Assembly: GCA_030603745.1 (NCBI GenBank)
Contig: JAUVXE010000008.1
Coordinates: forward strand, 5,675-69,674
DNA length: 64,000 nt
From: Coriobacteriia bacterium
GTDB lineage: Bacteria > Actinomycetota > Coriobacteriia > Anaerosomatales > SLCP01
Direction: 5' to 3'
A program made the translations under genes and the position numbers. The notes under the pieces were generated by a model. That model searched no databases, was not told the origin of the DNA, and saw only the letters and a program-made list of their open reading frames with translations. This document shows, in pieces, positions 1 to 64,000 of the stretch (within the stretch, counting starts at the first letter, position 1; every line of letters begins with the position of its first letter).

Positions 1-1
1 G

Positions 2-76
2 TGGCTGGGCTCGGACGAGGCCCGCACGCTGATGGAGGAGCGCGGCTACGCGGCTGCCGATACACCTGGTGAGTGA
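2..76 (+). CDS. 3' end of an upstream gene (partial), possibly an extracytoplasmic solute-binding protein
   Basis: Open frame WLGSDEARTLMEERGYAAADTPGE* ends 3 nt before the next ATG and resembles C-termini of phosphate/molybdate-type binding proteins; only 24 codons are visible. Confidence 0.4.
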   Translation, partial: WLGSDEARTLMEERGYAAADTPGE

Positions 77-79
77 CGG

Positions 80-2665
80 ATGAGACGCGACATCTTCGGC
101 AGGCACCTCTACAACCAGATCGTCGCCCCGCTCGTGGTCGCCGCGCTCGCGGTCGGGGTGATCGCGACCGTCGTGGCGGTCTACTTCCTTTCCGACCTCA
201 CCGAGAGCTGGGTCGACGAGGTGGCGCAGGGGGCGAGCGCCAACCTGCTCCACCGAATCGACACCCGCTCGAACGCCATGCAGAGCGTCGCCAAGCTCGC
301 CGCTGAGGACCGTCGCCTGCGAGACGCGCTCCAGGCCGAGGAGTTCACGACGGTCCGCGGCATCCTCACGCAGAGCAACGTCGCGCTCGGGTTCGACAAC
401 CTGATGCTCCTTGACTCGGCCGGCACCGTGGTCGCGACCACGGGGCTTGCGGGCATCGCCCCTGGGGACGTGATCCTCGCGCAGGCCGACCGCACGTGGG
501 CCGACCTCGCGATGCCGCACCCCGCGTTCCTCGAGATCGGCGGCACGCTCACCCTGACCGCGATGCAGCCCGTCCTCGGCAGGGGGGAGAGCGTCTACAC
601 GCTCTGCCTCTCCGAGGCGATCGACGAGCGCTTCCTGCTCGACTTGGCGACCGGCGCCGGGGACGCGTTCTGCTTTTACGACGAGGACCTCACCCCGATC
701 GCGTACACCGTGCCGCGTGGCGGCGGCGAGGGCGAGCGGACCGGCTCCGACCCCGAGCCCCTCCTCGCCGCGGTCTCGAGTCCCGCCGAGGAGATCCAGC
801 GCGCGCTCGAGCAGGCGGTCGAGACCGGCGAGGGGAGTTCCGTCGTCGCCGTGGCGGGCACGCAGTACCGGGCCACCGCGCGCCGCATCGACCTGCCAAA
901 CGACCCGGAGGACGACACGCGGGCCTACCTGGTCTCCCTCATCAGTCAACAGGTGAGTGACGACGCCCGCATCACCACGACCAACCTCATCACCATGTGG
1001 TCGATCGTCGCGGTCGTCGCGCTGATCGGGCTGGGCGGCTGGGTGGCCCGCCGGGTCTCCGAGCCGCTCGTGGCCTTGACCGAGGGCGCCCAGCGCATCG
1101 CCGACGGCGACTTCTCGACGAAGATCCCGCTGCACGGCAAGAACGAGATCGCGGAGCTCGCCGAGAGCTTCAACCAGATGACCGACTCGCTCAAGGACCG
1201 CAGCGAGAACCTGACCAAGAAGGTCCTCGAGCTGGCCACCCTCTACGAGATGAGCCGTGCCCTCGGCGGGACCCTCGACCTCGGCGAGCTGCTCCAGTCG
1301 GTCCTCGACTCGGCGCTGCGGATCTTCGGCGCCGACCTCGGCTACGTCACGATGCGCGACCACGACGCCGGGACGCTCGAGATCCGGGCGCGGAGTGGGG
1401 GCGTGCCGGCGCGCGTCGACGACCAGGCGCTCCGCAACTCCATGTCGGAGTGGGTGATCCGCGAGGCGCGCCCGCTCATCTTCAACCCCTCGGCGGACCG
1501 CTCGACCGGCCAGGTCGAGGTGGTGACCGGCGCGATGGCGGCACTGTGCGTCCCGCTCATCTCCGCCGAGGGGACCATCGGCGCGATCACCGTGGGCAGT
1601 CAGGACCCGGAGTTCCGGTTCACGAGCGACGACGTGCGGCTGCTGTCGACCATCGCCAACCACGTCACGATCGCGATCGGCAACATCGACCTGTTCTCAA
1701 GCCTCCAGGAGGCCTACCTCGCGACCGTTCGCTCGCTCGCCGCCGCGGTCGACGCGAAGGACCCGTACACGCGCGGCCACTCGGAGGGCGTCGCGGTCTA
1801 CGCGACCATGATCGCCGAGCGCATGGGCCTCTCGCACGACCAGCGCATAGCGCTCGAGATGGCGGCGTACCTGCACGACATCGGCAAGATCGGCATCAAG
1901 GAGTCCATCCTGCTCAAGCCGGGGCAGCTCACCGACGACGAGATGTCGCAGATGCGGCACCACCCCCTGATCGGGGCGAACATCCTCAAGCCGGTCGGGT
2001 TCCCGTGGCCGATCACGCCGGTCGTCAGGCACCACCACGAGCGCTGGGACGGCGAGGGCTACCCCGCCGGCCTCAAGGGGGAGGAGATCCCGCTCCTGGC
2101 CCGTATCCTCACGGTCGCCGACGCGTACGAGGCGATGATCGCGGACCGGCCGTACCGCAAGGGCCGCACGATGGAGGAGGGCGCGGCCGAGCTCAGGCGC
2201 TGCGCGGGCACGCAGTTCGATGCCGCCGTCGTGGACGCGTTCGTCGAGGCCCTCGAGGAGCAGCGGGAGGCGGGCCAGCAGGGTGTGACCGGGCACGAGG
2301 AGGAGGTCGGGGCCGACGAGGCCCGGGCGATCTTCGTCGCGCTCACCGAGGGGATGCTGGTGAGCTTCCGCCGGCTCGGCGGACCGCGGCTGGCGGCCAA
2401 CGCCGAGAGCGCGCTCAACGGGGAGTTCTCCCGGGCGGGACTGCCGCTCACCGTCTCGGCCGGGCGGGTGGCGCTCGCGGCCCACGGCCCCGAGCATGAC
2501 GGGGCGGACCTCGAGCAGATGCGCCGTGCCCTGCGGCTCCTCGACGAGACCCTCGGCAGCCTCTCCGGCCACTCGTTGGTCGACCACTTCTACGCCGATG
2601 CGATGGAGTCGCTCTCCGAACGCATGCGCCGGCTCACGGTGCATCTGGAGTTCTACCCTGGCTGA
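80..2665 (+). CDS. Membrane sensor HAMP-GAF-HD-GYP cyclic-dinucleotide phosphodiesterase
   Basis: Two TM helices flank an extracytoplasmic domain; HAMP (EIAELAESFNQM), GAF, DAKDPYTRGHS, LHDIGK, HHERWDGEGYP. Confidence 0.9.
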   Translation: MRRDIFGRHLYNQIVAPLVVAALAVGVIATVVAVYFLSDLTESWVDEVAQGASANLLHRIDTRSNAMQSVAKLAAEDRRLRDALQAEEFTTVRGILTQSNVALGFDNLMLLDSAGTVVATTGLAGIAPGDVILAQADRTWADLAMPHPAFLEIGGTLTLTAMQPVLGRGESVYTLCLSEAIDERFLLDLATGAGDAFCFYDEDLTPIAYTVPRGGGEGERTGSDPEPLLAAVSSPAEEIQRALEQAVETGEGSSVVAVAGTQYRATARRIDLPNDPEDDTRAYLVSLISQQVSDDARITTTNLITMWSIVAVVALIGLGGWVARRVSEPLVALTEGAQRIADGDFSTKIPLHGKNEIAELAESFNQMTDSLKDRSENLTKKVLELATLYEMSRALGGTLDLGELLQSVLDSALRIFGADLGYVTMRDHDAGTLEIRARSGGVPARVDDQALRNSMSEWVIREARPLIFNPSADRSTGQVEVVTGAMAALCVPLISAEGTIGAITVGSQDPEFRFTSDDVRLLSTIANHVTIAIGNIDLFSSLQEAYLATVRSLAAAVDAKDPYTRGHSEGVAVYATMIAERMGLSHDQRIALEMAAYLHDIGKIGIKESILLKPGQLTDDEMSQMRHHPLIGANILKPVGFPWPITPVVRHHHERWDGEGYPAGLKGEEIPLLARILTVADAYEAMIADRPYRKGRTMEEGAAELRRCAGTQFDAAVVDAFVEALEEQREAGQQGVTGHEEEVGADEARAIFVALTEGMLVSFRRLGGPRLAANAESALNGEFSRAGLPLTVSAGRVALAAHGPEHDGADLEQMRRALRLLDETLGSLSGHSLVDHFYADAMESLSERMRRLTVHLEFYPG

Positions 2666-2689
2666 TTCGCGCCGGTCGGGGCCTGCCGG

Positions 2690-2695
2690 TATACT
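2690..2695 (+). promoter_or_regulatory. Putative -10 element for ask-asd
   Basis: TATACT in the short intergenic gap; no clear -35. Confidence 0.4.
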
Positions 2696-2752
2696 GGGCG
2701 CCGGTCCCCTGAACCGTCCCGACCTGCACGAACCTACCCGGAGGCAGCACGA

Positions 2753-4015
2753 ATGGCCCTCGTCGTCACCAAGTTCGGCGGCACATCGGTCGGCAGCACC
2801 GAGCGCATCATGGCGGTCGCGCGCCGGCTCGTGGCCCGCAAGGAGGCGGGCGACCGCGTGGTCGCCGTCGTCTCGGCGATGGGTGACGTGACCGACGAGC
2901 TCGTCTCGATGGCCCGCGAGATCTCCGAAGCGCCTCCCGAGCGGGAGATGGACATGCTGCTCGCCACCGGCGAACAGGTGACCATCGCGCTGCTCGCGAT
3001 GGCGATCGAGGCCCTCGGCCACGAGGCCATCTCGTTCACCGGCCCCCAGGTCGGGATCGTCACCGACTCCGGGCACACGAAGGCCAAGATCCTCGAGGTC
3101 CGGGCGGACCGGCGCGTGCGAAGCGCGCTCGACGAGGGCCGGATCGTGATCGTCGCCGGCTTCCAGGGCGTGACGGAGGACGGCCACATCACGACGCTCG
3201 GCCGCGGCGGGTCGGACACCACGGCGGTCGCGGTCGCGGCCGGCATCGGGGCCGACCTCTGCGAGATCTACACCGACGTCGACGGCGTCTACACGGCCGA
3301 TCCGCGCGTGGTCCCCTCGGCGCGCAAGATCGACGCCGTGTCCTACGACGAGATGCTCGAGCTCGCGGCGACCGGCGCGCGCGTGCTGCAGCTGCGATCG
3401 GTCGAGTTCGCGCGCAACCACGGCGTGGTCATCCACTGCCGATCGAGCTTCAACGACCGCGAAGGGACGATCGTCAGAGAGGCGGACGAGACGATGGAGC
3501 AGGCGATCATCTCCGGTGTCAGCCACGACACCTCGGAGGCCAAGGTCACGATCAGGGACGTCCCCGACCGCCCGGGCGTGGCGGCGTCGGTCTTCGGGAT
3601 GCTCGCCGATGCGAACGTCAACGTCGACATGATCATCCAGAACGTGTCGGAGTCGGGCACCACCGACATCTCGTTCACCACGCCCGTCGAGGATCTCGTT
3701 CGCGCCCGCCGCGCCACCGCCGAGGTCGTCGCCGAGCTCGGAGCGCGGAGCTGGAACGTCGACGAGTCGGTCGCGAAGGTCTCGCTGGTCGGTGCGGGCA
3801 TGAAGACGCATCCTGGTGTCGCTGCGCAGATGTTCCGCGCGCTCGCCGACGCGGGCGTGAACCTCGACATGATCTCGACCTCGTCGATCCGCATCTCGTG
3901 CGTGATCGCCGCCGAGGATGTCGAGCGCGCGGTCCGCGCGCTACACTCGAGTTTCGGACTGGACAGTGACGAGATCCACGCCGAGGTGTCCCCGGCGTGC
4001 GGCGAGGGAGCGTGA
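2753..4015 (+). CDS. lysC: Aspartate kinase
   Basis: KFGGTSVG, VVSAMG, TTLGRGGSDTTA, two C-terminal ACT domains. Confidence 0.97.
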   Translation: MALVVTKFGGTSVGSTERIMAVARRLVARKEAGDRVVAVVSAMGDVTDELVSMAREISEAPPEREMDMLLATGEQVTIALLAMAIEALGHEAISFTGPQVGIVTDSGHTKAKILEVRADRRVRSALDEGRIVIVAGFQGVTEDGHITTLGRGGSDTTAVAVAAGIGADLCEIYTDVDGVYTADPRVVPSARKIDAVSYDEMLELAATGARVLQLRSVEFARNHGVVIHCRSSFNDREGTIVREADETMEQAIISGVSHDTSEAKVTIRDVPDRPGVAASVFGMLADANVNVDMIIQNVSESGTTDISFTTPVEDLVRARRATAEVVAELGARSWNVDESVAKVSLVGAGMKTHPGVAAQMFRALADAGVNLDMISTSSIRISCVIAAEDVERAVRALHSSFGLDSDEIHAEVSPACGEGA

Positions 4016-4017
4016 CG

Positions 4018-5043
4018 ATGGTGTGGGAGAGGCCGATGCCGGCGAGGCCGGTCGTCGCCGTCGCCGGCGCGACCGGTGCCGTGGGGCGCGAGATGCTCAC
4101 CGTCCTCGAGCAGCGATCGTTCCCCGCGTCGCGTGTGGTCGCGCTCGCCTCCAAGCGGAGCGCGGGCACCGTGCTTCCGTTCGGCGATGGTGAACTGGTG
4201 GTCGAAGAGCTCACCGAGGCGTCGTTCCGGGGCGTCGACATCGCGCTGTTCAGCGCGGGAGCCTCGGTCTCGAAGCGGTTCCGCGAGGCGGTCACCGACG
4301 CCGGGTGTGTGATGATCGACAACTCCTCGGCGTTCCGGATGGAAGACGGTGTCCCGCTCGTCGTGCCCGAGGTCAACGGCGCTGACCTCGCCACGCACGC
4401 CGGGGTGGTCGCGAACCCGAACTGCTCGACGATCCAGCTCGTGGTCGCGCTCGCGCCTCTGCATGCGAGGTGCCCGATCAGGCGGGTCGTGGTCGCGACC
4501 TATCAGGCCGCCTCAGGCGCCGGGGCTGCGGCGATGCGGGAGCTCCACGAGCAGACACGCGATGTCCTCGACGGCAACCCCATCGAGCCCGAGGAGTTCG
4601 TGCACCGCATCGCCTTCAACTGCATCCCGCAGATCGACGTGTTCCTCGACGACGGCTCCACCAAGGAGGAGTGGAAGATGGTCGCCGAGACCAAGAAGAT
4701 CATGCACGCGCCCGACCTCGCGGTGAGCGCGACGTGCGTACGCGTGCCCGTTCTCCGGTGCCACTCCGAGGCGGTGAACGTCGAGTTCACCCGGGCGTTC
4801 GGCCTCGAGGAGGTGCGGGAGGCACTCGCGGCCGCTCCCGGCGTGGCGCTTCTCGACGACCCCGCCGAGTCGCTCTATCCCATGCCGGCCGATCTCGAGG
4901 GCACCGACGACACCTACATCGGCCGACTGAGGGTCGACCCGACCGTGCCGAGCGGCATCTCGATGTGGGTCGTGGCGGACCAGTTGCGAAAAGGGGCCGC
5001 GCTCAACGCGGTGCAGATAGCGGAGGCGCTCCTGGACGGCTGA
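4018..5043 (+). CDS. asd: Aspartate-semialdehyde dehydrogenase
   Basis: GATGAVG, ANPNCSTIQ, CVRVPV, DQLRKGAALNAVQIAE; start set at ATG 4018. Confidence 0.97.
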   Translation: MVWERPMPARPVVAVAGATGAVGREMLTVLEQRSFPASRVVALASKRSAGTVLPFGDGELVVEELTEASFRGVDIALFSAGASVSKRFREAVTDAGCVMIDNSSAFRMEDGVPLVVPEVNGADLATHAGVVANPNCSTIQLVVALAPLHARCPIRRVVVATYQAASGAGAAAMRELHEQTRDVLDGNPIEPEEFVHRIAFNCIPQIDVFLDDGSTKEEWKMVAETKKIMHAPDLAVSATCVRVPVLRCHSEAVNVEFTRAFGLEEVREALAAAPGVALLDDPAESLYPMPADLEGTDDTYIGRLRVDPTVPSGISMWVVADQLRKGAALNAVQIAEALLDG

Positions 5044-5080
5044 GCCGGGAGCGGGGGGAACCGGAGCTTAGGGGGTTCAC

Positions 5081-5788
5081 GTGTACGAGCAGGCAACCGC
5101 ACCGAGCGGCACCGATGAACGTGTGCTCGTGGTGGAGGACGACCGGACGATCGCGCGCTTCGTCGAGCTCGAGCTGATGCACGCCGGGTACCGGGTCCAG
5201 AAGGCCGCCGACGGCAACGAGGCGCTGGCCGCGATCGAGGCCGAGGAGCCCGATCTGCTCATCCTCGACCTGATGCTTCCGGGGCTCGACGGGCTCGAGG
5301 TCGCCCGGCGCCTTCGCGAGGAGGGTCGAACGATGCCGATCCTGATGCTCACCGCGCGGGCCGAGACGCACGACGTGGTGTCGGGCTTCGATGCGGGGGC
5401 CGACGACTACCTCAAGAAGCCCTTCGAGGTCCCCGAGTTGATCTCGCGCGTGCGCGCCCTGCTCAAGCGCACCGAGCGCGACCGGGGAAGCTCGGTCTAC
5501 TCGGCGGCGGGGATCGACGTCGACCTCGACTCGCGGCGCGCGGCGCTCGACGGCACCCCGCTCGACCTCACCGCGAAAGAGTTCGACCTGCTCGCCTACC
5601 TGGTCCGGCATGCCGGACGGGTGATCTCCCGTGACGAGATCCTTGAGAAGGTCTGGGGCGAGGGGCGGTCGACCGACAGCAACGTGATCGAGGTCTTCGT
5701 CTGCCACCTGCGCAACAAGATCGGCGACCGCGAGAACACCGTGATCCAGACGATCAGGGGTGTGGGGTACTTCTTCGCAAGGAGTTAG
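5081..5788 (+). CDS. OmpR/PhoB-family response regulator
   Basis: REC (VVEDD, LDLMLP, KPF) plus winged helix (IQTIRGVGY). Confidence 0.95.
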   Translation: MYEQATAPSGTDERVLVVEDDRTIARFVELELMHAGYRVQKAADGNEALAAIEAEEPDLLILDLMLPGLDGLEVARRLREEGRTMPILMLTARAETHDVVSGFDAGADDYLKKPFEVPELISRVRALLKRTERDRGSSVYSAAGIDVDLDSRRAALDGTPLDLTAKEFDLLAYLVRHAGRVISRDEILEKVWGEGRSTDSNVIEVFVCHLRNKIGDRENTVIQTIRGVGYFFARS

Positions 5789-7267
5789 ATGTACCGCTCC
5801 TCGCTCAGGACATGGCTGCTGCTCGTCTCGGTGTTCTTCGCGCTGCTCGTGATCGGCGGCGTGGCGCTTGCGACGTACGTGGTCGTGTCCGACGGGATGT
5901 CCGTCGTCGCGCACGACGCGGCCGTCGGACTCGCGCGCAGCGCCTCTGAGCTCGCCAAGGTCGCGTCGACCGAGGCGTCACTCGAGTCGGCCGCCGAGGG
6001 CCTCTCGGGCGAGGAGCGCGACCGCGAGGCCGAGCGGCGCTTCCTGCGCCGTATCCCCGACCTCTTCCGGTCGGGCCGGCTCGCCGAGGGGGAGTACGCG
6101 TTTTACGGCGCCGACCTGAGGGAGCCGTTCTGGTTCAGCGCCGAGGAGGCGGTCATCGCCGCGCCGGAGTCCCGCGAGGAGGCGGTGCGGCACGGCAGGG
6201 TGGTGGAGTCATCGGTCGCCGGGGGAGGGTTGCTCGCCGGGTTCGTGGGGCCCGCTCGCCTCGGCGTGTACGTGATCCACGTCCCGATCGACATCCCAGG
6301 AGGTGGCCGGGCGGTCATCGACGTCTCGTACTTCCCCGACCGGGAGGAGGCCGTGATCGATTCGATCCGCGTGCCGATGGCGGTGCTCGCCGGTTCGGCG
6401 ATGCTCATCATGGTGCTCATGATGCAGACGAGCATGGGGTGGGTGCTCCGGCTCGTGAACGAGCTGCGGCAGGCCGCGGACTCGGTCGACGCCGATCAGC
6501 TCGACGTGCGGCTCCCGGAACACGGCGAGCACGAGATCAGCGACCTCGCGCGTTCCATCAACCGGCTGATCGACCGGCTCCAGCGGCGCGCCGACATCCA
6601 GACGCGTTTCGTCGCCGACGCGTCGCACGAACTGGCCACGCCGGTGGCGGGCATCCGGGGCTACACGAACATCCTGCGCGCCTGGGGCGGCGAGGACCCC
6701 GAGGTGCGCGACGAGGCGATCGCCGCGATCGACCGCGAGTCACGCCGGATGGCGCGGCTCTGCGGCGACCTGCTCTCGCTCGTGCGGACTGACACGGTGA
6801 GCGCCGTGAACCGCGTCCGCTTCGACGCGAACGCGGTCGCACGGGAGGTCCTCGCCGCCTCGGCGACGCGCTACCAGGGCAAGGACCTCGAGATCGACGG
6901 TCCCGGACCCGGGCAGCTCATGGTCGTGGGCGACCCCGACCGGCTCGAAGACGTGCTGTCGGTCCTCGTCGACAACGCCTGCAAGTACACGCCTCCCGGC
7001 GGGCGTGTCTCGCTCGACACGCGGGTAGCGCGGGAGTGGGCGGTATTCGAGGTGCGCGACACCGGCATCGGGATCCCCGAGGCCGACCTGCCGGTGATCT
7101 TCGAGCGGTTCTACCGCTCCGACGAGTCCCGCTCCAAGGAGACGGGCGGCTTCGGTCTCGGCCTCGCCATCGCCAAGGCCTCCATCGAGGCGATGGGCGG
7201 GGAGATCGGGGTGCAGAGCGCCCCGGGCTTCGGTTCGCTCTTCGTCGTGCGGGTCCCGCGCGCGTAG
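5789..7267 (+). CDS. HAMP sensor histidine kinase
   Basis: Two TMs, H-box ADASHELATP, N-box DNACKY, DTGIG, GFGLGLAI. Confidence 0.95.
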   Translation: MYRSSLRTWLLLVSVFFALLVIGGVALATYVVVSDGMSVVAHDAAVGLARSASELAKVASTEASLESAAEGLSGEERDREAERRFLRRIPDLFRSGRLAEGEYAFYGADLREPFWFSAEEAVIAAPESREEAVRHGRVVESSVAGGGLLAGFVGPARLGVYVIHVPIDIPGGGRAVIDVSYFPDREEAVIDSIRVPMAVLAGSAMLIMVLMMQTSMGWVLRLVNELRQAADSVDADQLDVRLPEHGEHEISDLARSINRLIDRLQRRADIQTRFVADASHELATPVAGIRGYTNILRAWGGEDPEVRDEAIAAIDRESRRMARLCGDLLSLVRTDTVSAVNRVRFDANAVAREVLAASATRYQGKDLEIDGPGPGQLMVVGDPDRLEDVLSVLVDNACKYTPPGGRVSLDTRVAREWAVFEVRDTGIGIPEADLPVIFERFYRSDESRSKETGGFGLGLAIAKASIEAMGGEIGVQSAPGFGSLFVVRVPRA

Positions 7268-7280
7268 GCCGCCGGTCGCT

Positions 7281-7307
7281 CAAGGCCGGGTCCGGCGCGA
7301 CCGATAC
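7281..7307 (+). promoter_or_regulatory. Putative sigma28 (FliA/WhiG)-type promoter
   Basis: CAAG-N15-ACCGATAC versus consensus TAAA-N15/16-GCCGATAA. Confidence 0.4.
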
Positions 7308-7339
7308 CCGATACGAGGGTAGCCGACGCCGGGGGCCAG

Positions 7340-9487
7340 ATGACGGACCGTCCAGACGACGCGCTGCTCCACGCCGTGTTCTCCGGCAAGGAGTGGCGTG
7401 AGGCAGCCGATGCCATGTTCGAGGTCGCCGGTGCGGCGATCGTCGTCAGCCTACCCTCCGACGGCAGCGCGCTCTATGCTTCGCCGAGGTGCGCGTACTG
7501 CGCGCTGATCCATCCCGCCGAGGGGGTGGGGATGACGGGCGGCTGGGGGTGCCTCGGCAGGACCGGCGAGGTCGGGACGGGTGCGACCACATGCTTCTCC
7601 GGCCTGCCCTGTCAGGTCGCTGCCGTGAGCTACACCGGTGTCCAGCTGGCGCACCTGACCGTGGGAGGGTTCGTCTCGACCACGCGCGAGCGCAAGCGGA
7701 TGTTCGAACGCCTGCTCTCCCTCGGCGTCGCCGAGGCCGATGCGTGCCACGCGGTGCGCGACATCCCGGTCGTCCCGCGCAGGAAGGCCGAATCGCTCGT
7801 GACCGCCCTGCGCGTCCACGCCGAGAGTCTCATCGCGCGGGCGTACGAGTCCCGGGGGTCGGCCGACCGGATGCGGGAGCTCGAGGTCTTCCTCGACGCT
7901 GGCCGCGAGTTCCTCGAGCTCGGGCACGGTGAGGACGAGCTCGAGCACCGCATCCTCGCGCGGGCGCTCCTCGTCGTGGGAGCCGAGCGGGGGCGGCTCG
8001 TCCTCCGGCGTCCGGGCACGGACCTGGCCGACGTGGTCGCGGTCGCCGGCGAGAGCGACGGTCTCGTGGAGGGCGACGTGCTCAGGCTCGGGGAGGTCGT
8101 CGAGGGTCGCGTGCTCGCGAGCGGCAACAGCGTCATCGTCACCGGCCGCGAGGGGACGGAGGCCGGGCGAGCCGGCCGCGGCGAGACCGCGACGGTGTCG
8201 ATCGGCCTGCGGCGGCCCGAGGGCTGTCTCGGCGCCTTCACGATCCACGGCGTCGTCACGCACGGGCCTGCGACGCGCGAGGCGATGCGGCTCCTCGAGC
8301 GGTTCGCGACCGTCGCGGCGACGGTGCTCGAGAACACGCGGAGCGACCGCGAGGCCCGTCGCTCGCTGCGCGAGATGGTGCACCTCGACGCCTTCGCCCG
8401 CACGCTCGCGGCGTGCTCCACGTGCGACGAGGTCGCCGAGGTCGCCATACCGGTGCTGCACCACATCCTCGACGCGGGCGTGTGCGGTATCGCGCTCACC
8501 GCGTGGCGCCTGGACAAGGTGCACGTCAGTGTCTATACCACCGTCACGCGCGAGGTCCTCTCGGCGGTGATCGGCGAAGCCACCGGCCGGGACGTCGCCG
8601 CCGAGCCGTTCGCGGCCGTGCGCGCCACGACGGTCGGCGGGGAGATCCTCGACGCCGCGGACGGTGACCACGCGACCGCCGGCGACGCGGACGGCCCCGT
8701 GCTCTCGGTGCCGCTCTCGGTCCGCGGGACCGTGGTCGGCTACGCCTTCGCCGCACTTCCCTCGGCGGGCAGGTTCGTCGCCGCCGACCAGCGCGGCGTG
8801 GAGTCGGCGACGGCACACATCGCGTGCGCCCTCGACCGCGCGGCCGAGTGGGAGCTGCTGCGGGCCGACCACGCCAAGACGATCGCGGCGCTCGCGGCGG
8901 CCCTCGACTCCGCCGAGCGGGTGGACCGTGGCCACACCGACCGCATCGCCGAGTACGCGATCGCCCTCGGCCGCGAGCTCGGCCTGCCCTCAGACGAGCT
9001 CCGCTCGCTGCACTTCGCCGCGGTCGTGCACGATATCGGGACGGTCGGGGTGGACGCCCGCCTGCTCGACAAGGCCGGCCCGCTGACCGCCGAGGAGCGC
9101 GCGGAGGTCCAGCGGCACGTGCACGTGGGGGCGGACATCATCGGCCAGTTGCAGTTCCTCGAGGACGTCACGCCGGTCGTCCGCCACCATCACGAGCGCT
9201 GGGACGGGTCCGGCTACCCCGCGGGGCTTGATGGCGAGCGCATCCCGATGCTGGCGCGGCTGCTGGCGGTCGTCGACGCGTTCGACGCGATGACGTCGCC
9301 GAGGCCCTACCGGCCGCAGTTGACCCTGGCCGAGGCACGCGCGGAGCTCGCGCGCGGCGCGGGAACGCAGTTCGACCCGGGCGCGGTCCAGGCGTTCGTG
9401 GCGGTGCTGGACCGGCAGGCGCTCGCGGGGATGACCGGACTGCTCGCGACCCGGCACGCCGGTGACGGGCGACACCTGCCCGCCTGA
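7340..9487 (+). CDS. PocR-like/GAF/HD-GYP domain protein
   Basis: Cys-rich N-terminus (CAYC...C...CFSGL), GAF-like middle, HDIG and HHERWDGSGYP; no TM. Confidence 0.85.
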   Translation: MTDRPDDALLHAVFSGKEWREAADAMFEVAGAAIVVSLPSDGSALYASPRCAYCALIHPAEGVGMTGGWGCLGRTGEVGTGATTCFSGLPCQVAAVSYTGVQLAHLTVGGFVSTTRERKRMFERLLSLGVAEADACHAVRDIPVVPRRKAESLVTALRVHAESLIARAYESRGSADRMRELEVFLDAGREFLELGHGEDELEHRILARALLVVGAERGRLVLRRPGTDLADVVAVAGESDGLVEGDVLRLGEVVEGRVLASGNSVIVTGREGTEAGRAGRGETATVSIGLRRPEGCLGAFTIHGVVTHGPATREAMRLLERFATVAATVLENTRSDREARRSLREMVHLDAFARTLAACSTCDEVAEVAIPVLHHILDAGVCGIALTAWRLDKVHVSVYTTVTREVLSAVIGEATGRDVAAEPFAAVRATTVGGEILDAADGDHATAGDADGPVLSVPLSVRGTVVGYAFAALPSAGRFVAADQRGVESATAHIACALDRAAEWELLRADHAKTIAALAAALDSAERVDRGHTDRIAEYAIALGRELGLPSDELRSLHFAAVVHDIGTVGVDARLLDKAGPLTAEERAEVQRHVHVGADIIGQLQFLEDVTPVVRHHHERWDGSGYPAGLDGERIPMLARLLAVVDAFDAMTSPRPYRPQLTLAEARAELARGAGTQFDPGAVQAFVAVLDRQALAGMTGLLATRHAGDGRHLPA

Positions 9488-9542
9488 CCGGCCCGAGGGG
9501 CGTGTGGTAGAATCCGCGCACTTCGACTCGGGGGAGCCACCG

Positions 9543-10148
9543 TTGAACAGGACTCGCTACATCGCCCAGGCGGGAGTCATCGCCGCGGTGCACGCCGCCG
9601 CCACCATCGCCGTGCTGCAGATGCCCGCGCAGCTCGGGTGGGGGCCGATCCAGCTGCGCGTGAGCGAGGCGCTCACCGTGGTCGCGCTCTTCACCCCGGC
9701 CGCGGTCCCCGGACTCACTCTCGGGACGGCGGCGGCGAACGCCGTGCTGGTCGCGCAGGTGGGCCCGGTGGGCCTGCTCGACGTGCTCTTCGGCTCGCTG
9801 GCGACGCTGCTGGGGGCCGTGTGGACGTGGCGGTTCCGTCGTCGCCGGATGCTCGCGCTCGCGGGCCCGGTCATCGCCAACGCGCTCATCGTCCCGGCCT
9901 ACCTTCCGTTCGTCCTCGCGGCGCTCGGCTTCGCCCAGGAGCCGTTCTTGGGAATAGATGTGAGCAGTGGCTGGTTCGCGGCGTACGCGGTCGGGGTCGT
10001 CACCGTGGGCCTCGGCCAGGCGGTCGTCCTCTACGGTCTTGGACTGCCGCTTGCGACGATGCTCGGCCGCATCGACCTCGCCGGCCTTGCCGGCGGCACC
10101 GGGGACGGGCGGAAGGGCGGAGAGGTCCGCTGGCGATGGAAGCGCTGA
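9543..10148 (+). CDS. queT: QueT-family (queuosine precursor) transporter
   Basis: IAQAGVIAA...GPIQLRVSEALTV...PAAVPGLTLG signature; TTG start after GGGGAG. Confidence 0.8.
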   Translation: MNRTRYIAQAGVIAAVHAAATIAVLQMPAQLGWGPIQLRVSEALTVVALFTPAAVPGLTLGTAAANAVLVAQVGPVGLLDVLFGSLATLLGAVWTWRFRRRRMLALAGPVIANALIVPAYLPFVLAALGFAQEPFLGIDVSSGWFAAYAVGVVTVGLGQAVVLYGLGLPLATMLGRIDLAGLAGGTGDGRKGGEVRWRWKR

Positions 10149-11971
10149 ACAGGGACGGGAACGGACGCGAGGTGACCTCCCCGGCTGGGGACCCCGCGAC
10201 CCGGGGGTTTCTCATCGAGAGCTCCCCGGGGCGCTGCCTCGCGTGCTGGGCGTGCGTCCGCGCGTGCCCGGCACGCGCGATCCGGGTCGTCGACCACCGC
10301 GCGGAGATCGTCGAGGACCGCTGCATCGAGTGCGGCGCGTGTGTCGGCGTGTGCGGGAGGGACGGCCACGTCGTGCGGGACGACCTTCCGCACGTGCGCG
10401 ACCTCCTGGCGAGCGGCCGGCCGGTGGTGGCGCTGCTCGCGACCGAGTTCGTGGCGGCGATGCACCCGGCCACGCCCGCCGAGGTCGAGCGCGCGCTCGA
10501 GCGAGCGGGCTTCTACGCGGTCGAGACCACCCTCCTCGGCGAGGAGCTCGTCGCGCTCTCCTACGAGCACGCGCACGCGCGCGCCACGGCGCCGGTGGTG
10601 TTGCGCTCGACCTGTCCGGTCGCCGTGTCGTGGGTGCGGCGGTTCCGGCCGTCGCTGGTTGGCGCGCTCGCGCCCATCATCCCGCCCTACATCGCTCAGG
10701 CGCGGCTCGTGCGGGCCCTCTATCCCGCGGACGTCGCCATCGTCTACGTCTCGCCGTGCTACGCGCGCAAGGACGAGATCGCCGATCCGCAACTCGCGGG
10801 GGCCGTCGACGTCGCGATCGACTTCGAGGAGCTCAAAGCACTCATCGGCTCGGCCGCCACGCCGATGGCGGCCGTCCCGCCGCCGTGCTCTGGGTCGCGA
10901 CGCCCGGCGCCCGTGAAGGAGCTCTCGCTCACCGACGGCTACCCGCGCCGCACCCTTGTCGAACACGACATGACCTCGCAAGACGTCGTGGCGGTCCGCG
11001 GCGTCAAGGCCATCGACGACCTGCTCGGCGCGGTCGAGCGGGGGGAGGTCGGCCCACTCGTGGTCGATATGCTCTACTGCGACGGGTGTGTCGACGGTCC
11101 CGCGACCGGCTCGGAGCTGTCGGTCTTCGCGAAACGGACGGTGCTCGCCAACGCCGGCCGCGCCACGCCCCGGACCACGGTGGACACGCGCAAGCTGCTC
11201 GCGCATCTCCCGGCGGTGGAGACCGTCCGCTCGTTCACGGCGTCCCCCGCACTCATGCGGGTGTTCGACGACGCCCAGATCGATGCGTGCCTCGCCGAGG
11301 GGGAGTTCGAGAGCCGCGACGTGCTGCTCGACTGCGGGGCATGCGGCTACGAGACGTGCGTCGAGCACGCGGTCGCGGTCCTCGACCACGATTCGACGTG
11401 GGACATGTGCTTCCCGCTCCAGCGCAAGCGTCTCGAGCGGACGAACGAGGCCCTCGAGCGCTCGGCCACGCTCGACTCGCTCACGGGCCTGTGGAACCGG
11501 CGCGTGTTCTCGGAACGGCTCGAGGCCGAGGTGGCGCGAAACGCCCGCTACGGCACGGACGTCACGCTGCTCATGATCGACCTCGATGCGTTCAAGGAGG
11601 TCAACGACGGCTACGGGCACACCGTCGGGGACGCGGTCCTCGGCGAGGTCGCCCGCATCATGCGCGACACGGTCCGCGAGACCGACGTACCGGCGCGCTA
11701 CGGCGGCGACGAGTTCGCACTCATCCTGCCCGGTATCGGCAAGACCGCCGGCTACGCGGTCGCCGAGAAGCTGCGCGCCCTCATCGCCGCCGCGGCGGTG
11801 CCCACGGACGGCGCGCGTGGCGGTGACACGGTCTCGACGACCGTCTCGGTCGGGCTCGCCTCGGCGGGGGGGAGCACGACCAGCGCCTCGTCACTGGTCG
11901 AGGCGGCCGACCGGGCCCTCTACCGGGCCAAGGCGCACGGGCGTGACCAGGTCAGGATCGCACCGGACTGA
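10136..11971 (+). CDS. Sensory [FeFe]-hydrogenase-like (group C-like) Fe-S protein fused to GGDEF diguanylate cyclase
   Basis: 2x[4Fe-4S] ferredoxin motifs, H-cluster-like motifs STCP / SPCYARKDE / DMLYCDGCVDGP, FeS domain DCGACGYETC...C, DSLTGLWNRR, FKEVNDGYGH, RYGGDEF. Confidence 0.88.
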   Translation: MEALNRDGNGREVTSPAGDPATRGFLIESSPGRCLACWACVRACPARAIRVVDHRAEIVEDRCIECGACVGVCGRDGHVVRDDLPHVRDLLASGRPVVALLATEFVAAMHPATPAEVERALERAGFYAVETTLLGEELVALSYEHAHARATAPVVLRSTCPVAVSWVRRFRPSLVGALAPIIPPYIAQARLVRALYPADVAIVYVSPCYARKDEIADPQLAGAVDVAIDFEELKALIGSAATPMAAVPPPCSGSRRPAPVKELSLTDGYPRRTLVEHDMTSQDVVAVRGVKAIDDLLGAVERGEVGPLVVDMLYCDGCVDGPATGSELSVFAKRTVLANAGRATPRTTVDTRKLLAHLPAVETVRSFTASPALMRVFDDAQIDACLAEGEFESRDVLLDCGACGYETCVEHAVAVLDHDSTWDMCFPLQRKRLERTNEALERSATLDSLTGLWNRRVFSERLEAEVARNARYGTDVTLLMIDLDAFKEVNDGYGHTVGDAVLGEVARIMRDTVRETDVPARYGGDEFALILPGIGKTAGYAVAEKLRALIAAAAVPTDGARGGDTVSTTVSVGLASAGGSTTSASSLVEAADRALYRAKAHGRDQVRIAPD

Positions 11972-11983
11972 TCGGAGGCGACG

Positions 11984-13006
11984 ATGCGCACCGCAGCGCT
12001 CTGGCAGGCCGAGGAGGGCCGCGTCCGGTGCGCGCTCTGCCCGTGGCGCTGCCTCATCGCCGAGGGACACGCAGGGGTCTGCGGCGTGCGGGTCAACGTC
12101 TCCGGCCGGCTCGTCGCCACCACGTACGGCACGGTCTCCTCGGTCGCGGTGGACCCGATCGAGAAGAAGCCCGTCTTCCACTACCGTCCCGGCTCGGCGG
12201 TGCTCTCGCTCGGGAGCGTCGGGTGCACGATGCGCTGCGGCCACTGCCAGAACTGGCGGATCAGCCGCGCGCGGCCGGACGACGGGTCGGTCCCTTCGCG
12301 GCAGCTCGAACCCTCCGACGTCGTCGCCCTCGCCCGCGAGCACGGGTGCCCGGGGGTGGCCTTCACCTACAACGAGCCGGTCATCTGGGCCGAGTTCGTG
12401 CGCGACGTCTCCGAGCTCTGCCGCGCCGAGGGGCTCTTCACCGTGATGGTCACGAACGGCTACATCACGCCCGAGGGACTGGACTTCCTCGGCGAGTGGA
12501 TCGACGTCTGGCGCGTCGATGTCAAAGGGGCGACCGACGAGGTCTACCGGGAGCTCTGCCACGTGCCCTCGCCCGGGCCCGTGTTCGCCGCAGCGGAGCG
12601 CGCGAAGGAGCGGTGGGGGATGCACGTCGAGGTCGTGACCAACGTGGTGCCCACGGTCAACGACGACCCGGACCAGATCCGCGCGATCGCGCGCTGGATC
12701 GTCGGCGTCCTCGGGCCGGACACGCCGTGGCATCTTACCCGCTTCATCCCCTACCTCGACTTCTCGCACCTCGAGCCCACGCCGGTCGAGACGCTGCGCG
12801 AGGCCGCCGGCATCGGGCGGGAGGAGGGGGTGCGCTTCGTCTACCTCGGCAACGTCTCGGAACCGGGCGCCGAGGACACCGTCTGCCCCCGCTGCGGGGC
12901 GACGGCGATCGCGCGGAAGGGGTACACCATAGTGAAGCACACGACGCGCGACGGAGCGTGCGCGCGGTGCGGGACGGGGCTCGGGATCGTCGGAGAGGGG
13001 GCGTGA
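11984..13006 (+). CDS. amrS: AmmeMemoRadiSam system radical SAM enzyme
   Basis: CALCPWRC...GVCGVR, DPIEKKPVFHYRPG, CTMRCGHCQNW, FTYNEP. Confidence 0.92.
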   Translation: MRTAALWQAEEGRVRCALCPWRCLIAEGHAGVCGVRVNVSGRLVATTYGTVSSVAVDPIEKKPVFHYRPGSAVLSLGSVGCTMRCGHCQNWRISRARPDDGSVPSRQLEPSDVVALAREHGCPGVAFTYNEPVIWAEFVRDVSELCRAEGLFTVMVTNGYITPEGLDFLGEWIDVWRVDVKGATDEVYRELCHVPSPGPVFAAAERAKERWGMHVEVVTNVVPTVNDDPDQIRAIARWIVGVLGPDTPWHLTRFIPYLDFSHLEPTPVETLREAAGIGREEGVRFVYLGNVSEPGAEDTVCPRCGATAIARKGYTIVKHTTRDGACARCGTGLGIVGEGA

Positions 13007-13761
13007 TGGCCCAGCGGCATGCGCACGACCATCGGGGACCGGGGCACGAGCACGACCTGCCCGCACGCCCCCGGGTACTCGTGTTCTTCGACTACGCCTG
13101 CCCCTTCTGCTACGTCGACCAGCACCGGTTCGAGGCGCTGCAACGCGAGATCGACTTCGAGATCGTGCTCGTGCCGTTCGAGCTGCGGCCCGAGCTCGAC
13201 GAGCCGGTCGACCTCGCCGAGGCCGGCACGGGGCCCTCCGACCGGGTCGACGAGTACCTCGAGCGTCTCGCCGAGAAGGAGGGCTTCGCCTTCCGGCAGC
13301 CCGCGCTGCTGCCCAACACCCACCGCGCGATCGTCCTCGGCGAGGTCGCCCGGGACCGGGGGTCGGCCATCCACCTCGCCGTGCACCACGCGATCTTCTC
13401 GGCGTACTTCGGCGAGGGGCTCGACATCGACGACGTGGACGTGCTGGTCGCGATCGCCGCCGAGGAGGGCATCGAGCGAGAGGAGCTCGAGGCGGCGTGG
13501 CGGGAGGGGACCTACGACGAGCGCATCCACGAGTTCCGCCACCTCGCGCTCCACCTCGGCCTCGACGCGACACCCGCGGCGATCATCTGCAACGAGCTGC
13601 TGATCGGCTCGCGTCCGTCCGGCGTGTTGCGGGAGGCCCTGCAGCGGTGCGGGTCGCGTCTGCAGGCCGCGCGCGAGGCGGGATCCGGCGACACGGCGGA
13701 CGATACGGCCGCGGCCGCGTCGCCCGCCGCAAAGGGCGCTCGCGCGCCCGGGGACGCGTGA
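13006..13761 (+). CDS. DsbA/FrnE-family thiol oxidoreductase
   Basis: FFDYACPFCY, PFELRP, cis-Pro motif ATP; ATG overlaps the amrS stop. Confidence 0.85.
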   Translation: MAQRHAHDHRGPGHEHDLPARPRVLVFFDYACPFCYVDQHRFEALQREIDFEIVLVPFELRPELDEPVDLAEAGTGPSDRVDEYLERLAEKEGFAFRQPALLPNTHRAIVLGEVARDRGSAIHLAVHHAIFSAYFGEGLDIDDVDVLVAIAAEEGIEREELEAAWREGTYDERIHEFRHLALHLGLDATPAAIICNELLIGSRPSGVLREALQRCGSRLQAAREAGSGDTADDTAAAASPAAKGARAPGDA

Positions 13762-13839
13762 GCGGTGCCAAAGCGGTAGAATCGGGGTGCGCGCGGCACC
13801 GTCGCGCAGCTCCGGCGAACCGATCGAAGGCGGCACCAC

Positions 13840-15090
13840 GTGACACCCTGCGTGATCATCCCCACGTTCTGGACGCGTCGTCGCGGACGCGTGCCCGATA
13901 ACCTGCTCGCGGTCTACGATCACCCCACCCCGATCGACTCAGACGGCACGCTCCCGGCCTGCCTGAGGTCGCTCGAGGAGGTCGAGGGCCTTGGCCGCGT
14001 GATCGTCACGGTCGCGACGACCGATCCGGCGATCGAGCACGCCGCCGAGGACCGGGTCCGGCAGATCCTCGCCGACTTCCCCGGTGTCGACGCGCTCGTC
14101 TTCGGGCCCGCCGAGCTCGGCTCGCTCCACCGCCGCCTCGAGCAGATCGAGTTCGCCGACATGATCCCCGGCGTGAGCCTCGTGGGATACGGCGCCGCCC
14201 GCAACGTCGGCCTGATCGCCGCGGCCATCCTCGGCTGCGACACGGTGCTCTTCATCGACGACGACCAGATCATCGACGACCCCGGTTTCATCAGAAAGGC
14301 GATGGAGGGCATCGGCGAGCCGTACAAGGGCGGCAACCGGCGCATCCTCGCCAAGACCGGCTACTACACCGACGAGGCCGGCAACTACCAGCGCCACGAG
14401 GAGCCCCACTTCGCCGACATGTTCTGGCGCCGGGACGACGCGTTCAACGAGGCGCTCTCCATGGTGGACCGCCCGCCGAGGATCACGCCCTCCTCGATCG
14501 CGTTCGGCGGATGCCTCGCGCTGCACCGCGACATGTTCTGCAACGTCTCGTTCGACCCGTGGGTCGTGCGCGGCGAGGACGTCGACTACGTCATCAACGC
14601 GCGCATGCACGGCGGTGACGTCTTCCTCGACGGCGAGTGGTCGCTCATCCACAAGCCGCCGAGGCTCTCCAGCGAGGCGCTGCAGTTCCGGCAGGACGTC
14701 TACCGCTTCATCTACGAGCATCGCAAGCTCGAGTTCGCGAAGTCGCAGGTCGACCTGCGCCAGGTGACGCCTGAGTCGATGGCGCCCTATCCGGGCCCGT
14801 TCATCTCCTCGAGCGTGACGTGGCGGGCGGTCCTCACCGCGCTGCTGCGCGGCGTCTCGCGCAAGGAGGGCGGCCGCTACTTGCGTGTCGCGCGGGTCGC
14901 CCTCAAGGACGCCTCGGACTACGCCCGTGAGAACTGCCAGGGATACTTCGACTTCCAGCGCCGCTGGCCGCTGCTGATGGACCGCATCTGGAACGATGTC
15001 GCGCTCAAGTCCCTCTTCACGGGCGAGCGCCGCATGGACCGGAGCGCCATCACGGGCCGCTTCCCGATGGTCCGCGGCGAAGACCGGTGA
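13840..15090 (+). CDS. GT-A (family 2-like) glycosyltransferase
   Basis: VIIPT, YGAARNVGL, LFIDDD (DxD), RGEDVDY. Confidence 0.7.
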   Translation: MTPCVIIPTFWTRRRGRVPDNLLAVYDHPTPIDSDGTLPACLRSLEEVEGLGRVIVTVATTDPAIEHAAEDRVRQILADFPGVDALVFGPAELGSLHRRLEQIEFADMIPGVSLVGYGAARNVGLIAAAILGCDTVLFIDDDQIIDDPGFIRKAMEGIGEPYKGGNRRILAKTGYYTDEAGNYQRHEEPHFADMFWRRDDAFNEALSMVDRPPRITPSSIAFGGCLALHRDMFCNVSFDPWVVRGEDVDYVINARMHGGDVFLDGEWSLIHKPPRLSSEALQFRQDVYRFIYEHRKLEFAKSQVDLRQVTPESMAPYPGPFISSSVTWRAVLTALLRGVSRKEGGRYLRVARVALKDASDYARENCQGYFDFQRRWPLLMDRIWNDVALKSLFTGERRMDRSAITGRFPMVRGEDR

Positions 15091-15878
15091 CCGGGGCGTT
15101 CGTCGCCGCCGGGGTGGGCCTCGTCGCCGGGGCGCTCTCCGGCGCGTTCGGCGTGGGCGGCGGCGTGGTGACCACGCCCGCCATCCGCTTGCTCCTCGGC
15201 TATCCCGAGCTGATCGCGGTGGGCACGCCGCTGCCGGTCATCCTGCCCACGGCGCTCGCCGGCGCGCTCACCCATCTGCGCAAGGGGAGCGCCGACCTGC
15301 GCCTCGGGCTCGTGCTCGGTCTGTGGGGGATGCCCGCCTCGGTCGTGGGTGCGCTCATGAGCCGCGTGCTCGGCGGCACGGTGGTGCTGCTCCTGACCGC
15401 CGTCGTGGTCGTGGTGGCCGCCGTCGACATGCTCCGTCCCGCCCCCGCCCCCGCCCCCGCCCCGCGTCGGCCGGCGTCGCCGGGCCACGCCGCACACGCC
15501 CCCGCCCCCGCCCCGCTGCCGCGGGTCGCGGCGATCGGCGCGACGACCGGCGTCTACTCCGGCCTTCTCGGCCTCGGGGGCGGCTTCGTTCTCGTCCCGA
15601 TGCTCCGCCGGTTCGCCGGCCAGTCCGTGAAGGCCGCGATCGGCACGAGCCTCGTGGCCGTGGCGATGTTCGCGATCCCCGGCTCGATCACCCACTGGGC
15701 GATCGGCAATGTCGACGTATCGCTCGCGCTCGCGCTCTGCGTGGGCGTGATCCCGGGCGCGGTGCTCGGCGCCCGGCTGACCGTGGCCGCCTCCGAGACT
15801 CACGTCCGCACCGCTTTCGCGCTCTTCCTCGGCGCGGTCGGGGTCGTCCTCGGCGTGAACGAGCTGGGGCTGCTGTGA
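15087..15878 (+). CDS. TauE/SafE-family (TSUP) exporter
   Basis: Duplicated SGAFGVGGG / SGLLGLGGG motifs, AIGTSL, about 8 TMs. Confidence 0.9.
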   Translation: MTGAFVAAGVGLVAGALSGAFGVGGGVVTTPAIRLLLGYPELIAVGTPLPVILPTALAGALTHLRKGSADLRLGLVLGLWGMPASVVGALMSRVLGGTVVLLLTAVVVVVAAVDMLRPAPAPAPAPRRPASPGHAAHAPAPAPLPRVAAIGATTGVYSGLLGLGGGFVLVPMLRRFAGQSVKAAIGTSLVAVAMFAIPGSITHWAIGNVDVSLALALCVGVIPGAVLGARLTVAASETHVRTAFALFLGAVGVVLGVNELGLL

Positions 15879-16717
15879 GCTCCGGGACCCTGCACCCGGC
15901 GAACGAGGCCGAGGCGGCGCGGGTGTGGCCCGCCGTGGCGGCCGCGCACCTGTTCGACTCCCGCGCCCGGTTCGAGCGGTTCCACGCCGAGGCGCCCTGG
16001 CGCGTGCACGTCACCGACCAGGGGGAGGCCGTCGTCTTCGAGCGGTGGCGCGCCCACCTCGAGGTGCTGGCGCTCAAAGGCCTCTGGGCCGCTCCCGGCC
16101 GCGTGCCCGCCGTGGTGCGCGCCGCCGCGCGCGTCGCGGCCGGTCAGGGGTTCTCGACCCTGCTGAGCCCCCTCGTGGCCGAGGAGGCCGCCTCGGCCTA
16201 CCGGGCCGCGGGCATGGCGGACCACGCGGCAGTGGTCGTGCTGCGCTACGACCGTCACGCGTCGCCGCCGCTCGACGCCTCACCCCCGGCCGGGACCGTG
16301 CTTCGCCGCGCGCTCCCGGCAGACCTCGCCTCCGTCGCCCGCATCGACGCGGCCTGCTTCGACGCGTTCTGGCGCTACGACCCCGACCGCCTCGCCGGCT
16401 ACCTCGTGGAGGACCGGCTCATGGTCGCCGAGGAGGACGGGCAGGTCATCGGCTATACTCTGTCCACGCTCGTGCGAGAGAGCGCGACGATCGGCCGTCT
16501 CGCCGTCGATCCCGCCGCGCGGAGGCGGGGCATCGGCAAGGCGTTGCTGGCCGACGCGCTCTCATACCTGGCCCGGACCGGGGCGGGCAGCGTGAGCCTG
16601 TGCACCCAGGAGGAGAATCGTGCGTCCCGGGAGCTCTACCGGTCGGTGGGGCTCCGCGAGCTGCAGGGGCGCCTGCTCTTCCTGACCTGTCCTACCGGGG
16701 CCGGCGCGAGAGAGTGA
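15875..16717 (+). CDS. GNAT N-acetyltransferase (C-terminal RimI-like domain)
   Basis: RLAVDPAARRRGIGKALL, N..SRELYRSVG; GTGA overlap with the upstream gene. Confidence 0.85.
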   Translation: MSSGTLHPANEAEAARVWPAVAAAHLFDSRARFERFHAEAPWRVHVTDQGEAVVFERWRAHLEVLALKGLWAAPGRVPAVVRAAARVAAGQGFSTLLSPLVAEEAASAYRAAGMADHAAVVVLRYDRHASPPLDASPPAGTVLRRALPADLASVARIDAACFDAFWRYDPDRLAGYLVEDRLMVAEEDGQVIGYTLSTLVRESATIGRLAVDPAARRRGIGKALLADALSYLARTGAGSVSLCTQEENRASRELYRSVGLRELQGRLLFLTCPTGAGARE

Positions 16718-16724
16718 GGCCAGC

Positions 16725-18044
16725 GTGACGCCGAGGCGGACGATACTCTTCGACTCCCTGCTGCTCTTCGCCGTCACCGTGCTCGCGATCGTGGCCGGCT
16801 GGGTCCTCATCGTCGCCGACACTCCGGCGTGGGTGCTCTCCGCCTCGCTCGCGGGCCTCACGCTCATCGCGATGGGCAGCGTGGTCGCGCGCTGGGTCAG
16901 CCGTCCGGACCACCTCAAGGCGATGCAGTCCGACAGCATCCTCGATATCGCCAACCGCAGCCTGTCTCACCTTCGCAAGGGGCTCGACGCCGAGACCGCC
17001 GGCGAGGTGTGCCGCCTCGCCCTGATGCGGACCGAGGCCGCGGCCGTCGCGATCACCGACACCGAGCAGATCCTCGGCTTCGCGGGCCTCGGCGAGGACC
17101 ACCACGCCGTTGGCGGGCCGATCCTCACGCGTGGTACGCGCGAGGCGATCGAGCTGAACGAGCATCGCATCCTCGAGAGCCGCGCCGACATCGGGTGCCC
17201 GGAGCGCAGCTGTCTGTTGCGCGCGGCGATCGTCGTCCCGCTCGAGATGCGGGGCAGGCCCGTCGGCACGCTCAAGTTCTACTACACGACCCGACGCCTG
17301 CTCAACGAGACGCAGGTCGCGATGGCCGAGGGGCTCGCGCGCCTGCTCTCCACGCAACTCGAGCTCTCCGAGCTCGACCGCCAGACCGAGCTCGCCTGCC
17401 GCATGGAGCTCAAGGCGCTGCAGGCGCAGATCCACCCCCACTTCCTCTTCAACACCATCAACACGATCGCGATGCTCATCCGCACCGACCCCGACCGGGC
17501 TCGCGGGCTCCTCCGGGACTTCGCGCGCTTCTACCGGCGGACCCTCGAGGCGAGCGAGGAGCTCGTCCCGCTCCAGCAGGAGATCGAGTTCGTGCGTACC
17601 TACCTCACCTTCGAGGAGGCGCGCTTCGGCGATCGGCTCGAGGTCGCCGAGGACATCGACCCGTCGGTGCTCGCGGTCTACGTGCCCTCCTTCGCGGTCC
17701 AGCCCATCGTCGAGAACGCGGTGCAGCACGGCATGAAGGCCGAGGGCGTCCTGCACATCGGCATCACGGCGCGCCGGACCGCCGACCGGGTGACGGTCGA
17801 GGTCACCGACGACGGGATCGGCATGTCGCCCGACGACGTGGACCGGGTCTTCGAGCCGGGATTCGGCAAGGGGCTAGGAATCGCGCTGAAAAACGTGGAC
17901 GATAGACTGAAGGGCCACTACGGTCCCGACTCCGGCCTCACCGTCACGAGCGAGGAAGGGTCCGGGACCCGGGTCTGCATCGCGATCGAGCCCGTGTACG
18001 CCGAGGGAGGTGTCGATGACGCTCAAGGCTCTGGTGGTCGATGA
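16725..18044 (+). CDS. LytS/BtsS-family sensor histidine kinase (GAF)
   Basis: ALQAQIHPHFLFNTINTI, QPIVENAVQHG, GLGIALKNV. Confidence 0.93.
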   Translation: MTPRRTILFDSLLLFAVTVLAIVAGWVLIVADTPAWVLSASLAGLTLIAMGSVVARWVSRPDHLKAMQSDSILDIANRSLSHLRKGLDAETAGEVCRLALMRTEAAAVAITDTEQILGFAGLGEDHHAVGGPILTRGTREAIELNEHRILESRADIGCPERSCLLRAAIVVPLEMRGRPVGTLKFYYTTRRLLNETQVAMAEGLARLLSTQLELSELDRQTELACRMELKALQAQIHPHFLFNTINTIAMLIRTDPDRARGLLRDFARFYRRTLEASEELVPLQQEIEFVRTYLTFEEARFGDRLEVAEDIDPSVLAVYVPSFAVQPIVENAVQHGMKAEGVLHIGITARRTADRVTVEVTDDGIGMSPDDVDRVFEPGFGKGLGIALKNVDDRLKGHYGPDSGLTVTSEEGSGTRVCIAIEPVYAEGGVDDAQGSGGR

Positions 18045-18726
18045 CGAGGCTCCGGCGCGCTCCGAGCTCCGCTACCTGCTCGACGAGGCGGGCGGCGTCG
18101 AGGTCGTGGGGGAGGCGTCGAACGCCTCCGAGGCCTTCCAGCTCATCAAGGCGATCCCCTACGACGTGGTCTTCCTCGACATCGACATGCCCGGACTCTC
18201 CGGCGTGCAGCTCGCCGAGACCCTGACCGAGCTCGAGCGTCAGCCTTCGATCGTGTTCGTGACCGCACACAGCGAGCACGCGGTGAAGGCGTTCGAGGTC
18301 GCCGCCTCGGACTACCTCGTCAAACCGGTCGAGCTCGACCGGCTGCGCACGGCCATCGCCCGCCTCGCCCCGGCCCAGCACGAGGGTGCGCGGGTGGAGC
18401 GGGTCCCGGTCGAGAAGGCCGGCAAGAAGCTGTTGCTGCAGGTCGAGGACATCTTCTACATCATGGCCAAGGACGACTACTCCTACCTCCACACGGACTC
18501 GGAGCGCTACCTTTCGACGATCTCCCTGGCGCAACTGGAGCGAAAGCTCGACCCGAGCGGCTTCTTCCGGGTCCACCGGCGCTTCCTCGTCAACCTCGCC
18601 CGCGTGCGCGAGGTCGTGCCGATGTACGGCGGTACGCTGCTGCTGACCCTCGACGACACCGAGGGCACCCAGGTGCCGGTCTCGCGCCGCCGCGTGCCGG
18701 CGCTCAAGAAGGCGATCGGCCTCTGA
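18016..18726 (+). CDS. LytTR-family response regulator
   Basis: VDDE, FLDIDMP, FFRVHRRFLVNL, VPVSRR. Confidence 0.95.
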   Translation: MTLKALVVDDEAPARSELRYLLDEAGGVEVVGEASNASEAFQLIKAIPYDVVFLDIDMPGLSGVQLAETLTELERQPSIVFVTAHSEHAVKAFEVAASDYLVKPVELDRLRTAIARLAPAQHEGARVERVPVEKAGKKLLLQVEDIFYIMAKDDYSYLHTDSERYLSTISLAQLERKLDPSGFFRVHRRFLVNLARVREVVPMYGGTLLLTLDDTEGTQVPVSRRRVPALKKAIGL

Positions 18727-19190
18727 TGCGTCTCGAGGCGCCCGCGCTCCTCGGCGTGATCTCGGACACCCACGGCGAGCTGCACGAGGCCGTGAGCGAC
18801 GTCTTCGCCGGGGTCGACCTCGTCATCCATGCGGGAGATATCGGCACCGAGTCGATCCTCGCCGAGCTCGAGCTGCTGGCGCCGGTCGTGGCCGTGCGCG
18901 GCAACACCGACGAGGCCCGCTGGGCCGAGACCCTTCCGTCGAGCGCCCGCGTCCGCGTGGGCGCCACGGTGGTCGAGGTCGCACACGACCCCTGCGCACC
19001 CGCTCCGCCCGACGCCGATGTGGTGGTCCGGGGGCACACCCACCGCCCGCGCCTCGAGGCGCTTCCCGGCGTCCTGCACGTCAACCCGGGCTCGGCGAGC
19101 CGTCCGCGGACACAGCGCCGGGTGCCCACCGTCGCGCTGCTGGCCCTCGGCGAGGGACCGCCTCGCGCGCGGATCGTGGAGCTCGTCTGA
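18726..19190 (+). CDS. YfcE-like metallophosphoesterase
   Basis: SDTHG, HAGD, VRGNTD, GHTH, NPGS. Confidence 0.92.
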   Translation: MRLEAPALLGVISDTHGELHEAVSDVFAGVDLVIHAGDIGTESILAELELLAPVVAVRGNTDEARWAETLPSSARVRVGATVVEVAHDPCAPAPPDADVVVRGHTHRPRLEALPGVLHVNPGSASRPRTQRRVPTVALLALGEGPPRARIVELV

Positions 19191-19258
19191 GAGGGAGGGC
19201 CGTCCCCGTCCGTCCGCCGCGGGTACGCGGGTTCCGGTGAGAGAGCCGCTTCGTGCCG

Positions 19259-19287
19259 CGAGCGGCGCATCCCGGGCGGTGAACGGT
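19259..19287. promoter_or_regulatory. Putative LytTR-binding direct repeat
   Basis: CGAGCGGC-N13-TGAACGGT (minus strand ACCGTTCA-N13-GCCGCTCG), 21-bp periodicity. Confidence 0.5.
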
Positions 19288-19462
19288 GGAGTCGCACGGG
19301 CCCCGCGCCGTCCGCCGCCGTCCGCCGCCGCGAGCCCCCCTTCCGCCGACTGATGGCTCCCGCATGCCGCAGATGCATCGCTTCCCCGTCCCACCAGGCA
19401 TATCGTCACGGTGGGACGTGTGTACCGGGGACCGTGAGGTTCCCATCAGGGAGGTGAAACGC

Positions 19463-19957
19463 ATGAAGGTCTGCATCAGAGGCGCAGCAGAGGACGTCAA
19501 GCTCAGCGACATCCAGGACGTGTGCGTCGACATCAACCGCATCCTCGTGCCGACGGACGGCTCCGAGCCGTCGGTCGCGGCGACCGAGTACGCGGTCATC
19601 CTCGGCAAGACGTTCGACGCGACGGTCAAGGCCATCTACGTCGACACCGGATACGAGGCGCTCGAGTATCCCGAGGAAGCGATGGACGAGGAGCTCTTCG
19701 AGGGGGTCCACCCCTCGATCAAGGGACTCGTCATCGCCAAGACGATGTGCGAGCGCAACGGCGTCGCGTGTGACGTCGAGATCGTGAAGGGCGGCGTGGC
19801 CAAGCGGATCGTCGCGACGGCGATCGAGTGGGAGGCCGACCTGATCGTGTGCGGCGACACCGGCAGGACCGGACTGAAGCGCATCGCGCTCGGGTCGGTC
19901 GCCGAGACGGTCGTCAAGGGGTCCCCGATCCCGGTCCTGGTCGTCAAGAACGACTGA
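19463..19957 (+). CDS. Universal stress protein
   Basis: RILVPTDGS, ADLIVCG, LGSVAETVV...PVLVV; strong SD GGGAGGTG. Confidence 0.92.
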   Translation: MKVCIRGAAEDVKLSDIQDVCVDINRILVPTDGSEPSVAATEYAVILGKTFDATVKAIYVDTGYEALEYPEEAMDEELFEGVHPSIKGLVIAKTMCERNGVACDVEIVKGGVAKRIVATAIEWEADLIVCGDTGRTGLKRIALGSVAETVVKGSPIPVLVVKND

Positions 19958-20032
19958 TCCGCGGCCGCCTGAGGAGGCTGCCCGTCCGAAGTGCCGCCTT
20001 TGGGGCGGTGGAGAGTGAAGGAGGTGGAGGAG

Positions 20033-20410
20033 ATGGCGAACAGTGGCGATACGGTCGTGCGTACGGGAAGTGGCGTACAGGTCCAGCACGGCAACCACAT
20101 CGACACGATCGAGAGCGTCGACCTGGTCTTTCGTGCCCAGCGCAAGCTCAGTTTCTCGTACGGCCTGGTCTTCTTCGTGGTCACCCTGGCCATCCCGGCC
20201 ATGTCGGTGTGGTGGAAGACCTGGTACGCCGTCCCCGTCTGGGGCGGCTTCACCGCGAACTACCTGTTCGTGTCCCTGCTCTACTACCTGTTCCTGTGGG
20301 GACTGAGCTGGACCTACATCAGAAAGGCCGATGCGCTGGACGAGCGTCTCTCGCACATGGCCGATGAGATCGCGGCCGCCACGGCCGTGGCGCCGGCAGG
20401 AGGTGAGTGA
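20033..20410 (+). CDS. DUF485/YjcH-like small membrane protein
   Basis: Two TMs, WTYIRKAD..D motif, lies immediately upstream of an ActP-like permease. Confidence 0.8.
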   Translation: MANSGDTVVRTGSGVQVQHGNHIDTIESVDLVFRAQRKLSFSYGLVFFVVTLAIPAMSVWWKTWYAVPVWGGFTANYLFVSLLYYLFLWGLSWTYIRKADALDERLSHMADEIAAATAVAPAGGE

Positions 20411-20411
20411 C

Positions 20412-22253
20412 GTGGGTAACCTGAACGTGATCGCGATCGTCATGGTCATCGCCGTCACCGTCTTCACCGTCGGTCTGGCGATCTTCGTACGACGTTTCAC
20501 CCGTACCACCGCGGACTTCTATCTGGCGGGACGCAAGGTCGGCACCATCGCGAACGCCTCGGCGATCTCCGGCGACTACCTGTCGGCGGCGTCGTTCCTC
20601 GGCGTGGCGGCGGCCGTCTACGCGTCCGGTCTCGACGGCGTCTGGTTCGCGGCAGGGTTCGCGGGCGGGTTCATCGTCGTCGTGCTCTTCATCGCCTCGG
20701 CGCTCCGCCGATTCGGCGAGTACACCGTGGCGGACTTCGCCTACGGGCGCTTCGGCTCCGACCGGATCCGGCTCGTGACCGTGGTCATGGTGCTGCTCAC
20801 GAGCCTCTTCTACATGGCGCCCCAGATGTATGGCGCGGGCACCACGTGGACGGTGCTCGTGGGCGCGGGGATCTTCGGGCTCTCGCCCTACAACACCGGC
20901 GTCCTGATCGTCTCCCTCATCATCATGTTCTACGTCATGGTGGGCGGCATGAAGGGCACCACGCTCAACCAGATCTTCCAGTTCTGGTGGTTGTGGACCG
21001 CCATGTTCCTCGTCGTCGTCTTCGCGTTCACCGTGGGCAAGTTCAGCTACCCCGACGCGCTCGCCGAGGTGACCGCCGAGAACCACCGCGACGTGCGGAT
21101 GGTGAGCGTGGCGGACCTCACCGCCGACGACGGCGCGCTGCTCGCGACCGCCGAGGGCGCGATGAGCTCCGAGGCCTTCGCCGCGGTCGAGGCCGCCGTC
21201 GAGGCCGGCGACCCCGAGGCGACGATCGGCATCCTCGTCCCGGCGACCAACAAGCTCCACGAGCTGCGTGACATGTTCTTCAACGAGCCCGGTCACCGCT
21301 ACAACGGCCTCGACCAGTTCTCGATGGTGCTCGCGCTCGTGCTCGGCACGGCGGGCCTGCCGCACATCCTCAACCGCTACTACACGAACCCCTCGGGTGC
21401 GGCGGCGCGCAGGTCGACCTTCTGGGTGCTCATCTTCATCGGCACCTTCTACATCCTCGCGCCGATCGCCGGTCTGGCGGGCAAGCTCATCATCGATGAC
21501 GCCTGGCGTGCCGGCACCGCTCCCACGAACGCCGCATACGTCGACGGCCTGCTCGCCCGCTCCGACGCGATCATGCCGACCCTGGCGCAGATCCTCGGCG
21601 GGGAGTGGCTCATGGGCGCGGTCGCCGCGGGCGCGTTCGCCGCGATGTTCTCGACCACCGGTGGCCTGCTGATCGCCTCGGCGTCGGCCGTGGGGCACGA
21701 CGTCTACGAGAAGTACGTCAACGCGAACGCCTCCGAGGCCCGGAAGGTCTTCGTAGGCAAGGCATCGGTGCTCTTCTTCGCGCTCGTCGCGCTCGGCATC
21801 GGCATCGGTATTCCGGCGGTCGGCCTCGACAAGGCGTACCCGGCACTGATCGCCATGATGGTGACCTGGGCGTTCTCGCTCGGTGCCGGCGCGTTCGTGC
21901 CGATGCTGCTCACCGGCATCTGGTGGCGGCAGACCACCGAACGTGGTGCCATCGCCGGCATGATCGTCGGTGGCGGCGGTTCGCTCTTCTTCATCTTCAT
22001 GAACGTCCTGAAGCAGCTCGGTCACCTCGGTGACAGCGGCGTCCTGCCCTTCCTCGGAAGTCTGACCTTCCCGACGCTGTTCACGTTCCCCGCGGCCGTG
22101 CTCACCATCGTGCTGGTGAGCAAGATCGACGGCCAGCTTCCCAAGAACGTGGACGAGATCTGGATGCGCATCCACGGCACGGCGAGCGAGCGCCACGAGA
22201 AGGAGCTCGGTCTCGACAAGGTGGGTGGCATGTTCTCGGGCGGTCAGAAGTAA
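20412..22253 (+). CDS. actP: Sodium:solute symporter, ActP (cation/acetate)-like
   Basis: DFYLAGR, AISGDYLSAASFLG, GGMKGTT, LGTAGLPHIL.RYYT. Confidence 0.88.
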   Translation: MGNLNVIAIVMVIAVTVFTVGLAIFVRRFTRTTADFYLAGRKVGTIANASAISGDYLSAASFLGVAAAVYASGLDGVWFAAGFAGGFIVVVLFIASALRRFGEYTVADFAYGRFGSDRIRLVTVVMVLLTSLFYMAPQMYGAGTTWTVLVGAGIFGLSPYNTGVLIVSLIIMFYVMVGGMKGTTLNQIFQFWWLWTAMFLVVVFAFTVGKFSYPDALAEVTAENHRDVRMVSVADLTADDGALLATAEGAMSSEAFAAVEAAVEAGDPEATIGILVPATNKLHELRDMFFNEPGHRYNGLDQFSMVLALVLGTAGLPHILNRYYTNPSGAAARRSTFWVLIFIGTFYILAPIAGLAGKLIIDDAWRAGTAPTNAAYVDGLLARSDAIMPTLAQILGGEWLMGAVAAGAFAAMFSTTGGLLIASASAVGHDVYEKYVNANASEARKVFVGKASVLFFALVALGIGIGIPAVGLDKAYPALIAMMVTWAFSLGAGAFVPMLLTGIWWRQTTERGAIAGMIVGGGGSLFFIFMNVLKQLGHLGDSGVLPFLGSLTFPTLFTFPAAVLTIVLVSKIDGQLPKNVDEIWMRIHGTASERHEKELGLDKVGGMFSGGQK

Positions 22254-22294
22254 CCCCCGGCCAGAGGCTCCACCCCCGGGAGCTTATTGGAATC

Positions 22295-22331
22295 GCGGAC
22301 CCGACCCCTACGTCCCGGGGGTCGGGTCCGC
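22295..22331. terminator. GC-rich hairpin between convergent genes
   Basis: GCGGACCCGACCCC-N9-GGGGTCGGGTCCGC, perfect 14-bp stem; no clear U tract. Confidence 0.7.
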
Positions 22332-22403
22332 ACCTGTCTCGGGAGCCATCCGGCCACAGGGCGCGACCAGGCGGGCCACTCCGGTAGGGAGACCGGGGCT
22401 GCC

Positions 22404-24056
22404 TCAGGCGCGCTGCCGCGAGAAGGAGGCGATCTCGCGGGCGAGCAGTTCGACCGCCTCGCCGGAGTCGGGCAGGTCGAGCCGCAGGACCGGCCGGCGG
22501 CGCGAGGCGAGCGTGACGAGGTCCCCCTCGGCCTGGGCGCGGTAGAGCTGGCCGAGGGAGAACCCGCGCTCCGGGATGGCGATGTCGGTACGGCTGCGCA
22601 CGGTCACGATCAGGAACGAGCCCGTCGCGGGACCGCCCTTGTGGAGCTGGCCGGTCGAGTGGAGGTAGCGGGGCCCCGTCTCGACGCAGACCGGCACGCC
22701 GAGCGCCGTGGAGGCGTCCGCCGAGGCGGCGCGCAGAGCGTCGAGTGCGGGCCCTTCGGGCAGGTAGACCAGGAGCGCGAGGTAGTCCCGGCCCGCCGCG
22801 AGACCGCCGAGGAGCGGGTGGAGCGCGCCGGCGAGGTCTCGGGGCGGTGCCGTGTCCTCGAGGGCGCCCGCGAAGGTGGGCCACACCCCGCCGAGGTCGC
22901 AGCAGGCGGCCGGGATCGGAAGCGTCTGCTCGAGCACCCCGGTGGTCGCTTCCTTGGCCTCGGCGACGTTGGGCTCGTCGAACGGGTTCACGCCGAGGAG
23001 GAATCCGGTGAGCGCCACGGCGTACTCCCAGCGCACGAACTCGCCGCCGAGGCCGGCCGGCCCGTCGAGCACGTGCTCCATCACCGGCACCCCCGCCGCG
23101 CGTGCCGCGTCGGCGTGCGAGGCGCATGCGGCGTCCGAGGGCTCGCGCAGCACCAGGAGCGTGCGGTCCGCGCCGTACGTCGAGGCCGGCACGCGGCCGT
23201 CCTCGAGCACCGGCAGGATGCCGACCCCCTGCTTGCCGGTCGACTCGGCGACCAGCTGCTCGACCCACAGGCCGAACGTCGCGTACCGGGGGGAGGCCAC
23301 GAAGGTGAGCTTGTCCCGGCCGGCCGCATGGTTGTCGGCCATCCACGCCGCGAGCGCGGCCGCCGGGTTGTCCTCGGCGGGATGGCGGCACGCCTGCTCC
23401 ATCCGGGCGGCGTCCTCGATCATCGGCGCGAGGTCGACGCCGGCGATGCCGGTGGGCGTGAGGCCGAACACCGAGAGCGCGGAGAATCGGCCGCCCACGT
23501 TGGCGGGCGCCGAGACGGCGATGCGCATGACGTCCTTCTGGCGCAGGCGCTCGAGCGGCGAGCCGGGGTCGGTCACCACCACGAAGCGCTTGCCGGCGGC
23601 CACGCGCCCGAGCGCGTCGTCCATCCATCCGCGGAGGATCGCGTAGAGCGAGAGCGGCTCGATGGTCGAGCCGGACTTGCTCGCCAGAACGAACGCGGCG
23701 GTCGCGGGGGAGAGCCGCTCCATGAGCGGCACGAGCACGTCGGGCGAGGTCGTGTCGAGCACGTGCAGCGCGGGGGAGTCCGCCGGCGAGCCGAGGACCG
23801 CGTCGATGACGAGCGGCGCGAGCGAGCTGCCCCCCATGCCGAGGAGCACCACGTCGGTCACCCCCTCCTCCGCGAGCTGCGACGCGAGGTTCGCCACGAG
23901 CGGGAGGCGGGCCGAGGCCTTCTCGGCGAGGTCGGTCCAGCCGAGCCGCTGCATGATCGGCTGCCGCAGGTCGACGTCGTCGGTGAAGAGCGTGGGGTCG
24001 CGTTCGACGAGGCGGGCGATCGCCCCGGACTCGGTCAGGCGGGTCAGAGCGTCCAT
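22404..24056 (-). CDS. pgi: Glucose-6-phosphate isomerase (SIS; type found in Tal-Pgi fusions)
   Basis: LGMGGSSL, ASKSGSTIE, VGGRFSALS, QLVAESTGK, NPFDEPNV, GPRYLHSTGQLHKGGP. Confidence 0.85.
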   Translation of the reverse strand: MDALTRLTESGAIARLVERDPTLFTDDVDLRQPIMQRLGWTDLAEKASARLPLVANLASQLAEEGVTDVVLLGMGGSSLAPLVIDAVLGSPADSPALHVLDTTSPDVLVPLMERLSPATAAFVLASKSGSTIEPLSLYAILRGWMDDALGRVAAGKRFVVVTDPGSPLERLRQKDVMRIAVSAPANVGGRFSALSVFGLTPTGIAGVDLAPMIEDAARMEQACRHPAEDNPAAALAAWMADNHAAGRDKLTFVASPRYATFGLWVEQLVAESTGKQGVGILPVLEDGRVPASTYGADRTLLVLREPSDAACASHADAARAAGVPVMEHVLDGPAGLGGEFVRWEYAVALTGFLLGVNPFDEPNVAEAKEATTGVLEQTLPIPAACCDLGGVWPTFAGALEDTAPPRDLAGALHPLLGGLAAGRDYLALLVYLPEGPALDALRAASADASTALGVPVCVETGPRYLHSTGQLHKGGPATGSFLIVTVRSRTDIAIPERGFSLGQLYRAQAEGDLVTLASRRRPVLRLDLPDSGEAVELLAREIASFSRQRA

Positions 24057-24109
24057 CGCGCGCCTCCTCGGCAGGTCCGGTCGTGAGAGGACCTCTCGAG
24101 TATAGCCCG

Positions 24110-25063
24110 TCAGATGCGCGACGGTGGGTCGCCGAGGGGCTCGTCGGTCGCGGTCACGGGGACCGGCGGGCCCTCGACGGTCGCGGCGCGCGAGGGCGCG
24201 AGCCGGGCGACGACCACGCCCGCGGTGACCACGAGCGCGCCGCCGAGCAGGGTCGTCGCGGTCGCGCGCTCGCCGAGGAAGAGCGCCGCGAACGCCACGG
24301 CGCTCACCGGCTCGGCGTAGGTGATGATGGCGGCCCGGTCGGCGGGCACGAGGCGCAGCCCCGTCAGGAAGAGCGCCCCCGTGAACGCCGTGTGCACCAC
24401 GCCGAGCGTCGCGAGCGCGCCCCACTCCACCGCGCTGGCAGGTCCGGCGAGCAGGAGCGCGGCCGGCAGCAGCAGCACCGCCGCGGCGAGGTACTCCCCG
24501 AGCATGTAGGTGCTCGCCGGCACGCCCTTGAGCAGCCGCTTCACGAACACGATCAGGAACGCGTAGGTGACCGAGGAGGCGACGGCGAGCCCGGCGCCGA
24601 GGAGATGCCGCCCGTCGTCGAGGGAGAGGTCCTGCGGGCCGACGATCACCGCGGTGCCGAGGAGCGCGAGCGCGAGCGGGGCGACGATGCGCCGGTCGAA
24701 GGGCCGGCGGGCTACGAGCGGAGCGAGCACGGCCACGAACACCGGGCCGAGGTAGCCGAGCAGCACCGCGACCGCGACCTTCGTGAGGGTGAGCGCCGCG
24801 AGGAAGAGCACCCAGTTCAGCGCGAGGAGCGCGCCCATGCCCGCGATGGCGAGCCGCAGGCGCGGCGAGAGGGTGAGCAGCTCGCCGAGGCGCCCCCGCC
24901 ACGCGAGATACGCGCCGATGGCGAGTGCGGCGAAGAGGACGCGCCAGAACACGATGACCGCGGGGTGCGCCTCGGTGGCGCGGACGAGGAGCGCGATCGA
25001 CCCCCACACGGTCGCCGCCGTGACGATCCGCAGGTATCCGGAGGTCGCCGATGGCCCGTTCAT
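24110..25063 (-). CDS. EamA/DMT-family transporter
   Basis: About 10 TMs, WGS, LGYLGPVFVA, TYAEPVSA. Confidence 0.9.
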   Translation of the reverse strand: MNGPSATSGYLRIVTAATVWGSIALLVRATEAHPAVIVFWRVLFAALAIGAYLAWRGRLGELLTLSPRLRLAIAGMGALLALNWVLFLAALTLTKVAVAVLLGYLGPVFVAVLAPLVARRPFDRRIVAPLALALLGTAVIVGPQDLSLDDGRHLLGAGLAVASSVTYAFLIVFVKRLLKGVPASTYMLGEYLAAAVLLLPAALLLAGPASAVEWGALATLGVVHTAFTGALFLTGLRLVPADRAAIITYAEPVSAVAFAALFLGERATATTLLGGALVVTAGVVVARLAPSRAATVEGPPVPVTATDEPLGDPPSRI

Positions 25064-25104
25064 CTGTCCCTGCCGTCCCTCATCGCACGGCGTGCGCGCG
25101 ACCG

Positions 25105-26118
25105 TCAGCAGATCCTCGGGAGCTGCTCGCCCACGAGCATGTCCATGATGCGGGTCGCGCCGAAGGCCGTGCGGACGTAGACCTTGCCCGCGGGGCCCTC
25201 GGCGACCTCGCCGATCACCGCGGCATCCTCACCGTAGGGAGCGGCGCGCATCGCCTCGAGCGCGGCCTCGGCCTCCCCGGCGGGGACGACGGCGACCATC
25301 TTGCCCTCGTTCGCGACCTGGAAGACGTCGTAACCGAGCATCTCGCACGCGCCGCGGACCTGTTCGCGCACGGGGACCGAGGGTTCGTCGACGGTGATCG
25401 AGACGCCCGAGGCGCTCGCGAGCTCGTTGAGCGCCGAGGCGAGCCCGCCGCGCGTGGGGTCGCGGAAGCAGCGCACGCCGGGCGCGGCCTCGAGCACCGC
25501 GGCGACGAGGTGGTTGAGGGGCGCCGCGTCGGAGCGCAGGTCGGTGGAGAACTCGAGCCCCTCACGCACCGAGACCACCGTGATCCCGTGGTCGCCGAGG
25601 GTCCCGGAGAGCAGCACCACGTCGCCGGGACGGCAGTTCGCGCCCGAGAGCTCCACGCCCTCGGCCAGCGCACCCACGCCGGCGGTGTTGAGGTAGATGC
25701 CGTCGCCATGCCCGCGCTCCACGACCTTGGTGTCGCCGGTGACGATGCGCACGCCGGCCTCCTCGGCGGCAGCGCGCATCGAGTCGAGTACCCCGCGCAG
25801 GACCGAGACGGGCAGCCCCTCCTCGAGGACGAAGCCGACCGAGAGGTAGAGCGGCCGTGCGCCCGAGGTCGCGACGTCGTTCACCGTGCCGCAGACGGCG
25901 AGCCGGCCGATGTCGGCCCCGGGGAAGGTGAGCGGGGAGACCACGTAGGTGTCGGTCGACATCGCGATGCGGGTGCCGGGCAGGTCGAGCGCGGTCGCGT
26001 CGTCGAGCGCCGGGGTGCCCGAGCCGGCGAACCCGGTCACGAACACCTCGTCGATGAGGCGGCGCATGAGCGTGCCGCCGCTGCCGTGTGCGAGCAGGAT
26101 CGTCTCGTCGGTCGCCAT
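25105..26118 (-). CDS. hypE: Hydrogenase maturation carbamoyl dehydratase HypE
   Basis: AHGSGG, GTVNDVA, TGDTKVV, RDPTRGG, ANEGK, C-terminal LPRIC. Confidence 0.98.
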   Translation of the reverse strand: MATDETILLAHGSGGTLMRRLIDEVFVTGFAGSGTPALDDATALDLPGTRIAMSTDTYVVSPLTFPGADIGRLAVCGTVNDVATSGARPLYLSVGFVLEEGLPVSVLRGVLDSMRAAAEEAGVRIVTGDTKVVERGHGDGIYLNTAGVGALAEGVELSGANCRPGDVVLLSGTLGDHGITVVSVREGLEFSTDLRSDAAPLNHLVAAVLEAAPGVRCFRDPTRGGLASALNELASASGVSITVDEPSVPVREQVRGACEMLGYDVFQVANEGKMVAVVPAGEAEAALEAMRAAPYGEDAAVIGEVAEGPAGKVYVRTAFGATRIMDMLVGEQLPRIC

Positions 26119-26156
26119 GGGGTCCCTCTCTCAGGTGAAGGCGCGGGGCGCGGGCC

Positions 26157-27248
26157 TCACGCCGTGCCGTAGTCGGTGTAGCGGTAGTAGGCCGCGCACG
26201 AGCCCTCCGAGGAGACCATGCACGGCCCCACGGGGTGCTCGGGCACGCACGCGGTGCCGAAGAGGCGGCACTCGTACGGCAGCACGACGCCGCGCAGGAC
26301 CTCGCCGCACTGGCAGCCCGCGATCTCGACGGGCGGCTCGGGCGAGACGGGCACGCGGAGGAGCGCGTCGAACGTCGCGTACTCCTCGCGGATGGCGAGC
26401 CCCGTGCTCGGGATGACGCCGATACCGCGCCACTCGGCGTCGGCCGGCTCGAAGACCTCCTCGATCATCGCCCGCGCCGTGGGGTTGCCCTCCTCCGGGA
26501 CGCTTCGCGTGTAGCCGATCTCGACGGCCGCGCGTCCCTCGGCGAGCTGGGAGACGAGCATCCACACGCCCTGCAAGACGTCGACCGGCTCGAAGCCGGT
26601 GATGACGCTCGGCACGCGGTACTCCTCGGCGAGGAACCGGTAGGGCGCAAGGCCGATGATCGCCGAGACGTGACCGGGGAGGATGAGGCCCTCGACCGCG
26701 ACCTCGGGGTCGTTGACGAGCGCGCCGAGCGCGGCGGGGACGGTCTTGTGCGCGGAGAAGACCGAGAAGTTGCCGAGGCCCGCCGCGTGCGCGCGCTTGA
26801 TCGCGGCCGCGATGAGCGGCGCGGTCGTCTCGAAGCCCACGCCGATGAAGACGATATGCCGCTCGGGCTCGCGCTCGGCGAGCGCGAGGGCGTCGAGCGG
26901 AGAGTAGATGACGCGGACGTCGTGGCCGTCGGCCTTCTCGCGGCTGAGGGATGAACGGGAGCCGGGGACCTTCATCATGTCGCCGAAGGTCGCCACGGTC
27001 ACGCCGGGCTGGCGCGCGAACTCGATCGCGGTGTCGATGTCGGCGTTGCTGGTGACGCACACCGGACATCCGGGGCCGGAGAGCAGGCGGACCGAGTCGG
27101 GAAGGACGTCGCGCAGGCCGTTCTTGGCGATGGCGACGGTGTGGGTCCCGCAGACCTCCATGAGCGTCATGGGCCGCGTCGCGGTGGCGGTGATGCGGTC
27201 GATCAGGCGCCGCGCGAGCGCCGGGTCGCGAAAGACGTCGAGGTCCAC
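26157..27248 (-). CDS. hypD: Hydrogenase maturation protein HypD
   Basis: MEVCGTH, GPGCPVC, GFETT, PGHVS, GPCMVSSEGSC. Confidence 0.98.
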   Translation of the reverse strand: MDLDVFRDPALARRLIDRITATATRPMTLMEVCGTHTVAIAKNGLRDVLPDSVRLLSGPGCPVCVTSNADIDTAIEFARQPGVTVATFGDMMKVPGSRSSLSREKADGHDVRVIYSPLDALALAEREPERHIVFIGVGFETTAPLIAAAIKRAHAAGLGNFSVFSAHKTVPAALGALVNDPEVAVEGLILPGHVSAIIGLAPYRFLAEEYRVPSVITGFEPVDVLQGVWMLVSQLAEGRAAVEIGYTRSVPEEGNPTARAMIEEVFEPADAEWRGIGVIPSTGLAIREEYATFDALLRVPVSPEPPVEIAGCQCGEVLRGVVLPYECRLFGTACVPEHPVGPCMVSSEGSCAAYYRYTDYGTA

Positions 27249-27252
27249 GCGA

Positions 27253-27486
27253 TCACCCCTCGGCCGAATCGATGAACTCGATCTGCTCGATCAGCTCCAT
27301 CGTCTCGCGGGCGAACTGCTCGTCGACCACCTGGATCGCGAAGCCGGCATGGACGAGCACGTGGTCCCCCACGACCGCGTCGGGGACGAGGTCGAGGCTG
27401 ACGTGGCGGGTGACTCCCATGATGTCGACCTCGGCCATGTTGAGCTCGCCGACCGACTTGACCTGGGCGGGGATCGCTAGACACAT
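27253..27486 (-). CDS. hypC: Hydrogenase assembly chaperone HypC
   Basis: MCLAIPA...GDHVLVHAGFAI; SD GGAGG. Confidence 0.97.
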   Translation of the reverse strand: MCLAIPAQVKSVGELNMAEVDIMGVTRHVSLDLVPDAVVGDHVLVHAGFAIQVVDEQFARETMELIEQIEFIDSAEG

Positions 27487-27527
27487 GTGCGGACTACCTC
27501 CTTGTGCGGCCGGGCCGGTGCCCGGTC

Positions 27528-29891
27528 TCAGACCTCGTGCCGTCTCGCCCAGGCGACGACCGCCTGTCCGAACGAGACGGAGCCGTCGCTCACCGGGAGC
27601 AGACGGTGCGTCAGCGGGACGAGGCCGGCGTCCGTGAGTCCCCGCCATGAAGCCTCGAGTACCGATCGGTTGAGGAAGACGCCGCCTGCGAGCGCGACGT
27701 GGCGCGTGCCCGCCCGGGCGGCGAAGGTCTTCCCGAGCACGACTATACAGGCGGCCACCGCACGATGGAAGCGGGCGGCGACCACTCCGGGCGGCACGCC
27801 GCTCGCGAGGTCGGCGAGCACGGCCTCGAGCACGGGCCGCTGGTCGACCAGCGTGGGCGCCTCGCCCCGGAGGGTGAACTCGTAGGCGCCGGAGGCCGCC
27901 GGGTCCTGGATCGCCTCGAGCTCGATGGCCGCCTGGCCCTCGTAGAGCGCGTCGTCGCGGACGCCCGAAAGCGCGGCCACCGCGTCGAACAGGCGGCCCA
28001 TCGAGGAGGTCGGAGGGGAGTTGACCCCGCGCTCGACCATGCGGCGCAGGAGGGCCTCCTCGCCCTCGGCGAGCCTGCCGAGCAGCGGCGCGGCCCCCGG
28101 GTGTTCGAGGAGCGCCGGGTCTGCGCCGAGCAGGGTGCCCACCGCCATGCGCGCCGGCCGGCGGATGGCCGCCGCGCCCCCGGGCAGGGGCACCTCGGCG
28201 AGGTGGGCGACCCGGTCGAAGCGCTCGAGTGTCGCGACGAGCACCTCACCGCCCCAGATGTGGCCGTCGGACCCGAACCCCGTGCCGTCGAAGGCGATGC
28301 CCACCACCGGTTCGGTGATCCCGTGCTCGGCCGCGACCCCCGCGATGTGGGCGTGGTGGTGCTGGACCCCGACCATCGGCAGTCCGAGGGTCTGCGCGTA
28401 CTTGGTCGAGAGATACTCCGGGTGCAGGTCGTGGGCGACGAGTGCCGGGCGCACGCGGAAGAGGCGGCGGTAGAGCTCGAGCGTGTCCTCGAAGTGTTCG
28501 AGCGTCTGGGCGTTCTCGAGGTCTCCGATGTGCTGCGACACGAACGCGTGGGACCCGCGGACGAGCGTGAAGGTGTTCTTCTGCTCCGGTCCCACGGCGA
28601 GCAGATGGATGTCGGAGCTGAAGGGGAGCGTGACCGGGTGCGGCGCGTAGCCCCGGGCCCGGCGCACGGGCGCGGGGCCGAAGGAGGCCTGGCGCACCAC
28701 GGAGTCGTCGTAGCGTGAGCGGATGGGCCGGTCGTGCAGGAGGAACGCGTCGGCGATCGAGGCGAGGCGCGCCATCGCCTCGGCGTTCTCGGTCGCGATC
28801 GGCTCGTCTGACAGGTTGCCCGAGGTCATCACCAGCGGTCGGCCCGCGCCCGCGAGCAGGAGGTGGTGCAGCGGGGTGTAGGGCAGCATGAGGCCGAGCT
28901 CGGGCAGGCCGCCGGCCACGGAGGGAGCGAGCGCGCCGGCGCCCGGCGTGCGGCGAGCGAGCACGATGGGCCGCACCGTGCCCGCCAGCGACTCCTCCTC
29001 CTCGGCGGAGAGGTCGCAGAGCTCACGGGCCGAGGCGAGATCGGGGACCATGACCGCGAGCGGCTTGCCCCAGCGGTGCTTCCGCTCGCGCAGCCGCGAC
29101 ACGGCGGCCTCATCGGTCGCGTCACACGCGAGGTGGAACCCGCCGAGACCCTTGATCGCCAGCACCGCGCCTGACCGGAGCAGCTCGCAGGCCGTCTCGA
29201 TGACCGCGTCCGAGCGGGAACGCTCAGCCTCCACGTCACGGTCGGGACGGGGCGCGCGGGCGGCGGGCTCGTCCCAGCGGACGCGGGCGGGGACGCGGGC
29301 GGGCCGTGCGGGGTCCGGCGAGGGCTCGAGGTAGAGGCGCGGCCCGCAGGCGAAGCACGCGTCGGGCTGGGCGTGGAAGCGGCGATCCGCGGGCGAGGCG
29401 TACTCGGCGGCGCATGAGGGGCACATCTCGAACGCCGCCATGGCGGTGCTGGGCCGGTCGTAGGGCACGTCGTCGATGATGGTGAAGCGCGGGCCGCAGT
29501 TCGTGCAGTTGATGAAGGGATAGCGAAAACGGCGGTCCGCCGGGTCGGTGAGCTCCGCGACGCACGCCGGGCAGGTGGCGATGTCGGGCGAGACGAGCGT
29601 CATCGCGCCCGCGACCTCCTCGGACGCGACGATCTCGAAGCCGGTGAGCGGTGCGGGCTCGACCTCCTCGGCGACGATCGACTCGATCACGGCCATGGGC
29701 GGCGCGAGGGCCCGGACGGCGTCGGCGAACCCGTGGACCGCGTCAGGGTCGCCCTGCACGAGCGCGAAGACGCCCTCCGAGGAGTTGCGCACCCAGCCGG
29801 CGAGGCCTCGTTCGCGGGCGAGGGTGTAGACGAACGGCCGGAACCCGACCCCCTGGACGACGCCGGTGATGTGGAGCGAGAGCGCGCGCAT
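27528..29891 (-). CDS. hypF: Carbamoyltransferase HypF
   Basis: GVVQGVGFRPF, two Zn fingers, KGLGGFHL, QHHHAH, TSSMGRLFDA; alternative GTG start at 29894. Confidence 0.97.
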   Translation of the reverse strand: MRALSLHITGVVQGVGFRPFVYTLARERGLAGWVRNSSEGVFALVQGDPDAVHGFADAVRALAPPMAVIESIVAEEVEPAPLTGFEIVASEEVAGAMTLVSPDIATCPACVAELTDPADRRFRYPFINCTNCGPRFTIIDDVPYDRPSTAMAAFEMCPSCAAEYASPADRRFHAQPDACFACGPRLYLEPSPDPARPARVPARVRWDEPAARAPRPDRDVEAERSRSDAVIETACELLRSGAVLAIKGLGGFHLACDATDEAAVSRLRERKHRWGKPLAVMVPDLASARELCDLSAEEEESLAGTVRPIVLARRTPGAGALAPSVAGGLPELGLMLPYTPLHHLLLAGAGRPLVMTSGNLSDEPIATENAEAMARLASIADAFLLHDRPIRSRYDDSVVRQASFGPAPVRRARGYAPHPVTLPFSSDIHLLAVGPEQKNTFTLVRGSHAFVSQHIGDLENAQTLEHFEDTLELYRRLFRVRPALVAHDLHPEYLSTKYAQTLGLPMVGVQHHHAHIAGVAAEHGITEPVVGIAFDGTGFGSDGHIWGGEVLVATLERFDRVAHLAEVPLPGGAAAIRRPARMAVGTLLGADPALLEHPGAAPLLGRLAEGEEALLRRMVERGVNSPPTSSMGRLFDAVAALSGVRDDALYEGQAAIELEAIQDPAASGAYEFTLRGEAPTLVDQRPVLEAVLADLASGVPPGVVAARFHRAVAACIVVLGKTFAARAGTRHVALAGGVFLNRSVLEASWRGLTDAGLVPLTHRLLPVSDGSVSFGQAVVAWARRHEV

Positions 29892-29904
29892 CACGCCGGG
29901 CCCG

Positions 29905-30597
29905 TCACAGGCCGTCGGCGGGAGCGCAGCGAGGGGCCTCGGTGCTCGTGGCGAAGCGGTTGTTGATCAGCACGAACAGCCGGTACGCCTGATCGAGGAG
30001 GACCATGGACTGCTCGGACAGCTTCTCGTCGATGGTCTCGCGCGGGCCGTTGAAGGGGGAGTCGTGGATGAACGCGTTGCGGGCGGCGCGGACCTCCCTC
30101 CAGCGCGCGGGGAAGTCGGCGTGGCCGAGCTCGGCCGCGGCTTCCTCGAACTGCTCACCGGTCAGGTGCGGGAAGAGCCGCCCGATCCGGCCGCCGATGG
30201 CGCGCTGGCCGTCGAGCACCACCTCGCGCACGGTGACGTCGGCACCGCGGGCGGCGAGGATGCGGTCGATGATGTCTTCGAGGATCGCCTCGAGGAACGC
30301 GGCGACGAGGATCACGACGATCTCCGACTCGCCTTCGGTGTGGTAGCGCCTGATCCGGCCGTCGAGCCGGCGGAGCCGGTCGGTGGGGAAGACCCGACGC
30401 GAGTCGCCGGGATGCCCGCAGAACGGGCACTCGCGCTCGCCCGCGCCGAAGCGCAGGTCCGCCGAGAGGAACCCGCAGGCGGGACACTCGAAGTAGGTGG
30501 GGGCGCCACCGCCGGGAGCGAGCGGCGCCTCGCCGGAGGCGGCGCCGGTCGCCGCGGGCTCCCTCGGCGGGTGCTTCTGTGAACGCTTCTTGCTCAC
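29905..30597 (-). CDS. Zn-ribbon protein with a putative HEPN-like helical domain
   Basis: CPACG...CPFCG, then AAFLEAILED and RNAFIH (Rx4H). Confidence 0.6.
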   Translation of the reverse strand: MSKKRSQKHPPREPAATGAASGEAPLAPGGGAPTYFECPACGFLSADLRFGAGERECPFCGHPGDSRRVFPTDRLRRLDGRIRRYHTEGESEIVVILVAAFLEAILEDIIDRILAARGADVTVREVVLDGQRAIGGRIGRLFPHLTGEQFEEAAAELGHADFPARWREVRAARNAFIHDSPFNGPRETIDEKLSEQSMVLLDQAYRLFVLINNRFATSTEAPRCAPADGL

Positions 30598-30621
30598 CTC
30601 GGGCCGGCGGTGTCGCGAGGC

Positions 30622-30897
30622 CTAGACGCGCGAGACGGTGACGCCGTCGTCGGGTCGGGCGTCGGCCGAGCCGACCGCGGTCTCAAGTTTCGCGCGCGCC
30701 TCTCCGAGCAGCACCGTGGCCTGGGCGACCGCGGCGCTCGACACGTCGAGGTTCGCGTGGTCGGCGAGGTGGTGGATCTGCTCGAGCCACTTCTGCGCTT
30801 GCGCGACGGTCTCATCGGCCTGCGCGATCATGAGCTTCAGTTGGCCGACGTGGATCCCTGTCTCACAGATGGCGATCAGCTCCTCTACATGTGTCAT
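30622..30897 (-). CDS. Small helical hypothetical protein
   Basis: 91-aa amphipathic ORF with normal codon usage filling the gap between trxA and the next gene. Confidence 0.65.
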   Translation of the reverse strand: MTHVEELIAICETGIHVGQLKLMIAQADETVAQAQKWLEQIHHLADHANLDVSSAAVAQATVLLGEARAKLETAVGSADARPDDGVTVSRV

Positions 30898-30963
30898 GTG
30901 CACGGCGCGTCCGAACGGCGCGCCGGCCGCGTTCGCCGGACGTGGCGGTCTCCAGGGCCCGGG

Positions 30964-31293
30964 CTAGCCGAGCCAGGGGGCGAGCTCCTCGACCAGACGC
31001 TTCTTGGGCATCGCGCCCACGAGCTTCTTGACGACCTGGCCCTCGCTGAAGACGAGGAGCGTGGGGATCGAGAGGATCTCGTACTTCGTGGCGGTGCCGG
31101 GATTCTCGTCGACGTTGAGCTTGCCGACGACCAGCTTGCCGGCGTACTCCTCGGCGACCTCTTTGAGCACGGGCTCCATCATGCGGCACGGGCCGCACCA
31201 CGGCGCCCAGAAGTCGAGCAGCACGGGCTTGTCCGAACCCGCGACGTCGGTCTCGAAGCCGGCGTCCGTCACCTGGATCAACGCGTCACTCAT
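30964..31293 (-). CDS. trxA: Thioredoxin
   Basis: DFWAPWCGPC, SIPTL. Confidence 0.97.
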   Translation of the reverse strand: MSDALIQVTDAGFETDVAGSDKPVLLDFWAPWCGPCRMMEPVLKEVAEEYAGKLVVGKLNVDENPGTATKYEILSIPTLLVFSEGQVVKKLVGAMPKKRLVEELAPWLG

Positions 31294-31335
31294 ACCCCTG
31301 TCTCCTTCCGTGGAGCCCCATCGGTCCGTTCTGGA

Positions 31336-32274
31336 TCAGATCGAGCATACCTTGTCGTCGACGTACCGGAGCGCCTCGAACGCTGCCGACGCACCCTTGG
31401 CGGCCGCGGTGATGACCTGCTTGAGCTCGGAGTCGGTCACGTCGCCCGCGGCGTAGAGCCCCGGCCATGACGTGCGCCCGTCATGGTCTATCTTGATGTA
31501 CCCGTTCTCGTCGAGCGCGACATCGTCGGCGACGAGCGCGTTGACCGGGTCGACCCCGACGAAGATGAACACGCCGTCGAGGGTGAGCACGAGGTCTTCC
31601 TCGCCGGCGGTGGAGGCGAGCGTCACGCTCGTCACCTTGGAGCCGTCGCCGCCGATCTCGGTGACCACCCGGCTCCACACCATCTCGATCTTCTCGTTCT
31701 CGAAGCAGCGCTCCTGGATGCACTTGGTCGCGCGCAGCTCGTCGCGGCGGTGGATGAGGTAGACCTTCGCCGCGAACTTGGTGAGGAAGAGCGCCTCCTC
31801 GACCGCCGCGTCGCCCCCGCCCACCACGCAGACGGTCTTGTCGCGGTAGAGCGCCCCGTCGCAGGTGGCGCACCACGAGACGCCGCGACCGGTGTACTCC
31901 GCCTCGCCGGGGACCCCGAGCTTCTTGGGCAGCGCGCCGGTGGCGACGATGACCGCCTTGGCGAGATACTCGTCGCCGTCCTCGGTCGAGAGGGCGAAGT
32001 CGAGGTCGACGGGGCGGATCGACGTCACGTCGGTGAAGGGCTTGACCTCGGCGCCGAACTCCTCGGCCTGAGCGAGCATCAGGTCGCCGAGCTCCTGTCC
32101 GGACAGGCCCTTGGGGAACCCGGGATAGTTCTCCACCCAGTCGGTCGTGACGATCTGCCCGCCGGGGATGCCGCGCTCGAAGACGACGGTTCGCGCACGC
32201 GCGCGTGCGGCGTAGAGGGCCGCGGTCAGTCCGGCGGGACCGGCGCCGATGATGGCGATGTCGACAGGGATCAT
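31336..32274 (-). CDS. trxB: Thioredoxin-disulfide reductase
   Basis: GAGPAG, GVSWCATCDG, GGGDAAVEEA, HRRD, AAGDV. Confidence 0.97.
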   Translation of the reverse strand: MIPVDIAIIGAGPAGLTAALYAARARARTVVFERGIPGGQIVTTDWVENYPGFPKGLSGQELGDLMLAQAEEFGAEVKPFTDVTSIRPVDLDFALSTEDGDEYLAKAVIVATGALPKKLGVPGEAEYTGRGVSWCATCDGALYRDKTVCVVGGGDAAVEEALFLTKFAAKVYLIHRRDELRATKCIQERCFENEKIEMVWSRVVTEIGGDGSKVTSVTLASTAGEEDLVLTLDGVFIFVGVDPVNALVADDVALDENGYIKIDHDGRTSWPGLYAAGDVTDSELKQVITAAAKGASAAFEALRYVDDKVCSI

Positions 32275-32275
32275 G

Positions 32276-33391
32276 CTAGAACGTGCCTCCTTCGGGGAGC
32301 GGTTGACCCGCGGCTGCGGCCTCCTCGCGGACCTGCTCGAGCGCCGCGGCGGCGTCGCGGTTGACGGCGAGGGTGCGCTCGTCGCCGGTCTGGGTGAGCT
32401 CGACCACGCGCGCGAACTGGGTGGCCGCGGCGGTGAACTCCTGGCGGCCCCGCCAGTAGAACACGCCGAGGTTGAAGTTGGCCTGCAGGTGGTCGGGCTC
32501 CTGCTCGAGCACGCGCAGCGCCTCCTGGATCGCGCGGTCGGTCTGGCCGCTGTAGAAGTACGCGCCGGCGAGGTTGGCGCGTACGTCGACGGCGTCGGCG
32601 CGAAGGTCGAGGTAGCGCTCGTAGTGGCGGATGGCCAGCGTCGCGTAGCGTACGTCGCCGGTGCTCAGGCGCAGGTCGTAGTAGAGGTTCGCGAGCGACA
32701 GGCGGGCGTCGAGGTCGGCGTCGTTCTGGTCGAGCGCGGTGAGGTAGTCGAGGATGCGCTGCTGGTCGGCGGGCAGCTGCTCACGGAACTCGGTCGGCAC
32801 CGCCGTGGGCGCGCCGGTGCGCGCGCCGGGGCCCCACACGGTCAGCACGATGATCGCGGCGAACACCGCGAGCGAGGTCGCGAGGATGCTGAGCGGTACT
32901 CGGTAGCGCTGGAACGGCCGGATGATGTAGCGCTTGGCGAAGCCCCCGTCGGGTCCCTCGGAGTGGCGTTCGACCTCGATGCCGAAGGTCTGCGCCTTGA
33001 GCAGCATGTTGAGGTCGTTCGTCAGCAGCGTGATCTCGCCCGCGGGGAGCCGTGAGGCCATCTGGTAGGCGACCGCGAGGATGCGGTCGTCGGCGTTGCG
33101 CGTGCCGAGTCCCTCGGGCAGGTCCCCCTCGGAGTCGAGCGGGACCACGCGGACCACGCCGCCGTCGGGCAGCTCCACGCCCTCGATCAGGTTCCCCTGC
33201 TCGGAGAGCTCGAACAGCGTGCGGCTGACCTCGCGGCCGCGGAAGCGGAGGTCCGGATCGACGCGCGAGGTCTTGAGCTTGTCGAGTTCGCCGAGGACGG
33301 TCTCGGGGATGGCCAGCTCGGCGTCGGGGAACGCGAGCAGCGTGCCCGGATCGGCGAGGAGCACGTTGGTGTCGATGACGATCGTCTTCAT
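32276..33391 (-). CDS. PIN domain (PhoH2 N-terminal type) - TM - TPR protein
   Basis: VIDTNVLL, ETVLGELDKLK, ADDRIL, LLTNDLNM; hydrophobic helix; TPR-like repeats. Confidence 0.8.
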   Translation of the reverse strand: MKTIVIDTNVLLADPGTLLAFPDAELAIPETVLGELDKLKTSRVDPDLRFRGREVSRTLFELSEQGNLIEGVELPDGGVVRVVPLDSEGDLPEGLGTRNADDRILAVAYQMASRLPAGEITLLTNDLNMLLKAQTFGIEVERHSEGPDGGFAKRYIIRPFQRYRVPLSILATSLAVFAAIIVLTVWGPGARTGAPTAVPTEFREQLPADQQRILDYLTALDQNDADLDARLSLANLYYDLRLSTGDVRYATLAIRHYERYLDLRADAVDVRANLAGAYFYSGQTDRAIQEALRVLEQEPDHLQANFNLGVFYWRGRQEFTAAATQFARVVELTQTGDERTLAVNRDAAAALEQVREEAAAAGQPLPEGGTF

Positions 33392-33403
33392 CGGCTCTCG
33401 TTC

Positions 33404-33760
33404 CTAGCGCACCGGTCGGGTCTCGTAGTGCTCGAGCACGGGAGGCGTGTCGAGCGGCTCTCCCGCGATAAGCGCGAGCACCCTCCCGTAGACGAGGGTG
33501 CCCTCGATCTCGGCGCGCGCCCACACCTGCACCCGCGTGCCGTCCTGGTCGTAGAGGTAGACCTCGACCCCCCGCGCTGCCGCCGCTGCCGCCGCGGCCC
33601 TGCCGGCGGTGTTGCGATCGCCCCGCGTGCCGGCGGCGACGTCGGCCGCCTCCCTGGTCGCCTCGACCAGTTCGCGACGGGTGTTCACGAAGGCGCCGAG
33701 GTCGTTGACGAAGACCGCGGCCAGCGCGAGTACGACCGCGATCACGATGATCTTCTTCAT
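33404..33760 (-). CDS. Small membrane-anchored protein, Tad/pseudopilin-like
   Basis: N-terminal hydrophobic helix followed by L..ATREAADVAA, reminiscent of TadE/G-like proteins; family uncertain. Confidence 0.55.
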   Translation of the reverse strand: MKKIIVIAVVLALAAVFVNDLGAFVNTRRELVEATREAADVAAGTRGDRNTAGRAAAAAAAARGVEVYLYDQDGTRVQVWARAEIEGTLVYGRVLALIAGEPLDTPPVLEHYETRPVR

Positions 33761-33797
33761 GTCGGTCCCGTCACCGCCTTCGCCGAAGAGGTCCCTG

Positions 33798-35786
33798 TCA
33801 GCGCATCTTACCAGCATCGAAGGCACGCACGCGCCTCCGGATGTAGACGAGGAGGCCGAGCAGGAGCAGCGCCACCCCGCCCACCACCGCGAGCCGGTCG
33901 AGATACGACGCCCGCACGGTGCTCGAAGCGCTGTCCAGCAGCACCTCGCCGGCCCAGAGTTCCATCTCGAGGCGGCCCGAGAGCGAGGAGCGGAGGTCGA
34001 CGCTCACGGTGTGGAGGTTCTCTTGCGGCCGGACGCTCAGCAGTTCCGTCCCGCCGCCGGGGAGGTGCACGTCGCCGGCTCTGACGACGAGCCTGATCGA
34101 GAGGTCCTTCGCCGTGCCGTTCGCCACGCTCACCGGGACGTCGCCGCGCGCGCCCGGAAGCGTGACGTCCTTGACGGTGAGCGTCACCTGGTCGAGAAGC
34201 TCCGACGCCCCGCGGACCGCCGCCGCGGCGAAGGCCCGTCCCCGGTCCGCCATGCTCCAGCTCCCGTCGGGTCCCGCCCACCGCGCGCTCTGCGCGACGA
34301 GCGAGACCTCGTTGATCGCGGCGACATCCGGGTCGGTGACGCCGGCGGCCGCCTCGAGCGCGACGGCGTAGCGCCTCGCCTCGACGACCTCCGAGGGGTA
34401 GCCCGCGGGCGCGACCGTGGAGGCGCTCACCTGCGCGGGCGGCTCGAGCGTCCCGTTGGGCGGGGCGGCGGCTGCGCTCGAGGCCGTGACCACGTCGGCC
34501 CAGGGCACCGAGGAGATCACCGTCGCCAGTGAGAGCACGCGCTCCACGGCATGGTTGCGTCCCGGTCCGGCCTCCACGGCCGCGACCAGCGGCACCGTCG
34601 CCTCCTCGGACACCGCGCGGTCGAACACGCGCATCAGCGCCGGCGTCGTGTCGGTGGCCGGGAGACGCGCGGTCAGCCGCTCGTCGGCGACCAGGCCGAG
34701 GACCTTCGAACCCTCGAGGCCCCAGACCCCCCCGGCGACCGTCTCCTCGTCGCTCGGGGTGAGCGGTCCCGGATCGAGCAGCGCCCACGCGATGTCGCGC
34801 TCGGCGAGCACATCGAGCGCTCCGGGCGGCATCGCGTCACCGACGACCGCGGTACCCGCCGAGGGGGACGTCTCGAGCGCGGCCAGGTACGCCGACCGGG
34901 AGTGCGCGTAGTGCACGCCGAGGTCGAGCAGGGCGCCCGTCTCGACGAGCATGCCGATGTCGGGGTCGCCGTACGGGACGTCGAGGAGCTCGAGACGCCC
35001 GGTCGCGACGGCCTCGCGCAACAGGTCGAGGGCGGCGGCGTAGCGTCGCGGCGTCTCGTCCTCGGCCGGGACGTCCACGAGTCCCGCCGGCCCGGACAGC
35101 GTGTATCCGGAGGCGACGCGCGACCACGCGTCGAGCGTCATCCCGGGGATGCCGAGGGTGAGGCGCAGGCGCGGGTCGTCAACGACCGCCCCGGCGACCA
35201 GGGCGACCTGATCGAGCGCCGTGCCTGGCGCGGCCGGGTCGACGACGAAGTTGCCCGCGGGATCGATCCCGGGTGCCTCGGCGACGCGGATCACCAGCGC
35301 CACGGGGGTGACGGCGGGGCGGGGCGCGTGGAGGAGCAGGTGGCCCTCGACGACGCGCTCCCTCGGCTCGCCGACCTCGGTCCGGACCCGGATCTCGTAC
35401 GGGTAGGCCGCCGCCGGGAGGGAGAGGTCCGCGAGCTCCCGCGTGAACTCGGCCGTCACCGTCCCCGTCTCGACGTCGCTGCGCACCTCGGTACGCTGGA
35501 AGAGCAGCGCGCCGGACGGGCGCCGCAGCTGGAAGCGGACCTCGAGGTAGGGGGTCGGCTCCTCGACCCGCACCTCGGCGCGGACCGTGAACGCGCCGTC
35601 GGTTGGGAGCGAGGGCGGTCCCGCGTCCACGCCGACCCCTGCGCCCGTGCTGCCTTCGGCGCTCGACGGCGGGGTCGCGTGCGTTCCGGGGGGCACCGCG
35701 AACAGGCCGGCCAGCAGGAGGCCGGCCAGCAGGGCGAGAAGGGTGCGGCGTGCGGTGCGGCGCCACGTCCCGGAGAGGGTGCGCAT
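33798..35786 (-). CDS. DUF6049-like surface protein
   Basis: Signal peptide, [20 protein letters not shown]-terminal TM plus RRR; actinobacterial-type architecture. Confidence 0.7.
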
Positions 35787-35916
35787 CCGGTCGACTCCCG
35801 GTCCCGATCCCGCGTCCGGCCTCGACTCAGGCACCGCGCGGGACGTGTATCGTCCATTCGAATGGGGCAGAATGATTATCGCACGGCGTCGTGCCGAGGA
35901 AAGGAACCACACCGGA

Positions 35917-38298
<2,382 letters not shown>

Positions 38299-38313
38299 GC
38301 ACCGCGTTCGCTT

Positions 38314-39090
38314 GTGTCCGCGTCAAAGACGCCCGCCAGTCGACCGACGGAGGCAGCCCCGGTGAGCCTGACGACCGATACGAGCGTTCAGGCCGCGCCA
38401 TCCAGGCCGCGGCTGCGCATCGCCGTGCGTGCCCTCGGAAACGTGCTCATCGGCCTGTCGCTGGGGCTGCTCTTCTACTACTTCGCCACCGACCTCATCA
38501 CGCGGGGCGCCCAGGAGTCGCTCCTCGCCGAGGCCGCGGAGCTCGGGACGGTGGGGGCGCCGTCGCCCGACCGCGTCCTCGACGAGCCTGAGCCCGGCGC
38601 CACCGGCTGGGAGACGTGGATCGAGGAGGACATCGCGTTCTGGCGCGGGGTCGGCGACCACGAGGTCTTCGGCCGGCTCGTGATCGAGCGGATGGGCCTC
38701 GACGCGATCGTGGTGCGCGGGGTCGACCGCGAGGCGCTCAAGCTCGGGCCGGGCTGGATGCCCTACACCGACGTGCCCGCACAGACCGGCAACGTGGGCA
38801 TCGCCGCGCACCGGACGACCTACGGCGCGCCGTTCCGGCGCCTCGACGAGCTCGTGCCGGGTGACCGCGTCGAGTTCTACTCGCCCTTCCGACGGTACGT
38901 CTACGAGGTCCAGCGGCAGTTCACGGTCACGCCGGACCAGGTCGAGGTGGTCCGCTCGACCGAGGAGCCCACGCTCACGCTCTCCGCGTGCCACCCGCCC
39001 TACAGCGCGCGGTACCGCCTGATCGTCCAGGCGACGCTCGTCGAGATGCAGCGACTCGACACTGACGCGGGCGTGCCGTCGGCGCCGTAG
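38314..39090 (+). CDS. Sortase (class E-like)
   Basis: N-terminal TM, AAHRTTYGAPF, TLSACHP, RYRL; start uncertain. Confidence 0.9.
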   Translation: MSASKTPASRPTEAAPVSLTTDTSVQAAPSRPRLRIAVRALGNVLIGLSLGLLFYYFATDLITRGAQESLLAEAAELGTVGAPSPDRVLDEPEPGATGWETWIEEDIAFWRGVGDHEVFGRLVIERMGLDAIVVRGVDREALKLGPGWMPYTDVPAQTGNVGIAAHRTTYGAPFRRLDELVPGDRVEFYSPFRRYVYEVQRQFTVTPDQVEVVRSTEEPTLTLSACHPPYSARYRLIVQATLVEMQRLDTDAGVPSAP

Positions 39091-39117
39091 CGTCCCGGTG
39101 CGGACCGATCATACAGG

Positions 39118-39145
39118 GAGGCCCGGCGGGTGTCCGCCGGGCCTC
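39118..39145. terminator. Hairpin between convergent genes
   Basis: GAGGCCCGGCGG-GTGT-CCGCCGGGCCTC, perfect 12-bp stem. Confidence 0.7.
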
Positions 39146-39198
39146 TCGTGGTCTCGCATCGGTGGCCGACCGTCCGGTCGAATCGCCACCGCCCGATG

Positions 39199-39864
39199 CT
39201 AGAGGCGGAAGTCGCCTGCGTTGCTGGGCGGCACGGCCTCGCCCCAGTTGATCTGGCCGTTGTGGTGCCAGTCGATGATGTGCCAGATCTCGTGGTCGAT
39301 GATGCGCTCGAGGCTCGCGGTGTGGTTCGGGTTGATGATGATCCGCTTGGACTTGTAGTAGACGATCGCCTGCGGGTTGCCGCGGGTGTCGCCGAACTCG
39401 ACGGTCGTGCCGGAGACGTACTTCCAGGTGCGGGCACGGTTCGCGAGGATGGAGCGGGCCTGGGCGAGCTTGTCGCCGCTCGAGGCCTGTGCGGCCGGCG
39501 CCGAGGCCTGGGTCGCCGAGCCGGAGGCGGGGCGGGACGCGGTGCTCGTGCCCGAGGTCCGGGTCGAGGTCGAGCGCGTGGCGCTCTTCGCCACGACCGG
39601 CTTGGGCAGCGGCGCCTTCGCCTTGGCGGGACGCTTGGAGGCCTGGGTGAAGAAGGCGACGTCCGCCTCGGGGGCGGCGATCTTCTCGGCGCGCGTGACC
39701 GGCACGTCGACCGGGACGAGCACCGAGGCGAACTTGGCCGAGATCGAGGCCGCCCGGGCATCCACGAGCACGGACGCCATCGCGGGAGCGGCTCCTACGG
39801 CGAGCGCGGCGGTGAGGACCACCGCGACGAGCCGGGTCATGTGCGTGCGCTTGCTGGACTTCAT
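39199..39864 (-). CDS. Secreted protein with Ser/Thr/Ala linker and C-terminal HExxH (zincin-like) domain
   Basis: Signal peptide ending in AMA, low-complexity linker, IIDHEIWHIID; SD AAGGGG. Confidence 0.75.
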   Translation of the reverse strand: MKSSKRTHMTRLVAVVLTAALAVGAAPAMASVLVDARAASISAKFASVLVPVDVPVTRAEKIAAPEADVAFFTQASKRPAKAKAPLPKPVVAKSATRSTSTRTSGTSTASRPASGSATQASAPAAQASSGDKLAQARSILANRARTWKYVSGTTVEFGDTRGNPQAIVYYKSKRIIINPNHTASLERIIDHEIWHIIDWHHNGQINWGEAVPPSNAGDFRL

Positions 39865-39963
39865 CGTCGTGCACCCCTTACGAGCCTGGTGTGCACATCG
39901 GCCCGGATCCCTCCCTGTGGCGTTGGGTGGGACCGGGCCGAGGCTATCCGACCAGATCTCGTA

Positions 39964-40056
39964 CCCGGCGGTCCGGCTGTCTTGGGAGGTGAGCCCTCCG
40001 GTAGACCCGTGACTTTGCGAAGCGCGCCTTTCGGCGTGCCGTGCCTTTATCGGGGG
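39964..40056 (-). ncRNA. c-di-GMP-I (GEMM) riboswitch
   Basis: Minus strand CCCG AUAAAG GC AC GGCACGCC GAAA GGCGCGCU UC GC AAA GUCACGG GUCU...AGAC AG CCG GAC CGC CGGG: P1, GNRA-capped P2, GCAAAG junction and P3 all recognisable. Confidence 0.88.
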
Positions 40057-40099
40057 AGTCCGATGACGATGTGCGACTGTCAACTTCCGTACACGGGGT

Positions 40100-40127
40100 A
40101 TATCGGCACGAGGGGCGCGCGGCATTA
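40100..40127 (-). promoter_or_regulatory. Putative sigma28 (FliA/WhiG)-type promoter
   Basis: Minus strand TAAT-N16-GCCGATAT about 45 nt upstream of the riboswitch. Confidence 0.55.
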
Positions 40128-40132
40128 GCGCC

Positions 40133-40154
40133 TTCTGTAACATCCGTCACAGAA
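40133..40154. promoter_or_regulatory. CRP-family-like palindrome
   Basis: TTC-TGTAA-CATCCG-TCACA-GAA, one mismatch from TGTGA-N6-TCACA. Confidence 0.55.
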
Positions 40155-40185
40155 ACCGGGGCATCCGTTATGCTCCGCGGAGCGC

Positions 40186-40923
40186 ATGAGAGGAGTCGGC
40201 CAGGTGGATACCGGTGCCGCCGCCGGAGCGGCCCACGCCGCACGGCTCGCGCCGGGGCGCACGCTCATGCGGGCCCTCGGCAACGTGCTGCTCGGTTTCG
40301 CCCTCGGCATACTCTCGTACTACCTGATCACCGACCTCGTCACCCGTCTGGGTCAAGGAGAGCTGCGCGACGAGCTGGCGGCCCTCGGCACCGCGGGATC
40401 GCCCTCGCCCGATCGTCTGGCCGGCGAGGGGGGCGGCTTCGACTGGGAGGGATGGGACGCCGAGGACCGCGCGTACTGGGAGGCGCTGCCCGTGGGCGGG
40501 GTCTTCGGCAGGCTCGTGATCGAGGAGGCCGGCGTCGACGCGGTCGTGCTCAAGGGCACGTCACGAGAGACCCTCAAGCGCGGGCCGGGCTGGATCACCT
40601 ACACCGACCTCCCCGGGCCGACCGGCAACGCGGCGATCTCCGGTCATCGGACCACCTACGGCGCGCCGTTCCGCCGGTTGGACGCCCTCGGCGCCGGTGA
40701 TACCATCTACTTCTACTCGCCGTACCGGCGCTACGCCTACGAGGTGACCGAGTCGTTCTCCGTCACTCCGGACCGGGTCGAGGTCGTGGCCTCGACCGCC
40801 GAGCCGCGGATGACGCTCACGGCGTGCGATCCGCCGTACAGCGCCCGGTACCGCCTGATCGTATGGTCGGACCTCGTCGAGGTCGCCAGGCTCGCAGACA
40901 CCCCGGCCGAGGCCGGACGGTAG
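40186..40923 (+). CDS. Sortase (class E-like), second paralogue
   Basis: SGHRTTYGAPF, TLTACDP, RYRL; start may be GTG 40204. Confidence 0.9.
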   Translation: MRGVGQVDTGAAAGAAHAARLAPGRTLMRALGNVLLGFALGILSYYLITDLVTRLGQGELRDELAALGTAGSPSPDRLAGEGGGFDWEGWDAEDRAYWEALPVGGVFGRLVIEEAGVDAVVLKGTSRETLKRGPGWITYTDLPGPTGNAAISGHRTTYGAPFRRLDALGAGDTIYFYSPYRRYAYEVTESFSVTPDRVEVVASTAEPRMTLTACDPPYSARYRLIVWSDLVEVARLADTPAEAGR

Positions 40924-40938
40924 GGACGGAGTGGTCGG

Positions 40939-41874
40939 ATGCGCGTGTTGGTCACCGGTGGCGCCGGTTTCATCGGCGCGAATCTCGTGCAGTCGCTCGT
41001 CGGAGCCCACGAGGTCGGGGTGATCGACGACCTGTCGACCGGCCGTCCCGAGAACCTGCATCCCATGAGCTGGACGCGCACGCTCGACATCCTCGACGAG
41101 CGGCTTCCCTCGGCGGTCGCCGAGTTCGCCCCCGACGCGGTGGTCCATCTCGCGGCCCAGTCGAGCGTCCCCCGCTCCCTCGTCGACCCCGACTTCGACT
41201 GGCGCGTCAACGTCGACGGCACCCGCGCGGTCGCCGCCGCGGCCATCGAGGCCGGCGTGAGCAGGTTCATCTCCGCCTCCTCGGCGGCGGTCTACGGGGC
41301 CCCGGCCGAGGTGCCGCTCACGGAGTGCTCCCAGAAGGGCCCGGCCAACCCGTACGGGAGCTCGAAGCTCGCCGCCGAGCAGGTCCTCGCCGAGGAGCTC
41401 GCGGGCACGCCGGTCGACTTCGCGTCGTTCCGCTTCTCCAACGTCTACGGCCCGCGGCAGGACGCGCACGGGGAGGGCGGCGTGATCGCCGCCTTCTGCG
41501 GGGCGCTCGCCGCCGGGCAGACCCCCCAGATCCACGGCGACGGCACGCAGACCCGCGACTTCATCTACGTCGGTGACGTCGTGGCCGCGATCACGGTGGC
41601 CCTCGCTCACGAGGGGCGCTTGCGGGAGGCCGACGCGTGCGGCCCCGCGTACAACATCTCGACGGGGGAGGAGACCTCGGTCGTCGCCATCGCCGAGGCG
41701 CTCAGGCCGGTGGCGTCGTTCTTCGGCGAGTACGAGCGGGTGTCGCCCCGGCCCGCGGACGTCGCGCGCAGCGCGCTCGACGCCTCGAAGGCGCGCGACG
41801 TGTTCGCGTGGGACGCGCGGGTTCCGCTCCCGGCGGGTCTCGCCGTCACCTACCGCTGGTTCGCGCGCGCATGA
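40939..41874 (+). CDS. NAD-dependent epimerase/dehydratase (GalE-like)
   Basis: TGGAGFIG, SSAAVYG, YGSSK, NVYGPRQ, RDFIYVGD. Confidence 0.93.
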   Translation: MRVLVTGGAGFIGANLVQSLVGAHEVGVIDDLSTGRPENLHPMSWTRTLDILDERLPSAVAEFAPDAVVHLAAQSSVPRSLVDPDFDWRVNVDGTRAVAAAAIEAGVSRFISASSAAVYGAPAEVPLTECSQKGPANPYGSSKLAAEQVLAEELAGTPVDFASFRFSNVYGPRQDAHGEGGVIAAFCGALAAGQTPQIHGDGTQTRDFIYVGDVVAAITVALAHEGRLREADACGPAYNISTGEETSVVAIAEALRPVASFFGEYERVSPRPADVARSALDASKARDVFAWDARVPLPAGLAVTYRWFARA

Positions 41875-42440
41875 GCGGGAGGGAGCCGATGTCGCCGGCC
41901 GACGACGTGCGCGAGCTCGCCGACGCCTATGCACGCAAGGTCGACGCGGAGCTCGCCGCCGCCGATCGGGAGGCGCCCGGGTCGGACGTCGTGCCGAGCT
42001 CCGGCGACCCGTACGCCGTCGTGATGCTCGTCAAGGGCGACCCCGGACCGGCCGAGGTCGCGGGCGGGGCAGCGCTGTCCGGGCCCGACGGGGAGGCCGC
42101 GCGCAAGGCGCTGCTCGCGCTCGGGTTCGAGGAGGACGAGGTGTTCGCGACCGTCGCCCGTCCCGAGGCGGGGATCGATCCCGCGGCCCTCGCCCGGCGG
42201 TTGCGCCTGCAGGTCGAGGCGGTCGACCCGTTCGCGGTGGTCGCCCTCGACGGCGTGGCCGCCGAGATCCTCGCCGCCGCCTTCGGGCTTGCCCGGGTGC
42301 CGTTCGGGCGCGAGATCCGCACATTGGGCCGGGTGCTCGTCGCGGTCGACGGGCTCGAGGCCTCCCTCGGCGATCCGCCGGCCAAGCAGCGCGTCTGGCA
42401 GCACTTCCAGGCGCTCGGCCCGCGCGAGCCCGCCCTGTAA
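41871..42440 (+). CDS. Hypothetical protein with degenerate uracil-DNA glycosylase (family 4)-like fold
   Basis: SGDPYAVVMLVKGDPG, SGPDG, LRLQVEAVDP.AVVAL, KQRVW; ATGA overlap. Confidence 0.6.
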   Translation: MSGREPMSPADDVRELADAYARKVDAELAAADREAPGSDVVPSSGDPYAVVMLVKGDPGPAEVAGGAALSGPDGEAARKALLALGFEEDEVFATVARPEAGIDPAALARRLRLQVEAVDPFAVVALDGVAAEILAAAFGLARVPFGREIRTLGRVLVAVDGLEASLGDPPAKQRVWQHFQALGPREPAL

Positions 42441-42457
42441 CAGGCGGGCGGGAAGCG

Positions 42458-42646
42458 TCAGTCCTCCTCGATCTCCGGGATCGCGCCCATCGGGCACTCC
42501 TCCATGCACGCCGCGCAGGCGGTGCAGTCGTCGTCGTTGACGGCGACGGCGACGTCGCCCACGAGCTCGAGCACGCCCTCGGGACATGCGTCCACGCAGA
42601 TCCCGCAGGCGGAGCAGTCGTCGGCCTCGATGATCGGTCGGGGCAT
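42458..42646 (-). CDS. 2[4Fe-4S] ferredoxin
   Basis: CSACGICVDACP and CTACAACMEECP; SD GAGGGAGG. Confidence 0.95.
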   Translation of the reverse strand: MPRPIIEADDCSACGICVDACPEGVLELVGDVAVAVNDDDCTACAACMEECPMGAIPEIEED

Positions 42647-42785
42647 CGATCCTCCCTCGTCACACGGCGTACGGGCGGTCGGCCGCCCCGGTCTCGCCGT
42701 ACGTTAACCGCCGTCGCGCGCGGTGTAAAGAGGCAGGGTTTACCTTCCGGCCGTGCGTGGGTATAGACGGGGTGTTAGCATGAAA

Positions 42786-42815
42786 CTTGACAACGACGCA
42801 CTCAGATTCTAGGAT
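42786..42815 (+). promoter_or_regulatory. dnaK promoter with overlapping HAIR-like (HspR) operator
   Basis: TTGACA (42787)-N17-TAGGAT (42810); CTTGACA-N7-ACTCAGA versus HAIR CTTGAGT-N7-ACTCAAG. Confidence 0.75.
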
Positions 42816-42897
42816 TCGGCTCCATCGGTACCAGGGTGGACCGGACGTGATTCCACGCGCCCGCCCGGGCGCGTCCGTCATGAGAGGAGAGCGACAG

Positions 42898-44811
<1,914 letters not shown>

Positions 44812-44813
44812 TC

Positions 44814-45395
44814 ATGCGCAAGGCACCGAAAGAGCCCGCGGACACCGGGTCCGACGCGCCCTTCGATCCCGAGCTCGAGAGCGACCTCGGCGCGGAACTC
44901 GAGTTGCGCGGGGACCAGCTGCTCGCGGAGCTCGAGGCCGCCCGCGACGAGGCGGCGACGCACCGCGAGACCGCCCAGCGCGTGCAGGCGGAGTTCGAGA
45001 ACTTCCGCAAGCGCATGACGCGCGACCATGGCGACGCGGTGAAGCGCGCCGGCGAGCGGATCATCGGCGAGTTGCTGCCGGTGATCGACAACCTGGAGCG
45101 TGCGATCTCACACGCGACCGGGGAGGGCGATACGGCCGGCGAGCTGCTCGCCGGGGTGCAGATGGTCCACGGGCAGCTGCTCGACGTGCTGGCCAAGGAG
45201 GGAGTCGTCGTCGACGACCCCTCCGGCCGGCCCTTCGACGCGCTCGCGCACCAGGCGGTGGGGCAGCACGAGGACCCGGCGCTGCCGGAGGGCACCGTGG
45301 TCGAGGTCTACCAGAAGGGCTACGAGCTGCACGGCAGGACGATCCGGCCCGCGATGGTCGTGGTCTCGACCGGAGGCCCCGCGCCCAAGGAGTGA
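44814..45395 (+). CDS. grpE: Nucleotide exchange factor GrpE
   Basis: AEFENFRKR, LLPVIDNLERA, QKGY...RPAMV. Confidence 0.97.
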   Translation: MRKAPKEPADTGSDAPFDPELESDLGAELELRGDQLLAELEAARDEAATHRETAQRVQAEFENFRKRMTRDHGDAVKRAGERIIGELLPVIDNLERAISHATGEGDTAGELLAGVQMVHGQLLDVLAKEGVVVDDPSGRPFDALAHQAVGQHEDPALPEGTVVEVYQKGYELHGRTIRPAMVVVSTGGPAPKE

Positions 45396-45404
45396 TCCGA
45401 GCCG

Positions 45405-46547
45405 ATGCCGGCCACCAAGAACTACTACGACATCCTCGGCGTGAAGAAGGACGCCTCGGCCGACGAGATCAAGAAGGCCTTCCGCCGCCTCGCGCGCAAG
45501 CATCATCCCGACACGGGCGGCTCGGAGGACAAGTTCAAGGAGCTCAACGAGGCGTACGAGGTCCTCTCGGATGCCGAGAAACGCGCGCAGTACGACCAGT
45601 ACGGGGCGTACTTCGGCGGCGGCATGCCACCGGGCGGTGGCGGTCCGGGCGGCGCGGGCGCGGGATGGCCGGGAGGCGGGGGCGTCCACTACCAGCACGT
45701 CGATCTCGGCGACCTCGGGGACCTGGGCGACGTGTTCGGGAGCGTGTTCGGTGGAGGGTTCGGCGGGGCGCGGACCGCAGGGCGCGCGGCCGGGAGGTCG
45801 GCGCAGCGGGGACGCGACCTGACCTACGAGATCACGCTCGACTTCGACGAGGCGCTGCAGGGCATCTCGACCAAGGTCGACGTCCAGCGGGCCGAGCGGT
45901 GCGCGACGTGCAAAGGGTCGGGCGCCCGGCCGGGCACCTCGCCGGTGACCTGCCCCACGTGCGGCGGCGCCGGGCACGTGAGCGAGGGCCAGGGCATGTT
46001 CGCGTTCTCGCGGCCCTGTCCGCGGTGCGGAGGCGAGGGCACGGTCATCGAGTCGCCGTGCTCGACCTGCAAGGGCAAGGGCACGGTGGTGAAGGTCAAG
46101 CCGGTCACGGTCAACGTGCCGCCGGGCGTGACCGACGGCGGGAAGCTGCGCTTCAAAGGCAAGGGCGAACCTGGACAGGGAGGCGCGCCGGCGGGCGACC
46201 TGTACGTGGTCACCCACATCCGGAAGCACCCGTACTTCCGGCGCGAGGGCGCCGACGTGTGGATGGACCTGCCGGTGACCATCGACGAGGCGGCGCTCGG
46301 GGCCGAGGTGAGGATCCCGGTCCCCGGGGGCGGCAAGGTCAAGCTCAAGGTCGCGCCCGGGACCCAGGACGGGGCGGTCCACCACCTCTCCGGCAAGGGG
46401 GCGCCCAAGCTCAAGGGGAGCGGCACCGGCGACCTGAAGGTCCGTACCCGGGTGGTCGTCCCGGAGAAGCTGACCGCCGAGCAGAAGGAGCTGTTGAAGC
46501 GGTTCGCCTCCTCCCGCGGCGAGGACGTGCGGGCGCACATCGTCTGA
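45405..46547 (+). CDS. dnaJ: Chaperone DnaJ
   Basis: J domain with HPD, G/F region, four CxxCxGxG repeats. Confidence 0.97.
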
Positions 46548-46614
46548 GTGACGTGGGGCGGTCGCGGTGTCAGGGCCGGCCCGACGCGCATGAGGTTCTT
46601 GAAAGGACGGAGCG

Positions 46615-47016
46615 GTGGCGACACGAGGAGACAGGGCGAACCGGCGGCCGCTGTACATGATCAGCGTCGCCGCCGAGCTGGCCGGCATGCACCCGCAGAC
46701 GCTGCGGATCTACGAGCGAAAGCAGCTCATCCGTCCGCAGCGCTCGGCCGGGAACACCCGCCTCTACTCCGAGGCCGACATCGAGCGCCTGCGCACGATC
46801 CAGCATCTCACCCAGGTGGAGGGGATCAACCTGGCCGGGGTCGAGCGGATCCTCGGCCTGCAGCGCGAGGTCGAGCGGCTCCGCGAGGAGCTCGACCGGG
46901 TGAGCGGGCACGCGGCGGAGATGCGCAAGCGTGTCGAGGACGCTCCCCGGCCGGCGTACAAGGCGGAGATCGTGATGGTGCGCCGGGGCTCGCTCGTCCG
47001 GAGGGTCGACGGATGA
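46615..47016 (+). CDS. hspR: Heat-shock repressor HspR (MerR family)
   Basis: [29 protein letters not shown]; position after dnaJ. Confidence 0.93.
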
Positions 47017-47126
47017 CGACCACCCGCCACAAGACCTGGTGGATCGTCGTGGCGGTGGTGCTGCTGGTCGCCCTCGGCCTGACGCGGGTCGCGGGCGCTC
47101 TGATCCGACTGTTCGGCGGCGGGTAG
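47013..47126 (+). CDS. 37-aa single-TM small protein
   Basis: [37 protein letters not shown]; ATGA overlap with the hspR stop, GGAGGG upstream. Confidence 0.55.
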
Positions 47127-47151
47127 ACAGCGAGAAGGAGTCTGAGGACAG

Positions 47152-49737
<2,586 letters not shown>

Positions 49738-49828
49738 GGGCCGTGCCCGTTTCGGATAGAGGTGTCAGTGGTTGCCTGGCCCCCTCGCCATGGCGGGGCC
49801 AGGCAAGGACAGTGGAGGTGATGTGACC

Positions 49829-50293
49829 ATGGCGATCATGCGTTGGGACCCGTTCGGCGAGATGCTGCGCATGCAGCGGGATATGGACCGCATCTTCTCG
49901 AGGATGGGCAGCGGAGAGGGCCGGAGCGGCGAGACCACCTCGGCAGTCGCGTGGATGCCCAAGATCGACGTGAAGACCAAGGGCGACGACATCGTCGTGC
50001 GCGCGGAGTTGCCCGGCATCGATCCCGCCGGGGTCGATATCGAGGTGACCGACGGCGTGCTCACCATCAGGGGCGAGCGCAAGGTCGAGGAGGAGCGCGA
50101 GGACGAGGGCTGGCTCATCCGCGAGTCGAGCTGGGGCACCTTCGAGCGCTCGATGGTCCTGCCCGAGGGCGTGGACCCGGGTGCGATCAGCGCCGACTAC
50201 GCCGACGGCATCCTCGAGGTGCACGTGCCCAAGGCGCTCGAGGCCGCCAAGCCCAAGACCACCAAGATCGCGATCGGCGGAGGCGCGGAGTAG
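49829..50293 (+). CDS. Hsp20/alpha-crystallin small heat-shock protein
   Basis: RWDPF, AELPG, LTIRGER, GTFERS, DGILEV; SD GGAGGTG. Confidence 0.95.
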   Translation: MAIMRWDPFGEMLRMQRDMDRIFSRMGSGEGRSGETTSAVAWMPKIDVKTKGDDIVVRAELPGIDPAGVDIEVTDGVLTIRGERKVEEEREDEGWLIRESSWGTFERSMVLPEGVDPGAISADYADGILEVHVPKALEAAKPKTTKIAIGGGAE

Positions 50294-50322
50294 CGTCTCC
50301 GTGCGGCGCGCGGGTCGTCTCG

Positions 50323-50349
50323 CAAGGGCCCCGGATCCCGGGGCCCTTG
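50323..50349 (+). terminator. Hairpin ending the chaperone operon
   Basis: CAAGGGCCCCGG-ATC-CCGGGGCCCTTG, 12-bp stem. Confidence 0.7.
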
Positions 50350-50549
50350 GCATCTCCCGGCCGGGGAGCGCGCGAGATGTCCGCACCGTCCGCCGAGCCG
50401 GGGCGGCCGCTCGCGGAACGCACCCCGGCGGTGCGGTTCACGCACCCGGGTTTCCCGTCCATAGTGGAGCACACTCGTCCGGCGGCCCACGGGGGTGGCG
50501 CAGCCGGGCACCTATCGCATCGTCAGACCCAACGGGAGGGACGACCGTC

Positions 50550-51866
50550 ATGGGCCAGGGCGTGACGCTCACGCGTGGCTGGATAGTCACGCTTGCCGGT
50601 CTCGGCATCAACCTCGCGCTCGGCGTGCTCTACGCCTGGAGCGTCATCGCCAAGCAGCTGACCGCCGAGTGGGGCTGGTCGGCGGGTCAGGCGAGCCTGC
50701 CGTATGCGATAGCCGTCGGGGTGTTCGCGCTCTCGATGGTCTTCGCCGGTCGCGCGCAGGACCGCTTCGGCCCGCGGCTCGTCGCCACCATCGGCGGCGT
50801 GTTCACGGGAGGCGGACTGCTGGTCGCGAGCCTGGCGACGCCGGAGCGCACCTGGCCGATCGTCGTGGGCTTCGGCCTGTTCGCCGGTCTCGGTATCGGG
50901 CTCGGGTACGCGTCGGCGACGCCCGCCGCCGTCAAGTGGTTCCCCCCGCATCGCAAGGGCCTGATCACCGGACTCGTGGTGGCCGGCTTCGGGCTCGCGA
51001 GCGTCTACATCGCGCCGCTCACGAGCGTCCTGCTCGCCTCGGCGGGCATCGCGGGCACCTTCCGGGTGCTCGGCGTCGCGTTCGTCATCGCGTGCGTAGG
51101 CCTCGCGCAGCTGCTCGCCAACCCGCCCGCAGGGTTCGTGCCCGCCGGCACGAGGGCCCCCGCGCCGCGCATCGCCGTCGCGAACGGCACCGCGATCGAG
51201 TCCGAGGCGCCGGAGGACGGCGGGCAACGCGACTTCGACTGGCGCGAGATGGTCCGCACCCGCCAGTTCGCCCTGCTCTGGCTCATGTACGCCTTCTCGG
51301 CGTTCGCCGGTCTGATGATCATCGGTCACATGGCCAAGATCGCCGCCGTCCAGCTGAGCGGCGTGGAACTCGGCTTCGTGCTCGTGGCGGTGCTCGCGAT
51401 CGGCAACGCCCTCGGGCGGGTGGTGGCAGGGATCGTCTCGGACCGCATCGGCGGGATCAAGACGATGCTCGTGGTGTTCGTCGCGCAGGCGGCGCTCATG
51501 GGCGCCCTCGCGTTCTCGGCGACCCCGCTCGCGCTCATGCCGGTCGCGGCCGCCGTCGGCTTCTGCTACGGCGCGAACCTCTCGCTCTTCCCCTCGACGA
51601 CCGCCGGCTACTTCGGCACGAAGCACCTCGGCGTGAACTACGGGCTCGTCTTCACCGCATGGGGCGTGGGCGGCGTGTTCGGCTCGCTCACGGCGGGTTC
51701 GATCGTCGACTCCACCGGCACGTACGCGGTGGCCTACGGCGCGGCAGCGGTGCTCTGCATCGTGGCGGCGGCCCTGACCTTGGTCACCAAGCCTCCCGCG
51801 CCCCGCTCCGCCGCCGCGCCCGCGACCGAGCTGCGTCCTGCCGAGGCGGGCGCGAAGGCGGCCTAG
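50550..51866 (+). CDS. OFA-family (oxalate/formate antiporter-like) MFS transporter
   Basis: LGVLYAWS, GRAQDRFGPR, KWFP..KGLITG, GVNYGLVF. Confidence 0.9.
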   Translation: MGQGVTLTRGWIVTLAGLGINLALGVLYAWSVIAKQLTAEWGWSAGQASLPYAIAVGVFALSMVFAGRAQDRFGPRLVATIGGVFTGGGLLVASLATPERTWPIVVGFGLFAGLGIGLGYASATPAAVKWFPPHRKGLITGLVVAGFGLASVYIAPLTSVLLASAGIAGTFRVLGVAFVIACVGLAQLLANPPAGFVPAGTRAPAPRIAVANGTAIESEAPEDGGQRDFDWREMVRTRQFALLWLMYAFSAFAGLMIIGHMAKIAAVQLSGVELGFVLVAVLAIGNALGRVVAGIVSDRIGGIKTMLVVFVAQAALMGALAFSATPLALMPVAAAVGFCYGANLSLFPSTTAGYFGTKHLGVNYGLVFTAWGVGGVFGSLTAGSIVDSTGTYAVAYGAAAVLCIVAAALTLVTKPPAPRSAAAPATELRPAEAGAKAA

Positions 51867-52252
51867 ACCGGCGGAGTCTCCCTCTCGCCGAGGAGGACCG
51901 CGACCCGGGCGCGCAGCTCGTCCTTGTCGAACGGCTTGACGAGATAGTCGGCCGCGCCGATCCCCTCGGCGTGCGCGATATCTCCCTCTCCGGCCGCGGT
52001 GGTGAGCATCATCACCGGACACGGCGAGGCGCCGGACGCCTCGAGGCGTTCGAGAACCTCGAACCCCGACATCCCCGGCATCACGAGGTCGAGCAGCAGG
52101 AGGTCGGGAGGGTCGGTCGCGAGTGCGGCGAGCGCGGACGGCCCGTCGGCGGCCTCGTCGACGGTGTAGCCCACCGTCGTGAGCGCGGCCTTCACGAGCG
52201 TGCGGATGAACCCGTTGTCGTCCGCGACCAGTATCCGCGCGGGTCTCGTCAT
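51863..52252 (-). CDS. Single-domain response regulator
   Basis: VADDN, LDLVMP, KPF. Confidence 0.9.
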   Translation of the reverse strand: MTRPARILVADDNGFIRTLVKAALTTVGYTVDEAADGPSALAALATDPPDLLLLDLVMPGMSGFEVLERLEASGASPCPVMMLTTAAGEGDIAHAEGIGAADYLVKPFDKDELRARVAVLLGERETPPV

Positions 52253-52379
52253 GGGGCACCCCCGGTTCCTCCTGCGTGTATACCCACGCGCGGGACTCGG
52301 GATCGCGGCGCGCCCGGGGCAGGGGACGGCGCCCGGCCGTCGAAGATGAGGGGAGCAGCCCCGTGCAGCGGGAGGCTCG

Positions 52380-54563
52380 ATGCCGGACTCGACGCGTCAG
52401 AACCGGTCGGAGTTCCACATCCGGGCCCTCATGGCGAACGCCTCCGAGGGCTTCGTGGTCGTGGACCCCGGGGGTGTCGTGCGCGTCGCGAACGAGGCGG
52501 CGGCGCGGATGTTTCGCGTCGAGCGTTCCGAGGCGGTGGGCGCCCCGATCGAGTCCCTCGGCTGCCCTGGACTCGCCGAGGCGGTGCGCTGCTCGCTCGC
52601 GTGTGACCCGCCCACCCCTACCTCCGTGGTCGTCACGCCCGGCGACTCCGTGCTGACCTGCCGGCTCGCGCCCTTCGGCGCGGATGAGGACGCAGGGGTG
52701 GAGGACGCCGGAGTCGCGGTGGTCGTGAGGGACGACACCGAGCTCATCCGGCAACAGGACCACGCCGAGGCGATCCTCGCGGGTGCGGGCGACGGGCTGA
52801 TCGTCTTCGCGCCCGACAGCAGGGTGACCTACGTGAACCCCGCGGCCGTCGAGCTCCTCGGGCCGGCCGCCTCCGAGGCGGTGGGCACCCGGGCCTCGCT
52901 CGCCGACATCGTGGGCGTCGAGGCCATCGCCGCCCTCGACGGCGCCGGCAAGCTCACGGCGGGCGAGGTCGCCGAGGTCACCCTCACCGAGCCGGAGCAC
53001 CGCGTGCTCGAGGTGCGCACCAACCCCGTGGTCGACCGGACGGGGCGCTCGCTCGGGTGCGTGAGCACGTTGCACGACGTGACCGCTGCGCGCGAGATCG
53101 CCGTGATGAAGAACGAGTTCGTCTCGATGGTCAGTCATGAGCTGCGCACCCCGCTCACCTCGATCAAGGGGTACGTCGACCTCATCGTCGACGGCGACGC
53201 AGGGGAGATCAACGAGATACAGCGCGAGTTCCTCGGTATCGTGCAGGAGAACTCCGACCGGCTGGTCTCTCTCATCAACGACCTGCTCGACATCTCGCGG
53301 ATCGAGTCGGGGCGCGTGCACCTCAAGATCGAGCCGCTCGACGTGGCCGAGGTGATCGAGGGAGTCGTCGACACGTTCCGCACCGTCGCCGACGCGCAGG
53401 GCGTCACGCTCGAGTGGCACGTCGCCCGGGGGCTGCCCAAGATGGCGGGCGACCGCGACCGCGCGGGGCAGGTGCTGATGAACCTCGTGAGCAACGCGAT
53501 CAAGTACTCGCCCGGCGGCGGGACGGCGAGGATCGAGGCGCACCGGCACGGCGGCGAGGTCGTCATCTCGGTCGCCGACAGCGGCATCGGGATCTCGGAG
53601 GAGGACCAGCGCCAGCTGTTCACCAAGTTCTTCCGGGTCGACTCGTCGCTGACCCGTGAGATCGGCGGTACGGGGCTGGGGCTGTCGATCTGCAAGAGCG
53701 TGGTCGAGCTGCAGGGAGGAAGGATCTGGGCCACGAGCACGTCGGGGGAGGGGTCGACCTTCGCCTTCACGGTGCCGGTGGCGCCCGAGGAGCTCGTACG
53801 CACCCCCGACGTCGCGGGACCAGCCCGGGCCTCGGGCACGGTGCTCGTCATCGACCACGACCCCGAGATCGCCGACCTCGTAGAGGCCTACCTGCGCAAG
53901 CGCGGCTACGACGTGGTCAAGGCCACGAGCGCCGCCGAGGCGCGGGCGCGCGTCGCCGAGGCGTCGCCGTGCCTGATCACCCTCGACGTCATGCTCGACG
54001 ACGTCGACGGGTTCGAGCTGCTCCAGCAGCTCAAGGACGACCCGTCGACCGCCGAGGTGCCGATCCTGGTCCTCTCCATCGTCTGCGACGAGGGCAAGAG
54101 CCTGCGCCTCGGCGCGGCGGACTACCTCGAGAAGCCGATCGACCAGACTCGGCTCATGCGCATCGTCGACGGCCTCGTGGGCATCAAAGAGTCGCCACTC
54201 GCGGTGGTGGCCGACGACGACCGGCACATCGTCGACGTGCTCGCGCGCCTGCTTCGCAACAAGGGCTTCGCGGTCGCCAAGGCGTATAACGGGCGCGAGA
54301 CGATGGCCGCCGTGGAGCGCCGCACGCCCGACCTGATCCTGCTCGATCTCAAGATGCCGGTGATGGACGGGTATCAGGTGATCCAGGAGATCAAGACCCA
54401 TCCGCGGACCTCGGAGATACCGATCGTGGTGATGACGGCTCACCGCATCGACCACGATCGCATCGACCTGCTCAAACTCACGGCCGGGCAGGTCAGCAAG
54501 CCGTTCAGCGCCGAGCAACTGGCCGAGCGCGTGGAGCGGATCCTCGACGAGGGGGTGGTGTAG
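52380..54563 (+). CDS. Cytoplasmic PAS-PAS hybrid histidine kinase with two receiver domains
   Basis: Two PAS domains, SHELRTPLTS, NAIKYS, GTGLGL, two REC domains. Confidence 0.93.
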   Translation: MPDSTRQNRSEFHIRALMANASEGFVVVDPGGVVRVANEAAARMFRVERSEAVGAPIESLGCPGLAEAVRCSLACDPPTPTSVVVTPGDSVLTCRLAPFGADEDAGVEDAGVAVVVRDDTELIRQQDHAEAILAGAGDGLIVFAPDSRVTYVNPAAVELLGPAASEAVGTRASLADIVGVEAIAALDGAGKLTAGEVAEVTLTEPEHRVLEVRTNPVVDRTGRSLGCVSTLHDVTAAREIAVMKNEFVSMVSHELRTPLTSIKGYVDLIVDGDAGEINEIQREFLGIVQENSDRLVSLINDLLDISRIESGRVHLKIEPLDVAEVIEGVVDTFRTVADAQGVTLEWHVARGLPKMAGDRDRAGQVLMNLVSNAIKYSPGGGTARIEAHRHGGEVVISVADSGIGISEEDQRQLFTKFFRVDSSLTREIGGTGLGLSICKSVVELQGGRIWATSTSGEGSTFAFTVPVAPEELVRTPDVAGPARASGTVLVIDHDPEIADLVEAYLRKRGYDVVKATSAAEARARVAEASPCLITLDVMLDDVDGFELLQQLKDDPSTAEVPILVLSIVCDEGKSLRLGAADYLEKPIDQTRLMRIVDGLVGIKESPLAVVADDDRHIVDVLARLLRNKGFAVAKAYNGRETMAAVERRTPDLILLDLKMPVMDGYQVIQEIKTHPRTSEIPIVVMTAHRIDHDRIDLLKLTAGQVSKPFSAEQLAERVERILDEGVV

Positions 54564-54566
54564 CCG

Positions 54567-54947
54567 ATGGCCCGGATCCTGGTCGTGGACGACGAGCCGC
54601 ATATCGTCCGGCTGGTCGCCTTCTCGCTCGAGAAGCGGGGACACGAGGTCCGCACCGCGCCGGACGCCCCGAGCGGTCTGGCCCTCGCCGCCGAGTGGCT
54701 CCCGGACCTCATCCTCATGGACGTGATGATGCCGGTGATGACCGGGCTCGAGGCGCTCGACCGGCTCAAGACCGGGGCGGCCACCTGCGAGATACCGGTC
54801 GTGATGCTCTCGGCGAAGAGCCAACACTACGAGCAGGAAGAGGGAGTACGGCGGGGCGCGACGAAGTACATCTGCAAACCGTTCACGCCGAGCGCGCTGG
54901 CCGACGAGGTCGCATCGGTGCTGGACGGGGACGTTCCTGAGACGTAA
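54567..54947 (+). CDS. Single-domain response regulator
   Basis: VVDDE, MDVMMP, KPF. Confidence 0.92.
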   Translation: MARILVVDDEPHIVRLVAFSLEKRGHEVRTAPDAPSGLALAAEWLPDLILMDVMMPVMTGLEALDRLKTGAATCEIPVVMLSAKSQHYEQEEGVRRGATKYICKPFTPSALADEVASVLDGDVPET

Positions 54948-54958
54948 GGGGTGACGCA

Positions 54959-55417
54959 GTGGCAAGGAAGATCCTGGCGGTCGACGACGAGCCGTCCATC
55001 GTGCGGCTCGTGAGCGCGGCGCTGACCGCGCGCGGGTACGAGGTCGTGACCGCGGCCGACGGCGAGGAGGCGCTTGCCAAGGTCGCCGAGGAGCGTCCCG
55101 ACCTCATCGTCTGCGACATCATGATGCCGAGGATGGACGGACGCGAGGTCGCGCGGCGTCTGGCGGCGGACCCCGTCACGCGCAAGATCCCGCTCATCTT
55201 CCTCTCGGCCATCGGTGACCTCGACGACCAGCTCGACACGTTGCAGGAGGGCGGCCAGGAGTATCTCACCAAGCCGTTCAACCCCGCCGAGCTCGCCTCC
55301 TACGTCGAGGCGATGCTCGACCCGGATCGTGCCGACGAGGTCGCCAAGCTGCGCCAGCAGCACGTGGGCAAGCTCCGGGCGATGACCAACATCATGCATC
55401 GGCGCCAGGGGTCGTGA
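54959..55417 (+). CDS. Response regulator with short C-terminal extension
   Basis: AVDDE, CDIMMP, KPF. Confidence 0.9.
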   Translation: MARKILAVDDEPSIVRLVSAALTARGYEVVTAADGEEALAKVAEERPDLIVCDIMMPRMDGREVARRLAADPVTRKIPLIFLSAIGDLDDQLDTLQEGGQEYLTKPFNPAELASYVEAMLDPDRADEVAKLRQQHVGKLRAMTNIMHRRQGS

Positions 55418-55538
55418 CGCGCGGGTATATCCTCGGTGTCTGTCGTGAGAGGATGACGCCTGCGGAGGCTCGACCGAAGGGGTGAGGGCGGCGGAACGGT
55501 CACCGGCAGGGTCGCCGTTCGAGGTGGCTGGCGAACTC

Positions 55539-57053
55539 ATGCGACGCCGGAGCAGGCTCGCTCCGATCCTGCTCGTCACGGCGGCGACAGTCGTCTTCCT
55601 GCCGCTCAGGCCCTACCTGGACAGCCGGCACTGGGGCTGGCCGTACCTGCTCATCGTCGGGACGGTGGCGGGTACCGCAGGGGTGGGCGCGGCGATCATC
55701 GCCGCGGCACTCTCGTTCCTCGCGTGGAACTTCTTCTTCATCCCTCCTTATCACACGTTCATCGTCGCCGACCCGCAAGACCTCGTGCAGTTGCTCGTCT
55801 ATCTTGTGGTCGCGACCGCCGTGGGTCTGCAGACCGGCCGACTGCGGGACAGGGAGGCTGTGGCTCACCGTGAGGAGCGGTACGCCGAGGCGCTCAATCG
55901 GCTGTCGGCAGGCCTGGTGTCGGGCGGATCGCTCGCCGAGATCGCCGCTCTCGCAGACGCGGAGGTCAGATACGTGCTGCCCGGAGCGGTGTCGGGCGTG
56001 TGGGTATCCGACTCGGACGGCGCGCTGCGTTCGGCGTCGGGCACCCCGGGGGACGAGCCTCCGGCCGCCGTGCGCATCGCCCTCGAGCAGGACGTCGCGT
56101 ACGGGTTGCCGCCGTATCCGTCATCGTCGGAGCCCGGCCGGTTGCCTCGGCGCGCCCCTGGGTCTGCGCCCGGAGAGGTCGCGATCCCGCTGCGGTCAGT
56201 TCGTTCCAACGAGGGCGTGCTGCACGTCCGGATCGCCTCGTCCGAATCGCTCGATGACCACGAGGCCTCGTTCCTCGTCTCCATCGCCCACCTCCTCGCG
56301 GCGTTCCTCGAGGCCCGTCACCTGGCCCGCATCGCCAACACGGCCGTCGCGGCCCGTGAAGCGGAGCGTCTCAGGGCCGCGCTCGTCTCCTCGGTCTCGC
56401 ATGAGCTGAAGACCCCGCTCGCGGCGGTCACTGCCGCCGTCACCGACCTGCTCGAACCCGATGTCGGCTTCGACGAGCCGACGGTTCGAGCGCGCCTCGC
56501 CGGCGCCGTGATGGATCTCGGTCGGCTCGACACCGCCATCGCGGACCTGCTCGACGCCTCGCGGCTCGAAGCACGGGCGTGGGCCCCGCGAAAGGATGTC
56601 TACGAGATCGGCGAGATCGTGGGCGATGTGCTGTCTCGGCTCACCGAACAACAGCGTGAACGGGTGAGGCTGGCGATCCCTGTCGGCCTGCCCACCGTCC
56701 ACGTCGACTTCGTGCAGGTCTCACGGGCCATCGCGCACGTTGTCGACAACGCCTTGAGATACTCGGAAGGCGAGATCGAGGTCGGGGCACGCGTCGGGGG
56801 CGAGGACATACTCGAGTGCTGGGTCTCAGACACCGGTCACGGCATCGCCGAGGAGGACCGGGAGCACGTGTTCGAGAAGTTCTTCCGAGGGGCCGCGGGA
56901 CGAGCGTCGAAGTCGAGCACAGGGCTCGGGCTCGCCATCACGCGGGATCTCCTCCAGGCCAACGGTGGAGCCATATCCATCGAAGCGACGGAGTCGGGAG
57001 GTGCGCGCATGCGCATATCGCTGCCGATGGTGGATGCGTGCGTAGATGGCTGA
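55539..57053 (+). CDS. kdpD: KdpD-like sensor kinase (DUF4118-GAF-HK) lacking the N-terminal KdpD/Usp domains
   Basis: LAWNFFFIPPYHTF, SSVSHELKTPL, DNALRYS, GLGLAI; alternative start 55482. Confidence 0.82.
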   Translation: MRRRSRLAPILLVTAATVVFLPLRPYLDSRHWGWPYLLIVGTVAGTAGVGAAIIAAALSFLAWNFFFIPPYHTFIVADPQDLVQLLVYLVVATAVGLQTGRLRDREAVAHREERYAEALNRLSAGLVSGGSLAEIAALADAEVRYVLPGAVSGVWVSDSDGALRSASGTPGDEPPAAVRIALEQDVAYGLPPYPSSSEPGRLPRRAPGSAPGEVAIPLRSVRSNEGVLHVRIASSESLDDHEASFLVSIAHLLAAFLEARHLARIANTAVAAREAERLRAALVSSVSHELKTPLAAVTAAVTDLLEPDVGFDEPTVRARLAGAVMDLGRLDTAIADLLDASRLEARAWAPRKDVYEIGEIVGDVLSRLTEQQRERVRLAIPVGLPTVHVDFVQVSRAIAHVVDNALRYSEGEIEVGARVGGEDILECWVSDTGHGIAEEDREHVFEKFFRGAAGRASKSSTGLGLAITRDLLQANGGAISIEATESGGARMRISLPMVDACVDG

Positions 57054-57744
57054 GGCGCCCCGAAGAACGAGCGTGCTCGTCGTCGATGACGAGATACAGA
57101 TCCAGCGGGCCATGCGCACGATCCTCGAGACACGCGGCTACGAGGTGGTTCTCGCGGGCACCGCTCAGGAGGCCCTCGACCGACTCATGGACGGCACGCC
57201 TGACCTCGTCGTCCTCGATGTGATGCTGCCGGACATGAGCGGTATCGAACTGTGTGAGCGCATGCGTACGTGGCTCGCCGTCCCGGTGCTCATGCTGAGC
57301 GTGCGGTCAGGCGAGTGCGACAAGATCGACGCGCTCGAGTCGGGCGCGGACGACTACCTCACGAAGCCGTTCTCCGCGGGGGAGTTCGTCGCACGCGTCA
57401 AGGCGCTCCTGCGCAGGTCGCGCGGCATGCCGACCACGCCTCCGGTCCTCAAGCTCGACGGCCTGATCATCGATCTTTCGGCCCGCCGGGTGACTCGGGG
57501 CGGGGAAGAGGTGTCGCTCACGCCGATCGAGTTCGCGATCCTCGGTCTGCTCGTGCAGCACGCCGACCGGGTCGTCACCTGGGACCAGATCCGCGACGTG
57601 GTGTGGGGGGCGGAGTGCATCGTGGATGCGGCGACGATGCGGGTGCACGTGAGCAACCTCCGCAAGAAGATCGAGTCCCACCCCGCCGTCCCGCGCCACG
57701 TGCTCACCGAGCCCGGGGTCGGGCTTCGACTCACCACCCGGTAA
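57046..57744 (+). CDS. kdpE: KdpE-like response regulator
   Basis: VDDEIQI, LSVR..E.DKIDALESGADDY, LRKKIE..PA.PRHVLTEPGVG. Confidence 0.88.
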   Translation: MAEAPRRTSVLVVDDEIQIQRAMRTILETRGYEVVLAGTAQEALDRLMDGTPDLVVLDVMLPDMSGIELCERMRTWLAVPVLMLSVRSGECDKIDALESGADDYLTKPFSAGEFVARVKALLRRSRGMPTTPPVLKLDGLIIDLSARRVTRGGEEVSLTPIEFAILGLLVQHADRVVTWDQIRDVVWGAECIVDAATMRVHVSNLRKKIESHPAVPRHVLTEPGVGLRLTTR

Positions 57745-57751
57745 GGGCGGT

Positions 57752-57769
57752 CTTTGCGCGAACTTTGCG
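57752..57769 (+). promoter_or_regulatory. Tandem direct repeat, putative KdpE/OmpR-type site
   Basis: CTTTGCG-N4-CTTTGCG, 11-bp period; TACCAT -10-like element at 57812. Confidence 0.55.
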
Positions 57770-57858
57770 GCCGAGCGGGCTACCTTCATGCGAACTGAGC
57801 GGACACGCGCGTACCATCGGTTGGTCTAAGGAGTCCGCCCAGGCGATCGGAGCACGGC

Positions 57859-57999
57859 ATGTCTCGCAGTACGCGTGAGCCGACCGGCGTTCGCATGGCG
57901 CGCCCGCTCGGGGCGATGGGCATCGAGGTCTGCGGCGTTGCCGTCCTGGCACTCGCGGCGTTCCTGATCGAGATGCTGGCCAGGTGGGCCGCGAGATGA
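57859..57999 (+). CDS. 46-aa single-TM peptide upstream of trkH
   Basis: MSRSTREPTGVRMARPLGAMGIEVCGVAVLALAAFLIEMLARWAAR*; GGAG SD; ATGA overlap with trkH. Confidence 0.6.
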   Translation: MSRSTREPTGVRMARPLGAMGIEVCGVAVLALAAFLIEMLARWAAR

Positions 58000-59495
58000 T
58001 CCGGCCGCGGCTTGAGGACCATGTCCTCATCGCGTCCTACACCGGCCGGGTCGTCGTTGGCGTAGGGCTCCTCATGTGCGCGCCGTTGCTGACGGCGCTG
58101 TTGTTCGCCGAGTGGGAGGTCGCGGTCGATTTCGGGATCGGCATCTCCTTGTGCGTGGTGGTCGGGCTCGGCCTTCAGGCGCTCTTCTCTACCCGCCGAG
58201 AACTCAGGCGCAGGCACGCGCTCGTGGTGGTGTCGGTGGCCTGGCTTCTGTCAGCCGCCCTCGGTGCGACCCCTTTCTGGCTCTCGGGGCACATGGGCTC
58301 CTGGTTGAACGGGATCTTCGACGTGATGAGTGGCCTGACGACCACCGGGCTGTATCTCATCGAGGACCTCGACCACGTGTCGTACGGACTGAGCATGTGG
58401 CGTTTCGTCCTCACATACGCGGGCGGCATGGGCATCGTCGTCATCGCTCTGACGTTCCTGTTCCGGGGAACCGTCGGGGCGTACCAGCTCTATGTCGGCG
58501 AGGGCAAGGACGAGCGGCTGCTCCCCAACGTCGTGGAGACGGCGCGCGCGATAGCCTCCGTGAGCCTCGCGTGGCTGGTGGTCGGGACGGCCGTGCTGAG
58601 CGCCCTTGCCCTCGCGCTCGGCCAGCCGCCGCTGCGGGCGGTGCTCCACGGGCTGTGGGTCTTCATGGGCGGGTTCAGTACCGGGGGGTTCGCACCCCAG
58701 TCGTACAACACGTTCTGGTACCATTCCGCGGCCTTCGAGGCGGCCTCGATCGCGATCTTCTTCGCTGGGTCGCTCAACTTCGCCCTCCACTGGGCTCTGT
58801 GGCGCGGGGAGCGGACTGAGATCAGGCGCAATATCGAGGTCATCAGCTTCGCGTGCACGTTCTCGGCGCTGTTCGGGGTCGTATCTTGGAGTCTCGCTCG
58901 CGCCGGCGTGTACCCGGACGCAGTCGTCTTCTTCCGCAAGGCGTTCTACCTGCTCGTCTCGGCGCACACCACGACGGGGTTCGGGACCATCTATTCACGG
59001 ACGTTCGTCGTGCAGTGGGGGCCCGCCGCCATGCTCGGCATAATCGCGGCCATGATCATCGGTGCGTCCGCATGCTCGACGGCGGGGGGGATCAAGGGGT
59101 TTCGCGTGGGGCTGATCACGAAGGTGTTCTTCGAGGACATCCGCCGAATGATCTCGCCCGACTCGGCCGTCATCGTCGAGCGCTATCACCACATCCGCGA
59201 GCAGGTGCTCTCCGAGCGTGCGGTGCGCTCGGTCCTCACGATCACTGTCGCGTTCCTCACCATGCATGCCATCCAGACGCTCGTCGGCGTCATGAACGGC
59301 TATCCGGTCGTCGAGGCCATGTTCGAAGGCATCTCGGCGGCCTCGAACACCGGGCTGTCGTGCGGAGTGCTCTCTCCGACGATGCCGGTCTCGATGCGCG
59401 CGGTCTACATCGTGGCGATGTGGCTCGGACGCATGGAGTTCGTATCGGTGTTCGCCCTCGTCGGATGGGGCATCGCGATGGTGAGGGGGCACTGA
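57996..59495 (+). CDS. trkH: TrkH-family potassium uptake membrane protein
   Basis: Four pore loops GLTTTGL, FSTGGF, HTTTGF, SNTGL; STAGGIK; MWLGRME. Confidence 0.93.
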   Translation: MIRPRLEDHVLIASYTGRVVVGVGLLMCAPLLTALLFAEWEVAVDFGIGISLCVVVGLGLQALFSTRRELRRRHALVVVSVAWLLSAALGATPFWLSGHMGSWLNGIFDVMSGLTTTGLYLIEDLDHVSYGLSMWRFVLTYAGGMGIVVIALTFLFRGTVGAYQLYVGEGKDERLLPNVVETARAIASVSLAWLVVGTAVLSALALALGQPPLRAVLHGLWVFMGGFSTGGFAPQSYNTFWYHSAAFEAASIAIFFAGSLNFALHWALWRGERTEIRRNIEVISFACTFSALFGVVSWSLARAGVYPDAVVFFRKAFYLLVSAHTTTGFGTIYSRTFVVQWGPAAMLGIIAAMIIGASACSTAGGIKGFRVGLITKVFFEDIRRMISPDSAVIVERYHHIREQVLSERAVRSVLTITVAFLTMHAIQTLVGVMNGYPVVEAMFEGISAASNTGLSCGVLSPTMPVSMRAVYIVAMWLGRMEFVSVFALVGWGIAMVRGH

Positions 59496-60052
59496 TGGCG
59501 CGCTGGTCGATCATCAGGGTGGTGGGCGCGGCGCTGTGCCTGCTGCTCGTGTCGGGCGCCACGCCGGCGCACGCCGCGGCCGCCATCTCGAGCTCGGAAC
59601 TCGTCGAGGAGGCCGAACAGTGGGACGGCGAGCGCGTGGTGTTCGAGGGAGAGGCCATCGGCGACGTCATGGTGCGCGGGGAGCAGGCATGGCTGCACGT
59701 CAACGACGACGCCTACGCGGAGCTTCCGATACCGGCGGGCGCGTCTCCGCAAGGCTACAACTCCGGGCATGCGGTACTCGCCCCGGCGGTCGAGGCGCAG
59801 CGGGTCACCACATTCGGCAGCTATCGCGCGCGTGGAGACATCGTTCGCGTGACGGGCATCTTCCGAGCGGCTGATCCTCGGCATGGTGGAGACATGCTGA
59901 TCGAGGCCGAGCGCATCGAGGTGCTCGAACAGGGGTTCGTCATCGAGCACGCGGTGCCGCGCTGGAAGCTCGCACTCCTCGCTGTGTTCGCAACGCTGGC
60001 CGGCGGCGTCTATGTCGGGTATCGCCACCGTATGAGCGCCCCGCCGCGGTAG
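59495..60052 (+). CDS. Exported, C-terminally anchored protein, possibly OB-fold
   Basis: Signal peptide, DGERVVFEGEAIGD...GDIVRVTGIF, C-terminal TM; TGATG overlap. Confidence 0.7.
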   Translation: MARWSIIRVVGAALCLLLVSGATPAHAAAAISSSELVEEAEQWDGERVVFEGEAIGDVMVRGEQAWLHVNDDAYAELPIPAGASPQGYNSGHAVLAPAVEAQRVTTFGSYRARGDIVRVTGIFRAADPRHGGDMLIEAERIEVLEQGFVIEHAVPRWKLALLAVFATLAGGVYVGYRHRMSAPPR

Positions 60053-60079
60053 ACGGAACCGCGGACTCCCGGCCGCCAC

Positions 60080-61585
60080 CTACCACTGCACGAGGCGTCG
60101 CTCACCCTCGAGCGCTCGAATGTGCGCGACGTCCTGCACGACCTCGAGGCAGCCACGGTAGGCGCCGCCCGCGTCGCGCATCGCGAAGTAGCGGATGTGG
60201 ATGAACCGGCCGCCGAGCTCGATCCAGAACTCCGCGACGTCCTTGGCGCCGGACTTGAACTGCGAGAGGATCTCCTCGACCTTGTCCACGCTCGTGGGCG
60301 GGTGGCAGTTGCGGACCTCGCGGCCGATCGCCGCCGGGCTGCGTGGGAAGATGCGCTCGCCCTCGGAGTAGAAGCGCACCCGGTCGTGCTCGTCGACGAA
60401 GCTGATGTCGAAGGGCAGCACGCTCACCATGAGCTCGATCTGCTCGAGTGAGAGCGCGCCGGTCGTGAGCGGCAGCAGCGGCGACGCGGGCCCGCCCGCA
60501 TCCGTTCCGGCGCCGGCAGCGCCCGCGGCGAGCGTGTCGTCTCCGGCGAACTCACCGGCGGGGGACTCGATCCACGCGAATCCGATCTCGGCCTCGCCCG
60601 CGGCCATCGTCTCCCACTCCGCCTCGGAGAGCGCCCCGAGCGCGGTGGGGAACAGGATCTTCTCCTCCTTGTAGATCATGTCCTCGACCATGCCGAGGGT
60701 CCCGGGAAGCGACGACATCAAGGCCGCGGTCTCGCCCGCTCGGGCGTACGCGAGCACGCCCTTCACCTGGGCGCGGATGTCGTCGTCCAGCGCCCACATG
60801 ACCTTGGTGGGGCCTTCGATCCCGTGTGCCTCGAGCATGGGGAACAGCTGGTTCTCCTTGCGCGTGTAGTGGGTGGTGAGCCCGTCGAGGAGCCGCTCGA
60901 GCCCCGACGTGAGCGCCTGGTGGACCGCCGCGGCATCCTCGGCGGCGAGCGCCTCGGCCTCCTCCAGAGAGCAGCGGAGCTGCCCGATGATCTCGGCGGC
61001 GACGGCGTTCTCGCGGCGGTAGCTGTCGACCGGGTGTCCCGCCGGGACGTCGAGCACATCGTCGGACTGGGACGCCTCCAGGCTCTCGCGGAACACGCTG
61101 ACGTGCACGTCGCACAAGCGCTGGACCTCCGACACCGGCATGCCCTCGGCGATGAGCGCCTGCTCCATGGCCGCGATCTCCGTGGCGTCGATCTCGGAGG
61201 TGAGGGCGTCGAACTCGGCCTTGACCTCGTCCACCGACGCGCCGTCGTGGAGCCGCCGGATGATCCCCTTGAGCGCCTCCTGGCGCCGGGCGCGCGTTGC
61301 GTCGTCCGCGGGCGCGGCAGGCGGTGCGGACGCGACGGCGGGCGCGTCCTCCTCGGCGTGGATGGCGTGCAGCGCGATCTGCTTCTCGATCGAGGCGATG
61401 AGCTCGTCGACGTCCATCTCGCCCATCTCGGCCACGGTCGAGAGCGCCGCGACGCGCGCGACGGTGTTCCTCAGCACGGGATTGCGCAGCTTGGCGAACT
61501 CGGGCCGCAGCGAGGTGAGGTGGTCGAGCAGGAACGGATAGGCCTCGAGAAGGTCGTGGACCTTCGTGTCACGGGTGATCTGCAT
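60080..61585 (-). CDS. DUF1858-DUF438-hemerythrin-PAS protein
   Basis: F.KLRNPVLR, EQALIAEGMP..EVQRLCDVH, HYTRKENQLFP, KEEKILFP, GREVRNCHPP. Confidence 0.9.
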   Translation of the reverse strand: MQITRDTKVHDLLEAYPFLLDHLTSLRPEFAKLRNPVLRNTVARVAALSTVAEMGEMDVDELIASIEKQIALHAIHAEEDAPAVASAPPAAPADDATRARRQEALKGIIRRLHDGASVDEVKAEFDALTSEIDATEIAAMEQALIAEGMPVSEVQRLCDVHVSVFRESLEASQSDDVLDVPAGHPVDSYRRENAVAAEIIGQLRCSLEEAEALAAEDAAAVHQALTSGLERLLDGLTTHYTRKENQLFPMLEAHGIEGPTKVMWALDDDIRAQVKGVLAYARAGETAALMSSLPGTLGMVEDMIYKEEKILFPTALGALSEAEWETMAAGEAEIGFAWIESPAGEFAGDDTLAAGAAGAGTDAGGPASPLLPLTTGALSLEQIELMVSVLPFDISFVDEHDRVRFYSEGERIFPRSPAAIGREVRNCHPPTSVDKVEEILSQFKSGAKDVAEFWIELGGRFIHIRYFAMRDAGGAYRGCLEVVQDVAHIRALEGERRLVQW

Positions 61586-61660
61586 CGGGTGGGCTCCTCC
61601 CGGTCGGCTGTGTGGTGCGCCATCTCTCTTCCGATGTGTACCCCACGCGGGGCCGATCCG

Positions 61661-61678
61661 ATTTGACGCGCATCAAAT
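61661..61678. promoter_or_regulatory. FNR/CRP-family box
   Basis: ATTTGAC-GCGC-ATCAAAT; minus strand TTGAT-N4-GTCAA versus FNR consensus TTGAT-N4-ATCAA. Confidence 0.7.
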
Positions 61679-61713
61679 CCTGACAAACTCGGTCAGAATT
61701 CGCAGTCGGGCGG

Positions 61714-62271
61714 TCAGCTTCGCGGGTCCTGCCCGGTCTCGTGGCCCGCAGGGCCGGGTTTGCCGAGGAAGACGAGCGAGAGCCGGTCGTGGACCGGGAC
61801 GATGCGCTCCCGGACGTAGCCGAGGGATTCGTAGAGCGCGAGTGCCGGAGCGCTCAGGTGCCCGGTGAAGATCTCGAACCTCCGGGCCTCGGGCACGCAC
61901 GCCTCGAGGCGGGTCGCGAGCGTCCGGCCGATCCCCCGGCGCTGGAGGCCGGGATCCACGACGAGGCGGCCGACGTGGCAGGTGCCGGACGCGGCGTCGA
62001 TCGACCCGCGCACCGCCCCGACGATCCGCTCGTCGAGCTCGGCGACGAGCACGCGGGTGCCGCCGGCGATCTCGGCCGCCACGCTCTCGGCGGTGTCGCC
62101 GAGTGGCGGGAGGGTGTCGTCGCCGTAGAGCTCGGCCTGCGACGCGAACGCCCGGCGCGTGAGTGCGGCGATCGCTGCGGCGTCCGCGGTGGCGGCCGTC
62201 CGCACGGCGATGCCGCCGCCGGTGCGTCCGTCCGGCTCCCGGCCGTCGGGAGGGCGCGCGGGGGCGCTCAT
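61714..62271 (-). CDS. GNAT N-acetyltransferase
   Basis: GRLVVDPGLQRRGIG, FTG..S..ALALYESLGY. Confidence 0.9.
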   Translation of the reverse strand: MSAPARPPDGREPDGRTGGGIAVRTAATADAAAIAALTRRAFASQAELYGDDTLPPLGDTAESVAAEIAGGTRVLVAELDERIVGAVRGSIDAASGTCHVGRLVVDPGLQRRGIGRTLATRLEACVPEARRFEIFTGHLSAPALALYESLGYVRERIVPVHDRLSLVFLGKPGPAGHETGQDPRS

Positions 62272-62861
62272 CGCGCCTGCTCCGGCTCCCGCGCCCCGAT
62301 CGTGCGCCCGATCGAGAACGCCTCGGCGACCACGGGCCCGAGGGAGCGGTACTCGCGCGAACCCGCGATGTAGACGAGCGGGTCGAGCAGCCCCGCGTCG
62401 ACCTTCGTGCCTGAGGTGTCGAGGATGTCCTCGTCGGCGTGCGACTCGACGATTTCGCCCACGACGAGCACGTAGTGGCCGATGTCGACCTCATGGGTGA
62501 CGCGGCACTCGAGGTTGTAGGGGCACTCGGCGACGAGGGGCGTGGCGACCACCGCGCCCGGTACGAGGGTGAGGCCGGCCGCGGCGGCCTTGTCGACGTC
62601 GCGTCCGCTCGTGATCCCGCAGTAGTCGACGACGGCCGCCTGCGAGGCGCGCGGGACGTTGACCGTGAACTCGCCGGTGCGGCGTATCAGCCCGAGCGTG
62701 TGACGCGAGTCGCGAAGCGCCATGGAGACGCTCGGGGGCGACCCGGCGGCGATCCCGATCCAGGCCACGGCGAGCAGGTCGGCCTCCTCGGCGGTCCCGC
62801 CCACCACGAGGGGGCAGGGCATCGGATAGAGGCGGTCCGAGGGGCCGAGGCGTCGTTTCAT
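62268..62861 (-). CDS. Flavin reductase-like (flavoredoxin-type) protein
   Basis: YPMP, GEFTVNVP, DYCGITSGRDVDK, ECPYNLEC. Confidence 0.9.
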   Translation of the reverse strand: MKRRLGPSDRLYPMPCPLVVGGTAEEADLLAVAWIGIAAGSPPSVSMALRDSRHTLGLIRRTGEFTVNVPRASQAAVVDYCGITSGRDVDKAAAAGLTLVPGAVVATPLVAECPYNLECRVTHEVDIGHYVLVVGEIVESHADEDILDTSGTKVDAGLLDPLVYIAGSREYRSLGPVVAEAFSIGRTIGAREPEQAR

Positions 62862-62955
62862 CTGGACTCTCCGTTCCACGCTCGATTGCAGGTCAGGTAG
62901 GTCGTTCCGGCCGAGGGGCCGTGTATCGCGCATCCGGCCGGTGCGGTATCATCCC

Positions 62956-62984
62956 TTGACGAACGGCCTGACGCTGTGCACGAT
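62956..62984 (+). promoter_or_regulatory. Putative sigma70-type promoter for the leader-metY transcript
   Basis: TTGACG-N17-CACGAT. Confidence 0.55.
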
Positions 62985-63059
62985 GGTCGGCACGATGCGG
63001 ACGCCAGAAGCGGTGTCCGCGACCCTCGGCACAGCGAGAGGAGGTGCGGTAGCAGCATC

Positions 63060-63170
63060 ATGGTACGCCTTTCCGCGTTCGTGATGATGATGGACATGAT
63101 GATGACCCAGCCCGGGTCTCTTCGCGCATGCGACGGATCTGGGCGCCTCGGCCACCCGGCCGTAGCGTAG
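63060..63170 (+). CDS. Putative methionine-rich leader peptide (36 aa)
   Basis: MVRLSAFVMMMDMMMTQPGSLRACDGSGRLGHPAVA*; six ATG codons at 63084-63104; ends 48 nt before metY. Confidence 0.65.
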   Translation: MVRLSAFVMMMDMMMTQPGSLRACDGSGRLGHPAVA

Positions 63171-63200
63171 GTCGGGTACATCTATCCTCAGCATCCATGA

Positions 63201-64000
<800 letters not shown>

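Follow-up and report, generated by a model that had tools for sequence, protein, structure and literature searches.

Locus and domain architecture

The window, i.e. the whole 64,000-nucleotide stretch of contig JAUVXE010000008.1 analysed here, carries on its forward strand a gene encoding a hydrogenase-like module fused to a diguanylate cyclase domain (referred to below as the sensor-cyclase; Table 1). Its start overlaps the end of a gene for a QueT-family transporter, and a gene for a radical SAM enzyme lies immediately downstream. In the genomes of the order that were examined, both genes flank the sensor-cyclase directly in every case, the QueT-family gene upstream and the radical SAM gene downstream (16/16 each). 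An Rfam scan of positions 9200-12200 for a riboswitch preceding queT or the sensor-cyclase gave 0 matches.

Table 1. Coordinates of the sensor-cyclase gene, its sequence features and its immediate neighbours in the window.
Feature	Position	Strand	Description
QueT-family transporter, upstream neighbour	9462..10148	+	PF06177, 108.2 bits
Shine-Dalgarno-like GGAGAGG	10119..10125	+	10 nt 5' of the sensor-cyclase ATG; sequence read
Sensor-cyclase gene	10136..11971	+	611 aa: Fer4 x2, H-domain, FeS domain, helix, GGDEF
N-terminal ferredoxin-like domain, residues 30-75	10223..10360	+	Pfam Fer4 / 4Fe-4S dicluster models
[FeFe]-hydrogenase H-domain, residues 97-322	10424..11101	+	Pfam PF02906 (Fe_hyd_lg_C)
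A102-T103-E104	10439..10447	+	Opposite CpI A230-P231-S232 (CpI alignment)
L1 motif RSTCP, residues 157-161	10604..10618	+	Opposite TSCCP
L2 motif SPCYARKDE, residues 206-214	10751..10777	+	Opposite MPCxxKKxE
L3 motif DMLYCDGCVDGP	11066..11101	+	CDGC = residues 315-318; C-x2-C spacing
C-terminal FeS domain, residues 398-427	11327..11416	+	PF04060; C400-x2-C403-x4-C408-x16-C425
Linker helix, residues 426-445	11411..11470	+	DSSP of full-length AF2 model
GGDEF diguanylate cyclase domain, residues 444-605	11465..11950	+	Pfam PF00990
I-site RETD (RxxD), residues 514-517	11675..11686	+	Five residues before GGDEF; sequence
A-site GGDEF, residues 523-527	11702..11716	+	Sequence; aligned to WspR and PleD
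AmmeMemoRadiSam-type radical SAM enzyme, downstream neighbour	11984..13006	+	TIGR04337, 308.9 bits, cut-off 220

The preliminary description of this reading frame as a hydrogenase-like sensor joined to an intact GGDEF domain is borne out by Pfam, TIGR and structural matches. The H-domain matches PF02906 at 96.2 bits (E 3.1e-27; cut-off 22.1) and, at the profile level, hydrogenases in the PDB (E 1.5e-51), and its model matches solved [FeFe] hydrogenases in Foldseek (TMq 0.63, prob 1.00, E 8.8e-18), which supplies the structural counterpart on which that description depended. The full-length AF2 model has a pLDDT of 90.3 and a pTM of 0.79. The ferredoxin-like domain contains two CxxCxxCxxxC motifs, at residues 34-44 (C34/37/40/44) and 63-73 (C63/66/69/73), and is predicted to hold two [4Fe-4S] clusters. 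The C-terminal FeS domain, which is common to sensory relatives, matches PF04060 at 25.5 bits (cut-off 23). A 20-residue helix in the predicted model joins its last cysteine directly to the GGDEF domain; a helix had been anticipated here, but as a coiled coil, where the model has a single one. The output domain scores 154.3 bits against PF00990 (cut-off 23.8) and 172.2 bits against TIGR00254 (cut-off 37.4), and matches the structures of WspR and PleD at E 4.7e-36 to 3.8e-31.

Conservation was assessed in a family sample of 120 representatives with 56-71% overall identity. The sensor-cyclase itself has the full set of 16 cluster cysteines. Of these, 13 are invariant (120/120): four at the H-site, four in the C-terminal domain and five in the ferredoxin domain (C44, C63, C66, C69 and C73). 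The remaining three, C34, C37 and C40, occur in 116-117 of the 120; the other sequences have gaps there or are truncated at the N-terminus. In the output domain, the I-site residues R514 and D517 are each present in 119/120; the A-site is an intact GGDEF in 93 representatives, GGDEY in three more and degenerate in 24. A decaying, pseudogene-like sensor domain was considered and rejected, the sensor residues being invariant in 120/120 representatives.

Remodelling of the H-cluster pocket

Pocket residues were mapped by pairwise and profile alignment to Thermotoga maritima HydA and CpI, and CpI numbering is used for equivalent positions. The motifs RSTCP, SPCYARKDE, CDGC, RETD and GGDEF lie where they had been placed, those of the hydrogenase module standing opposite TSCCP, MPCxxKKxE and the CxxxC loop. 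In L1, Arg157 corresponds to T297, Thr159 to the proton-transfer residue C299 and Cys160 to the cluster ligand C300; in L2, Ser206 corresponds to M353, Cys208 to C355 and Arg211 to K358; in L3, Leu313 corresponds to M497, and Cys315 and Cys318 to C499 and C503. The four ligands of the [4Fe-4S]H cluster (C160, C208, C315 and C318) are thus all present, including the cysteine that bridges to [2Fe]H. R157, S158, T159, C160, C208, R211, C315 and C318 are each found in 120/120 representatives, as is the L3 spacing of four.

These departures from the catalytic motifs are not of equal weight. The exchange of the proton-transfer cysteine for threonine and the shortened L3 loop, which the preliminary description listed as deviations, are indeed present, but both are common among sensors and hence no peculiarity of this protein: only 7/106 canonical sensor representatives keep the cysteine, and 59/106 have a C-x2-C loop. 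The replacement of Lys358 by arginine, in contrast, was correctly singled out, as lysine occupies this position in 94/106 canonical sensors, in 2/12 other representatives of the clade described below and in 0/120 of the family. Two further changes, absent from that earlier account, mark the clade. E104 replaces the serine lining the diiron site (CpI S232); glutamate is found here in 120/120 of the family, 11/12 other clade representatives and 0/106 canonical sensors, 91 of which have serine. Arginine at T297 is present in 120/120 of the family, 12/12 other clade representatives and 0/106 canonical sensors. Glutamate at S232, arginine at T297 and the loss of Lys358 are therefore the clade's own marks. 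According to the available text of PMC10055695, sensory hydrogenases conserve the residues that hydrogen-bond the [2Fe] cofactor; with S232 replaced by E104 and K358 by R211, the clade departs from this rule, to which true sensors adhere.

A separate clade of sensory hydrogenase relatives

The signature of catalytic-type enzymes (TSCCP with the proton-transfer cysteine, MPCxxKxxE with Lys358, and C-x3-C) is not found in the sensor-cyclase, which also falls far below the cut-offs of the NCBIfam models for group A (TIGR02512, 47.6 bits against 405.95) and group B1 (TIGR04105, 117.2 bits against 450). It does have the HydS-type order of two [4Fe-4S] motifs, H-domain and four-cysteine FeS domain, and the same order was found in the 64 more distant of 70 relatives scanned. 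Outputs among the scanned relatives are HisKA/HATPase, MCPsignal, Sigma54_activat, PAS or GGDEF, the last being that of the sensor-cyclase; the published definition of group C mentions, in its available text, a PAS output (PMC13104023). In quick tree searches with SH-aLRT support, an Arg-Ser-Thr clade (23 rows) was split from 106 canonical rows with an SH-aLRT of 100, and no placement of the sensor-cyclase inside the canonical sensor clade was obtained. The split was recovered under LG+C20 with 20 versus 44 rows; the subset tree left out the fragment-like rows P0134, P0137 and P0231. The protein is a member of the sensory (group C/D-like) hydrogenase superfamily, within which it falls into a separate and almost wholly GGDEF-linked clade.

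The preliminary description noted that group C sensors are normally described with PAS, kinase, MCP or phosphatase partners. In databases the GGDEF fusion is not rare: of 575 matches, the best 120 without exception share the full architecture, and a wider GGDEF-linked clade exists beyond the close family. The Arg-Ser-Thr clade ranges over Anaerosomatales-like Coriobacteriia, at least 11 other actinobacterial families and Gemmatimonadales, the last with a further decayed form, one relative being without the H-site cysteines altogether. A locus search in one scan of genome contigs with the GGDEF-linked alignment, in which GGDEF patterns were picked, gave plain cyclases at 79 of 80 loci and a sole full-length relative at L078. 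A literature search, with subscription papers on hydrogenase modularity outside its reach, found no description of an H-domain-GGDEF fusion.

Genomic distribution and maturation genes

Of 67 genomes sampled in the order, 64 carry the gene as a single copy. No other PF02906 gene accompanies it in its own genome, nor in 63 of the 64 positive genomes of the order; no catalytic [FeFe] hydrogenase that the sensor-cyclase could regulate was found. Maturases were sought in searches whose controls were positive only in T. maritima and B. thetaiotaomicron. None of HydE, HydG and HydF exceeded the cut-off in the sensor-cyclase's own genome (98.5% complete), nor did HydG in any of 68, or HydF and HydE in any of 101, genomes of the order. 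A further 29 genomes, from other classes, had a match to the sensor module, and 27 of these gave a relative from the clade; HydG and HydF were over the cut-off in 0/29. The lack of hydEFG noted earlier for the window extends to the genome and to the order's sampled genomes, a single window saying little by itself. In other orders of the class, PF02906 matches were obtained in 49/83 genomes and HydG in only seven.

Proposed function and alternatives

We consider it probable that the protein senses redox state or oxidants through FeS clusters alone and thereby drives c-di-GMP synthesis. It would be a soluble, probably dimeric diguanylate cyclase whose input module derives from sensory (HydS-type) [FeFe] hydrogenases and would no longer carry the diiron [2Fe]H subcluster. 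Judged from the cysteines, four [4Fe-4S] clusters are predicted: the ferredoxin domain would bind two, and the former H-cluster site and the C-terminal Cx2Cx4Cx16C motif one each. The low-potential electron pool, or an oxidant (e.g. O2, NO or peroxide), would set the oxidation state or the integrity of the clusters. Helix 426-445 would relay this state to the GGDEF domains, altering c-di-GMP synthesis, and the RxxD I-site would add product feedback. The nature of the signal, the dimerisation and the direction of regulation are elements that we infer. The preliminary suggestion of a protein holding only [4Fe-4S] clusters and sensing redox or O2 rather than H2 fits these results, its support now coming from the order-wide absence of detectable maturases and the pocket changes of the clade. 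Several points speak against this reading. The arginine could in principle substitute for the lysine and partner a cyanide ligand, and all four [4Fe-4S]H ligands are retained, including the bridging cysteine. Missing maturases are an imperfect proxy and an H2 signal would make physiological sense, both as detailed below, and the C-terminal cluster of the characterised relative TamHydS gave no response to H2 (PMC13104023).

The invariance of Glu104, Arg157 and Arg211 (120/120), which is tighter than that of the cyclase active site (93/120), also raises the idea that these residues, lining the former diiron pocket beside an accessible [4Fe-4S] iron, could bind another small ligand or cofactor that itself constitutes the signal. 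Candidates would be a gas, an anionic metabolite or a group that the adjacent radical SAM enzyme installs. The radical SAM gene adjoining the sensor-cyclase downstream in 16/16 genomes would agree with this, as would the fact that Memo, the usual partner of this enzyme, was not found in the genome, while AMMECR1 is on another contig than the radical SAM gene. However, the whole syntenic stretch of about 17 kb is conserved in the order, so that the adjacency may be mere inheritance, and the residue at K358 varies in the wider clade (n=27: A 14, Q 7, K 3, and V, W and H one each), which argues against one common binding site. This explanation appears unlikely. The same low standing is given to its extension to the whole Arg-Ser-Thr clade, which would then form a new sensor class in which the invariant Glu/Arg/Arg on the exposed [4Fe-4S] iron binds a new ligand or cofactor that the radical SAM enzyme might install, the input being neither H2 nor bulk redox.

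A genuine H2 sensor, with a diiron subcluster acquired by an unrecognised route or through divergent maturases and with H2 oxidation reducing the clusters and switching the cyclase, is improbable. An H2 signal would nonetheless be physiologically sensible, as cultured members of the order oxidise H2, according to the available text of PMC9686372, and the sensor-cyclase's own genome carries [NiFe]-type hydrogenase genes; the nearest relatives are moreover putative H2 sensors, and the four H-cluster cysteines are all kept. The maturase test can also fail: in genome G230, which is 100% complete, catalytic-type PF02906 genes scoring 326 and 285 bits occur beside canonical sensors, yet HydG, HydF and HydE were all below the cut-off, so that maturase absence alone is not decisive. 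The excess of PF02906 over HydG in the other orders of the class (49 against seven of 83 genomes) weakens this proxy too, and many gut Coriobacteriia likewise combine PF02906 genes with no detectable maturases. Against these points stand the family-wide replacement of Lys358 and Ser232, together with the arginine at T297, at positions that canonical sensors keep (PMC10055695, in its available text), the failure to find HydE, HydF or HydG in 68-101 genomes of the order, and the lack of a catalytic [FeFe] hydrogenase to regulate.

Equally improbable is a hydrogenase-like module with stable clusters serving only as a structural or dimerisation scaffold for a constitutive, I-site-limited cyclase, or for a c-di-GMP receptor in some lineages: the degenerate GGDEF of 24/120 representatives with RxxD kept in 119/120, the Gemmatimonadales relative that has lost the H-site cysteines entirely and the C-terminal cluster of the Thermoanaerobacter mathranii protein TamHydS, which gave no response to H2 (PMC13104023, available text), would be compatible with it, but 13 of 16 cysteines and three pocket residues are invariant at 56-71% identity (the other three cysteines at 116-117), the gene is kept single-copy across the order, and the same module feeds kinase, MCP, sigma-54 and PAS outputs elsewhere, as expected of an input module.

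Comparison with known systems

The sensor-cyclase has close parallels among putative sensory hydrogenases. TmHydS of T. maritima (group C, M2f) has, in the available text of PMC10055695 and PMC13104023, two N-terminal [4Fe-4S] motifs and a four-cysteine H-domain, lacks the proton-transfer cysteine, carries a small residue at M353 and has its signalling domain after a C-terminal four-cysteine FeS domain, all as in the sensor-cyclase. The two proteins nevertheless lie on opposite sides of the branch with an SH-aLRT of 100, and differ in output (PAS in TmHydS, GGDEF here), in the pocket, where the sensor-cyclase has S232 replaced by Glu, K358 by Arg and T297 by Arg while sensors conserve the [2Fe]-contacting residues, and in the sensor-cyclase's genome having no detected maturases or catalytic hydrogenase. 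The branch with PAS-only relatives has C-x3-C in 43/43 rows, as opposed to the C-x2-C of the present L3. TamHydS (putative sensory group D, M2e) shares N-terminal clusters, an H-domain and an atypical C-terminal [4Fe-4S] cluster, but is described in the available text of PMC13104023 as being without an output domain and as having a functional H-cluster after artificial maturation, whereas the sensor-cyclase combines a cyclase with a remodelled pocket.

Coupling of a hydrogenase-type sensor to c-di-GMP synthesis has a precedent in [NiFe] group 2c, termed 'diguanylate cyclase-linked (putative)' in HydDB (PMC5037454, available text). That group, however, belongs to an unrelated metalloprotein family in which the cyclase is a linked gene product and no [FeFe] H-domain fusion occurs. 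Among gas- or redox-sensing diguanylate cyclases, the globin-coupled DosC is similar in its succession of cofactor-bearing sensor, helix and GGDEF, and the structure of its GGDEF domain matches at E 8.1e-27; its sensor is a haem globin, unlike the FeS hydrogenase-like module found here. In eukaryotic Nar1 and NARFL (IOP1), the H-domain keeps the [4Fe-4S] ligands without a diiron subcluster, in hosts not known to encode HydEFG; these proteins have a role in cytosolic FeS assembly and no known signalling output.

Biological significance

If the diiron site is truly gone, the hydrogenase-like proteins of eukaryotes would have a bacterial counterpart in this clade, and an FeS-based input domain would be added to the list of those known in c-di-GMP signalling. 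The work on TamHydS, as far as its available text goes, argues against the simplest model of signalling from cluster to output in HydS proteins (PMC13104023); a one-protein sensor with an easily assayed output (GTP to c-di-GMP) would make HydS signal transfer testable in vitro. The sensor-cyclase's own genome encodes a dense c-di-GMP network, with 14 GGDEF, four EAL and 12 HD-GYP matches in 2.1 Mb, and the gene is a near-universal, single-copy constituent of the order. The sensor-cyclase is therefore probably a central lifestyle switch in this order of subsurface anaerobes.

Gene, domains and fold

The open reading frame of the sensor comprises 611 codons; GGAGAGG stands 10 nt upstream of its ATG, and its first 13 nt overlap the 3' end of the queT-like gene that precedes it. 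The sequence confirms the positions of the motifs quoted in the preliminary description, and the cyclase is also called by NCBIfam TIGR00254 (172.2 bits). The H-domain falls far under the cut-offs of the NCBIfam models for catalytic group B1 (117.2 bits, cut-off 450) and group A (47.6 bits, cut-off 405.95). Foldseek comparison of an AlphaFold2 model of residues 1-440 (106 aligned sequences, pLDDT 91.9, pTM 0.90) to the PDB gave 74 matches at E <= 0.001, the top ones all being [FeFe] hydrogenases at probability 1.00. They include the D. desulfuricans hydrogenase (E 8.8e-18, TMq 0.63), CbA5H, the HydABC alpha subunits of T. maritima and T. kivui, and CpI, and the likeness to [FeFe] hydrogenases proposed earlier is therefore also structural. 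In the full-length model (pLDDT 90.3, pTM 0.79) one helix, residues 426-445, leads from the FeS domain's final cysteine into the GGDEF domain. The protein thus combines an FeS-rich, hydrogenase-fold input module with an intact cyclase, the two being directly linked by a predicted helix.

Features of the sensor protein and of genes considered with it
Feature	Position	Strand	Remarks
Sensor gene	10136-11971	+	[FeFe]-hydrogenase-like module fused to GGDEF
4Fe-4S dicluster models	residues 30-75		Pfam
Fe_hyd_lg_C (PF02906)	residues 97-322		Pfam 96.2 bits, cut-off 22.1
Small FeS domain (PF04060)	residues 398-427		Pfam 25.5 bits, cut-off 23
GGDEF	residues 444-605		Pfam 154.3 bits
HAMP-GAF-HD-GYP phosphodiesterase-type protein	80-2665	+	within 10 kb upstream of cyclase
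PocR-GAF-GAF-HD-GYP phosphodiesterase-type protein	7340-9487	+	within 10 kb upstream of cyclase
AmmeMemoRadiSam-type radical SAM enzyme	11984-13006	+	TIGR04337, 308.9 bits; directly 3' of sensor gene
416-aa protein	13840-15090	+	two to three genes downstream of sensor
[NiFe]-hydrogenase large subunit match	G000:C14:64716-66188	-	same genome, outside the window; 541.7 bits, one in-frame TGA

A separate clade of sensory hydrogenases

A search with residues 80-440 against 1.84 billion cluster representatives matched 1,647 proteins at E <= 0.001, of which 135 reached E <= 1e-30. Among the 70 of the best 150 relatives covered by a Pfam scan, the six nearest (49-55% identity) are GGDEF-linked members of the sensor's own family, and the remaining 64 (25-39% identity) share its module of ferredoxin, H-domain and PF04060, after which comes GGDEF, GGDEF plus HD-GYP, MCPsignal, PAS, HisKA-HATPase or a sigma-54 activator. 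The fact that one module precedes such varied outputs identifies it as the input part of sensory HydS-type hydrogenases. In an unrooted quick tree of 129 rows (IQ-TREE, LG+G4), in which 'clade' denotes the rows to one side of a branch, 23 Arg-Ser-Thr rows (20 carrying GGDEF, three fragment-like) are split from 106 canonical sensors, four of them with GGDEF, by a branch of SH-aLRT 100. A 64-row LG+C20 quick tree recovered the split (20 versus 44) with support 100, as it did the window family (8 rows).

No description of an [FeFe]-hydrogenase-like domain fused to GGDEF was found in the searchable literature. In the accessible part of the HydDB paper (PMC5037454), [FeFe] group C is divided into three subtypes and a diguanylate-cyclase-linked group exists for [NiFe] enzymes only. 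The accessible text describing isolates of the order (PMC9686372) mentions neither diguanylate cyclase nor c-di-GMP, and databases name the family members plainly 'diguanylate cyclase'.

The source genome comprises 2.14 Mb in 28 contigs and is 98.5% complete. When 150 genomes of the class were searched with the N-terminal 440 residues (E <= 1e-20), the module was matched in 64 of 67 genomes of Anaerosomatales and in none of the 83 from other orders. It is single-copy in the positive genomes, bar three cases that are split or contig-end pieces. A 400-genome sample of the phylum added 29 genomes, from 11 families in other classes, that hold relatives at 30-41% identity; 29 loci were taken from 28 of them, and 27 of these loci encode Arg-Ser-Thr type proteins.

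Remodelling of the diiron pocket

The 129 representatives were aligned and their sites mapped to CpI, the reference [FeFe] hydrogenase, by profile alignment. The replacement of the proton-transfer Cys by Thr and the shortened L3, previously listed as deviations, proved to be usual in sensors: C299 is present in just 7/106 canonical sensors and a C-x2-C loop, counted from tree labels, in 59/106, which is consistent with the published account of TmHydS (PMC10055695). Gly likewise occupies M353 in 100/106. The Lys to Arg change did stand as a deviation, and the alignment indicates that it and the changes at S232 and T297 are not normal for sensors.

Residues at three CpI positions in the sensor alignment (three fragment-like sequences account for most of the departing rows in the window family)
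CpI position (window protein)	Canonical sensors (106)	Window family (11 rows)	Other clade rows (12)
S232 (E104)	Ser 91, Glu 0	Glu 8	Glu 11
T297 (R157)	Arg 0	Arg 10	Arg 12
K358 (R211)	Lys 94	Lys 0	Lys 2

E104, R157, S158, T159, C160, C208 and R211, as well as C315, C318, C400, C403, C408 and C425, are each found in 120/120 of the closest cluster representatives (56-71% identical). The 27 Arg-Ser-Thr proteins of other classes all have Glu at S232, Arg at T297 and the four H-site cysteines, three retain Lys358, and 26 have a GGDEF domain, the other one being cut off by a contig end. A more decayed form, a full-length relative in a Gemmatimonadales MAG (L078:478-2253, + strand), has lost its cluster cysteines in L1 and L3 (RSTDP; no CxxC) and retains GGDEF and the C-terminal FeS domain. 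S232 and K358, numbered here through the alignment, are the CpI residues that hydrogen-bond the [2Fe] cofactor. According to PMC10055695, such residues are conserved in sensory hydrogenases; the Arg-Ser-Thr clade has not retained them.

Absence of detectable maturases

The absence of hydEFG, noted earlier for the window, extends to the whole genome, where HydE, HydG and HydF all gave no match over cut-off. HydG exceeded its cut-off in seven genomes of a 151-genome class sample, all from other orders, and in 0/68 of the order, this genome included; HydF and HydE were found in 0/101 genomes of the order (the same 101, 73 of them >= 90% complete). Neither HydG nor HydF exceeded its cut-off in any of the 29 other-class genomes, nor did HydG in the Gemmatimonadales genome; the controls exceeded the cut-offs in T. 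maritima and B. thetaiotaomicron only. The fusion is the sole PF02906 gene in its genome and in 63/64 positive genomes of the order. In the only exception, G101, a second, catalytic-type match (G101:C104:117-971, 290 bits) borders the end of a short contig and is possibly a contaminant.

As a proxy, the absence of maturases is imperfect. The 100% complete genome G230 has five PF02906 matches, including two catalytic-type genes (326 and 285 bits) beside canonical sensors at G230:C19:32622-38712, with no HydG, HydF or HydE over cut-off, and in other orders of the class 49/83 genomes have PF02906 matches and only seven have HydG. Either many actinobacterial hydrogenase homologues are without an H-cluster, or maturation can escape these models. 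The argument that the diiron site was lost thus draws on the remodelled pocket and the undetectable maturases jointly, and on neither by itself.

Cyclase output and genomic neighbourhood

The GGDEF domain aligns full-length to WspR, PleD and DosC, and RETD (514-517) precedes GGDEF (523-527) by five residues, the spacing of I-site-regulated cyclases. R514 and D517 are each present in 119/120 family representatives, and the A-site is intact in 93/120, with three more GGDEY. The motif is degenerate in 24 of the 120 (P0001-P0120), all of which keep the sensor residues. The sensor is thus under tighter constraint than the catalytic motif, and, to judge from these motifs, some lineages may be c-di-GMP binders or receptors rather than cyclases. 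With 14 GGDEF (the sensor included), four EAL and 12 HD_5 (HD-GYP-type) matches, the c-di-GMP network is dense for a genome of this size.

Sixteen of the 64 positive genomes, selected to have long contigs and to represent different families, all show the gene order queT, sensor, radical SAM gene, 416-aa protein gene, and all have an OmpR-type regulator and a histidine kinase upstream; the PocR-GAF-HD-GYP gene lies between kinase and queT in 7/16, as in the window. Synteny extends over the full 17 kb, so that being adjacent is in itself no proof of a functional link. A search of the genome found no Memo, and AMMECR1 is on a different contig (C2); the radical SAM gene is thus separated from the partners it usually has, an observation that serves only as a lead. 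The 416-aa protein has no Pfam or NCBIfam match and is 64-85% identical across the 16 genomes, a conservation exceeding that of the sensor. Language-model features suggest GT2-like glycosyltransferases (score 0.99), and it could be a polysaccharide enzyme under c-di-GMP control.

Nature of the signal

H2 would make physiological sense as the signal, as isolates from the order use H2 for growth, by means of [NiFe] hydrogenases, according to PMC9686372, and the genome contains a gene for a [NiFe]-type large subunit; the remodelled pocket and missing maturases, however, argue against direct activation of H2 by the protein. The in-frame TGA of the large subunit gene may denote a selenocysteine-containing [NiFeSe] enzyme. 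The protein is predicted to carry four [4Fe-4S] clusters and would sense through their redox state or oxidative damage, which would be transmitted through helix 426-445 within a dimer to the cyclase, with product inhibition probably acting at the RxxD site.
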